IMG/VR virus record: IMGVR_UViG_3300029184_000028 | Reading direction: 5' to 3' (one strand) | Source of the DNA: a virus | Lineage: Duplodnaviria > Heunggongvirae > Uroviricota > Caudoviricetes | DNA length: 8,176 nt | Shown here: positions 1 through 8,176 of the stretch, in pieces | How the letters are laid out: every line of letters begins with the position of its first letter | How positions within the stretch are numbered: the stretch's first letter is position 1 | Notes under the pieces: model-generated | What the model saw: only the letters and a program-made list of their open reading frames with translations | Database searches by the model: none | What the model was told of the DNA's origin: nothing | Translations under genes and position numbers: made by a program

Positions 1-145
1 CGGGCCGTCTACGGTTCCACAGGATTCAAAGGAGTGAATGCGACCAATAACTGACTTGGTAGCCCCCGCCGTAGCGGTATTTTCTGTTGTATTACAATTA
101 GTTAAATTACTCATATCGCTTCAATTGGCTCTAGTTAACTCTGGT

Positions 146-1141
146 TTATGGACGCATTATGGACATTCCTGACACCGGGTTAAGAGTCACAGCATCTTGT
201 AAGAAATCCGGTGCAAAGTGTGCGTAGGTCATAGTTTGCTGAATGTTAGAATGACCCAGGATGCGCTGCAATGTGATTATGTTACCTCCATTCATTATAA
301 AATGTGTGGCAAATGTATGCCTCAAAACATGTACTGCTTGTCCGTCAGGTAAATCGGGTTTTACTTCCCTGAGAGCGTTACGCACTTTGTAGTAACTGGC
401 ATTAAAAAGCCTGCCTGAATTTTTGGTCTTGATCCGTTTAATCAGGTCCTGCGAAACGGGAATTGTCCTGCGTTTTCCGTTTTTAGTTTTCATAAACGTA
501 ACCATCTGGTTAATGATGTGTTCAGCTTTTAAATTAGACACTTCACTCCAGCGTCCACCAGTAGAAAGGCAGACCAGAGTTGCATTTAATTCATCACCAT
601 CAAGCATGGATAACAGCCGCGTAATCTCTTCACTGGACAAAAAAGCCATTTCCGTAACAGCTTCACGTAACCGTTTAATCTCACGGAACGGGTTGTGGGA
701 GTGGTATTCACCGGCGTCAATTAACTTGGTGAACATCCCGCTCATTATTGCCAGATGTCGATTTACGCTGGCTGGTTTTAGACCATCGTTCATCATTACA
801 ACGCGATAATCAGTTATCGTTTTCTTTGTTAGCTGGTCAGCTCTGGACACTCCCATTTCTGCAAATTTGGCGATTATTGTCGTTAAACGCCCCCGTTCAA
901 TATCTCCACGCTCATGTGATTTTCCGTGATATATCCACCATCTACCTAACAACTCTGTAAGAGTTCGGCGGTCGGCTGGTTTCTCCAACCACTCTTTGTT
1001 GTGGTAGTTAACCAGTACATGACGTTCGAATGCCTGAGCTTCACCTTTAGTTTTAAATTTCCGCCTGATACGTTTTCCATCTGCACCCTGCGGTCTGACG
1101 TCCACTTCATAACGACCATCATCGAGCTTTTTAATAGACAT
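146..1141 (-). CDS. int: Tyrosine-type site-specific integrase (P2-like Int), 331 aa
   Basis: Full ORF with ATG at 1139-1141 preceded by GGAGG at spacing 5; stop TAA at 146-148. C-terminal tyrosine-recombinase signature is visible: TGGRWSE (box I Arg), HVLRHTFATHF (HxxR) and LGHSNIQQTMTYAHF (catalytic Tyr region). Position next to the repressor matches the P2 int-C arrangement. Confidence 0.92.
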   Translation of the reverse strand: MSIKKLDDGRYEVDVRPQGADGKRIRRKFKTKGEAQAFERHVLVNYHNKEWLEKPADRRTLTELLGRWWIYHGKSHERGDIERGRLTTIIAKFAEMGVSRADQLTKKTITDYRVVMMNDGLKPASVNRHLAIMSGMFTKLIDAGEYHSHNPFREIKRLREAVTEMAFLSSEEITRLLSMLDGDELNATLVCLSTGGRWSEVSNLKAEHIINQMVTFMKTKNGKRRTIPVSQDLIKRIKTKNSGRLFNASYYKVRNALREVKPDLPDGQAVHVLRHTFATHFIMNGGNIITLQRILGHSNIQQTMTYAHFAPDFLQDAVTLNPVSGMSIMRP

Positions 1142-1234
1142 AAAGCCCTCCGATGACGCTGTTTACTTCTACTACTTGAAAATTAATGCAATTTTCTTTC
1201 GTACATTTACTACACACATATGCTGAATAAATCG

Positions 1235-1534
1235 TCAGCCAGTCTTCTGGTCTGAGTGGTGCAAGGTTGTTGAGTCTTGCCCAATGTGTGCGAGAGCCGG
1301 GGCTATTTGTCCAGCTGCTGGATCTGTTTCATCAAACATGAACCAGTCACGATACTTGCGAAAGCGTGGATGCTTAAACAGCTTCATACCTGCTTCCATA
1401 GGCATTTTTGATTTTCCTGATTCATATCCATGATATGTGTAGTAATTAATTCCAATTAATTCAGCAAGTTCCTTAGTTTTAAGGCGTTCGGATTCACGGA
1501 TGAGCTTTAGTTTCTCACTTTGTTTACTTGACAT
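1235..1534 (-). CDS. C: Immunity repressor, P2 C-like small HTH protein (~99 aa from ATG 1532-1534; ORF track uses TTG at 1552)
   Basis: Helix-turn-helix-like segment TKELAELIGINYYTYHGYESGKS near the N-terminus; size close to P2 C (~99 aa); divergent from the early operon and co-oriented with int. GGAG at 1547-1550 (minus strand) lies 12 nt upstream of ATG 1532-1534. C-terminal GQIAPALAH..GQKTG matches my recollection of P2 C, unverified. Confidence 0.7.
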   Translation of the reverse strand: MSSKQSEKLKLIRESERLKTKELAELIGINYYTYHGYESGKSKMPMEAGMKLFKHPRFRKYRDWFMFDETDPAAGQIAPALAHIGQDSTTLHHSDQKTG

Positions 1535-1552
1535 AATTTTGCTAATCTCCAA

Positions 1553-1627
1553 TTATATTGCTACTTGGCAATTTGTGATTCACTCAAAAAGGCTCTAGAT
1601 GGCTCCAGTTGGTGAATCGCAAATCTT
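1553..1627. promoter_or_regulatory. Early developmental switch region between repressor and cox (expected Pe/Pc promoters and operators)
   Basis: 75-bp intergenic region between divergent genes. Contains direct repeats GGCTCTAG (1591-1598) and GGCTCCAG (1601-1608), flanked by an inverted repeat ATTTGTGATTCAC (1571-1583) / GGTGAATCGCAAAT (1611-1624; 12 of 13 complementary). A TATAAT hexamer is present on the minus strand at 1552-1557. Exact promoter assignment is not resolved. Confidence 0.5.
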
Positions 1628-1999
1628 ATGGAGGATAGCAAAGTGACGACAAATGTAGAAATTTCTTGTCCAACTAGCGATGAGGCAAGTTTCGAAAACG
1701 AAGCCAAACGTAAAAGCATTCAGATTTCAGAGCGCCCATCTGATTTGCTGTCGAAAGAAGGGTTTGCTCTTTACATCGGTAAGACACCACGCGCGGTGGC
1801 TGAAATGGCTAAAGCAGGAAAGCTGCCAGCCTTCTACATGACAGACCCATTAAAACCAAGAGGGAAAGCTGAATTATGGGTAAATCGTCGTGAGTGGGAT
1901 AAGTATGCGGCACAACTGGTCGAAGAAGCTCCAACCGAATGGCATGACTGGAAAAATCGCATTAGTTACAGCAAATCAAGACATGGCCGTGCGGCTTAA
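1628..1999 (+). CDS. cox: Cox-like excisionase / early transcriptional regulator (start uncertain: ATG 1628, or GTG 1643 with better RBS)
   Basis: First gene of the rightward operon, opposite the repressor. Contains a putative DNA-binding segment EGFALYIGKTPRAVAEMAKAGKLPAFYMTDP that resembles my recollection of P2 Cox. GGAGG at 1631-1635 sits 7 nt before GTG 1643. Stop TAA at 1997-1999. Confidence 0.55.
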   Translation: MEDSKVTTNVEISCPTSDEASFENEAKRKSIQISERPSDLLSKEGFALYIGKTPRAVAEMAKAGKLPAFYMTDPLKPRGKAELWVNRREWDKYAAQLVEEAPTEWHDWKNRISYSKSRHGRAA

Positions 2000-2009
2000 G
2001 GTGGAAAGG

Positions 2010-2180
2010 ATGAATGAGCCTCGTTGTATTGCTCAGTTATTGCGTAACGAAAGCCCCAGGGCGATTGACTTCACCATCACCCACGGGAAGGGACGCAAGG
2101 GAATCATTATCCGCACCAAAAAACAGAGTCCGTTAAAAAAGGCTCTGACCTTTCTGAAAAGCCGGAGGGTCTGGAAATGA
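2010..2180 (+). CDS. Small hypothetical early protein (~56 aa; P2 orf78 position)
   Basis: In-frame ATG at 2010 (alternative ATG at 1983) following GGTGG at 2000-2004. Stop TGA at 2178-2180 overlaps the ATG of the next gene (ATGA), indicating translational coupling. No recognisable domain. Confidence 0.35.
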   Translation: MNEPRCIAQLLRNESPRAIDFTITHGKGRKGIIIRTKKQSPLKKALTFLKSRRVWK

Positions 2181-2677
2181 CAGTGATGACGCTCAATCTC
2201 GTTGAAAAACAGCCAGCAGCTATGCGCCGGATAATTGGTAAGCATCTGGCCGTCCCTCGCTGGCAGGAGACATGCGATTATTATAATCAGATGATGGAAC
2301 GCGAACGGCTAACGGTTTGCTTCCATGCGCAGTTAAAACAGCGTCACGCAACGATGCGTTTTGAAGAAATGAACGACGTCGAACGTGAACGGCTGGTTTG
2401 CGCAATTGATGAATTGCGTGGGGCATTCTCAAAACGCCGTCAGGTTGGCGCAAGTGAGTATGCATATATTAGTTTTTTAACAGTCAGTCAGCGTCGTACT
2501 TTATTTATGCATGCCGGATTGACTGAAAAAGAATTCAACCAGCCATACTGGCGAATTAATGAAGAATCATGTTACTGGCGTGATGCTTTATTCCGTGCAT
2601 TACGTGAATTATTCAGCCTGTTTGAGTATGCACCGACAATTCTGACGTCGGTAAAACCAGAGCAATATCTGCATTAA
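2177..2677 (+). CDS. B: P2 B-like replication protein (166 aa)
   Basis: ATG 2177 preceded by GGAGGG at 2165-2170 (spacing 6); stop TAA at 2675-2677. Length matches my recollection of P2 B (166 aa) and the gene is in the syntenic position between cox and A. Assignment rests on synteny and size, not on a motif. Confidence 0.6.
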   Translation: MTVMTLNLVEKQPAAMRRIIGKHLAVPRWQETCDYYNQMMERERLTVCFHAQLKQRHATMRFEEMNDVERERLVCAIDELRGAFSKRRQVGASEYAYISFLTVSQRRTLFMHAGLTEKEFNQPYWRINEESCYWRDALFRALRELFSLFEYAPTILTSVKPEQYLH

Positions 2678-2740
2678 ATAATTAACCAGAGTTTTTAACG
2701 TACTTAATCGTGCGGGGCTTCTTTTTGCCTGGAGAAAGTC

Positions 2741-2965
2741 ATGCATACAGTTTCTGAAAACAAGTGCGGTAAATACGCATTACTGCTGCAACAGGCCAGA
2801 GCCGAAGCACAGGCCGACGCAGCGACACGCTTTTCTTCTCATCTTGACGCCATGATTCGCCATATCACAAAGGCGGAGTTATCCCGCGTGGAGATAGTCG
2901 AGCTGCTCAGTCAAGAGTCGGAAAAATTTCACAATATCGGATTGTCTCGCGGGGAGGTGCTTTGA
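2741..2965 (+). CDS. Hypothetical small early protein (74 aa; P2 orf80 position)
   Basis: ATG 2741 preceded by GGAG at 2731-2734 (spacing 6). Stop TGA at 2963-2965 overlaps the next start (TGATG). Confidence 0.6.
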
Positions 2966-3267
2966 TGTCCTGTTCTCATTCAGTTGTATTACTGAATAAC
3001 GCCTTAAAAATCGCCGTTATGAAAAATGGCGATTTGTCTCTTATTCAAATTTGCCTTGATAAAGAAAAACGCGAAATAACTGAGTCTGTTATCGCGATTT
3101 ATCAGAACGAATTAAATCTCCTGTCTGATGTGGTCAATTTACTTGTTAAACGCGCTGTATTCCACAAGCAAATTTCCTCAGTGGATGAACTGACAAAATT
3201 AACGACAGAAATTGCCAGCTATTGCGCTGATGAATTTAAAAAACTTAACGACAAAAGGAGCTGGTAA
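2965..3267 (+). CDS. Hypothetical small early protein (100 aa; P2 orf81 position)
   Basis: ATG 2965 preceded by GGGGAGG at 2951-2957. Stop TAA at 3265-3267 overlaps the next start (TAATG). Codon usage is more AT-rich than its neighbours. Confidence 0.6.
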   Translation: MSCSHSVVLLNNALKIAVMKNGDLSLIQICLDKEKREITESVIAIYQNELNLLSDVVNLLVKRAVFHKQISSVDELTKLTTEIASYCADEFKKLNDKRSW

Positions 3268-3488
3268 TGCCGGACAACGTAGATTTTATTCAGGAACAAC
3301 AGGCTGAATTACTGGAGCGCCAGATTAACGCGGCAAGGGTAAAGCATTGCGGTGTTTCTGCGCTGGTTTGCGAAGAGTGTGACGCGCCAATACCTGCTGC
3401 CCGTCGTGCGNNNNNNNNNNNNNNNNNTTGTGTTTCCTGCCAGTCAGTCTTTGAAGCAAAAAACAAACATTACCGGAGAACGGCATGA
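3267..3488 (+). CDS. TraR/DksA-family C4 zinc-finger protein (73 aa; interrupted by a 17-N run)
   Basis: Paired CxxC motifs (CEEC ... CVSC) with spacing typical of the TraR/DksA C4 zinc finger. ATG 3267 preceded by AGGAG at 3256-3260. Reading frame is continuous across the N-run at 3411-3427. Stop TGA at 3486-3488 overlaps the next ATG. Confidence 0.75.
   Translation: MPDNVDFIQEQQAELLERQINAARVKHCGVSALVCEECDAPIPAARRAXXXXXXCVSCQSVFEAKNKHYRRTA
3411..3427. other. Run of 17 ambiguous bases (N): assembly gap or masked bases
   Basis: Directly visible in the sequence; lies inside the zinc-finger gene between its two CxxC pairs. Confidence 1.
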
Positions 3489-3760
3489 GTATTCGTATTG
3501 AAATTGGCGAACGTTATGTCGTTACCAGTGACAGCTTTCAGTTTATTCTCCACGAGAAAAAGAGAGCTGAAAGCGGTAAAAACGCCGGTCAGGAATGGCT
3601 GGCGGTGGTTGGTTATTACCCGAAATTAAGCCAGCTCGTTTCCGGCCTGATGCATCACGATATTCTGACCGGAAGCGCAAAGTCTTTTGCTGATTTAAAC
3701 GCGCAGGTTGAGCAACTCAGCAAGCGTTGTTCAGAGGCTTTTGGCTCATATGGCCGTTAA
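3485..3760 (+). CDS. Hypothetical small early protein (91 aa; P2 orf83 position)
   Basis: ATG 3485 preceded by GGAG at 3473-3476. Stop TAA at 3758-3760 overlaps the likely start of A. No recognisable motif. Confidence 0.6.
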   Translation: MSIRIEIGERYVVTSDSFQFILHEKKRAESGKNAGQEWLAVVGYYPKLSQLVSGLMHHDILTGSAKSFADLNAQVEQLSKRCSEAFGSYGR

Positions 3761-6056
3761 AGCCTCCGGGCGTTTTGTCCCTCCGTCAGTATTTGCCGCA
3801 GGCACCGGTGAGACGTTTACCGGTGCTTATGCATGGAACGCGCCACGCGAGGCCGTCGGGCGCGAAAGACCCCTTACACGTGACGAGATGCGTCAGGTGC
3901 AAGGTGTTTTATCCACGATTAATCGCCTGCCTTACTTTTTGCGCTCGCTGTTTACTTCACGCTATGACTACATCCGGCGCAATAAAAGCCCGGTGCACGG
4001 GTTTTATTTCCTCACATCCACTTTTCAGCGCCGTTTATGGCCGCGTATTGAGCGCGTGAATCAGCGCCATGAAATGAATACCGACGCGTCGTTGCTGTTT
4101 CTGGCAGAGCGTGACCATTATGCGCGTCTGCCGGGGATGAATGACAAGGAGCTGAAAAAGTTTGCCGCCCGTATCTCATCGCAGCTTTTCATGATGTATG
4201 AGGAACTCTGCGATGCATGGGTTGATGCACATGGCGAGAAAGAATCGCTGTTTACAGATGAGGCGCAGGCGCATCTGTATGGTCATGTTGCTGGCGCTGC
4301 ACGTGCTTTCAATATTTCCCCTCTCTACTGGAAAAAATACCGTAAAGGACAGATGACCACGAGGCAGGCATATTCTGCCATTGCCCGTCTGTTTAACGAT
4401 GAGTGGTGGACTCATCAGCTTAAAGGCCAGCGTATGCGCTGGCATGAGGCGTTACTGATTGCTGTCGGGGAGGTCAATAAAGACCGTTCTCCTTATGCCA
4501 GTAAACACGCCATTCGTGATGTGCGTGCGCGCCGCCAGGCAAATCTGGAATTTCTTAAATCGTGTGACCTTGAAAACAGGGAAACCGGCGAGCGCATCGA
4601 CCTTATCAGTAAGGTGATGGGCAGTATTTCTAATCCTGAAATTCGCCGGATGGAGCTGATGAACACCATTGCCGGTATTGAGCGTTACGCCGCCGCAGAG
4701 GGTGATGTGGGGATGTTTATCACGCTGACCGCGCCGTCAAAGTATCACCCGACTCGTCAGGTCAGAAAAGGCGAAAGTAAAACCGTTAAGCTTAATCACG
4801 GCTGGAACGATGAGGCATTTAATCCAAAGGATGCGCAGCGTTATCTCTGCCGCATCTGGAGCCTGATGCGCACGGCATTCAAGGATAATGATTTACAGGT
4901 CTACGGTTTGCGTGTCGTCGAGCCACACCACGACGGAACGCCGCACTGGCATATGATGCTTTTTTGTAATCCACGCCAGCGTAACCAGATTATCGAAATC
5001 ATGCGTCGCTATGCGCTCAAAGAGGATGGCGACGAAAGAGGAGCCGCGCGAAACCGTTTTCAGGCAAAGCACCTTAACCGGGGCGGTGCTGCGGGATATA
5101 TCGCGAAATACATTTCAAAAAATATCGACGGCTATGCACTAGATGGTCAGCTCGATAACGATACCGGTAAGCCGCTTAAAGATACTGCCGCGGCTGTTAC
5201 CGCATGGGCGTCAACGTGGCGCATCCCGCAATTTAAAACGGTTGGACTGCCGACAATGGGGGCTTACCGTGAACTACGCAAATTGCCTCGCGGCGTCAGT
5301 ATTGCTGATGAGTTTGACGAACGCGTCGAGGCTGCTCGCGCTGCCGCAGACAGTGGTGATTTTGCGTTGTATATCAGCGCGCAGGGTGGGGCAAATGTCC
5401 CGCGCGATTGCCAGACTGTCAGGGTCGCCCGTAGCCCGTCGGATGACGTTAACGAGTACGAGGAAGAAGTCGAGAGAGTGGTCGGCATTTACGCGCCGCA
5501 TCTCGGCGCGCGTCATATTCATATCACCAGAACGACGGACTGGCGCATTGTTCCGAAAGTGCCGGTCGTTGAGCCTTTAACTTTAAAAAGCGGCATCGCC
5601 GCGCCTCGGAGTCCTGTCAATAACTGTGGAAAGCTCACCGGTGGTGATACTTCGTTACCGGCTCCCACACCTTCTGAGCACGCCGCAGCAGTGCTTAATC
5701 TGGTTGATGACGGTGTTATCGAATGGAATGACCCGGAGGTCGTGAGGGCGCTCAGGGGCGCATTAAAACACGGCCTGAGAACACCAAACCGTCAGCAAAG
5801 AAACGGAAGCCCGTTAAAACCGAATGAAATAGCGCCATCGGCCAGGCTGACCCGGTCGGAGCGTATGCAAATTACCCGTATCCGTGTTGACCTTGCTCAG
5901 AACGGCATCTGGCCTCAGCGATGGGAACTTGAGGCGCTGGCGCGTGGCGCGACCGTAAATTATGACGGGAAAAAATTCACGTATCCGGTCACTGATGAGT
6001 GGCCGGGATTCTCAACAGTAATGGAGTGGACATCATGGCAAAAATTCACGAGGTAA
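3750..6056 (+). CDS. A: Replication initiation endonuclease A (HUH-superfamily rolling-circle initiator, ~769 aa from ATG 3750; ORF track starts at TTG 3708)
   Basis: HUH-type metal-binding motif EPHHDGTPHWHMMLF and a paired-tyrosine active site AGYIAKYISKNIDG (Y-x3-Y), as in phiX174 gpA / P2 A nickases. Length is close to P2 A (761 aa) and the gene is last in the early operon. Stop TAA at 6054-6056. Confidence 0.92.
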   Translation: MAVKASGRFVPPSVFAAGTGETFTGAYAWNAPREAVGRERPLTRDEMRQVQGVLSTINRLPYFLRSLFTSRYDYIRRNKSPVHGFYFLTSTFQRRLWPRIERVNQRHEMNTDASLLFLAERDHYARLPGMNDKELKKFAARISSQLFMMYEELCDAWVDAHGEKESLFTDEAQAHLYGHVAGAARAFNISPLYWKKYRKGQMTTRQAYSAIARLFNDEWWTHQLKGQRMRWHEALLIAVGEVNKDRSPYASKHAIRDVRARRQANLEFLKSCDLENRETGERIDLISKVMGSISNPEIRRMELMNTIAGIERYAAAEGDVGMFITLTAPSKYHPTRQVRKGESKTVKLNHGWNDEAFNPKDAQRYLCRIWSLMRTAFKDNDLQVYGLRVVEPHHDGTPHWHMMLFCNPRQRNQIIEIMRRYALKEDGDERGAARNRFQAKHLNRGGAAGYIAKYISKNIDGYALDGQLDNDTGKPLKDTAAAVTAWASTWRIPQFKTVGLPTMGAYRELRKLPRGVSIADEFDERVEAARAAADSGDFALYISAQGGANVPRDCQTVRVARSPSDDVNEYEEEVERVVGIYAPHLGARHIHITRTTDWRIVPKVPVVEPLTLKSGIAAPRSPVNNCGKLTGGDTSLPAPTPSEHAAAVLNLVDDGVIEWNDPEVVRALRGALKHGLRTPNRQQRNGSPLKPNEIAPSARLTRSERMQITRIRVDLAQNGIWPQRWELEALARGATVNYDGKKFTYPVTDEWPGFSTVMEWTSWQKFTR
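5601..5620 (+). other. Putative origin of replication / A-protein nick site inside the A coding sequence
   Basis: Sequence GCGCCTCGGAGTCCTGTCAA matches my recollection of the P2 ori nick region, which is known to lie within gene A. Recalled, not checked against a database. Confidence 0.45.
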
Positions 6057-6487
6057 AGCTTCACGCAAAATATTTCGACCTTGTGCTGGAAGGAAAGAAA
6101 CGTGCAGAGTTTCGGAAAAATGACCGTAATTATGAGCGCGGGGACACGCTGATTTTGCATGAATGGGTGCAGGGTGTGTTTACGGGGCGAAAGGTTGAAG
6201 CCCGGATAACAGATGTTACTGACCTGTCAGACTGGCTGGAAGATTATGTCTTGCTAAGTATTGAGCTGCTTAATACAAGCGCATATGAGATTGTGAACTG
6301 GAAAGAACTTAGTGAGCGTGGTCTGGTATTCAGAATTAATCATGAAATTATGCATCAGCTCGGCCTTGCTGTTATGTATGAACCAGAGACGGGGATGTCT
6401 GGCGGGGCAATGGTTGCCACGGATGGAGCATGGAACTATTCAGATGAACAGATTGAGAGTGCAAAGCAAAACGGGTGGCTTGGATAA
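6035..6487 (+). CDS. DUF3850/ASCH-like protein with unassigned C-terminal extension (~150 aa)
   Basis: ATG 6035 preceded by GGAG at 6023-6026 (spacing 8); overlaps the end of A by 22 nt. N-terminal segment KLHAKYFDLVLEGKKRAEFRKNDRNYERGDTLILHEW resembles the DUF3850/ASCH fold signature. Stop TAA at 6485-6487. Confidence 0.6.
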   Translation: MAKIHEVKLHAKYFDLVLEGKKRAEFRKNDRNYERGDTLILHEWVQGVFTGRKVEARITDVTDLSDWLEDYVLLSIELLNTSAYEIVNWKELSERGLVFRINHEIMHQLGLAVMYEPETGMSGGAMVATDGAWNYSDEQIESAKQNGWLG

Positions 6488-6693
6488 TGCACGGAATACC
6501 AGGCGAGATACCGCAACATAACACTAAAAATATCAAGCTGATGGCTATTGTTCACCGTCTACAGCAGATTATGGTCAACGAAAATCTGACGCCTGACGAG
6601 CTGGTCGGGTGTGCTGAAATAGTCCGGGATAATTACGGGCGGTTTAACTATATCGGTCAGTCCAGAGTTGCGCCACCACCACGCAGACGATAG
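6487..6693 (+). CDS. Small hypothetical protein (68 aa), translationally coupled to the upstream gene
   Basis: ATG 6487 overlaps the upstream stop (TAATG). No RBS of its own and no recognisable motif. Alternative in-frame ATG at 6541. Could be a gene remnant. Confidence 0.3.
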   Translation: MHGIPGEIPQHNTKNIKLMAIVHRLQQIMVNENLTPDELVGCAEIVRDNYGRFNYIGQSRVAPPPRRR

Positions 6694-6766
6694 AGAACGC
6701 CGCCAGTCGTGAAACTTGTTTTCAGGGCTGGCGGGGTTGAACAACGAGCGAAGTGAGGCGTTAGCA

Positions 6767-7708
6767 TTAAGTTAATTTTAATGAATGGTACTCTATCGAG
6801 CTGATTGTAGATGCGATATATTTACGATCATTTACAGAGAGTATTGCCGCTAGTAGACGACATACCAGAGCCTGCATTTGTAGCAATATATCGCTACCAT
6901 ATTGACAATCATTGATACTAGAGAAACCAAGCGGTTGCCCATTAAAAATGGCTTCATGAAAATTATCATTGCGTATAACTGAAACATTACATTCATCTGT
7001 TGCCCATGACGGGATTTTTACACCGTAATTTTCGCACATCCAATATACTCTATTTTGATGAGATGGTTTTTTCTCTTTAATGACTTTATCCCTTTCATCC
7101 CATGCTATAGCAAAACAGCAATCAAGAGCCATATAAAGATACTGGAATTTCTCAAAGGAAAGGTATAGTGGGTTATGTGATAGGAATAGGGAGTGTATCA
7201 CCGCAGCTATTCTTTTAATGGAGCGATCATCTTTTTGTTTGTCTTTTATATAGTTAAGTGCTAGCTCTATTACTTCTTTTTCAGAGCATCCAATGAGAAT
7301 AAAGTCAGTTAACTTAGTGGGCTTGATAGTGGTTGCATCAAGAAAACCAGCGTCAGTGGTTGTCAATCTTATACCCTTGAAAAAAGAGAGGCACCACACA
7401 ACAAAGTTGAGAGTTTCTAACGAGGATGTGTTTTTTAATTTTAGTGTGTGCGTTTTGGGCATGCCGAATACTCGGTAACTATAAGGCATTGTGCATGTGT
7501 CACCATTAAGGTTATATACCTTTCGATTCCCAGGGTATATCCAACCATTAACAACGTTTTTATCATTGTTAATACGTTCCACTTTCTCAATAAGACCGGG
7601 TAAAGTACGCAAAGAAAATTGTTCAGTCTCAATGTTAACTTCTACTGGATAGTATCCAAACTCCGAAATAATCTCATTTGGTTGCTGTTCATCAACTTCA
7701 CCTTGCAT
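6767..7708 (-). CDS. Hypothetical 313-aa protein; candidate anti-phage defence / abortive-infection cargo at the P2 variable locus
   Basis: Uninterrupted 942-nt ORF with ATG (7706-7708) preceded by GGAG at spacing 6. Antisense to the early operon and convergent with it. Markedly AT-rich relative to the A gene (by eye, roughly mid-30s % GC against low-to-mid 50s). No TM segment, Walker A or other motif I can assign. Lies in the interval between the replication genes and cos. Confidence 0.8.
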   Translation of the reverse strand: MQGEVDEQQPNEIISEFGYYPVEVNIETEQFSLRTLPGLIEKVERINNDKNVVNGWIYPGNRKVYNLNGDTCTMPYSYRVFGMPKTHTLKLKNTSSLETLNFVVWCLSFFKGIRLTTTDAGFLDATTIKPTKLTDFILIGCSEKEVIELALNYIKDKQKDDRSIKRIAAVIHSLFLSHNPLYLSFEKFQYLYMALDCCFAIAWDERDKVIKEKKPSHQNRVYWMCENYGVKIPSWATDECNVSVIRNDNFHEAIFNGQPLGFSSINDCQYGSDILLQMQALVCRLLAAILSVNDRKYIASTISSIEYHSLKLT

Positions 7709-7730
7709 AACTTTCTCCGTTCAAAAACAG

Positions 7731-7800
7731 GCACGATAATTCTCGTAAGCCTATCATGTTCGCAAAGTATCCATACCTGTGGATTTTGTAAATTTAAGTT
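7731..7800 (-). promoter_or_regulatory. Putative promoter region for the 313-aa cargo gene
   Basis: Minus-strand candidates: TTGCGA - 18 nt - AATTAT, or TTTACA - 17 nt - TACTTT, upstream of the RBS. Neither is a strong consensus match. Confidence 0.3.
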
Positions 7801-7946
7801 GATTTATCATTAAATAAGCCGTTGCATGCAACAAGTGAATGTTTTTGCATGCGTCGGGGATGTCCGTTCAGGCTGCGTGCAGTCAGGACTGGTGCGGATC
7901 CATAGTATCTATGCAACTGCATTAAAACCGCCCCATGAAGCGGGCG

Positions 7947-7965
7947 GGCGAGGCGGGGAAAGCAC
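7947..7965. other. cos site: 19-nt P2/P4-type cohesive end GGCGAGGCGGGGAAAGCAC
   Basis: Exact match to the 19-nt cohesive-end sequence I recall for P2/P4/186. It is flanked on the right by G/T-rich repeats, as expected for a terminase recognition region. Confidence 0.7.
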
Positions 7966-8107
7966 TGCGCGCTGGCGGTGGTGCTGATTTTATTTTTTCA
8001 GCGTCTGAGCGCGTCGTGATGGCGTTTAGATTGTGCGCCGGGGCGTTGGTGTGTCTGCGGGGTGTTTTGTGCGGTGGTGAGCGTGTGAGGGCGTGATGAC
8101 GGGATGT

Positions 8108-8129
8108 AAAAAAGCCGCCCGCAGGCGGC
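8108..8129 (-). terminator. Rho-independent terminator for a leftward late transcript
   Basis: Read on the minus strand: GC stem GCCGCC (8124-8129 complement) / GGCGGC (8114-8119 complement) with a 4-nt loop, followed by a run of six T (plus-strand A-run 8108-8113). Sits just downstream of a minus-strand stop codon at 8135-8137. Confidence 0.7.
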
Positions 8130-8134
8130 GATGT

Positions 8135-8176
8135 TCAGCCGTTGTCAGTGTCCAGTGAGTAGTTTTTAAAGCGGAT
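8135..8176 (-). CDS. 3' end (13 codons + stop) of a leftward late gene continuing beyond the window; by P2 synteny the portal gene Q
   Basis: Minus-strand frame open from the window edge to TGA (complement of 8135-8137), reading ...IRFKNYSLDTDNG*, immediately followed by the intrinsic terminator. Identity as Q is inferred from P2 genome order only. Confidence 0.3.
   Translation of the reverse strand: MRFKNYSLDTDNG

What the first reader, a model, noticed from the sequence alone, without database searches (positions are those of the whole stretch)
1553..1627. Symmetric repeat architecture in the repressor/cox switch region
A 13-bp inverted repeat (1571-1583 and 1611-1624) brackets two direct repeats GGCTCTAG/GGCTCCAG spaced 10 bp apart, with a TCTAGA palindrome at the centre. 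P2-family switches use direct-repeat operators for C and multiple Cox boxes. The direct-repeat spacing here differs from the 22-bp spacing I recall for P2, suggesting a distinct immunity specificity.
Basis: partly seen in the sequence, partly recalled or inferred. Interest (0 to 1): 0.5.

Follow-up and report, generated by a model that had tools for sequence, protein, structure and literature searches.

The report
Cox operator and stem in P2-type switch
The repeats sit in the lysis/lysogeny switch of a common P2-like E. coli prophage: the two direct repeats are binding boxes for the Cox protein (not the immunity repressor's operator), and the inverted repeat around them is a base-paired stem that sister phages keep in place while changing its sequence.

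Summary
There is a 13-bp inverted repeat, 12/13 complementary (1571-1583 / 1612-1624). It brackets GGCTCTAGAT and GGCTCCAGTT (1591-1610) in the 108-bp spacer between the C repressor gene and cox of a P2-like prophage inserted at pflA.

The interpretation needs correcting. The 10-bp-phased direct repeats are not C operator half-sites, so comparing them with P2's 22-bp O1-O2 spacing is not valid. They are Cox boxes:
- They lie at -52/-42 from the cox start, where P2's own boxes lie.
- They persist in heteroimmune sister phages that share the Cox DNA-binding domain but differ in C.
- They recur as three phased copies beside int in the attP arm (117-146).

C half-sites are more likely TTGCTAAT (1539-46) and TTGGCAAT (1565-72), flanking the Pe -10.

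The inverted repeat is the most variable part of the spacer within the class, yet pairing is kept (G-C, G.U and A-U at one pair). Thirteen other classes carry a different-sequence stem at the same place (permutation p about 1e-4). It does not track C, Cox or Int specificity. I read it as an RNA stem-loop in the overlapping 5' leaders of the convergent Pe and Pc transcripts. Its function is untested.

This is an ordinary switch of a known kind with one modestly new feature.

The parts
117..146 (+). Three 10-bp-phased Cox boxes in the attP arm (CGCTTCAATT GGCTCTAGTT AACTCTGGTT). They abut the int stop codon and lie just before the Int arm-type repeats TATGGAC (147-165).
   Evidence: The exact 8-mer GGCTCTAG is shared with 1591-1598. 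Weight-matrix hits at 127, 137 and 117. P2's annotated Cox site at attP maps to window ~83-156 by offset from the int stop. The sequence is identical in phages D8, pro147, vB_YpM_115 and S164.
146..1141 (-). Integrase gene (331 aa).
   Evidence: Pfam Int_N and Phage_integrase; annotated as integrase in D8 and in E. coli 51489.
1235..1534 (-). C immunity repressor gene (99 aa, HTH).
   Evidence: HTH_19/HTH_3 hits; 51% identical to P2 C, with the conserved GQIAPALA tail; annotated GpC in phage D8.
1528..1556 (+). Early promoter Pe: -35 TTGACA (1528-1533, overlapping the C start codon), 17-bp spacer, -10 AATTAT (1551-1556). Predicted start ~1563.
   Evidence: Consensus scan, 10/12. Same position relative to the C ATG as P2's annotated Pe. 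TTGACAT plus a -10 at 17 bp is present in all sister classes. The start site is inferred, not mapped.
1539..1546 (+). Candidate C half-site O1 (TTGCTAAT), in the Pe spacer where P2 and WPhi have O1.
   Evidence: Invariant in 42 same-class sequences. Identical in L183, L184, L186 and L096/L178, which encode the same C recognition helix. Inference only.
1565..1572 (+). Candidate C half-site O2 (TTGGCAAT), 26 bp from O1, at about +3..+10 of Pe.
   Evidence: TTGGCAAT is at the same spacing in L183/L184. TTGAACAT (L096) and TTAAACAT (L186) are at +26. One variant in 42 sequences. Inference only. A rival pair, TTGCTA 1539/1558 (19 bp), is not conserved in these relatives.
1571..1583 (.). Left arm of the 13-bp stem (ATTTGTGATTCAC).
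   Evidence: Variable at 5 of 13 positions within the class, with pairing mostly kept.
1591..1610 (+). Two Cox boxes (GGCTCTAGAT, GGCTCCAGTT), which form the Cox operator of the switch. A degenerate third unit, GGTGAATCGC (1611-1620), overlaps the right arm.
   Evidence: At -52/-42 from the cox start, against P2 boxes at -51/-41/-32. Conserved motif and phasing in 15 or more classes sharing the Cox wHTH domain. One change in 42 same-class sequences. Top weight-matrix hits.
1612..1624 (.). Right arm of the stem (GTGAATCGCAAAT).
1632..1640 (-). Candidate lysogenic promoter Pc: an extended -10, TGCTATCCT, on the minus strand, overlapping the cox ribosome-binding site. Predicted start ~1625, one base outside the right arm.
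   Evidence: TGnTAT(C/T)CT sits at the same place in 17/17 classes or variants. The only variable base in the 9-mer apart from that C/T is the unconstrained n. A -35-like TTCAGA (TTCTAC in the window, 1655-1660) lies 17 bp upstream inside otherwise variable cox codons. Not mapped. Similar motifs in group-1 phages, whose P2 Pc lies elsewhere, weaken this assignment.
1643..1999 (+). cox gene, probably starting at GTG 1643 (SD GGAGGA 1630-1635), giving 118 aa with a class-specific ~30-aa N-terminal extension.
   Evidence: Pfam Phage_Cox. Homologues start with ATG/GTG/TTG at the aligned position behind GAGGATAGCAAA. Public annotations use ATG 1628.

Best explanation
The 75-bp feature is the core of a P2-type lysis/lysogeny switch, in the lineage with 'group 2' long Cox proteins that integrates at pflA like phiD145. 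It holds two different kinds of element. (1) The two 10-bp-phased direct repeats, GGCTCTAGAT and GGCTCCAGTT, are Cox boxes. The winged-helix Cox protein is made from the rightward early promoter Pe. It oligomerises on these boxes to shut off the leftward lysogenic promoter Pc. The same boxes beside int at attP let Cox direct excision. They are not the operator of the C immunity repressor. That operator lies to the left, around the Pe -10; the best candidates are TTGCTAAT 1539-46 and TTGGCAAT 1565-72. (2) The 13-bp inverted repeat is not a protein-binding site. It is a stem whose base-pairing, not sequence, is under selection. It closes a ~28-nt loop containing the Cox boxes. It would form in RNA in the leader of the Pe/cox transcript (about +9 to +62). 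It would also sit at the very 5' end of the Pc/C transcript, provided Pc is the conserved extended -10 that overlaps the cox ribosome-binding site. Its likely role is post-transcriptional: a 5' stem-loop that stabilises the weakly transcribed repressor mRNA, and/or controls pairing between the two complementary 5' leaders. Shown here: the sequence features; the conservation and attP recurrence of the boxes; covariation of the stem; and the stem's independence from C, Cox and Int specificity. Inferred: actual Cox and C binding, promoter start sites, that the stem acts as RNA, and its role.
For: Cox boxes. Positions -52/-42 from the cox start match P2's boxes at -51/-41/-32 (consensus from PMC3936717). 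The Cox DNA-binding domain is nearly identical in the window, pro147, vB_YpM_115, L096 and L102-L105, while C, the operator region and the Cox N-terminus differ. All of them keep GCTCTAG-like units at 10-bp phasing. Three phased copies lie next to int, where P2 has its attP Cox site. The boxes are almost invariant in 42 same-class sequences. Binding sites that are direct repeats one helical turn apart, at both switch and att, are typical of such excision factors (PMC7498355).

Stem.
- 12/13 complementary, p about 0.004. Leader fold z = -2.65 on the plus strand and -2.48 on the minus strand.
- Within the class the arms hold 7 of the 11 variable spacer positions (Fisher p = 0.004), yet 93% of cells stay paired.
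- Pair 1577-1618 is G-C, G.U or A-U, and pair 1576-1619 is U.G, C-G or U-A.
- Cognate left and right flanks of the boxes pair better than non-cognate ones across classes: p = 0.00025/0.0017 in the first 8 classes; p = 0.044/0.020 in 7 classes found afterwards; p = 0.00035/0.00005 in 13 classes without the window.
- L183, L184 and L186 have the same C recognition helix as the window but different arms. L102 and L104 have different C proteins but the same arms.

Pc. TGnTAT(C/T)CT is present in 17/17 classes or variants. In WPhi, the published 82-nt transcript overlap puts the Pc start 3 nt outside its own inverted repeat (PMC1904263).
Against: - No binding, footprint or start-site data exist for this class, so everything functional is inference.
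- RNAalifold on an unguided alignment of 8 classes finds no consensus structure. The cross-class signal rests on my flank-pairing test.
- There is no consistent strand preference. Plus-strand G.U pairs are favoured in the window lineage, but minus-strand duplexes are on average as good or better in other classes. A DNA-level role therefore cannot be excluded.
- The compensatory evidence amounts to one or two independent events (12/500 shuffles as good).
- pro147-class arms are weak, and a common variant there breaks a pair.
- If Pc is where I predict, the Cox boxes lie at about +6..+35, downstream of the start. In P2 they lie over the -10/-35.
- In group-1 (P2-like Cox) phages the inverted repeats in the same region look like inverted Cox boxes. 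Inverted repeats in P2-type switches are therefore not all of one kind.
Confidence: 0.6

Rival explanations
1. The two direct repeats are the half-sites of the C immunity repressor, with an unusual 10-bp spacing that defines a new immunity specificity.
For: P2-family C proteins do bind direct repeats, and spacing varies between classes: 22, 26 and 34 bp (PMC1904268). The repeats lie in the class-variable module between C and cox.
Against: The repeats start 28 bp downstream of the predicted Pe start, whereas all mapped C operators flank the -10 or -35 (PMC1904268). The same motif and phasing are kept in classes whose C recognition helices and Pe regions differ. The motif recurs at attP, where C has no known role. 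Position matches P2's Cox boxes to within a base.
Confidence: 0.04
2. The inverted-repeat arms are protein-binding sites. They could be auxiliary C sites, with an inverted copy near Pc giving autoregulation as P2's extra O-like copies might. Or they could be sites for Cox, Int or a host factor.
For: The arms resemble the candidate O1: TTTGCTAATC against TTTGTGATTC and TTTGCGATTC, 7-8/10 (read). P2 has O-like copies GTTTAGTG and an inverted TTTAGTGC beyond O2, and the P2 C footprint extends past O2 (PMC1904263). In L096 the left arm is one of two 9-bp direct repeats 21 bp apart. In group-1 phages the inverted repeats look like inverted Cox boxes.
Against: The arms are the most variable spacer positions although C, Cox and Int are invariant within the class. 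L183, L184, L186 and L096 have the same C recognition residues but different arms. L102 and L104 have different C proteins but the same arms. The arms do not resemble the Cox-box matrix. Arm sequences are unrelated across 13 or more classes that share Cox and, in E. coli, Int, so a conserved protein cannot read them.
Confidence: 0.12
3. The stem acts at the DNA level, as a cruciform or as a hairpin in single-stranded replication intermediates, rather than in RNA.
For: Complementarity is about equally significant on both strands across classes. P2 replicates by a rolling-circle mode that exposes single strands (general knowledge).
Against: A 28-nt loop makes cruciform extrusion very unfavourable. 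The G-C / G.U / A-U series and the U.G / C-G / U-A series in the window lineage are RNA-type intermediates on the plus strand. Both arms lie inside the stretch transcribed from Pe.
Confidence: 0.07
4. The inverted repeat has no function and is a chance or historical palindrome in an AT-rich spacer.
For: By my own estimate, about 0.2-0.4 repeats of this quality are expected somewhere in 8 kb. The arms are the least conserved part of the spacer. pro147-class has only a weak equivalent.
Against: p about 0.004 for the spacer itself. The flank pairing was replicated in independently retrieved classes. Pair-preserving substitutions are seen.
Confidence: 0.12

Closest known systems
Bacteriophage P2 developmental switch (C, Cox, convergent promoters Pe/Pc; GenBank AF063097)
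   Same: Same gene order: int, C (leftward), cox (rightward), orf78, B. The spacer is ~110 bp. The Pe -35 overlaps the C start codon. Cox boxes are ~10 bp apart at about -50 to -30 from cox, and there is a second Cox site between the attP core and the Int P' arm.
   Different: C is only 51% identical. The operator sequence and probably the spacing differ: 26 bp candidate against 22 bp. The Cox box sequence is GGCTCTAGWT-like rather than TTAAA(G/C)NC(A/C). Cox has a 30-aa N-terminal extension. Only 2-3 recognisable boxes against at least 6. P2's 8-bp inverted repeat lies before the boxes and its right arm is itself box-like. Pc probably lies closer to cox.
Bacteriophage WPhi switch (NC_005056)
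   Same: A 9-11-bp inverted repeat (CCAGTCCCT / AGGGACTGG) brackets CTAGA-containing direct repeats (CCTAGAAAGG / CCTAGAAGGG) between Pe and Pc. By the published 82-nt overlap, the Pc start falls ~3 nt outside the right arm (PMC1904263). This is the same architecture as the window.
   Different: Group-1 Cox, a different att site, a 152-bp spacer, C half-sites TATTGGTGAC 34 bp apart, and direct repeats 20 bp rather than 10 bp apart.
phiD145/phiD160 group of P2-like coliphages (integration at the MG1655 950,293 site; 'group 2' larger Cox proteins)
   Same: The prophage sits at pflA, which is that map position, and has the larger Cox type (PMC3448106 Table 1 and Cox/Apl section).
   Different: I could not read the primary papers (Karlsson 2006, Mandali 2010). 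I therefore cannot say which of immunity classes I-X this is, or whether its Cox sites were already mapped.
Apl of coliphage 186 and other excision directionality factors (lambda Xis)
   Same: A small DNA-binding protein acts at both the switch and att through direct repeats one helical turn apart (PMC7498355).
   Different: Apl is an HTH protein of another subgroup. The 186 switch also has CII and a large CI repressor.
5'-terminal stem-loops that stabilise bacterial mRNAs (e.g. the ompA leader; general knowledge)
   Same: A stable stem within a few nucleotides of the predicted 5' end of the Pc transcript.
   Different: A very large (28-nt) loop. The same sequence is also an internal leader hairpin of the antisense Pe transcript. 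No decay data exist.

Membership tests
P2-type C/Cox lysis-lysogeny switch | Divergent genes for a ~100-aa HTH C repressor and a Cox protein, separated by ~100-150 bp, next to int | tested here: met
   C is 99 aa with an HTH; Phage_Cox E=5.5e-30; 108-bp spacer; int is adjacent.
P2-type C/Cox lysis-lysogeny switch | Face-to-face promoters Pe and Pc with overlapping transcripts | tested here: inconclusive
   Pe matches the consensus at the P2 position. Pc is only predicted, from a conserved extended -10. No start sites have been mapped.
P2-type C/Cox lysis-lysogeny switch | C binds two direct-repeat half-sites flanking the Pe -10 or -35 | tested here: inconclusive
   The candidates TTGCTAAT and TTGGCAAT, 26 bp apart, are conserved among relatives with the same recognition helix. 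Binding cannot be tested with these tools.
C-repressor operator half-sites (as a reading of the repeats at 1591-1608) | Half-sites co-vary with C specificity and flank the Pe core promoter | tested here: not met
   The repeats are kept across classes with different C proteins, lie 28-45 bp downstream of the predicted Pe start, and recur at attP.
Cox boxes (Cox/excision-factor operator) | Several direct repeats about one helical turn apart between Pe and cox | tested here: met
   Units at 1591 and 1601 (plus a degenerate one at 1611) have 10-bp phasing and sit at the same offsets from cox as P2's boxes.
Cox boxes (Cox/excision-factor operator) | The same motif is present at attP between the core and the Int arm sites | tested here: met
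   117-146 holds three phased units, one of them an exact 8-mer match, adjacent to the int stop and the TATGGAC repeats.
Cox boxes (Cox/excision-factor operator) | The motif follows the Cox DNA-binding domain, not C | tested here: met
   More than 15 classes with a near-identical Cox wHTH keep the GCTCTAG-like motif. L102 and L104, whose Cox is more diverged, have diverged boxes.
Cox boxes (Cox/excision-factor operator) | Match to the P2 consensus TTAAA(G/C)NC(A/C) | tested here: not met
   The sequence is unrelated, as expected for a Cox of another subgroup (PMC3448106: only six residues are conserved between groups 1 and 2).
Cox boxes (Cox/excision-factor operator) | Protection by purified Cox over at least 70 bp | not testable with these tools
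   Needs EMSA or DNase I footprinting.
Intrinsic terminator (as a reading of the inverted repeat) | A G+C-rich stem with a short loop followed by a T-run | tested here: not met
   The loop is 28 nt and there is no T-run on either strand after the arms.
Any curated RNA family (Rfam 15) | Covariance-model match | tested here: not met
   The only hit was a chance miRNA match at E=4.9.

The most novel reading that the evidence does not exclude
P2-like phages of the long-Cox (phiD145-type) lineage, and possibly WPhi and P2 too, carry a so far undescribed structured RNA element in their switch. A stem-loop encoded between the convergent promoters encloses the Cox operator. It forms both at the 5' terminus of the repressor (Pc) mRNA and in the cox leader. 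It would add a post-transcriptional layer (mRNA stabilisation or antisense kissing between the two leaders) to a switch so far explained by two DNA-binding repressors and transcriptional interference. Linked to this, Pc in this lineage would be an extended -10 promoter superimposed on the cox ribosome-binding site.
Probability: 0.35. Interest if true: 0.5.

Novelty: new member of a known kind. Interest (0 to 1): 0.33.

Why it matters
This switch class sits in 143 of 5,426 complete E. coli genomes and in several sequenced Escherichia and Yersinia phages. Getting its parts right matters for three uses: predicting superinfection immunity between P2-like prophages, engineering these phages or their integrases, and interpreting P4-like satellite interactions.

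The practical correction is that the conspicuous direct repeats mark Cox (excision/anti-repressor) specificity, which many heteroimmune phages share. They do not mark immunity class, which is set further left at Pe.

The conserved stem would add an RNA-level component to a textbook convergent-promoter switch. That is testable with a handful of reporter constructs, but only if the stem proves functional.

Tried and rejected
- Promoter scan for Pc. The only good minus-strand hit (ATCACA-16-TATAAT, 1579..1552) would start inside the conserved C ribosome-binding region and is absent from sister classes, so I rejected it. TTGCGA-17-TCTAGA (1622..1594) and its equivalents have -10 elements lacking A2/T6, so I judged them weak.
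- TTGCTA x2 at 19 bp, and ACTTGACA/ACTTGGCA at 37 bp, as C half-sites. The first pair is polymorphic within the class and absent in L183, L186 and L096, which share the C helix. The second pair partly overlaps the preferred candidate.
- CRP, IHF, LexA, Fur, PurR or TrpR reading of the arms, by eye only: no convincing match.
- RNAalifold on a MAFFT alignment of 8 classes gave no consensus structure, because the arms are not in register.
- Rfam search: nothing.
- Best-inverted-repeat survey of 38 non-redundant P2-type spacers. There is enrichment (11 at p<0.05), but positions and likely natures are heterogeneous (operators, inverted Cox boxes), so this does not show a universal hairpin.
- Strand-asymmetry test for which RNA matters: inconclusive.
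- Papers that would name the immunity class or map phiD145 Cox sites (PMC1482927, PMC113030) are not held.
- The metagenome pattern scan added only 8 sequences.
- PADLOC and Pfam on the 313-aa ORF: no hit.

Full report
**What the window is.** The 8.2-kb window is the left end of an integrated P2-like (Peduovirus) prophage.
- The gene order is int (146-1141, minus strand), C repressor (1235-1534, minus strand), cox, an orf78-like gene, B, small ORFs and the replication gene A.
- The 1-kb int-C-cox-B stretch is 98% identical to phages D8, 12W, 11W, P24E6b, P24A7b, pro483 and vB_YpM_46.
- The 181-bp switch region occurs in 143 of 5,426 complete E. coli genomes, always on the chromosome and in single copy.
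- Window bases 1-42 differ from the free phage genomes and encode the start of host PflA. The prophage therefore sits at pflA, the map position reported for phiD145/phiD160 (PMC3448106).

**Checking the observation.**
- The arms are 1571-1583 and 1612-1624, not 1611.
- They are 12/13 complementary, and the odd pair, T1576/G1619, is a U.G wobble on the plus strand.
- GGCTCTAG and GGCTCCAG are 10 bp apart.
- Only 11 of 3000 dinucleotide-preserving shuffles of the 108-bp spacer reach a repeat this good.

**Layout by comparison with P2.** P2's GenBank record annotates Pe, O1, O2, Pc and the Cox site at attP.
- In both phages the Pe -35 TTGACA overlaps the C start codon and a -10 follows after 17 bp. 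In the window this is AATTAT at 1551-1556.
- P2's three best Cox boxes lie at -51, -41 and -32 from the cox ATG (consensus TTAAA(G/C)NC(A/C), PMC3936717).
- cox here most likely starts at GTG 1643. It follows the SD GGAGGA, and sister phages have ATG, GTG or TTG at the aligned position.
- On that basis the window's repeats lie at -52 and -42.

**The direct repeats are Cox boxes.**
- pro147 and vB_YpM_115 share with the window the int gene, the attP arm, the C-terminal half of C and the whole Cox winged-helix domain.
- They differ from it in the N-terminal (DNA-binding) half of C, the Pe region and the first ~30 Cox residues.
- Despite this they keep 10-bp-phased GCTCTAG-like units at the same place: GGCTTCAAAT AGCTCTGGTT in pro147, and GACTCTAAAT CGCTCTAGAT in vB_YpM_115.
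- The same holds in more than a dozen further classes from Scandinavium, Rahnella, Pectobacterium and viral metagenomes that carry this Cox domain.
- The attP arm, identical in all the E. coli phages, carries CGCTTCAATT GGCTCTAGTT AACTCTGGTT (117-146). This lies between the int stop and the Int arm-type repeats, where P2 has its Cox site.
- A weight matrix built only from other classes' boxes ranks 1591, 127 and 1601 among its top four hits in the window. There are 4 hits at or above threshold against 0.4 expected.
- Within the class the boxes show one substitution in 42 sequences.
- A motif that follows Cox, ignores C and recurs at attP is a Cox operator, not an immunity operator. The comparison with P2's 22-bp O1-O2 spacing therefore does not apply.

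**Where C probably binds.** Mapped C operators flank the Pe -10 or -35 (PMC1904268, PMC2995052).
- Four switch variants encode the same C recognition helix (INYYTYHGYESGK) as the window: L183, L184, L186 and L096/L178.
- They share TTGCTAAT in the Pe spacer (window 1539-1546).
- Twenty-six base pairs downstream they have TTGGCAAT (window 1565-1572, L183, L184), TTGAACAT (L096) or TTAAACAT (L186).
- I give these as the best candidates for O1 and O2. This is inference only.

**The inverted repeat is a stem selected for pairing.**
- Within the class (42 sequences) the arms hold 7 of the 11 variable spacer positions (Fisher p = 0.004), while C, Cox and the boxes are invariant.
- The changes mostly keep pairing on the plus strand. 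T1576C makes the stem perfect. A1582G, C1581T and C1618T give G.U or U.G. G1619A gives U-A.
- L183, L184 and L186 have the same 108-bp layout and the same C helix but different arms (ATGCGCAATTCAC/GTGAATTGCAAAT and ATTGGCAATTCAC/GTGAAATGCAAAT). Pair 1577-1618 is A-U in them, G-C in the window and G.U in L007.
- On the eight-row alignment 93% of cells pair and two pairs change on both sides. Twelve of 500 shuffles do as well, and slid registers drop to 23-43% paired.

**The stem across classes.** I took fixed flanks left and right of the box pair and asked whether cognate flanks form better duplexes than non-cognate ones.
- They do in the first eight classes (permutation p = 0.00025 on the plus strand, 0.0017 on the minus strand).
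- They do in seven classes retrieved afterwards (p = 0.044 and 0.020).
- They do in 13 classes excluding the window (p = 0.00035 and 0.00005).
- Arm sequences are unrelated between classes, for example TGTGTCTTT/AAAGACATA, CGCTAATT/AATTGGCG, CCG.ATCAC/GTGAT.CGG and CCCATTACAA/TTGTATGGG.

**Proteins that cannot be reading the arms.**
- The arms do not follow C. Phages with the same C helix have different arms, and L102 and L104 have different C proteins but the same arms.
- Cox is the same in all these classes.
- Int is the same in the E. coli classes.
- What is conserved is pairing.

**RNA or DNA, and which transcript.**
- Both arms lie downstream of the predicted Pe start (~1563). The Pe/cox leader would therefore carry the hairpin (MFE -24 kcal/mol, z = -2.65), ending 5 nt before the SD.
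- On the minus strand, TGnTAT(C/T)CT overlaps the cox ribosome-binding site in all 17 classes or variants examined. This is the pattern of an extended -10 promoter, and the only variable base in it apart from that C/T is the n.
- A -35-like TTCAGA sits 17 bp upstream, inside otherwise variable cox codons.
- If this is Pc, its transcript starts near 1625 and the stem begins at +2. That would be a 5'-terminal stem-loop on the repressor mRNA (fold z = -2.48).
- In WPhi, the published 82-nt overlap puts the Pc start 3 nt outside that phage's own inverted repeat, which likewise brackets CTAGA repeats (PMC1904263).
- Caveats: Pc is unmapped here. Related TGnTAnnnT motifs occur in group-1 phages although P2's Pc lies elsewhere. 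Strand preference is inconsistent across classes.
- I favour an RNA role (stabilising 5' structure, and/or control of pairing between the complementary leaders). I hold this at roughly 0.4-0.5. The Cox-box assignment I hold at about 0.85.

**Comparison and novelty.** This is an ordinary member of the P2-type switch family in the long-Cox, pflA-integrating lineage.
- Ten or so immunity classes of such coliphages are already described (PMC2995052, PMC3448106). I could not read the primary papers to say which class this is.
- In what I could read, two things were not described: the position-conserved, sequence-variable stem around the Cox operator, and the conserved extended -10 over the cox ribosome-binding site.
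- These are modest additions to a well-understood system and need experiments.

Noticed in passing
window 1-114: This is the prophage/host junction. Bases 1-42 differ from the free phage genomes and encode host PflA (..SVIGRIHSFESCGTVDGP). Phage DNA from 43 onward replaces the native pflA start and upstream region, and an in-frame ATG at 112-114 adds ~20 codons. RefSeq annotates pflA with this longer start in a lysogen. The attP-arm Cox boxes (117-146) then lie immediately upstream of the rebuilt pflA.
   Followed up: partly
window 1628-1645: Public annotations (phage D8, E. coli 51489) start cox at ATG 1628, which has no SD. GTG 1643 has GGAGGA 8 nt upstream, and homologues in other classes start with ATG, GTG or TTG at that aligned position. 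The annotated protein is probably 5 residues too long.
   Followed up: partly
window 1632-1660 (minus strand) and 16 related loci: TGnTAT(C/T)CT overlaps the cox ribosome-binding site in every long-Cox class examined. An island TC(N)GAAAT at cox codons 5-7 is conserved inside an otherwise variable N-terminal extension (-35-like TTCAGA on the minus strand). Together they look like a promoter superimposed on the cox translation start.
   Followed up: partly
window 1503-1512: AGCTTTAGTT inside the C coding region scores as a Cox box (5th best in the window). It encodes the conserved KLKL residues of C, so it may be coincidental, or it may be an extra box near Pe.
   Followed up: no
window 3412-3428: A run of 17 N (masked bases) lies inside the small TraR/DksA-type zinc-finger ORF (3267-3488).
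   Followed up: no
window 6767-7708 (minus strand): A 313-aa ORF in a lower-GC stretch (0.37-0.41, against ~0.53 in gene A) lies downstream of gene A, where P2 carries its variable tin/old cargo. It has no Pfam or PADLOC match and may be an uncharacterised accessory or defence gene.
   Followed up: partly
window 6035-6487: An ORF with DUF3850/ASCH plus DUF7415 domains lies immediately after gene A.
   Followed up: no
window 6696-6738: A 19-nt inverted repeat (84% complementary, 5-nt loop) lies between convergent ORFs. It is possibly a bidirectional terminator.
   Followed up: no
L006 (phage S164), Pe region: Relative to pro147, S164 lacks 6 bp (TATCTC) in the Pe spacer. This shortens the spacer to 11 bp and removes part of the O1-position sequence. 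It could be a promoter or operator mutant, or an assembly error.
   Followed up: no
L096/L178 (Scandinavium prophage), spacer: A 9-mer ATGTGTCTT occurs twice as a direct repeat 21 bp apart just after the Pe -10, and once inverted (AAAGACATA) beyond the Cox boxes. The left stem arm there therefore doubles as a direct repeat. This is not explained by a pure RNA-stem model.
   Followed up: no
L117, L125, L127, L129 (group-1 Cox prophages): Their significant inverted repeats (e.g. TCTAATGTTC/GCACATTAGA) share a TCTAAT/ATTAGA core across classes. The right arm overlaps the first P2-type Cox box, so they look like inverted Cox boxes rather than sequence-free stems.
   Followed up: no

What the first reader, a model, noticed from the sequence alone, without database searches (positions are those of the whole stretch)
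5601..5620. Replication origin embedded in the initiator's own coding sequence
The motif GCGCCTCGGAGTCCTGTCAA lies at roughly codon 617 of A, matching the P2 arrangement in which A nicks its own gene to start rolling-circle replication. Together with the HUH and Y-x3-Y motifs this makes a self-contained replication module.
Basis: established knowledge. Interest (0 to 1): 0.4.

Follow-up and report, generated by a model that had tools for sequence, protein, structure and literature searches.

The report
P2 phage replication origin, already known
This is the well-known replication origin of a P2-type phage, the spot inside the initiator gene A where the A protein nicks the DNA to start rolling-circle copying; it is identical to P2's mapped origin and occurs in about 30% of complete E. 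coli genomes, so it is ordinary.

Summary
GCGCCTCGGAGTCCTGTCAA is at 5601-5620 (+), once in the window, starting at codon 618 of an intact gene A (3750-6056, 768 aa, 97% identical to P2 gpA).

The same 20-mer sits at the same codon in the P2 reference genome, which annotates the 'nick site at ori' inside it (29892 = window 5608).

Comparison with other phages adds three points:
The core is CTCGGAGTCCTGTCAATAACTGT (5605-5627).
- Selection acts on the DNA, not the peptide. In 17 phages chosen only by protein similarity, third codon positions of the core are 94% identical and the encoded amino acids 61%. The HUH and Y-x3-Y blocks show the reverse.
- A GC-rich hairpin (5590-5602) lies 4-8 nt 5' of the nick in 16 of 17 of these phages (6 nt in the window), with compensatory changes. 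I could not check whether it has been described before.

The module is not fully self-contained. From my own knowledge, P2 also needs gene B (2177-2677) and host Rep helicase and polymerase.

Novelty: already known. Interest: low.

The parts
3750..6056 (+). Gene A, the rolling-circle initiator (HUH endonuclease, 768 aa), which carries the origin in its own coding sequence
   Evidence: 97% identical to P2 gpA over 761 aa. Pfam PF05840 Phage_GPA E = 6e-123 and PF23343 REP_ORF2-G2P E = 2e-7.
4923..4952 (+). Codons for PHHDGTPHWH, with the HUH metal-binding motif H399-W400-H401 at 4944-4952
   Evidence: Translation. One of only three islands of gene A that share k-mers with 15 distant phages. Amino-acid identity 0.91 and third-codon-position identity 0.55 across relatives.
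5097..5111 (+). Codons for Y450-I-A-K-Y454, the two catalytic tyrosines (Y-x3-Y)
   Evidence: Translation. Amino-acid identity 0.84 and third-position identity 0.46 across relatives. The same residue numbers as P2 gpA; their catalytic role in P2 is from Odegrip & Haggard-Ljungquist 2001, as cited in PMC3986222.
5590..5602 (+). GC-rich hairpin-forming inverted repeat directly 5' of the nick: GCGGC (5590-5594), loop ATC (5595-5597), GCCGC (5598-5602). The stem ends 6 nt before the nick.
   Evidence: It is the centroid structure of the DNA fold, although the energy of the folded 66-nt segment (5575-5640) is no better than shuffled sequence. A perfect stem of at least 5 bp is present in 16 of 17 protein-selected phages, against 3.5% of control windows, and in 53 of 59 unique sequences against 4.4%. 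On the model-fitted alignment the 6-pair helix is 91% paired, 5 of its 6 pairs change on both sides, and the covariation score is 0.372 against 0.091 shuffled, 0 of 500.
5601..5620 (+).
5605..5627 (+). Conserved nick core CTCGGAGTCCTGTCAATAACTGT. The P2-annotated nick position corresponds to G5608 (CTCG/GAG), inside codon Arg620.
   Evidence: The core consensus CTYGGASTYSTGKCARTAACTGT occurs once, on the coding strand, in the 3' part of gene A in all 18 fetched reference phages (P2 among them) and in the window; scores are 19-23 of 23, next best 15-18. Third codon positions are 0.94 identical against 0.61 for amino acids. It has the highest exact 10-mer sharing in the whole gene, 11 of 15 at 5618. 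The nick position comes from the P2 record.
2177..2677 (+). Gene B, the accessory replication gene of P2 (lagging-strand synthesis). It lies in the same early operon, so the A/ori module is not fully self-contained.
   Evidence: Same position and length as P2 B. Annotated 'replication protein B' in the 98%-identical phage vB_YpM_46. No Pfam or NCBIfam hit.

Best explanation
Window 5590-5627 is the origin of rolling-circle replication of a P2-type (Peduovirus) phage or prophage, lying inside the coding sequence of its initiator gene A.

Shown here: the sequence is identical to the annotated nick region of P2. It sits at the same codon of a 97%-identical A protein that has the HUH motif and the Y450/Y454 pair. 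The block is single-copy, always on the coding strand, and conserved across Peduoviridae at the DNA level rather than the protein level.

From my own knowledge of P2 and of HUH initiators, not checked here: the joining is through a tyrosine; the free 3'-OH primes leading-strand synthesis with host Rep helicase and Pol III; the second tyrosine cuts the regenerated origin to end a round and start the next; and A acts preferentially in cis, which having ori inside its own gene would favour.

Inferred here: the conserved hairpin 4-8 nt 5' of the nick is part of the recognition element. It would be bound as a stem-loop while the single-stranded core is fed into the active site, as in relaxase oriT sites. 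It may form when supercoiled DNA extrudes it, or on the displaced single strand at termination.
For: - Identity with P2: the 20-mer is identical and unique in both the window and P2, and the P2 record places 'nick site at ori' (29892) at the 8th base.
- Other annotated records: the 186 and fiAA91-ss records mark the homologous block as rep_origin.
- The initiator: the A protein is 97% identical to P2 gpA, with Phage_GPA at E = 6e-123.
- Motifs: HUH and YIAKY are present.
- Breadth: all 17 phages of different genera chosen by tblastn alone carry one copy of the core in the 3' part of gene A on the coding strand.
- Unbiased sample: 79 of 80 IMG/VR loci chosen only by catalytic-domain similarity carry it, and the 80th is cut short.
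- Reading frame: the core is in the same frame in 134 of 134 matches, and lies in an ORF with both catalytic motifs in 87 of 96 complete ORFs.
- Uniqueness: a covariance model finds exactly one hit per locus in 73 of 75 sources (0.6 Mb, both strands) and none in the other two.
- DNA-level selection: third codon positions are 0.94 identical against 0.61 for amino acids in the core. The HUH block gives 0.55 against 0.91 and the YxxKY block 0.46 against 0.84.
- Literature: ori lies within gene A, the experimentally determined origin is at 29,892, and the nick-site sequence is conserved among Peduovirinae (PMC8537503; PMC3986222).
Against: - Nothing was tested on this particular element. Nicking, covalent attachment and origin activity are all inferred from P2.
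- I could not read the primary mapping papers, so the exact phosphodiester bond (5' or 3' of G5608) and the nicked strand rest on the GenBank feature and my recollection.
- The window as a whole is about 97-98% identical to known P2-like phages. Identity of the 20-mer on its own therefore says no more than homology.
- The 66-nt segment around the hairpin (5575-5640) folds no better than shuffled sequence (z = -0.17). Support for the hairpin is comparative only.
- The structural alignment used for pair counts was fitted to the model.
- GC skew in the window shows no feature at the origin.
Confidence: 0.93

Rival explanations
1. The block is conserved because the peptide it encodes (…PRSPVNNC…) matters for A protein function, and its overlap with the origin is incidental or absent in this element.
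For: The reading frame of the core is the same in 134 of 134 matches. An N-N-C tripeptide is nearly invariant across relatives.
Against: Third codon positions are the most conserved (0.94) and amino acids are only 0.61 identical. The variable sites are first and second positions that change the residue (R/W, S/T, P/S/R/C). This is the opposite of the pattern in the true catalytic motifs. For many distant phages tblastn similarity to A stops near residue 512, yet the DNA block is still found about 500 nt downstream. The P2 nick was mapped experimentally to this block.
Confidence: 0.03
2. The conserved hairpin plus core acts in the A mRNA, for example as a pause, processing or translation-control signal that contributes to cis action, rather than, or as well as, in DNA.
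For: The element is always on the coding strand and so is always transcribed. The hairpin covaries as an RNA stem would. Sequence alone cannot separate RNA from DNA structure.
Against: No Rfam family matches. The core coincides with a mapped DNA nick site. HUH enzymes are known to recognise single-stranded DNA hairpins next to their cleavage sites (my own knowledge). No RNA-level role has been reported to my knowledge.
Confidence: 0.04
3. The sequence is a relic: the element is a defective prophage, and the origin or A is no longer functional.
For: The window spans a joined cos site (7947-7965), as in a prophage or circular form. Some IMG/VR loci carry the core inside short ORFs of 27-269 aa, which suggests disrupted A genes exist.
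Against: Here gene A is one intact 768-codon ORF with all motifs. The neighbouring early genes are intact. The window is 98% identical to plaque-forming phages vB_YpM_46 and VB-YPM-4 over 96-97% of its length.
Confidence: 0.03

Closest known systems
Bacteriophage P2 ori / gene A (NC_001895, nick site 29892)
   Same: Identical 20-mer and identical 49-nt segment (hairpin plus core). Same codon of gene A. A protein 97% identical. Same gene order: int-C-cox-B-orf80..83-A.
   Different: A is 7 residues longer at the C-terminus (768 against 761 aa). The cargo downstream of A differs: a 162-aa ORF combining DUF3850/ASCH with DUF7415, and an unknown 313-aa ORF, where P2 has orf91, tin and old. None of this touches the origin.
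Phage 186 ori inside gene A (NC_001317, rep_origin 28576)
   Same: Same architecture: core CTCGGAGTTCTGTCAATAACTGT on the coding strand in the 3' part of gene A, preceded by a GC hairpin (AGGGCGC ttct GCGCCCT).
   Different: The A proteins are only about 36% identical. The core differs at one position (C to T). The stem sequence, loop length (4 against 3 nt) and stem-to-nick spacing (4 against 6 nt) differ. The 186 origin is annotated by similarity and electron microscopy, not by nick mapping.
phiX174 gene A protein and its origin (two-tyrosine HUH Rep; my own knowledge)
   Same: An HUH initiator with two tyrosines spaced Y-x3-Y, cis-acting, whose nick site lies within its own gene on the coding strand. 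Rolling-circle replication with host Rep helicase.
   Different: No detectable relation between the origin sequences was tested or claimed here. As far as I recall the phiX174 origin is not preceded by a conserved GC hairpin. P2 is a 33-kb dsDNA tailed phage, not a ssDNA microvirus.
Conjugative relaxase oriT sites (e.g. TrwC/R388, TraI/F; my own knowledge)
   Same: An inverted repeat lies a few nucleotides 5' of the nick, with a conserved single-stranded core around the nick. The enzyme is an HUH protein with catalytic tyrosines.
   Different: This is a resemblance of layout only. gpA belongs to Pfam Phage_GPA, not to a relaxase family. Binding of the hairpin by A is untested. The site is an origin of vegetative replication inside a coding sequence, not a transfer origin.

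Membership tests
P2-type origin of replication (Peduoviridae gene A ori) | Sequence matches the experimentally mapped P2 nick region | tested here: met
   20 of 20 identical to P2 29885-29904, which contains the annotated nick site 29892. The whole 49-nt segment scores the same as P2 with model R1 (72.0 bits).
P2-type origin of replication (Peduoviridae gene A ori) | Located inside gene A, on its coding strand, in the 3' third of the gene | tested here: met
   Codons 618-624 of the 768 codons. The same arrangement is seen in 17 phages of other genera and in 79 of 80 protein-selected IMG/VR loci.
P2-type origin of replication (Peduoviridae gene A ori) | Single copy per genome | tested here: met
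   One match in the window at up to 3 mismatches. One covariance-model hit in each of the 73 sources that have one, out of 75. Only 8.2 kb of this element is available.
P2-type origin of replication (Peduoviridae gene A ori) | [quoted passage not shown] | not testable with these tools
   Needs biochemistry or in vivo end mapping. Known for P2 from the literature restated in PMC8537503.
Phage_GPA / HUH rolling-circle initiators with two tyrosines | Significant match to Pfam PF05840 | tested here: met
   E = 6.2e-123, 410 bits, profile 1-321 of 321.
Phage_GPA / HUH rolling-circle initiators with two tyrosines | HUH motif and Y-x3-Y catalytic pair | tested here: met
   H399-W400-H401 and Y450/Y454. 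These columns are invariant in the alignment of 11 catalytic domains.
Phage_GPA / HUH rolling-circle initiators with two tyrosines | HUH fold (structure) | not tested
   No PDB relative by sequence. No structure prediction was run.
Relaxase-like 'hairpin 5' of nic' origin layout (resemblance only) | Conserved inverted repeat a few nt 5' of the nick, kept by compensatory changes | tested here: met
   16 of 17 phages have a stem of at least 5 bp ending 4-8 nt before the nick, against 3.5% of controls. 5 of the 6 pairs of the main helix change on both sides, and covariation is 0.372 against 0.091.
Relaxase-like 'hairpin 5' of nic' origin layout (resemblance only) | The initiator binds the hairpin and needs it for cleavage | not testable with these tools
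   Needs binding and cleavage assays with stem mutants.

The most novel reading that the evidence does not exclude
The P2-family origin is a bipartite element rather than the bare 20-mer usually quoted. It has a GC hairpin, kept by compensatory substitutions that override the encoded amino acids, 4-8 nt 5' of the nick, followed by a 23-nt core. The core comes in two linked variants, CTCGGAGT… and CTTGGACT…. On this reading gpA recognises its origin the way relaxases recognise oriT, and the two core variants mark initiator/origin specificity groups. If the hairpin has not been described, this is a small refinement of a classic system and a clean case of DNA structure dominating codon choice inside a gene.
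Probability: 0.3. Interest if true: 0.3.

Novelty: already known. Interest (0 to 1): 0.08.

Why it matters
For the scan it matters little. The finding re-identifies a classic, experimentally mapped origin in a very common prophage family; the 49-nt segment is in 1602 of 5426 complete E. coli genomes. It does give a firm annotation: origin hairpin at 5590-5602, nick core at 5605-5627, inferred nick at 5608.

The comparative results have some teaching value. They show quantitatively that a replication origin embedded in a gene can reverse the usual codon-position conservation pattern. They also show that a hairpin next to the nick is maintained across Peduoviridae. Both suggest simple mutational experiments on how gpA recognises its origin.

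Tried and rejected
- Primary literature: the mapping paper (PMID 7816607 / PMC332061), the P2 review (PMC4836473) and the K139 and HP1 genome papers (PMC135448, PMC145952) are not held. A full-text search for the 20-mer found nothing. The exact bond cut, the nicked strand and the minimal origin could therefore not be checked against the original data.
- Single-sequence folding of 5575-5640 on either strand: the hairpin is predicted, but the energy is no better than shuffles (z = -0.17 and 0.05). It was used only together with the comparative data.
- GC skew across the window follows transcription direction and shows nothing at the origin.
- Rfam: no family matches in the window.
- PDB by sequence: no relative of A.
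- NCBIfam: no model for A or B.
- The search for related loci with the catalytic-domain alignment returned only close relatives (at least 70% identity). It served as an unbiased check within the P2 clade, not as a source of diversity.
- An apparent shared 'AATAAC' with the phiX174 origin sequence as I recall it was considered. I dropped it as untested and at a different spacing.
- Bias caveat: loci L015-L134 were fetched by an exact pattern match to the core. They were not used to argue that the core is conserved, only for variation in the flanking hairpin.

Full report
**1. The observation**

The 20-mer GCGCCTCGGAGTCCTGTCAA is at window 5601-5620 on the + strand. It is the only match in the window even with three mismatches allowed, and none of 200 dinucleotide-preserving shuffles produced one.

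It lies in a long ORF (3708-6056). Its homology-defined start at 3750 gives a 768-aa protein. (5601-3750)/3 = 617, so the motif begins with codon 618. The local peptide is KSGIAAPRSPVNNCG.

**2. What the window is**

The window is the early region of a P2-type phage or prophage.
- It is 98% identical over 96-97% of its length to Yersinia phages VB-YPM-4 and vB_YpM_46, genus Peduovirus.
- Gene order is int (146-1141, -), repressor C (1235-1552, -), cox, B (2177-2677), four small ORFs, A (3750-6056), a DUF3850/ASCH ORF, and an unknown 313-aa ORF on the - strand.
- A joined cos site lies at 7947-7965.
- The A protein is 97% identical to P2 gpA with no gaps over 761 residues and matches Pfam Phage_GPA at E = 6e-123.

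**3.

In the P2 reference records (NC_001895 and AF063097) the identical 20-mer is at 29885-29904. The records carry a rep_origin feature, 'nick site at ori', at 29892, the eighth base of the motif. That corresponds to G5608 in the window (CTCG/GAG), inside codon Arg620.

Phage fiAA91-ss annotates the same 20-mer plus one further base as 'rep_origin, located within gene A'. In phage 186 the homologous block is at L003 3007-3026, four mismatches from the 20-mer, and contains that record's rep_origin at 3015 ('located by similarity with P2; consistent with electron microscopy mapping').

[quoted passage not shown] The primary papers were not available to me.

**4. Is it more than shared ancestry of a coding sequence?**

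The window is nearly identical to P2 throughout, so identity of the 20-mer alone proves little. I therefore looked at distant relatives chosen without reference to the motif.

A tblastn search with the A protein found 386 phage records. I fetched 17 of these from different genera: 186, HP1, YenM06.16-2, PV94, SMHB1, P88, Ec503458, Kp4873-2, phiMhaA1, Burkholderia ST79 and PK23, K139/kappa, SopEPhi, Pseudoalteromonas ACA1 and C5a, Vibrio 10N.286.54.F9 and L9-1. Apart from YenM06.16-2 (57%), their A proteins are about 29-39% identical to the window's.
- Every one, and P2 itself, has a single clear match to CTYGGASTYSTGKCARTAACTGT on the coding strand in the 3' part of gene A. Scores are 19-23 of 23, and the next best anywhere in each locus is 15-18.
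- For many of them, detectable protein similarity stops near residue 512, about 500 nt upstream of the block.
- Of 80 IMG/VR loci selected only by similarity to the catalytic domain (residues 300-520), 79 carry the core. The 80th locus ends before the region.
- Within gene A, only three islands share k-mers with 15 distant phages: the HUH codons, the Y-x3-Y codons and the origin. The origin has the highest exact 10-mer sharing, 11 of 15 at 5618.

**5. DNA-level or protein-level selection?**

The comparison used 17 sequences: the window plus the fetched relatives without Ec503458, whose core matches P88's.

| Block | Codon position 1 | Codon position 2 | Codon position 3 | Amino acids |
|---|---|---|---|---|
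| Origin core (eight codons) | 0.75 | 0.78 | 0.94 | 0.61 |
| HUH block | 0.93 | 0.94 | 0.55 | 0.91 |
| YxxKYxxK block | 0.81 | 0.93 | 0.46 | 0.84 |

Values are mean pairwise identity. In the origin the substitutions that do occur change the amino acid (R/W, S/T, P/S/R/C), while the normally free third positions are almost frozen. This is the signature of selection on the DNA sequence.

**6. A hairpin next to the nick**

Directly 5' of the core the window has GCGGC-atc-GCCGC (5590-5602). In this sequence alone it is unremarkable: it is the centroid structure, but the 66-nt segment around it (5575-5640) folds no better than shuffles.

Comparatively it is striking.
- 16 of the 17 sequences compared (the window and 15 relatives) have a perfect stem of at least 5 bp ending 4-8 nt before the nick. 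Only 3.5% of 748 control windows in the same genes do.
- Among 59 unique sequences, including pattern-fetched IMG/VR loci, 53 have one, against 4.4% of controls. There are 22 different arm sequences.
- I built a covariance model from 40 sequences. It finds exactly one hit in each of 73 of 75 sources over 0.6 Mb.
- On the resulting alignment the 6-pair helix is 91% paired and 5 of its 6 pairs change on both sides. The covariation score is 0.372, against 0.091 in shuffles (0 of 500) and at most 0.081 with slid partners. That alignment is fitted to the model, so it leans towards the structure. The ungapped control does not have this bias.
- The peptides encoded across the stem differ widely (GIAAP, ASGAP, GASAP, GGSAAS, GELAPP, VGAADL, GASGSS). 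One IMG/VR locus keeps the stem as GGAATC/GATTCC, which I read in frame as Gly-Ile…Asp-Ser. The pairing, not the protein, is what is kept.
- I could not find out whether this inverted repeat has been described before.

**7. Mechanism**

Shown: sequence identity with a mapped origin, a near-identical initiator with intact catalytic motifs, single copy, and DNA-level conservation.

From the literature on P2: A nicks one strand at ori and attaches covalently to the 5' end, and replication is rolling-circle.

From my own knowledge of P2 and HUH initiators: attachment is through a tyrosine, with Y450 and Y454 having non-equivalent roles. The 3'-OH is extended with host Rep helicase and Pol III. [quoted passage not shown] A acts preferentially in cis.

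Inferred: the hairpin is part of what A recognises, in a layout like that of relaxase oriT sites. It could form by extrusion from supercoiled DNA at initiation, or on the displaced single strand at termination.

The nicked strand is taken to be the coding strand. The exact bond (5' or 3' of G5608) is uncertain by one base, because I have only the GenBank point feature.

**8. Comparison, novelty and verdict**

This is a member of the P2-type origin/initiator system by every feature testable here. Only the biochemical features remain untested.

It is already known and extremely common. The 49-nt segment occurs in 1602 of 5426 complete E. coli genomes, and in the matches listed it lies under genes annotated 'replication endonuclease'.

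The element is larger than the 20-mer. And the module is not fully self-contained, because P2 replication also needs B and host factors.

Interest is low. The only mildly new material is the quantitative evidence for DNA-level selection, the covarying hairpin, and the two linked core variants (CTCGGAGT against CTTGGACT).

Noticed in passing
window 5605-5627; loci L003-L014 and L215-L220: The nick core comes in two linked variants. CTCGGAGTYCTGTC… is found in P2, 186, K139, PV94, SMHB1 and Kp4873-2. CTTGGACTNGTGKC… is found in HP1, P88, SopEPhi, phiMhaA1, Burkholderia ST79/PK23 and Pseudoalteromonas ACA1/C5a. The C/T and G/C changes either side of the nick go together, which may mark initiator/origin specificity groups.
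   Followed up: partly
window 5560-5589 (GTTGAGCCTTTAACTTTAAAAAG); same position in relatives: Many relatives have one or two copies of GTTGAC / TTGAC(C/T)TT about 10-30 nt upstream of the hairpin, for example 'gttgacgttgagcctttgacttt' and 'gccgttgacgttaag'. In the window the proximal copy reads TTTAACTTT. This could be a further DNA element or just the conserved peptide (…VVEPLTLK…).
   Followed up: no
window 6767-7708 (-): A 313-aa ORF in a low-GC stretch (0.37-0.41) occupies the position where P2 carries tin and old. It has no Pfam, PADLOC or NCBIfam match. It is also present in vB_YpM_46 as a hypothetical protein. P2-like phages are reported to carry anti-phage defence hotspots (abstract of PMC13586616). 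From my own knowledge the old/tin position is one of them, so this may be an uncharacterised defence gene.
   Followed up: partly
window 7947-7965: The 19-nt P2 cohesive-end sequence GGCGAGGCGGGGAAAGCAC is present and continuous with sequence on both sides. The window therefore comes from a prophage or a circular or concatemeric form, not from a linear virion end. The origin nick is about 2.3 kb from cos.
   Followed up: partly
window 5999-6487 (+) and the end of gene A at 6056: Gene A is 7 codons longer than in P2 and overlaps the next ORF. That ORF combines DUF3850/ASCH with DUF7415 in 162 aa, whereas P2's orf91 is a 109-aa DUF3850 protein.
   Followed up: no
loci L038, L091, L093 (27-aa ORFs); L061, L118, L121, L123 (76-269 aa): In several IMG/VR contigs the origin core sits in a short ORF without the upstream catalytic motifs. 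This suggests split, frameshifted or truncated A genes that still keep the origin.
   Followed up: no
locus L127 1053-1101: One contig has a perfect nick core but no hairpin upstream (…TTGACCTTGACCTTAATCACC|CTCGG…). It is the clearest exception to the hairpin rule.
   Followed up: no
window 2962-3267 and 3485-3760: Two of the small early ORFs upstream of A (the P2 orf81 and orf83 equivalents) both match DUF5405 (E = 1.5e-33 and 2e-13). They are therefore paralogues.
   Followed up: no

What the first reader, a model, noticed from the sequence alone, without database searches (positions are those of the whole stretch)
6035..6693. DUF3850-like gene with C-terminal extension and a coupled small ORF between A and the cargo gene
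The DUF3850/ASCH-like domain occupies only the N-terminal ~75 residues; the remaining ~75 residues and the TAATG-coupled 68-aa ORF are unassigned. They sit at the edge of the variable locus and converge on the cargo gene, so they could be backbone, remnants of an earlier cargo, or accessory partners such as an antitoxin or regulator.
Basis: inference. Interest (0 to 1): 0.4.

Follow-up and report, generated by a model that had tools for sequence, protein, structure and literature searches.

The report
Conserved flank genes beside P2 defence hotspot
The two small genes are real, conserved genes at the end of the phage's replication operon and form the constant left border of a known cargo hotspot, not partners of the cargo gene; the smaller one has distant relatives fused to a ClpX zinc-finger domain, which suggests a testable function.

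Summary
Window 6035-6487 encodes a 150-aa protein and 6487-6693 a TAATG-coupled 68-aa protein. Both converge on the minus-strand cargo gene at 6767-7708.

The "unassigned" C-terminal half is Pfam DUF7415. This small domain also occurs in T4-like and T5-like phages. The N-terminal half is a minimal ASCH/PUA-like domain (DUF3850; PDB 3IUW).

The 68-aa ORF is a genuine gene. dN/dS is about 0.05-0.1, and its start and core are conserved across P2-like lineages. It belongs to PHROG 11386 and has no Pfam family.

The segment does not co-vary with cargo:
- In 80 related loci the small ORF lies next to at least 32 unrelated cargo types, and in 3 loci next to no cargo.
- Homology to relatives carrying other cargo runs through both genes, then a covarying RNA hairpin (6696-6738) and a conserved motif ending GGCGTTAG at 6763. 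It breaks there.

The segment is not universal backbone either. Only about a fifth to a third of E. coli P2-like prophages carry it, and the slot between gene A and the small ORF is itself swappable (DinI-like, DUF2158+ORF226 and others).

One lead is new: distant homologues in the same slot carry a C-terminal ClpX zinc-binding domain.

Overall this is ordinary and already annotated, with function unknown.

The parts
3708..6056 (+). Replication gene A (context). Here its stop is displaced, so A overlaps the next gene by 22 nt.
   Evidence: In P2 and most relatives A ends in an ATGA overlap with orf91. In the window the sequence reads ACATCATGG, so the usual TGA is TCA.
6035..6487 (+). orf91-long: a 150-aa two-domain protein (PHROG 1812).
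   Evidence: It is 99.7% identical at DNA level to Yersinia phage vB_YpM_46 gp39.
6044..6262 (+). DUF3850 / minimal ASCH (PUA-like) domain, aa 4-76.
   Evidence: Pfam E 1e-17. PDB 3IUW matches by sequence at E 8e-14 and by fold at TM 0.88, rmsd 1.4 A. AF2 pLDDT is about 80.
6290..6418 (+). DUF7415 domain, aa 86-128.
   Evidence: Pfam E 1.9e-14. tblastn finds it in 894 phage records, including T4-like and T5-like phages. The AF2 model has low confidence here.
6487..6693 (+). Small ORF of 68 aa (PHROG 11386; homologue of Salmonella phage PSP3 gp37). It is translationally coupled to orf91-long by TAATG.
   Evidence: AF2 predicts three helices, mean pLDDT 80. No PDB or BFVD fold match.
6696..6738 (+). 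Conserved stem-loop starting 3 nt after the small ORF's stop codon.
   Evidence: -30.7 kcal/mol, z -4.3 on the + strand, against -19.1 kcal/mol, z -1.9 on the - strand. 8 of 17 pairs show compensatory changes and 97.4% of cells are paired, against 26-55% in the slid controls. No U tract follows.
6739..6763 (+). Conserved boundary motif GTTGAACAACGAGC...GAGGCGTTAG. Similarity among relatives with different cargo ends right after it.
   Evidence: Alignment A4. BLAST breakpoints lie at about 6764 in 7 phages with other cargo.
6767..7708 (-). Cargo gene (ORF313 of P2-EC67; PHROG 5937). Given for context only; it is not part of the conserved segment.
   Evidence: GC is 36.6%, against 46-49% for the two flank genes. 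No Pfam or PADLOC hit.

Best explanation
Window 6035-6763 is the constant distal end of the rightward early (replication) operon of one large sub-lineage of P2-like phages. It forms the left border of the known gpA-gpQ cargo hotspot and is not part of the cargo.

Shown:
- Two real genes lie head to tail after gene A, with overlapping stop and start codons.
- orf91-long is a minimal ASCH/PUA-like domain fused to DUF7415.
- The 68-aa protein is helical, narrowly distributed and strongly conserved.
- A stem-loop maintained by compensatory changes follows, then a conserved ~25-nt motif. Sequences of phages with different cargo diverge after that motif.

Inferred:
- Both genes are transcribed from the early promoter together with cox, B and A, and are translated by coupling.
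- The stem-loop acts on the plus-strand RNA as the 3' end or stabiliser of that transcript and separates it from the convergent cargo transcript.
- The shared flank sequence gives the homology through which cargo modules are exchanged by recombination.
- The proteins are dispensable early accessory factors acting on host or nucleic-acid targets. orf91-long would act through a PUA-like nucleic-acid-binding domain. The small protein may act through ClpX.
For: Reality of the genes:
- Pfam and PHROG matches.
- dN/dS of 0.05-0.10 and an excess of third-position changes for the small ORF.
- The MH... start is conserved behind five different upstream genes, each with its own Shine-Dalgarno sequence.

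Independence from cargo:
- Homology with Wphi, P24A7b, vB_YpM_50, P22H4, P37, 12474III and another P2 isolate runs from A to 6740-6768 (about 6764 in five of the seven) and resumes only at about 7910 near cos.
- Their cargo differs: a Dcm methylase set, Orf97, other hypothetical proteins.
- Among 80 IMG/VR loci there are 32 cargo clusters plus 3 loci with almost no cargo. orf91-long with the small ORF accompanies about 23 of the clusters.
- ORF313 cargo itself occurs behind three different upstream contexts.
- GC drops from 46-49% in the two genes to 37% in the cargo.
- In P2 the cargo (old-tin) has its own leftward transcript starts near cos.

Hairpin:
-.
- G-U pairs exist only in the plus-strand reading (UG in 37 of 45 sequences at one pair).
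Against: No expression data were available, so co-transcription with A, translation of the small ORF and the role of the hairpin are all inferred.

The hairpin has no U tract, so it is not a canonical intrinsic terminator.

The segment is present in only a minority of E. coli P2-like prophages. Internal recombination breakpoints exist at 6012, 6255, 6505 and 6528, so it behaves as a semi-variable module rather than strict core.

ORF313-type cargo is always found next to some allele of the small ORF, including in a divergent lineage: 78% (cargo) and 80% (small ORF) amino-acid identity. This is expected from linkage but does not by itself exclude a functional tie.

No biochemical function is established for DUF3850, DUF7415 or the small protein.
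Confidence: 0.8

Rival explanations
1. The small protein, with or without orf91-long, is a dedicated partner of the convergent cargo gene ORF313, such as an antitoxin, immunity factor or regulator.
For: Every ORF313 locus examined has at least the 3' two-thirds of the small ORF directly beside it. This holds even when orf91-long is replaced by DUF2158+ORF226. It also holds in a divergent lineage where both have drifted, to 78% (ORF313) and 78-80% (small ORF) identity.
Against: The same small ORF sits beside at least 31 other cargo clusters and beside no cargo in L029, L081 and L082. In the DUF2158+ORF226 arrangement its 5' end is broken by an 8-nt insertion with an in-frame stop, yet ORF313 is retained at 99%. 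The orientation is convergent, not operonic. Adjacency is expected for whatever gene is last before the hotspot.
Confidence: 0.05
2. The segment is a decaying remnant of an earlier cargo module and has no current function.
For: Some copies are damaged. Wphi carries frameshifts. One E. coli strain has an IS2 insertion. Retron-RT loci hold a decayed copy. The DUF2158+ORF226 arrangement has a disrupted 5' end.
Against: Both genes are intact in 345 complete E. coli genomes. The small ORF is under strong purifying selection. The orf91-long/small-ORF pair is kept down to 54% and about 70% protein identity in Salmonella, Enterobacter and E. coli S42 prophages. GC content is close to the backbone, not to the cargo.
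Confidence: 0.03
3. orf91-long and/or the small protein are counter-defence (anti-immunity) or host-takeover factors. They would be early lytic proteins that neutralise a host system, placed next to the defence hotspot only by genome architecture.
For: The position at the end of the early operon fits. The slot between A and the small ORF holds alternative host-modulating genes, such as a DinI-like protein. DUF7415 is widespread as a small protein in virulent T4-like and T5-like phages. PUA-like/ASCH domains bind nucleic acids. Relatives of the small protein carry a host-like ClpX zinc-binding domain.
Against: No match to any characterised anti-defence protein. PADLOC finds nothing. No experimental data. 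The patchy distribution fits many other accessory roles equally well.
Confidence: 0.3

Closest known systems
Phage P2 Orf91 (NP_046796) and the orf91 genes of Wphi and L-413C
   Same: Same position directly after gene A. The first 221 nt are 97% identical and encode the same DUF3850 domain.
   Different: P2 Orf91 diverges exactly at the domain boundary (window 6255). It lacks DUF7415, the small ORF and the hairpin. L-413C keeps DUF7415 but loses the small ORF from 6528.
PDB 3IUW, an 83-aa 'activating signal cointegrator' (ASCH) protein of Enterococcus faecalis
   Same: Same minimal PUA-like fold as residues 4-79: 39% identity, TM 0.88, rmsd 1.4 A.
   Different: 3IUW is a stand-alone domain of unknown function from structural genomics, with no DUF7415 extension. 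Similarity to the characterised ASCH enzymes YqfB and ZmASCH is only marginal (E 0.28; Foldseek E > 0.2).
Salmonella phage PSP3 gp37 and PHROG 11386
   Same: Homologues of the 68-aa ORF with 78% identity over aa 1-58, in the same place at the end of the early operon.
   Different: They are preceded by other small genes instead of orf91-long. The C-terminal linker is longer. All are annotated only as hypothetical.
gpA-gpQ variable locus (TO region, defence hotspot) of P2-like phages (Odegrip 2006, cited in PMC9122126; Rousset 2022, PMC9122126)
   Same: The window is one instance of this locus. The cargo is ORF313 of P2-EC67. Rousset's locus tables list 'DUF3850/ASCH + hypothetical + ...' arrangements.
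   Different: Those studies take everything between gpA and gpQ as the locus. Here the real junction is mapped to about 6764. That places orf91-long, the small ORF and the hairpin on the constant side.
N-terminal zinc-binding domain of ClpX (Pfam PF06689; PDB 2DS5, 1OVX)
   Same: Six distant homologues of the small protein carry this domain at their C terminus. It is highly similar to the E. coli ClpX domain across the ~36-residue core. Three of the four whose genomic context was examined sit between gene A and the portal gene of P2-like prophages.
   Different: The protein in the window has no zinc-binding domain. A Pro-rich basic tail (APPPRRR) occupies that position.

Membership tests
Pfam DUF3850 (PF12961) / ASCH (PF04266), PUA-like superfamily | Profile match above the curated cut-off over the whole model | tested here: met
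   DUF3850 64.5 bits (cut-off 22.9), model positions 1-77 of 77. ASCH 41.8 bits (cut-off 21.2).
Pfam DUF3850 (PF12961) / ASCH (PF04266), PUA-like superfamily | Small beta-barrel PUA-like fold | tested here: met
   The AF2 N-domain (pLDDT about 80) superposes on 3IUW with TM 0.88 and rmsd 1.4 A.
Characterised ASCH enzymes (YqfB N4-acetylcytidine amidohydrolase, ZmASCH ribonuclease) | Conserved catalytic residues and significant similarity to the enzymes | tested here: inconclusive
   Only marginal sequence hits (1TE7 and 9KYF at E about 0.3) and weak fold hits. Catalytic residues were not examined.
Pfam DUF7415 (PF24187) | Profile match above the curated cut-off | tested here: met
   54.0 bits (cut-off 27), aa 86-128.
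PHROG 11386 (small ORF family) | Full-length profile match | tested here: met
   E 7.4e-40, positions 1-69 of 69.
Core (backbone) gene set of P2-like phages | Present regardless of which cargo is carried | tested here: met
   At least 22 cargo clusters, and one locus without cargo, behind orf91-long plus the small ORF.
Core (backbone) gene set of P2-like phages | Present in essentially all members | tested here: not met
   The A 3' end is in 1682 E. coli genomes. DUF3850 is in 372, DUF7415 in 351, and the small ORF in 364 (megablast) or 456-564 (blastn). The segment beyond DUF3850 is absent from P2 itself.
Hotspot cargo (gpA-gpQ variable locus) | Replaced between otherwise near-identical phages, with a compositional break | tested here: not met
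   Junctions lie at about 6764 and about 7910. GC is 46-49% for the segment and 37% for the cargo.
Antitoxin or immunity partner of the adjacent cargo (toxin-antitoxin-like pair) | Strict co-occurrence with one partner gene, and a co-oriented operon | tested here: not met
   32 different neighbours plus 3 loci with none. The orientation is convergent.
Intrinsic (Rho-independent) terminator | GC-rich hairpin immediately followed by a U tract | tested here: not met
   A hairpin is present and covaries, but no T run follows on either strand and the terminator scan is negative.
ClpX-type zinc-binding domain proteins (PF06689) | C4 zinc-finger motif CxxC...CxxC | tested here: not met
   The window protein has no such match. 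Only distant homologues do: P0181, P0182, P0184, P0186, P0189 and P0190.

The most novel reading that the evidence does not exclude
The 68-aa protein belongs to an undescribed family of phage modulators of the host ClpX unfoldase. Its conserved helical core (LKLxxIxxRLQxxMxNENxTPxELVxCAxxVR) is joined in some P2-like phages to a near-copy of the ClpX N-terminal zinc-binding domain. In others, including this window, it is joined to a Pro-rich basic tail. The family would act as a decoy, adaptor or inhibitor that alters ClpXP handling of phage or host proteins during lytic growth. Separately, the covarying hairpin plus the GGCGTTAG motif may be a dedicated junction element for cargo exchange.
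Probability: 0.2. Interest if true: 0.6.

Novelty: already known. Interest (0 to 1): 0.3.

Why it matters
For the scan, this settles where the cargo of this window starts, at about 6765. The two small genes should not be scored as part of a defence system or as its antitoxin.

More generally, surveys that treat everything between gpA and gpQ as 'the hotspot' include a constant block: orf91-long, the small ORF and the hairpin. That block inflates the number of apparent gene arrangements.

The one point with wider interest is that the small, unnamed protein family has relatives fused to a ClpX zinc-binding domain in the same genomic slot. This gives an inexpensive, testable hypothesis for a gene that is present in hundreds of E. 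coli and Salmonella prophages and currently labelled 'hypothetical', or wrongly 'meiotically up-regulated 80 protein'.

Tried and rejected
Searches that found nothing useful:
- PADLOC and NCBIfam gave no meaningful hit for either protein or for the cargo.
- Literature: DUF7415 has no papers. The DUF3850 papers give only the PUA-like/ParB-fusion context. The orf91 search gave nothing useful. zf-C4_ClpX and phage-encoded ClpX ZBD gave nothing. The Odegrip 2006 paper is not held.
- Rfam gave only a chance snoRNA hit over the hairpin region.

Structure work:
- AF2 modelled the DUF3850 half of orf91-long adequately, but the DUF7415 half has pLDDT below 50. No fold inference is possible for it.
- The small-protein model (pLDDT 80) has no significant match in PDB or BFVD. 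The afdb50 library was unavailable.
- A PDB sequence search with the small-protein profile gave only noise.

Other checks:
- The word-indexed homologue search with the DUF7415 half returned mostly truncated or deletion-fused prophage fragments, such as cox-orf91 fusions. These were discarded as uninformative.
- The antisense ORF at 6559-6744 was considered as the cause of conservation and rejected. The variable positions are third positions of the plus-strand frame, which correspond to first positions of the minus-strand frame.
- The idea that orf91-long and the small ORF form an obligate pair was rejected, because each occurs without the other.
Full report
**What the window is.** The window is the early-right arm of a P2-like (Peduovirus) prophage. 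It carries the integrase, C repressor, cox, B, orf80-83 and replication gene A (3708-6056). The finding follows, then a minus-strand 313-aa gene, then the start of the cos/portal region. It is 99.4-99.8% identical to Yersinia phage vB_YpM_46 and to E. coli strain Yu5 across this region.

**Checking the observation.**
- ORF1 is 6035-6487 (150 aa) and ORF2 is 6487-6693 (68 aa). They share the sequence TAATG, in which the stop of ORF1 overlaps the start of ORF2.
- Pfam also places DUF7415 at residues 86-128 (54 bits, cut-off 27). The C-terminal half is therefore a named, though uncharacterised, domain.
- The full architecture is PHROG 1812. The small ORF is PHROG 11386. The cargo is PHROG 5937.
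- The cargo equals ORF313 of the P2-EC67 variable locus.

**Is the small ORF a real gene?** Yes.
- A scan of IMG/VR recovered 80 loci that encode it.
- Its MH(R/G)(I/L)PGEIP start and a nearly invariant core (IKLMAIVHRLQQIMVNENLTPxELVGCAEIVRDNY) are kept in lineages whose A proteins are only 41-80% identical. They are kept behind different upstream genes, each with its own ribosome-binding site.
- Differences between alleles fall 1210/753/3276 on codon positions 1/2/3. dN/dS against divergent lineages is 0.05-0.10.
- The variable positions are third positions of the plus frame, so the antisense ORF at 6559-6744 does not explain the conservation.
- A word-indexed search found 195 protein clusters in Escherichia, Salmonella, Citrobacter, Enterobacter, Klebsiella and Buttiauxella, none with a Pfam domain.
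- A full HMM search of 1.84 billion representatives found only 32 hits, so the family is narrow.
- AlphaFold predicts three helices (10-31, 36-48, 50-59) with mean pLDDT 80. No significant structural neighbour exists in PDB or BFVD.

**orf91-long.**
- The N-terminal domain matches the 83-residue ASCH protein 3IUW by sequence (E 8e-14) and by fold (TM 0.88, rmsd 1.4 A).
- YTH and TRIP4-ASCH structures appear as weaker neighbours, consistent with a PUA-like nucleic-acid-binding module.
- The DUF7415 half could not be modelled (pLDDT below 50).
- tblastn finds DUF7415 in 894 phage records: P2-like phages, T4-like Klebsiella, Cronobacter and Aeromonas phages, and T5-like Salmonella and Escherichia phages. 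In most it is a small stand-alone ORF.
- It is therefore a widespread phage domain and not specific to this locus.

**Synteny: constant, or co-varying with cargo?**
- The 659-nt segment occurs full-length in 23 phage records and 345 of 5426 complete E. coli genomes. The cargo occurs at 95% identity or more in only about 25 genomes.
- Seven phages share uninterrupted homology with the window from inside A to 6740-6768 (6764 in five of them), and again only from about 7910. They are Wphi, P24A7b, vB_YpM_50, P22H4, P37, 12474III and another P2 isolate.
- Between those points they carry unrelated genes: Dcm-type methylase cassettes, Orf97 and various hypothetical proteins.
- Among the 80 loci holding the small ORF and a portal gene, the sequence between them falls into 32 clusters. 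Three further loci have almost nothing there.
- The orf91-long/small-ORF pair precedes about 23 of these clusters and one empty locus.
- Conversely, ORF313 cargo is found behind three different upstream contexts.
- GC content is 53% in A, 46-49% in the two genes and 37% in the cargo.

**But it is not universal backbone.**
- The 3' end of A is found in 1682 E. coli genomes. The DUF3850 part is in 372, DUF7415 in 351 and the small ORF in 364 by megablast. The small ORF or hairpin is in 456-564 by the more sensitive search.
- P2 itself shares only nucleotides 6035-6255. That endpoint is the DUF3850/DUF7415 domain boundary. P2 then has an unrelated tail followed by tin and old.
- L-413C loses homology at 6528.
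- A common alternative replaces 6012-6505 with a DUF2158 gene plus ORF226. It leaves a small ORF whose 5' end is broken by an 8-nt insertion.
- In other lineages the small ORF is preceded by a DinI-like gene, a 101-aa protein, an acidic 58-71-aa protein, or DUF7415 with a different N-terminal domain.
- The slot between A and the small ORF is thus a minor variable site of its own. The small ORF is the more persistent element.
- Each gene occurs without the other, so they are not an obligate pair.

**The border element.**
- Three nucleotides after the small ORF's stop lies a stem-loop at 6696-6738. It folds at -30.7 kcal/mol (z -4.3) as plus-strand RNA, but only -19.1 kcal/mol (z -1.9) on the other strand.
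- In 45 distinct sequences, 97.4% of cells are paired, against 26-55% when partners are slid. 8 of 17 pairs show compensatory double changes, and no shuffle reaches the observed values.
- Several pairs are G-U only in the plus-strand reading.
- No U tract follows and the terminator scan is negative. It is not a textbook intrinsic terminator.
- It is followed by GTTGAACAACGAGC...GAGGCGTTAG. Alignments of phages with different cargo become unrelated after this motif.
- The element persists where the small ORF has decayed (retron-RT locus). It is absent from P2.
- I infer that it marks or stabilises the 3' end of the early transcript and provides shared homology for cargo swapping. Neither role is demonstrated.

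**A functional lead for the small protein.**
- Six of the 32 distant homologues (101-122 aa, E 3e-11 to 2e-5) keep the helical core and carry a C-terminal Pfam zf-C4_ClpX domain (E 1e-11 to 6e-19).
- In P0186 this domain is highly similar to the E. coli ClpX zinc-binding domain across its ~36-residue core (2DS5, E 7e-16).
- The genomic context of four of the six was looked up. Three are encoded between Phage_GPA and Phage_portal in distant P2-like prophages, which is the same slot. The fourth lies elsewhere.
- In the window protein a Pro-rich basic tail (APPPRRR) takes the place of that domain.
- From established knowledge, the ClpX N-domain dimerises and binds adaptors such as SspB and certain substrates. 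The fusion therefore suggests the family works on or through ClpX.
- It may equally mean only that the core needs a dimerising partner. This is inference from domain fusion alone.

**Comparison with what is known, and verdict.**
- The locus is the gpA-gpQ variable region described by Odegrip et al. (2006) and Rousset et al. (2022). Rousset's tables already list 'DUF3850/ASCH + hypothetical + ...' arrangements.
- Both genes are annotated in RefSeq and are members of existing Pfam or PHROG families.
- The finding is real but ordinary: conserved flank genes of unknown function, not cargo partners and not remnants.
- Three points go beyond existing annotation: the exact junction at about 6764, the covarying hairpin with its boundary motif, and the ClpX-domain fusions.

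Noticed in passing
window 6696-6763; alignment A4 of 45 loci: A stem-loop with compensatory changes in 8 of 17 pairs starts three nucleotides after the small ORF's stop codon. A conserved motif ending GGCGTTAG follows it. The cargo junction lies exactly after this motif in phages with many different cargoes. There is no U tract, and the fold is more stable on the plus strand.
   Followed up: yes
L095 6001-6369, L096 6001-6345, L098 6001-6327 (proteins P0186, P0184, P0182): Distant homologues of the 68-aa protein carry a C-terminal ClpX-type zinc-binding domain that closely resembles the E. coli ClpX domain. They sit between gene A and the portal gene of distant P2-like prophages.
   Followed up: partly
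window 6030-6056: The usual ATGA overlap between gene A and orf91 is altered (TGA to TCA). A therefore gains seven codons and overlaps orf91 by 22 nt. vB_YpM_46 and vB_EcoM-12474III show the same change.
   Followed up: partly
window 6255 versus P2 (L004 4221): Homology with phage P2 ends exactly at the DUF3850/DUF7415 domain boundary. P2 Orf91 continues with an unrelated 35-residue tail. This looks like recombination at a domain linker.
   Followed up: partly
L002 3960-4040; L010 4033-4188: In the DUF2158+ORF226 arrangement, the small ORF's 5' end has an 8-nt insertion that creates an early stop. RefSeq annotates the remaining 50-51 aa as 'meiotically up-regulated 80 protein', which looks like a misnomer.
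   Followed up: partly
L005 (phage Wphi) 3998-4666: Wphi orf91 and 'gp92' appear frameshifted relative to all other phages. Wphi gp92 (P0019) is the C-terminal part of DUF7415 run into the start of the small ORF. The name gp92 therefore does not correspond to the 68-aa gene.
   Followed up: partly
L009 3006-4234 (E. coli 2013C-4830): An IS2 element is inserted in the 3' end of the small ORF, between it and ORF313.
   Followed up: no
L040 and L071, about 4571-4801: In a divergent P2-like lineage, the gene immediately upstream of the small ORF is a DinI-like protein (Pfam E 1.7e-17).
   Followed up: partly
L099 2380-2690 (E. coli ZF34): A locus with a reverse-transcriptase cargo keeps a decayed, unannotated copy of the small ORF (the conserved Cys is lost) together with an intact hairpin and boundary motif.
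   Followed up: partly
window 6767-7708 (-): The cargo gene ORF313 has no Pfam, NCBIfam or PADLOC match, and its GC content is 36.6%. Alleles of 99%, about 85% and about 78% identity exist in E. coli, always convergent with the small ORF.
   Followed up: partly
window 3411-3427: A run of 17 N (masked or unresolved bases) lies inside the DksA/TraR-like zinc-finger gene (orf82 homologue).
   Followed up: no
phage collection: DUF7415 occurs in 894 phage records, including T4-like and T5-like virulent phages. T5-like genomes often carry two copies. It usually forms a small stand-alone ORF of unknown function.
   Followed up: partly

What the first reader, a model, noticed from the sequence alone, without database searches (positions are those of the whole stretch)
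6767..7708. AT-rich, oppositely oriented 313-aa orphan gene in the P2 variable locus: candidate single-gene anti-phage system
The interval between the replication genes and cos in P2-like phages is a known hotspot where unrelated defence systems are swapped (P2 itself carries tin and old there). Here that slot holds one 313-aa ORF on the opposite strand with its own strong RBS and a plausible own promoter. Its base composition is sharply lower in GC than the flanking A gene and cos region, which suggests recent horizontal acquisition. I cannot match it to Old (no Walker A), a reverse transcriptase (no YxDD) or any other family I can recognise from motifs. It is therefore a candidate undescribed defence or abortive-infection protein.
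Basis: partly seen in the sequence, partly recalled or inferred. Interest (0 to 1): 0.85.

Follow-up and report, generated by a model that had tools for sequence, protein, structure and literature searches.

The report
Likely suicide RNase in prophage hotspot
The 313-residue gene beside the packaging site of this P2-like phage is real, and most likely encodes an untested two-part "abortive infection" enzyme (an unfamiliar sensor-like domain plus a divergent HEPN RNA-cutting domain) that protects the lysogen from other phages; others have already catalogued and computationally predicted it as a defence gene.

The parts
6767..7708 (-). ORF313-family gene, 313 aa including the stop codon. It is the only gene of the cassette.
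   Evidence: ORF list. PHROG 5937 full-length match, E=2e-199. 99.7-99.9% identical copies in Yersinia phages vB_YpM_46 / VB-YPM-4 and in E. coli prophages. 654 family clusters.
7289..7708 (-). N-terminal alpha/beta domain (aa 1 to about 140), a candidate sensor or regulatory domain. It holds the most conserved stretch of the protein, around aa 108-135 (GxRLT...GFLDAT...DF), plus R79, T86-H87, R114, D124 and D135.
6770..7288 (-). C-terminal all-helical domain (aa 141-313) with a HEPN-like fold; the putative RNase effector.
6956..6973 (-). Codons for R246-N-D-N-F-H251, the candidate HEPN Rx4H catalytic motif (family consensus RNxxxHE).
   Evidence: R246, N247, H251 and E252 are invariant in 35 sequences. 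R246 and H251 occur together in 93 of 96 diverse members; the exceptions are truncated or misaligned. The motif lies on predicted helix 242-256. The other Rx5H (R166/H172) is not conserved: R166 is present in 27 of 96.
7714..7718 (-). Ribosome-binding site GGAGA, 5 nt upstream of the ATG.
   Evidence: Sequence. An RBS is annotated at the same place in AM157369.
7709..7918 (-). Cassette-specific upstream non-coding region. It presumably holds the promoter or operator, which was not located. It contains an inverted repeat at 7819-7834 / 7842-7857 with a GCATGCA core.
   Evidence: Backbone homology in phages lacking the gene resumes near 7919 (inferred from the coverage figures). Inverted repeat. 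The region is 97-99% identical in three lineages whose coding sequences are 74-86% identical. No consensus promoter, no tandem repeat and no significant RNA structure, z=-1.8 and -1.4.
7947..7965 (+). P2-type cos, the 19-nt cohesive-end sequence, marking the right edge of the hotspot.
   Evidence: Exact match, 0 expected by chance. Linear phage records end within about 45 bp of it. The identity of the 19-mer as the P2 cohesive end is from my own knowledge.
7928..7947 (-). Terminator-like hairpin followed by a T run, upstream of the gene on the same strand. A second one lies at 8114-8129. They would insulate the gene from read-through coming from the portal-gene side.
   Evidence: Terminator scan. 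The portal gene lies upstream on the same strand in prophage copies.
6696..6738 (-). Hairpin between the convergent orf92-like gene (stop at 6693) and ORF313 (stop at 6767). It is a candidate bidirectional terminator and lies in the conserved backbone.
   Evidence: RNA fold, -19.1 kcal/mol, z=-2.1. The left-flank homology runs to about 6764.

Best explanation
The gene encodes a self-contained, prophage-borne abortive-infection protein of the HEPN RNase kind. Shown: the protein has two domains. The C-terminal helical domain has a HEPN fold and carries a near-invariant RNxxxHE (Rx4H) motif. The gene travels alone, without a conserved partner. It sits in the P2 defence hotspot and, in other bacteria, often lies beside known defence genes. 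Inferred: in the lysogen the protein is made from its own promoter and kept inactive. Infection by a competing phage produces a signal that the N-terminal domain detects. The unusually strong conservation of that domain fits a conserved small molecule or nucleic acid better than a fast-evolving phage protein. Detection then frees the HEPN active site, probably as a dimer or larger assembly as in other HEPN enzymes. The enzyme cuts cellular RNA, with tRNA anticodon loops the most likely target by analogy with ApeA, HepS and DARNA. Translation stops and the infection is aborted.
Confidence: 0.55

Rival explanations
1. The protein is a phage counter-defence or host-takeover enzyme. In this reading the HEPN domain serves the phage, for example by degrading cyclic-oligonucleotide immune signals (as the HEPN domains of some Csm6/Csx1 proteins do) or by processing specific host RNAs.
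For: The gene is phage-borne. Csm6 HEPN domains are among the best structural matches. HEPN enzymes that deplete cyclic oligoadenylate are mentioned in the DARNA preprint.
Against: Most family members are in bacterial chromosomes or islands outside recognisable prophages, and often beside defence genes. The gene is a separate unit, divergent from the early operon, in the slot where P2 carries old and tin. DefensePredictor scores it as defensive. No CARF or other signal-binding domain was detected.
Confidence: 0.1
2. The protein is the toxin of a toxin-antitoxin or addiction module that stabilises the prophage or island. The antitoxin would be an unrecognised small protein or a cis-encoded RNA from the conserved upstream region, as for the RNA antitoxin of the HEPN protein AbiF.
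Against: No neighbour family is conserved across the 78 loci. There is no tandem repeat, no Rfam match and no significant RNA structure upstream. Distant homologues have very different upstream spacing and neighbours. The high conservation of the upstream region is explained at least as well by recombination, because it continues into the N-domain codons.
Confidence: 0.1
3. The protein is not a nuclease. The C-domain would be a non-catalytic helical or nucleotide-binding HEPN-like module (as in sacsin or the partners of kanamycin nucleotidyltransferase), or an unrelated helical bundle. The protein would then have some other accessory function, such as lysogenic conversion or regulation.
Against: The Rx4H dyad, with a polar residue after the R, is kept in 93 of 96 members down to 24% identity. 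Further near-invariant charged residues (E186, H217, R220, R284) lie in the same domain. The genomic associations point to conflict systems.
Confidence: 0.15

Closest known systems
ApeA (Gao et al. 2020; Ec1/Ec2ApeA, bioRxiv 10.64898/2026.01.26.701840)
   Same: Single-polypeptide defence with non-catalytic N-terminal part(s) followed by a C-terminal divergent HEPN domain. It acts by abortive infection and needs no partner gene. In ApeA the closest structural relative of the HEPN part is HepT, which is also among the hits here.
   Different: ApeA is about 580 aa with three helical domains (N, Mid, HEPN_ApeA) and matches Pfam HEPN_Apea. ORF313 is 313 aa with an alpha/beta N-domain. It has no Pfam or PADLOC match, and no profile-profile similarity to a HEPN_Apea family.
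Short 'HEPN_Apea' protein of the P4 satellite hotspot (Rousset 2022 Table S1B, system 24, about 318 aa)
   Same: Nearly the same length. It has an N-terminal domain plus a C-terminal Rx4H (RSKVTH), stands as a single gene, and lies next to cos in the P2/P4 system.
   Different: No detectable sequence relationship in either domain (hhalign probability 0.1-0.6%). The resemblance is one of architecture only.
HepS (Gifsy-1 prophage, Nature 2026, PMC13043305)
   Same: A prophage-encoded, partner-less HEPN abortive-infection tRNase that is expressed constitutively in the lysogen.
   Different: HepS is a stand-alone HEPN of under 250 aa with its motif at R100-H105. It is triggered directly by a siphovirus tail-tip protein. 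ORF313 has an extra 140-aa N-domain and its motif is at 246-251.
DARNA / PD-T7-3 (bioRxiv 10.64898/2026.02.22.705581)
   Same: A single HEPN protein acting by abortive infection, a tRNA anticodon nuclease activated by an infection-associated nucleic-acid signal.
   Different: The domain order is reversed: HEPN at the N-terminus (R117-H122) and a 300-aa helical C-domain, 456 aa in total. Its PADLOC model does not match ORF313.
DS-11 (CBS-HEPN) and other HEPN-containing DefensePredictor systems (PMC13092281)
   Same: New E. coli single-protein systems in which a small ligand-binding domain is proposed to gate a HEPN nuclease. ORF313 is in the same paper's list of untested predictions.
   Different: The sequences and domains differ. 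ORF313 motifs are absent from all cloned or validated sequences.
P2 old and tin
   Same: They occupy the same genomic slot (gpA to cos) and play the same presumed role of prophage-encoded exclusion of other phages.
   Different: The proteins are unrelated. Old is an ABC-ATPase plus TOPRIM nuclease; ORF313 has no Walker A motif.

Membership tests
HEPN superfamily | Helical-bundle HEPN fold | tested here: met
HEPN superfamily | Conserved Rx4-6H motif, usually with a polar residue after the R | tested here: met
   RNDNFH at 246-251. R and H occur together in 93 of 96 members, N247 in 88 of 96 and E252 in 87 of 96. The motif is on predicted helix 242-256.
HEPN superfamily | Metal-independent RNase activity, with a composite active site across a dimer | not testable with these tools
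   Needs biochemistry or a multimer model. Only single-chain prediction was available.
Apea-like HEPN (Pfam PF18739) / ApeA defence system | Significant match to the HEPN_Apea profile | tested here: not met
   0 of 35 members matched, and 1 of 96 at E=0.15. The PADLOC ApeA models gave no hit. hhalign against a 55-sequence HEPN_Apea family gave probability 0.3-0.6%, and the catalytic motifs did not co-align. One UniRef name for P0091 is the only hint.
Apea-like HEPN (Pfam PF18739) / ApeA defence system | Three-domain architecture of about 580 aa (helical N, Mid, HEPN_ApeA) | tested here: not met
   313 aa in two domains, with an alpha/beta N-domain.
HepS | Stand-alone HEPN under 250 aa with no extra domain | tested here: not met
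   ORF313 has a 140-aa additional domain.
DARNA / PD-T7-3 and other PADLOC 2.0 systems | Match to the system's profile HMM | tested here: not met
   No PADLOC family matched the query or the first 35 members. The 96 diverse members gave only four scattered sub-threshold single hits.
P2 gpA-cos hotspot cargo (Rousset 2022) | Lies between gpA and cos/gpQ, and the content differs between related phages | tested here: met
   gpA at 3708-6056, cos at 7947-7965, and the portal gene beyond it in prophage copies. Other phages carry different cargo there. A family member is listed as system #11.
Anti-phage defence system (functional class) | Reduces phage plating or burst when expressed | not testable with these tools
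   No experiment was found. The gene is absent from the tested sets of Rousset 2022 and DefensePredictor. The evidence is only prediction (log-odds 9.68) and association.
Type III toxin-antitoxin (RNA antitoxin, as for AbiF/ToxIN) | Tandem repeat array or structured RNA next to the toxin gene | tested here: not met
   No tandem repeats, no Rfam match, and fold z-scores of -1.8 and -1.4.
RyR domain (N-terminal aa 12-75) | Sequence and fold similarity to bacterial RyR-repeat proteins | tested here: inconclusive
Old (ABC-ATPase/TOPRIM) and Abi reverse transcriptases | Walker A motif; YxDD motif | tested here: not met
   Neither motif is present.

The most novel reading that the evidence does not exclude
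The N-terminal 140 residues form a previously unseen sensor fold. Its near-invariant pocket residues (R79, T86-H87, R114, D124, D135 and the GFLDAT...DF stretch) would bind a conserved infection-associated small molecule or nucleic-acid end. Binding would allosterically switch on an otherwise unrecognisable HEPN RNase. Sensor and effector halves would be re-assorted by recombination at the domain boundary, as seen between this allele and P2-EC67. That would make it a new family of ligand-gated, single-chain abortive-infection RNases found across the Proteobacteria.
Probability: 0.3. Interest if true: 0.7.

Novelty: new variant of a known kind. Interest (0 to 1): 0.5.

Why it matters

Tried and rejected
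- Pfam, NCBIfam and PADLOC scans of the query gave no usable hit. The same scans on 35 and then 96 family members also gave nothing usable.
- Foldseek against the PDB found nothing significant. AFDB50 was not available.
- I tested whether the gene is DARNA/PD-T7-3, HepS or canonical ApeA. All three were rejected on architecture and on the profile tests.
- I checked whether Rousset's tested 'Putative HEPN' (pFR103, E. coli S88) is this gene. It is a different protein, annotated DUF4209.
- hhalign of the family against a genuine HEPN_Apea family, both full length and domain by domain, found no relationship.
- I looked for a partner gene or antitoxin. There is no conserved neighbour, no tandem repeat, no Rfam family and no significant upstream RNA structure.
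- The consensus scan for a promoter found nothing upstream of the ATG.
- The second Rx5H (R166/H172) was rejected as the catalytic motif because R166 is not conserved.
- Literature searches by accession, by sequence motif and by topic found no functional study.

Full report
OBSERVATION. The window is the early region of a P2-like phage. In order it holds an integrase (146-1141, -), a repressor-like gene, a Cox-like gene, a B-like gene, small ORFs, gpA (3708-6056, +), an ASCH/DUF3850 gene and an orf92-like gene. The ORF in question follows at 6767-7708 on the opposite strand. GC is 0.366 for the ORF (GC3 0.315), 0.533 for gpA (GC3 0.548) and 0.585 on the cos side. A GGAGA ribosome-binding site lies 5 nt before the ATG. 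The exact 19-nt P2 cohesive-end sequence is at 7947-7965, so the gene is the last one before cos. The claimed promoter is not confirmed: the consensus scan found none between the ATG and cos. Two terminator-like hairpins upstream on the same strand (7928-7947 and 8114-8129) mean the gene must have its own promoter.

IS THE SLOT VARIABLE? Yes. Of 78 phage records that share the left flank (up to about window 6764), only three carry most of the query. vB_YpM_50 has an unrelated 197-aa ORF in the slot. Wphi and another P2-type record carry a cytosine methylase plus two other ORFs. vB_YpM_46 and P2-EC67 carry this gene. Rousset et al. 2022 describe exactly this gpA-gpQ interval as a defence hotspot, with 1,650 different arrangements (PMC9122126).

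IT IS NOT AN ORPHAN.
- The gene was deposited as 'ORF313' of P2-EC67 (AM157369) from the ECOR survey of this locus.
- PHROG 5937 (function unknown) matches full length.
- It is found in 99 of 5,426 complete E. coli genomes, always on the chromosome. These include an ST131 prophage where it again follows the portal gene.
- Rousset's Table S5B lists a family member as system #11 with a count of 218. I did not see the column header. There is no annotation and no comment.
- The family sequence is absent from their table of cloned systems. Their 'Putative HEPN' pFR103 is a different protein, annotated DUF4209.
- DefensePredictor (PMC13092281) lists the ST131 allele WP_001161722.1 in Table S10, sheet 'uncharacterized_clusters'. 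Its cluster representative is WP_001620979.1, the accession of this window's allele. Mean log-odds is 9.68, and the columns for HHblits and Foldseek homologues among known defence proteins are empty.
- The gene is not among their 118 cloned units. Family-specific motifs are absent from all the sequence tables.
- Every public record calls it a hypothetical protein.
- Searches of the paper library by accession, motif and topic found no functional study.

THE FAMILY. A profile search of 1.84 billion representative proteins found 654 clusters at E<=1e-3 and 194 at E<=1e-30. Almost all are 290-320 aa long and cover both halves of the profile. Members occur in Alpha-, Beta- and Gammaproteobacteria and in a few other phyla. 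The query and 131 further members gave no Pfam or PADLOC match that passes threshold. The only HEPN hints were HEPN_RiboL-PSP at E=0.074 and HEPN_Apea at E=0.15, each in one member of 96.

MEMBERSHIP TESTS.
- ApeA proteins are about 580 aa with three helical domains.
- DARNA/PD-T7-3 has its HEPN domain at the N-terminus.
- HepS is a stand-alone HEPN of under 250 aa.
- From Rousset's P4 table I took a genuine Pfam HEPN_Apea protein of 318 aa, which has the same size and layout as ORF313. I built a 55-sequence profile for it. I compared the profiles at full length and domain by domain. The probability was 0.1-0.6%, and the catalytic motifs did not align.
- So ORF313 works like these systems on paper, but it is not a sequence-level member of any of them.

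CONTEXT.
- Across 78 loci from different species there are 52 synteny groups.
- No neighbour family occurs in more than 12 loci, and those 12 belong to one clade. The gene therefore travels alone.
- Of 99 immediate neighbours, at least nine are strong PADLOC matches: Type IIG RM, Drt1a, HmaA, PDC-S49, RmrA, HEC-05, mad2 (two) and PDC-M06B.
- Pfam adds GmrSD, an AbiEii-type AAA_21, DUF4238, two Phd/YefM antitoxins and TrbI. Housekeeping genes are also present.
- In P. aeruginosa the gene lies in a ParB/DUF932 island about 3 kb from a Gabija-like pair.
- In Aeromonas it is a lone insert among housekeeping genes.

MECHANISM. Shown: the two-domain architecture, the HEPN-like fold, the conserved dyad, the lack of a partner, the hotspot and defence-island association, and the signs of horizontal transfer. 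Inferred: the lysogen expresses a latent RNase. The N-domain senses infection and releases HEPN activity, which cuts tRNA or other RNA and aborts the infection, as in ApeA, HepS and DARNA. The strong conservation of the N-domain fits a conserved ligand better than a variable phage protein, but that is a guess. Rival readings are a counter-defence enzyme, a toxin-antitoxin toxin with a hidden antitoxin, and a non-catalytic module. Each has some support but fits the distribution, the motif conservation and the negative repeat and RNA tests less well.

SIDE OBSERVATION. Compared with P2-EC67, the 210-nt upstream region and codons 1 to about 140 are 97-100% identical. The HEPN half is only 52-85% identical, with 44 synonymous and 54 non-synonymous codon changes. 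The breakpoint coincides with the domain boundary, which suggests that alleles exchange halves by recombination.

VERDICT. This is a credible, still untested, single-gene defence candidate, but of a familiar kind: a HEPN abortive-infection RNase with a new N-terminal domain. Two earlier studies had already flagged it. I rate it a new variant of a known kind, with moderate interest (0.5).

Noticed in passing
window 7289-7918 compared with L001 (AM157369) 1408-2561: Mosaic allele. The upstream 210 nt and the N-domain codons are 97-100% identical to P2-EC67, while the HEPN half is only 52-85% identical (44 synonymous and 54 non-synonymous codon changes). The breakpoint is at the domain boundary. 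A Salmonella phage copy (L094) also has a 97% identical upstream region although its coding sequence is 74% identical.
   Followed up: partly
window 7819-7857: A 16-nt inverted repeat with a GCATGCA core lies in the cassette-specific upstream region. It is kept in all five diverged copies compared. It may be an operator or part of the unidentified promoter region.
   Followed up: partly
window 3411-3427: A run of 17 N interrupts the TraR/DksA-type zinc-finger ORF (3267-3488), which therefore translates with X residues.
   Followed up: no
L002 (E. coli 2013C-4830) 10196-11424 and 16128-17356: In this prophage, which carries a 99.9% identical copy, an IS2 element sits directly beside the gene on the gpA side. 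A second IS3-family element lies further along, and gpA and cox are pseudogenes. The prophage is decaying while the ORF313 gene stays intact.
   Followed up: no
L003-L007 (P. aeruginosa) 8001-8960 and 11984-15924: The P. aeruginosa homologue (46% identity, seen on 172 contigs) lies in an island with ParB_N and DUF932 genes. It is about 3 kb from an OLD-TOPRIM ATPase plus UvrD helicase pair that looks like Gabija.
   Followed up: partly
N-terminal aa 12-75 (window about 7484-7675): There is weak but repeatable profile similarity to bacterial RyR-repeat proteins (3nrt, 4n05, 6ug5, 6uag; E=0.014-0.03). The fold search and Pfam do not support it.
   Followed up: yes
Rousset 2022 Table S1B system 24; proteins P0270-P0389: The P4 satellite hotspot carries a 318-aa 'HEPN_Apea' protein with the same length and the same layout (N-domain plus C-terminal Rx4H) as ORF313, but with no detectable sequence relationship. 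The two architectures may be convergent or extremely diverged, in the two cos-adjacent hotspots.
   Followed up: partly
L093 (phage vB_EcoM-613R3) 885-4206; L095 (ST131) 6025-7176: In some relatives the hotspot holds the ORF313 gene together with other cargo. One has DinI and a 'UV induction' gene on one side and two further ORFs between it and the portal gene. The ST131 copy has an ImmA/IrrE metallopeptidase plus a hypothetical gene.
   Followed up: no
L096 (E. coli SC476) 5704-6648: A copy with about 66% nucleotide identity lies outside a P2 hotspot. It sits next to a tRNA-like gene at the edge of a different, degraded prophage that has an S24 peptidase, DinI, a recombinase and tail-fibre genes.
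   Followed up: no

What the first reader, a model, noticed from the sequence alone, without database searches (positions are those of the whole stretch)
6956..6973. HEPN-like R-x4-H motif (RNDNFH) in the C-terminal third of the cargo protein
Residues 246-251 read R-N-D-N-F-H, which fits the Rx4-6H signature of HEPN RNase domains common in abortive-infection and toxin proteins. A single short motif like this arises easily by chance, so it is only a hint at a possible RNA-cleaving effector.
Basis: inference. Interest (0 to 1): 0.4.

Follow-up and report, generated by a model that had tools for sequence, protein, structure and literature searches.

The report
Uncharacterised HEPN nuclease, P2 prophage cargo
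The short R-N-D-N-F-H motif is the conserved core of a predicted RNA-cutting (HEPN) domain in an unstudied 313-residue protein that P2-like phages carry in their known anti-phage hotspot, so it is a good but untested candidate for a new single-gene phage-defence nuclease.

Summary
The motif is real: RNDNFH is residues 246-251 of a 313-aa ORF (window 6767..7708, minus strand), at 6956..6973. As a bare pattern it means little, because half of shuffled versions of this protein contain an Rx4-6H.

- **Conservation.** In 101 full-length homologues, down to 23% identity, only six columns are invariant. Two of them are R246 and H251. N247 is kept in 96 of 101.

The N-terminal alpha/beta domain matches nothing known. 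No Pfam, NCBIfam or PADLOC model hits the family (PHROG 5937, "ORF313" of phage P2-EC67).

The gene sits between gpA and cos/gpQ, the P2 old/tin defence hotspot. It has low G+C. Elsewhere it lies on islands, plasmids and prophages, with no conserved partner gene.

Best reading: a stand-alone, infection-activated HEPN RNase. It is a new variant of a known kind and is not ApeA, HepS or DARNA. Neither defence nor RNase activity has been tested.

The parts
6767..7708 (-). Cargo ORF, 313 aa plus stop. It is called 'ORF313' in phage P2-EC67 and belongs to PHROG 5937.
   Evidence: ORF list and translation. Annotated as a hypothetical protein in E. coli genomes and phages. phrog_5937 E=2e-199. G+C is 36.6% against 53.3% for gpA.
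6956..6973 (-). R246-N-D-N-F-H251, the predicted HEPN catalytic motif.
   Evidence: R and H are invariant and N is 96/101 in alignment A2. The motif lies at the end of helix 242-252 in the model.
6815..7282 (-). C-terminal helical HEPN-like domain, residues about 143-298.
7295..7675 (-). N-terminal alpha/beta domain, residues about 12-138, with no recognisable family. It is the presumed sensor or regulatory domain. Near-invariant residues are F17, G18, P21, W56, R79, F81, T86, H87, F102, G112, R114, G121 and D135.
7151..7153 (-). E186, an invariant acidic residue in the long helix 184-207. It is a candidate for the conserved HEPN helix-2 acid.
   Evidence: 101/101 in A2 and codon position. The assignment to HEPN helix 2 is inferred from PMC3710099. 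Spatial proximity to the motif was not measured.
6857..6859 (-). R284, invariant, in the last long helix (274-289).
   Evidence: 101/101 in A2. Its role is unknown.
7715..7718 (-). GGAG Shine-Dalgarno sequence 6 nt upstream of the ATG.
   Evidence: Sequence read directly. The P2-EC67 record annotates a ribosome-binding site at the equivalent position for ORF313.
7947..7965 (+). 19-nt P2-type cos sequence GGCGAGGCGGGGAAAGCAC. It places the cargo gene in the cos-proximal hotspot.
   Evidence: Exact match with none expected by chance. Its identity as the P2 cohesive end is from my own knowledge. The hotspot is defined as the region between gpA and gpQ next to cos in PMC9122126.
3708..6056 (+). 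gpA replication endonuclease, the left border of the hotspot.
   Evidence: phrog_91 'nicking at origin of replication', E=0. RefSeq annotation.
8135..8176 (-). 3' end of the portal gene gpQ, the right border of the hotspot. A terminator-like hairpin follows at 8114-8129 (-).
   Evidence: Annotation transferred from NZ_CP200247.1, translation of the end and terminator scan.
6475..6693 (+). Small ORF (72 aa here; RefSeq or 51 aa) lying tail-to-tail with the cargo gene. It travels with the gene only in closely related P2-like prophages.
   Evidence: phrog_11386. By tblastn it is present only in the window, L001, L002 and L018 among 44 loci. It is therefore not a general partner.

Best explanation
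The ORF encodes a two-domain, stand-alone effector. It has a previously undescribed N-terminal alpha/beta domain and a C-terminal HEPN ribonuclease domain. The predicted active site is built from R246, N247 and H251, probably helped by E186.

The gene is an accessory gene (a moron) that P2-like phages carry in their cos-proximal defence hotspot. The same gene is carried by islands, plasmids and transposon-like elements in other Proteobacteria.

The most likely mode of action is that of other single-protein HEPN defences. The protein is made constitutively and kept inactive. A cue of phage infection is sensed through the N-terminal domain or its interface with HEPN. HEPN domains of two subunits then form a composite, metal-independent RNase site. 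That site cuts host RNA, most likely tRNA anticodon loops, which stops translation and aborts the infection.

Shown here: the motif, its invariance, the HEPN-like fold, the hotspot location, and the absence of a conserved partner. Inferred: RNase activity, dimerisation, the trigger, the RNA target, and the defence phenotype.
For: - **Motif and conservation.** R246 and H251 are two of only six invariant columns in 101 homologues. N247 follows R, as is typical for HEPN (PMC3710099).
- **Position of the motif.** It lies at the end of helix 242-252, before a loop and the last long helix. This is the canonical HEPN position.
- **Locus.** The gene lies between gpA and cos/gpQ of a P2-like prophage. 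That is where P2 carries old and tin, and where many defence systems were found and validated (PMC9122126).
- **Accessory status.** G+C is 36.6% against 53% for the backbone. The gene is present in only 93 of 5,426 complete E. coli genomes. It is also present in viable P2-like phages.
- **Neighbours elsewhere.** These include Gabija-like OLD+UvrD, type I R-M plus GmrSD, and AbiH plus TIR, reverse transcriptase plus PIN, and CBASS, Dpd and PDC models. Integrases, resolvases and conjugation genes are also nearby.
- **Stand-alone.** No neighbour family is shared by more than 5 of 33 loci, and those 5 loci are one shared element. There are no tandem repeats and no Rfam match nearby.
- **Precedents.** ApeA, DARNA and HepS are single-protein HEPN defences that cut tRNA anticodon loops.
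Against: - No experiment exists for any member of the family.
- No sequence profile links the family to HEPN. Pfam, NCBIfam and PADLOC give nothing for the window protein or for 101 members. A profile search of PDB sequences gives only weak, unrelated hits.
- The structural alignments were not available. I could not check that R246/H251 superpose on the catalytic R/H of the HEPN hits, or that E186 and R284 lie near them.
- Some homologues sit among ordinary chromosomal genes, for example in Aeromonas.
- The system was not among those tested in the P2 hotspot study. There it is listed only as 'hypothetical'.
Confidence: 0.6

Rival explanations
1. The HEPN domain is real but serves the phage rather than host defence. 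It could be an anti-defence enzyme that degrades cyclic-oligonucleotide signals, an RNA-processing factor, or a weapon against satellites or competing prophages only.
For: The gene is phage-borne and lies next to cos. Some HEPN domains are reported to deplete cyclic oligoadenylate signals (DARNA preprint). Hotspot genes can act in competition between P2-like phages.
Against: The same gene is found outside phages, next to restriction and Abi genes on islands and plasmids. That pattern fits a host-protecting cargo. No CRISPR type III or CBASS association is consistent across loci.
Confidence: 0.12
2. It is the toxin of a toxin-antitoxin pair whose antitoxin was missed. The antitoxin could be a small protein, a small RNA, or a covalent modification by a host enzyme.
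For: Many HEPN toxins are neutralised by partners: HepT by MNT, AbiF by RNA, RnlA by RnlB. A small ORF lies tail-to-tail with the gene in close P2 relatives.
Against: The small ORF is absent from all loci outside close relatives. No neighbour is conserved. There are no tandem repeats of the type III antitoxin kind and no Rfam hit. The neighbour analysis only considered ORFs of at least 90 aa, so very small partners elsewhere are not excluded.
Confidence: 0.12
3. The domain has a HEPN-like fold but is not an RNase. It could be a ligand- or nucleic-acid-binding module, with the conserved R/H serving binding or structure.
For: Non-catalytic HEPN domains exist, such as those fused to nucleotidyltransferases, MtlR and sacsin. 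No activity data exist for this family.
Against: Non-catalytic HEPN domains typically lose the Rx4-6H motif (PMC3710099). Here R, N and H are essentially invariant and the motif segment is the most conserved part of the protein.
Confidence: 0.1
4. The motif is a chance occurrence in a protein unrelated to HEPN.
For: Half of shuffled sequences contain an Rx4-6H. No HEPN sequence profile matches.
Confidence: 0.03

Closest known systems
ApeA (Gao et al. 2020 system; bioRxiv 10.64898/2026.01.26.701840)
   Same: A single-protein defence with a C-terminal HEPN RNase and an N-terminal region of no known homology. It cuts tRNA anticodon loops and is activated through a pocket between HEPN and the N-terminal domain. 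HEPN_Apea proteins also occur in P2 and P4 hotspots. One homologue of the window protein, P0091, is named 'Apea-like HEPN domain-containing protein' by UniRef.
   Different: ApeA proteins have three domains; in Ec2ApeA the HEPN part spans residues 335-583, with insertions. This protein has 313 aa and two domains. No PADLOC model and no Pfam model, HEPN_Apea included, matches any of 101 members. The UniRef name could not be reproduced.
HepS (Gifsy-1 prophage, Salmonella; PMC13043305)
   Different: HepS is a solo HEPN domain of under 250 aa with the motif at R100-H105, and it is triggered by the tail-tip protein J. The window protein has an extra 130-residue N-terminal domain, its motif is at 246-251, and it sits in a P2-type phage rather than a lambdoid one. 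Sequence relatedness was not tested because the HepS sequence was not at hand.
DARNA / PD-T7-3 (bioRxiv 10.64898/2026.02.22.705581)
   Different: The domain order is reversed: an N-terminal HEPN (residues 1-159, R117/H122) and a 300-aa helical C-terminal ssDNA sensor, 456 aa in total, forming dodecamers. No PADLOC hit links the two.
Minimal HEPN toxins (HepT of HepT-MNT, AF0298/UPF0332)
   Different: They are 120-140 aa proteins paired with an MNT antitoxin. Here there is no MNT or other conserved neighbour, and there is a fused N-terminal domain.
P2 old / tin cassette
   Same: It occupies the same genomic slot, between gpA and cos/gpQ. A DUF3850/ASCH gene directly follows gpA in this window, and the third protein of the cloned old-tin cassette also carries DUF3850. 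Old was recently described as an abortive tRNase (title and abstract).
   Different: The proteins are unrelated. Old is an ABC ATPase plus TOPRIM protein (abstract).

Membership tests
HEPN superfamily (Anantharaman et al. 2013, PMC3710099) | A conserved Rx4-6H motif with a polar residue (N, D or H) right after R. | tested here: met
   R246 is 101/101, N247 is 96/101 and H251 is 101/101. The definition is quoted.
HEPN superfamily | An alpha-helical up-down bundle fold, with the motif at the end of helix 3 before the loop to helix 4. | tested here: met
HEPN superfamily | A conserved acidic residue in helix 2, near the motif. | tested here: inconclusive
   E186 is invariant and lies in the long helix 184-207. 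Its distance to R246/H251 could not be measured, and the Ex3[KR] pattern is not matched literally.
HEPN superfamily | A match to a curated HEPN sequence profile. | tested here: not met
   No Pfam, NCBIfam or PADLOC HEPN model matches at E<=1 for the window protein. Among 101 members, one has PF18735 at E=0.074. HHpred-type profile-profile comparison against Pfam or PDB was not available.
HEPN superfamily | Metal-independent RNase activity from a dimeric composite active site. | not testable with these tools
   This needs biochemistry, or at least a multimer model.
ApeA | A HEPN_Apea domain plus the ApeA N-terminal and Mid domains; HEPN spans residues 335-583 in Ec2ApeA. | tested here: not met
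   The protein has 313 aa and two domains. No Pfam or PADLOC hit was found for any of 101 members.
DARNA / PD-T7-3 | An N-terminal HEPN domain plus a C-terminal helical ssDNA-binding domain, 456 aa. | tested here: not met
   The domain order is opposite and the length differs. There is no PADLOC match.
HepS | A solo HEPN protein of under 250 aa with no additional domain. | tested here: not met
   An N-terminal domain of about 130 residues is present in all full-length homologues. Direct sequence comparison was not done.
Cargo of the P2 cos-proximal defence hotspot (Rousset et al. 2022) | Located between gpA and gpQ, next to cos, in a P2-like phage, and variable between phages. | tested here: met
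   gpA at 3708..6056, cos at 7947..7965 and the gpQ end at 8135..8176. The gene is in 93 of 5,426 E. coli genomes. The 99%-identical WP_032179103 is listed in their Table S5A as 'hypothetical'.
Anti-phage defence system (functional class) | Protection against phage when expressed in a sensitive host. | not testable with these tools
   No report was found. It is not among the systems tested in PMC9122126; their 'Putative HEPN' pFR103 is a different protein.

The most novel reading that the evidence does not exclude
This is a compact, previously unnamed single-gene abortive-infection system found across Alpha-, Beta- and Gammaproteobacteria (about 650 clusters at 50% identity). Its new N-terminal alpha/beta domain is as conserved as the nuclease, with near-invariant residues such as R79, F81, T86, H87, G112, R114 and G121. 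Such conservation would fit sensing of an invariant small molecule or nucleic-acid product of infection, as ApeA senses deoxydinucleotides, rather than a fast-evolving phage protein. On this reading the sensor then switches on a HEPN anticodon nuclease.
Probability: 0.3. Interest if true: 0.6.

Novelty: new variant of a known kind. Interest (0 to 1): 0.45.

Why it matters
If the prediction holds, a gene labelled 'hypothetical' since 2006 (ORF313 of P2-EC67) becomes a new single-gene HEPN defence family. It is present in about 2% of complete E. coli genomes, in viable P2-like phages of E. coli, Yersinia and Salmonella, and on islands and plasmids across Proteobacteria.

It would add a small, tractable sensor-plus-HEPN architecture to a class (ApeA, DARNA, HepS) in which each member so far has shown a different way of detecting infection. 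The tests are simple: clone one gene and mutate two residues.

It is not a surprise to a specialist. HEPN effectors in defence hotspots are expected.

Tried and rejected
- **Family libraries.** Pfam, NCBIfam and PADLOC scans of the window protein found no meaningful hit. Scans of 27 and 101 homologues found none either. The UniRef label 'Apea-like HEPN' on P0091 could not be reproduced.
- **PDB by sequence.** The single sequence gave nothing. Profile A1 gave the NrdB N-terminus at E about 0.01. That hit disappeared with the broader profile A2, which instead gave a bacterial RyR-domain protein and an RpiB-like protein. I treat all of these as chance-level.
- **Related loci.** The search for related loci with A2 failed because no stretch was conserved enough, so A1 was used.
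- **Partner gene or RNA antitoxin.** Neighbour clustering, a small-ORF tblastn, a tandem-repeat search and an Rfam scan were all negative.
- **Alternative architectures.** Longer or shorter homologues look like frameshifts or mis-called starts.
- **Literature.** No paper mentions the accessions, the PHROG or ORF313 of P2-EC67. The 'Putative HEPN' tested by Rousset et al. is a different protein.

Full report
**Observation**

Window 6956..6973 on the minus strand encodes R-N-D-N-F-H. These are residues 246-251 of a 313-aa ORF at 6767..7708 (-).

The pattern alone is not informative. In 20,000 shuffles of the protein, 50% contained at least one Rx4-6H, and 3% contained the stricter R-[NDH]-x3-H. 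The protein also has a second Rx5H at 166-172 that is not conserved as a motif.

**The gene and its locus**

The window is the left arm of a P2-like prophage:
- integrase, 146..1141 (-);
- a helix-turn-helix repressor-like gene, and Cox;
- gpA replication endonuclease, 3708..6056 (+);
- a DUF3850/ASCH protein, 5999..6487 (+);
- a small ORF, 6475..6693 (+);
- the 313-aa gene on the opposite strand;
- the 19-nt P2-type cos sequence, 7947..7965;
- a terminator-like hairpin, and the 3' end of the portal gene gpQ, 8135..8176 (-).

These assignments rest.

The gpA-to-gpQ interval next to cos is the slot where P2 carries old and tin. Rousset et al. showed it to be a hotspot of anti-phage systems (PMC9122126).

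The gene has 36.6% G+C against 53.3% for gpA, and a GGAG ribosome-binding site 6 nt upstream of its ATG. It is present in 93 of 5,426 complete E. coli genomes, always on the chromosome. It is also found in viable P2-like phages: Yersinia phages vB_YpM_46 and VB-YPM-4, Escherichia phage vB_EcoM-720R8, a Salmonella phage, and P2-EC67, where it was deposited as 'ORF313'.

In Rousset's Table S5A the 99%-identical WP_032179103 appears only as 'hypothetical'. The 'Putative HEPN' they did test (pFR103) is a different protein.

**Family and conservation**

The word-indexed search gave 259 homologues, nearly all 305-325 aa and all unnamed. The exhaustive profile search gave 650 clusters at 50% identity, 192 of them below E=1e-30. 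The family corresponds to phrog_5937, function unknown.

Alignment A2 holds 101 full-length members down to 23% identity. Only six columns are invariant: G112, E186, R246, H251, G261 and R284. N247 (96/101), E252 (95/101), H217, R220 and Y297 are near-invariant. The segment 242-262 is the most conserved part of the protein, at 51% mean pairwise identity against 35-37% for the two domains.

Among 211 homologues of 270-345 aa, 195 carry RNxxxHE and 13 more carry R-x4-H at the same place. Three lack the motif; the two of these I read, P0215 and P0221, have scrambled, frameshift-like C-termini. I saw one real exception, P0213, with S in place of R. The N after R matches the usual polar residue at that position in HEPN motifs (PMC3710099).

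**Fold**

With the 101-sequence alignment the model reached pLDDT 94.6 and pTM 0.92. It shows two parts:
- an N-terminal alpha/beta domain, residues about 12-138;
- a C-terminal helical domain, with helices 143-156, 161-176, 184-207, 217-228, 242-252 and 274-289.

The motif ends helix 242-252. A short hairpin and loop follow before the last long helix. This is the position Anantharaman et al. describe for HEPN: the end of helix 3, before the loop to helix 4.

**What did not support it**

No curated sequence model recognises the family. This holds for Pfam, NCBIfam and PADLOC, for the window protein and for 27 and 101 homologues.

One homologue carries the UniRef name 'Apea-like HEPN domain-containing protein'. 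I could not reproduce any such match.

Profile searches of PDB sequences gave only weak hits that changed with the profile: NrdB N-terminus, an RpiB-like protein, and a bacterial RyR-domain protein. I regard these as chance.

**Context elsewhere**

The same gene sits in varied mobile or defence contexts:
- a P. aeruginosa island next to a Gabija-like OLD-TOPRIM/UvrD pair;
- in Providencia, next to a type I R-M system and GmrSD, or in an integrase-bounded island with AbiH and a TIR protein;
- a Lysobacter island with a PIN protein and a reverse transcriptase;
- a Tn7-like element in Stenotrophomonas;
- five plasmids;
- plain chromosomal surroundings in Aeromonas.

I scanned 104 neighbouring ORFs from 19 further loci. 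PADLOC hits included PDC-S49, PDC-M06B, CBASS JAB/E1-E2/NucC and Dpd proteins. Pfam hits were rich in resolvases, integrases, and phage and conjugation genes.

Clustering all neighbours (ORFs of at least 90 aa) within 5 kb in 33 loci found no family shared by more than five loci, and those five loci are one shared element. The small ORF tail-to-tail with the gene occurs only in close P2 relatives. There are no tandem repeats and no Rfam match. The gene therefore behaves as a stand-alone, horizontally mobile accessory gene.

**Mechanism (inferred)**

By analogy with ApeA, DARNA and HepS, I propose the following. Those three are single-protein HEPN defences that stay inactive until infection and then cut tRNA anticodon loops.
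- The protein is an infection-activated RNase.
- HEPN domains of two subunits pair to form the composite R/H site.
- The N-terminal domain, or its interface with HEPN, holds the enzyme off and senses the trigger.
- Cleavage of tRNA or other RNA arrests translation and aborts infection.

The N-terminal domain is as conserved as the nuclease. That fits a conserved ligand better than a fast-evolving phage protein, but this is speculation.

**Comparison and novelty**

The protein works like the known single-protein HEPN defences but is not a member of any of them.
- ApeA proteins have three domains (HEPN at residues 335-583 in Ec2ApeA) and a HEPN_Apea signature.
- DARNA has the opposite domain order.
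- HepS is a solo HEPN of under 250 aa.

It is best filed as a new variant of a known kind: an uncharacterised family with a HEPN effector and a novel N-terminal domain.

**Verdict**

Interest is moderate because the result is expected for this hotspot, yet it gives a clean, easily testable candidate.

**Caveats**

There are no functional data. The HEPN assignment rests on a predicted structure plus an invariant motif, without profile-level sequence support.

Noticed in passing
window 3411..3427: A run of 17 N (masked or unknown bases) lies inside the TraR/DksA-type zinc-finger ORF at 3267..3488. It appears as XXXXXX in the translation.
   Followed up: no
window 6475..6693 (+); L002 5033..5188; L018 7049..7225: A small ORF (phrog_11386, 51-72 aa depending on the start) lies tail-to-tail with the cargo gene. 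It travels with the gene only in closely related P2-like prophages. RefSeq names one copy 'meiotically up-regulated 80 protein', which looks like a spurious name transfer.
   Followed up: partly
window 5999..6487 (+): A DUF3850/ASCH-like putative RNA-binding protein (phrog_1812, phrog_986) overlaps the end of gpA. The third protein of the cloned P2 old-tin cassette also carries DUF3850, and DUF3850/ASCH recurs in Rousset's table of P2 hotspot arrangements. It seems to be a semi-constant first gene of the hotspot.
   Followed up: partly
L044 (NZ_CP027459.1), locus 3373..4800; also H4-H7: In E. coli strain 90-3040 an IS2 element is inserted in the 5' part of the cargo gene, leaving a truncated 200-aa annotated ORF. 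Related strains carry IS2 in the same hotspot. This could be natural inactivation of a possibly costly gene.
   Followed up: partly
L022 7089..7700, L026 5232..5858, L028 7122..7733: Three Pseudomonas loci share an ORF of about 205 aa directly next to the homologue (71-156 bp away, same strand). It is downstream in two loci and upstream in one. It has not been identified.
   Followed up: no
protein residues ~240-280 and ~14-70: Family profiles give weak matches to three unrelated PDB sequences. These are the N-terminus of E. coli NrdB (E about 0.01, profile A1 only), an RpiB-like isomerase (E 0.02), and a Bacteroides RyR-domain protein (E 0.15-0.5; shared pattern Y-x-P ... GW-x-Y). They are probably chance. 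The RyR-like pattern in the N-terminal domain might deserve a structural check.
   Followed up: partly
P0213 (homologue, 363 aa): This was the only apparently intact homologue seen without the arginine: SSDTFHE instead of RNDxxHE. It could be a degenerate or regulatory copy.
   Followed up: no
L001 (NZ_CP200247.1): In the best-matching genome, strain Yu5, gpA and many P2 structural genes are annotated as frameshifted pseudogenes. In the window gpA is intact at 782 aa. This likely reflects assembly errors rather than prophage decay.
   Followed up: no
L023, L024, L025, L027, L036: Xanthomonas, Achromobacter, Albidiferax and Thauera carry the homologue in what looks like the same integrative element. 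It has an integrase and small ORFs upstream and two conserved genes of about 420 and 610 aa downstream on the opposite strand. This suggests recent transfer between genera.
   Followed up: no

What the first reader, a model, noticed from the sequence alone, without database searches (positions are those of the whole stretch)
7821..7922. Cluster of TGCA-centred palindromes upstream of the cargo gene
Within about 100 bp there is a perfect 12-bp palindrome GTTGCATGCAAC (7821-7832), a second TTGCATGC copy (7845-7852), CTGCGTGCAG (7873-7882) and ATGCAACTGCAT (7911-7922). This density of related dyad-symmetric sites suggests binding of a dimeric regulator. Location is between the putative cargo promoter and cos, so they could control cargo-gene expression or belong to the left side of the packaging site.
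Basis: seen in the sequence. Interest (0 to 1): 0.5.

Follow-up and report, generated by a model that had tools for sequence, protein, structure and literature searches.

The report
P2 phage packaging-site TGCAT repeats
The cluster of TGCA motifs is the outer part of the DNA-packaging (cos) site of a P2-like phage: TGCAT pentamers kept at fixed distances from the cut site in P2, 186 and P4 relatives whatever gene lies next door, so it is a known kind of element and not a switch for the cargo gene.

Summary
The four motifs are at the stated coordinates. Six TGCA in 100 bp is the densest cluster in the window, but only modestly above chance (10 of 1000 simulations). The window is a P2-like phage, with the 19-nt cohesive end at 7947-7965.

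I anchored 214 cos flanks on the cut site and reduced them to 95 non-redundant ones, including P2, 186, PSP3 and P4. TGCAT recurs at -124/-121, -111, -101 and -29, and TGCA at -35. Background is 0.0014 per position, and the columns between the distal repeats carry almost no information. Repeats 2 and 3 are always 10 bp apart.

- **Reader sites 1 and 2** are distal repeats 1 and 3.
- **Site 4**, ATGCAACTGCAT, is a conserved dyad next to the 55-bp cos core.
- **Site 3**, CTGCGTGCAG, occurs in 1 of 214 flanks and is chance.

The repeats persist with unrelated cargo, and in 186 and P4, where no leftward gene exists. They therefore belong to cos and are not cargo operators.

Most likely they are recognition sites for the P2 terminase, working like lambda cosB. 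That binding is inferred, not shown. This is a known element; the repeat architecture is under-described in the literature I could read.

The parts
7823..7827 (+). Distal TGCAT repeat 1, at -124 from the top-strand cut. It lies inside the lineage-specific 12-bp palindrome GTTGCATGCAAC (7821-7832).
   Evidence: TGCAT at -124, -121 or -120 in 60 of 95 non-redundant flanks, and 42 of 53 in the unbiased subset counting [TC]GCAT at -126..-119. P2, P4, 186 and PSP3 have it at -124, -123 or -120. Homology between the window and L022/L010 starts exactly here.
7836..7840 (+). Distal repeat 2, at -111.
   Evidence: TGCAT at -111 or -110 in 68 of 95 flanks. [TC]GCAT at -112..-110 in 46 of 53 of the unbiased subset. 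The window reads TGAAT.
7846..7850 (+). Distal repeat 3, at -101.
   Evidence: [TC]GCAT at -102..-100 in 86 of 95 flanks and 48 of 53 of the unbiased subset. It is always exactly 10 bp after repeat 2: 75 of 75 flanks that have both.
7873..7882 (.). It is not a conserved feature and is best read as chance.
   Evidence: Present in 1 of 214 flanks. Ten close relatives read CTGCGTGCGG. Only 3 of 95 flanks have any 4-2-4 dyad at this position. Column information there is about 0.
7884..7891 (.). CAGGACTG, a semi-conserved G+C-rich dyad (consensus GCCAGnnCTGGCG) in the spacer, at -63..-56.
   Evidence: CAGnnCTG at -63 in 26 of 95 flanks, against a background of 0.0004 per position. Information content rises and A+T falls to 0.37-0.39 at -70..-51.
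7911..7922 (.). Proximal dyad ATGCAACTGCAT, at -36..-25. It abuts and overlaps the left edge of the conserved cos core.
   Evidence: ATGCAnnTGCAT in 58 of 95 flanks and TGCAnnTGCAT in 74 of 95. In the unbiased subset, TGCAT at -29 in 51 of 53 and TGCA at -35 in 39 of 53. Most of the 2132 matching E. coli genomes align from about 7911 rightwards.
7923..7946 (.). Core cos sequence TAAAACC plus the G+C-rich hairpin CCGCCCCATGAAGCGGGCGG (7928-7947), running up to the cut site.
   Evidence: Near-invariant columns. One search lists the hairpin as terminator-like on the minus strand.
7947..7965 (+). The 19-nt cohesive-end sequence GGCGAGGCGGGGAAAGCAC. The top-strand cut is at 7946/7947 and the bottom-strand cut at 7965/7966.
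   Evidence: Identical to the cosR feature annotated in P2, NC_001895 33575-33593. PMC3931495 quotes the same sequence for P2-related phages.
7966..7972 (+). [quoted passage not shown]
   Evidence: Information content stays high to +25 and then drops. P4-like flanks diverge after this point.
6767..7708 (-). Cargo ORF of 313 aa, in the variable region between gpA and cos. It is context for the feature, not part of it.
   Evidence: ORF list. No Pfam, PADLOC or NCBIfam hit. PHROG 5937, function unknown. The same gene sits next to a 186-type cos core in L032 and L027.
7803..7831 (-). Weak candidate cargo promoter, proposed by analogy with P2 Pold: -35 TTGCAT (7831 to 7826, the minus-strand reading of palindrome 1), 17 nt, -10 GATAAA (7808 to 7803).
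   Evidence: Inference only. The geometry matches the P2 old-tin transcript starts annotated at -151/-149, with -35 TTGAAT at -120..-115. It scores 7 of 12 consensus matches and falls below the thresholds of both promoter scans.

Best explanation
The interval 7821-7922 is the right-end flank of the phage's cos packaging site.

Anatomy, relative to the cut site:
- three same-strand TGCAT pentamers at -124, -111 and -101, the last two always 10 bp apart and so on one face of the helix;
- a spacer of fixed length, about 60 bp, with an optional GCCAGnnCTGGC dyad;
- the dyad ATGCAnnTGCAT at -36..-25;
- TAAAACC, a G+C-rich hairpin and the 19-nt cohesive-end sequence.

Proposed mechanism (inferred): the P2-type terminase, most probably its small subunit gpM as an oligomer, recognises the TGCAT elements. 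The distal triplet and the proximal dyad are brought together over the fixed spacer. This positions the large subunit gpP to make the staggered cuts at 7946/7947 and 7965/7966. The arrangement is comparable to lambda gpNu1 binding the R sites of cosB next to cosN. P4-like satellites carry the same array because they are packaged by the helper's terminase.

What is shown: the positions, phasing and cargo-independent conservation of the motifs, and their presence in P2, 186, PSP3 and P4.

What is inferred: that terminase is the binding protein, which subunit binds, and whether the array acts at initiation, at termination, or at both.
For: - **Context.** Integrase, gpA, a cargo ORF, then GGCGAGGCGGGGAAAGCAC at 7947-7965, followed by the portal-gene side.
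- **Reference genomes.** P2, P4, 186 and PSP3 all have TGCAT at -124 (or -123, -120), -111, -101 and -29.
- **Wide survey.** In 95 non-redundant flanks (under 75% identity over -135..-41), TGCAT is at -111 in 55 and at -110 in 13, at -101 in 53 and at -100 in 13, at -124/-121/-120 in 60, and at -29 in 93. Background is 0.0014 per position per sequence. Flanking columns carry about 0 bits.
- **Copy number.** 80 of 95 flanks have at least 2 TGCAT in -130..-93, against 3 of 570 background windows of the same size.
- **Phasing.** Repeats 2 and 3 are 10 bp apart in 75 of 75 flanks that have both.
- **No ascertainment bias.** A subset anchored only on the core gives the same picture.
- **Independence from cargo.** The 95 flanks include 83 with a portal gene and 4 P4-like flanks with psu. 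Only the window's cluster carries this cargo.
- **Module border.** L022 and L010 share the window's sequence from -124 rightwards and nothing to the left.
- **No gene to regulate.** In 186 and P4 the neighbouring gene points towards cos.
- **Other genera.** HP1 has CCACGGAAA three times near its right end, and the phiCTX record annotates R4-R6 repeats across cos. This fits genus-specific terminase recognition.
- **Literature.** P2 and P4 share the cos signal because P4 uses the P2 terminase (PMC9122126). Longer cos flanks raised cosmid transduction by more than 1000-fold (PMC9594776). TerS binding to cosB repeats is the lambda paradigm (PMC13595911).
Against: - No binding or packaging data were produced here.
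- The paper that mapped the functional cos site (Ziermann and Calendar 1990) could not be read.
- The accessible literature speaks only of a 55-bp core. The requirement for the distal triplet at -124..-97 therefore rests on conservation.
- Repeat 2 is degenerate in this very window (TGAAT).
- 4 of 95 flanks lack both repeat 2 and repeat 3, so no single repeat is indispensable.
- The array lies on the right-end side of the cut. I could not establish which end P2 packages first, so the cosB analogy (the end packaged first) may not hold in detail.
- No IHF consensus lies in the spacer (0 of 95), unlike lambda cosB.
Confidence: 0.72

Rival explanations
1. The motifs are operators for a dimeric transcription factor that controls the leftward cargo gene (6767-7708).
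For: - Site 1 is a perfect 12-bp palindrome and site 4 a 5-2-5 dyad.
- The cargo gene starts 115 bp to the left.
- In P2 the annotated old-tin transcript starts (-151/-149) imply a -35 hexamer at -120..-115, between repeats 1 and 2. The window has TTGCAT-17-GATAAA in the same geometry.
Against: - The motifs are conserved with unrelated cargo, and in 186 and P4, which have no leftward gene next to cos.
- The palindromic extensions are not conserved: the 12-mer occurs in 1 of 95 flanks, TGCATGCA in 14 of 95, and GCATGC at site 3 in 20 of 95.
- Site 3 is unique to this sequence.
- No regulator gene travels with the motifs.
- No promoter reaches the scan thresholds.
Confidence: 0.07
2. The TGCAT elements bind a host architectural or other non-terminase protein that bends the cos region, or they act through intrinsic DNA shape. 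Terminase would then recognise only the 55-bp core.
For: - The fixed spacer and 10-bp phasing fit an architectural role.
- The accessible literature names only a 55-bp core as the shared P2/P4 signal.
- Lambda cosB needs host IHF, by analogy (references cited in PMC9611059).
Against: - No IHF consensus anywhere in -130..-1 (0 of 95).
- From my own knowledge, no E. coli architectural protein has a TGCAT consensus.
- Other Peduoviridae genera carry different repeats in the same place. This fits a phage-encoded reader better than a conserved host protein.
Confidence: 0.12
3. The cluster is a chance concentration of a short palindromic tetramer, or neutral sequence inherited with the cos core, and has no function of its own.
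For: - TGCAT is not enriched in the window as a whole.
- The within-window cluster is only modestly unusual (10 of 1000 simulations).
- One of the four sites is demonstrably chance.
Against: - Between -135 and -41 the flanks have diverged to under 75% identity and most columns carry about 0 bits. The pentamers nevertheless stay at fixed positions, about 400-fold above background.
Confidence: 0.03

Closest known systems
cos site of phages P2, 186 and satellite P4 (Ziermann and Calendar 1990, Gene 96:9; '55-bp core')
   Same: - Identical 19-nt cohesive-end sequence.
- Same position, between the variable region after gpA and the portal gene.
- Same core TGCATTAAAACCGCCCC...GGCGAGGCGGGGAAAGCACTGCGCGC.
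- TGCAT at -124 (or -123), -111, -101 and -29 in the P2, P4 and 186 reference genomes.
   Different: Nothing essential differs; this is another copy of that site. In this lineage repeat 2 is TGAAT and repeat 1 is extended to a 12-bp palindrome. The papers I could read describe only the 55-bp core, which runs from about -29 to +26. The distal triplet lies outside that commonly quoted core.
Lambda cosB (gpNu1 binding sites R3, R2, R1 with IHF site I1) next to cosN
   Same: Several short repeats of one motif lie within about 125 bp of the cut site at fixed spacing. They are presumed to be read by the small terminase subunit so that the large subunit cuts nearby (paradigm as summarised in PMC13595911).
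   Different: - No sequence homology.
- The motif is 5 bp rather than 16 bp.
- No IHF consensus.
- The array lies on the right-end side of the cut.
- P2 packages monomeric circles (my own knowledge, not tested here).
- Binding by gpM is untested.
Repeats flanking cos in other Peduoviridae (HP1; phiCTX R4-R6)
   Same: Short direct repeats within about 110 bp of the right end. HP1 has CCACGGAAA three times, with spacings of 64 and 30 bp. The phiCTX record annotates repeats R4-R6 spanning cos.
   Different: The motifs and spacings differ. I examined only one genome of each.
P2 Pold promoter (old-tin transcript)
   Same: It is a leftward promoter for the cargo next to cos. Its inferred -35 hexamer lies at -120..-115, inside the distal TGCAT array. 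The window offers TTGCAT-17-GATAAA in the same place.
   Different: The window's hexamers are weak (7 of 12 consensus matches) and fall below the scan thresholds. No transcript start is known for this cargo gene.

Membership tests
P2-type cos packaging site | 19-nt G+C-rich cohesive-end sequence GGCGAGGCGGGGAAAGCAC | tested here: met
   Exact match at 7947-7965. Identical to the annotated P2 cosR.
P2-type cos packaging site | Location between the gpA/variable region and the leftward portal gene Q of a P2-like genome | tested here: met
   gpA (PF05840) at 3708-6056 and integrase at 146-1141. The portal gene lies directly to the right in near-identical records.
P2-type cos packaging site | Conserved core shared by P2 and P4 (about 55 bp around the cohesive ends) | tested here: met
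   The alignment with P2, P4 and 186 is near-invariant from about -36 to +25.
P2-type cos packaging site | Distal TGCAT repeats at about -124, -111 and -101, with 10-bp phasing of the last two (a feature defined here) | tested here: met
   The window has TGCAT at -124 and -101 and TGAAT at -111. For family frequencies.
P2-type cos packaging site | Cleaved and packaged by gpM/gpP terminase | not testable with these tools
   This needs transduction or in vitro cleavage assays.
   Distal sites are conserved as same-strand TGCAT. The 12-bp palindrome occurs in 1 of 95 flanks and site 3 in 1 of 214. Only the proximal ATGCAnnTGCAT dyad is conserved, in 58 of 95.
   Present with unrelated cargo and in 186 and P4, which have no leftward gene.
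Lambda-type cosB (small-terminase binding array) | Repeated motif at fixed distances from the cut site | tested here: met
Lambda-type cosB (small-terminase binding array) | IHF site or bend between the repeats | tested here: not met
   No WATCAANNNNTTR match in -130..-1 in 0 of 95 flanks. Intrinsic bending was not tested.
Lambda-type cosB (small-terminase binding array) | Direct binding by the small terminase subunit | not testable with these tools
   This needs EMSA or footprinting with gpM.

The most novel reading that the evidence does not exclude
The TGCAT array is the long-missing cosB of the P2 family. It would be a phased set of pentamers read by gpM, in which only the pentamers and their spacing are under selection. 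Each cargo cassette that recombines in next to cos would have to bring or keep its own copy of the distal array.

Cargo promoters of the Pold type sit inside the array. Terminase loading late in infection could therefore shut off the defence cargo, and transcription in the lysogen could keep the site clear. This would couple packaging and cargo expression.
Probability: 0.2. Interest if true: 0.55.

Novelty: already known. Interest (0 to 1): 0.3.

Why it matters
The result settles what the motifs are. They mark the functional extent of the packaging site, about -124 to +26, and not a cargo switch.

Practical and evolutionary consequences:
- **Hotspot border.** It defines the right-hand border of the P2 defence-gene hotspot. 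Cargo can be swapped up to -125, or a swapped-in segment must carry its own TGCAT array.
- **Cosmid design.** It gives a concrete explanation for why P2/P4 cosmids with only a short cos fragment transduce poorly (PMC9594776).
- **Testable target.** It offers a simple motif for gpM recognition and for P4's piracy of the helper terminase.
- **Annotation.** Short ORFs called across this interval in public records are almost certainly spurious.

Tried and rejected
- **Promoter scans.** The sigma-70 scan of 6600-8176 found no promoter between the cargo start and cos. My own scan of the minus strand found only three 8-of-12 candidates, none at the palindromes. The cargo promoter stays unlocated.
- **IHF.** No consensus site in any of the 95 flanks.
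- **Rfam.** Only one chance hit far below its gathering score, and outside the interval.
- **Cargo protein.** No Pfam, PADLOC or NCBIfam match. PHROGs gives only a family of unknown function.
- **Other binding sites, by eye.** A sigma-54 promoter (the TGCAT pairs lack the GG of the -24 element and the spacing is off by one), P2 Cox boxes, Ogr/Delta sites and NtrC sites. None fits.
- **Literature.**
  - Ziermann and Calendar 1990, Christie and Calendar 2016, and Lindqvist et al. 1993 are not held.
  - A full-text search for TGCAT with terminase and cos found nothing relevant.
  - The supplement of PMC9594776 holds no cos sequences.
  - The small-terminase review hits for 'P2' were all P22.
- **Technical failures.** In one search I gave wrong coordinates for L032, so that row is uninformative. 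The L022, P2 and P4 rows are valid.

Full report
**Observation.** Only the first is a perfect palindrome. The third and fourth are short inverted repeats around a 2-nt centre. TGCAT is not enriched in the window as a whole (33 found, 27.7 expected). The 100 bases from 7823 hold six TGCA, the densest such stretch in the window. Ten of 1000 first-order Markov simulations reach that density. On its own the cluster is therefore only mildly unusual.

**Context.** The window is a P2-like (Peduovirus) genome:
- integrase at 146-1141 (minus strand) and replication protein gpA at 3708-6056;
- a 313-aa leftward ORF of unknown function at 6767-7708, with no Pfam, PADLOC or NCBIfam hit and only PHROG 5937;
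- the P2 cohesive-end sequence GGCGAGGCGGGGAAAGCAC at 7947-7965, identical to the cosR feature of NC_001895;
- the portal-gene side to the right.

I number positions from the top-strand cut at 7946/7947. The finding then spans -126 to -25.

**First comparative evidence.** A BLAST of 7700-8176 against phage records found 119 records. Most Peduovirus records align only from about 7904-7913 rightwards. 186-like (Eganvirus), Klebsiella and Yersinia phages align at about 74% from about 7817-7823 rightwards, although their upstream genes (tum, orf97) are unrelated and point towards cos. The right ends of the reference genomes P2, P4, 186 and PSP3 all carry TGCAT at -124 (-123 in P2, -120 in PSP3), -111, -101 and -29.

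**Wide survey.** Two exact-pattern scans of IMG/VR gave 214 oriented cos flanks. The second scan was anchored only on the core right of -9. I reduced them to 95 flanks sharing under 75% identity over -135..-41.

| Position | Motif | Flanks of 95 |
|---|---|---|
| -111 / -110 | TGCAT | 55 / 13 |
| -101 / -100 | TGCAT | 53 / 13 |
| -124 / -121 / -120 | TGCAT | 30 / 18 / 12 |
| -29 | TGCAT | 93 |
| -35 | TGCA | 75 |

- Background is 0.0014 per position per sequence, and neighbouring columns carry almost no information.
- Eighty of 95 flanks have at least two TGCAT in -130..-93, against 3 of 570 background windows of equal size.
- Repeats 2 and 3 are exactly 10 bp apart in all 75 flanks that have both. 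When one shifts by a base, so does the other.
- Restricting to the 53 non-redundant flanks from the unbiased second scan gives 51, 39, 48, 46 and 42 of 53 for the -29, -35, -101, -111 and -124 sites.
- The 95 flanks include 83 with a portal gene and 4 P4-like flanks with psu. Only the window's own cluster carries this cargo gene.
- L022 and L010 are 96% identical to the window from -124 to -1 and unrelated further left, so the border of the shared module falls exactly at repeat 1.
- Among 5426 complete E. coli genomes, 2132 carry a match. Most match only from about 7911 rightwards, and 96 have the same cargo.

- Sites 1 and 2 are distal repeats 1 and 3 of a triplet. Its middle member is degenerate in this lineage (TGAAT, 7836-7840) and was overlooked.
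- Their palindromic extensions are lineage-specific. The 12-mer occurs in 1 of 95 flanks, TGCATGCA in 14, and GCATGC at repeat 3 in 20.
- Site 4 is a truly conserved dyad. ATGCAnnTGCAT occurs in 58 of 95 flanks and TGCAnnTGCAT in 74.
- Site 3 is found in 1 of 214 flanks. Ten close relatives read CTGCGTGCGG, so it is chance.
- Just to its right lies a semi-conserved G+C-rich dyad. CAGnnCTG is at -63 in 26 of 95 flanks, which is 7884-7891 in the window.

**Mechanism.** The outcome places the motifs in cos.
[quoted passage not shown] Terminase is therefore the obvious common reader of the motif.
- I propose that gpM, the small subunit, binds the phased TGCAT elements, and that the distal triplet and proximal dyad cooperate across the fixed spacer to place gpP at the cut sites. 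This would work like gpNu1 on lambda cosB (PMC13595911).
- That longer cos flanks raised P2 cosmid transduction by more than 1000-fold (PMC9594776) fits this model. The sequences of those cosmids were not available to me.
- HP1 and phiCTX carry different short repeats in the equivalent place, as expected if each genus has its own terminase recognition motif.
- Binding, the subunit involved, and whether the array acts at initiation or termination are inferred, not shown.
- There is no IHF consensus in the spacer, so the lambda analogy is functional only.

**Cargo expression.** A regulator-operator reading is not supported:
- The distal symmetry is not conserved.
- The motifs do not follow the cargo.
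- 186 and P4 have no leftward gene beside cos.

A secondary link remains possible. The P2 record annotates old-tin transcript starts at -151/-149, which implies -10 TAAAAA and -35 TTGAAT at -120..-115, inside the array. The window offers TTGCAT-17-GATAAA in the same geometry. This is weak (7 of 12) and falls below both promoter scans.

**Comparison with what is known, and novelty.** This is the cos site of a P2-like phage, a known and functionally mapped element (Ziermann and Calendar 1990, which I could not read). Papers available to me quote only a 55-bp core. By my alignment that core runs from about -29 to +26. The distal TGCAT triplet therefore lies outside what is usually cited, and I found no description of it. 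From memory only, the 1990 paper defined a functional fragment of about 125 bp, which would match -124..+1 or so. This needs checking.

I rate the feature as already known, with a modest extra: an explicit, testable motif architecture. Interest 0.3.

Noticed in passing
window 6767-7708 (minus strand); L032 and L027: The 313-aa cargo protein has no Pfam, PADLOC or NCBIfam match and only PHROG 5937 (function unknown). The same gene, at about 82% DNA identity, sits next to a 186-type cos core (GGCGTGG...GCAT) in two IMG/VR contigs. It also occurs in 96 complete E. coli genomes. It is therefore a mobile cargo of the P2 hotspot with an unassigned function, and possibly an undescribed defence gene.
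   Followed up: partly
window 7928-7947 (minus strand): The G+C-rich hairpin of the cos core is followed on the minus strand by TTTTAATGCA and scores as an intrinsic terminator. It could stop leftward read-through from the portal operon into the cargo region in the circular or prophage form.
   Followed up: no
window 8114-8131 (minus strand): A strong terminator-like hairpin, GCCGCCTGCGGGCGGC followed by TTTTTT, lies just after the expected end of the portal gene Q.
   Followed up: no
L022 4190-4314 and L010 (IMG/VR contigs): These contigs share the window's cos flank from exactly -124 to +25 at 96% identity, but have unrelated DNA on both sides. On the right, TGCGCGC is followed by GAGGCCTGCAACC instead of the usual portal-side sequence. 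The -124..+25 block behaves as a portable module.
   Followed up: partly
L240 547-652 (HP1 right end); L238 (phiCTX right end): HP1 has three copies of CCACGGAAA within 110 bp of its right end, with spacings of 64 and 30 bp. The phiCTX record annotates repeats R4-R6 spanning cos. Other Peduoviridae genera seem to have their own cos-flank repeats.
   Followed up: partly
L005 2425-2484 (P2 NC_001895 33424-33483): From the annotated transcript starts, the P2 old-tin promoter has its -35 hexamer (TTGAAT) between distal TGCAT repeats 1 and 2. In P2 the cargo promoter is therefore embedded in the packaging signal.
   Followed up: partly
L002 1766-1927 (ON470606.1) and window ORFs 7826-7987 (+), 7935-8096 (+), 7794-7922 (-): Public records annotate small hypothetical proteins in the cos region. 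The corresponding window ORFs lie in or across the cos site. The conservation pattern there (pentamers only) is not that of coding sequence, so these are probably spurious calls. ON470606.1 also has a run of N across the cos core.
   Followed up: no
L241 226-1454 (E. coli 2013C-4830, NZ_CP027325.1): In the closest E. coli prophage (99.5% identity over 7560-7970), an IS2 element is inserted just beyond the 3' end of the cargo gene, between it and the DUF3850 gene.
   Followed up: no
window 5999-6487 (plus strand): The ORF after gpA combines an ASCH/DUF3850 domain with DUF7415. PHROGs relates it to RNA-binding proteins.
   Followed up: no
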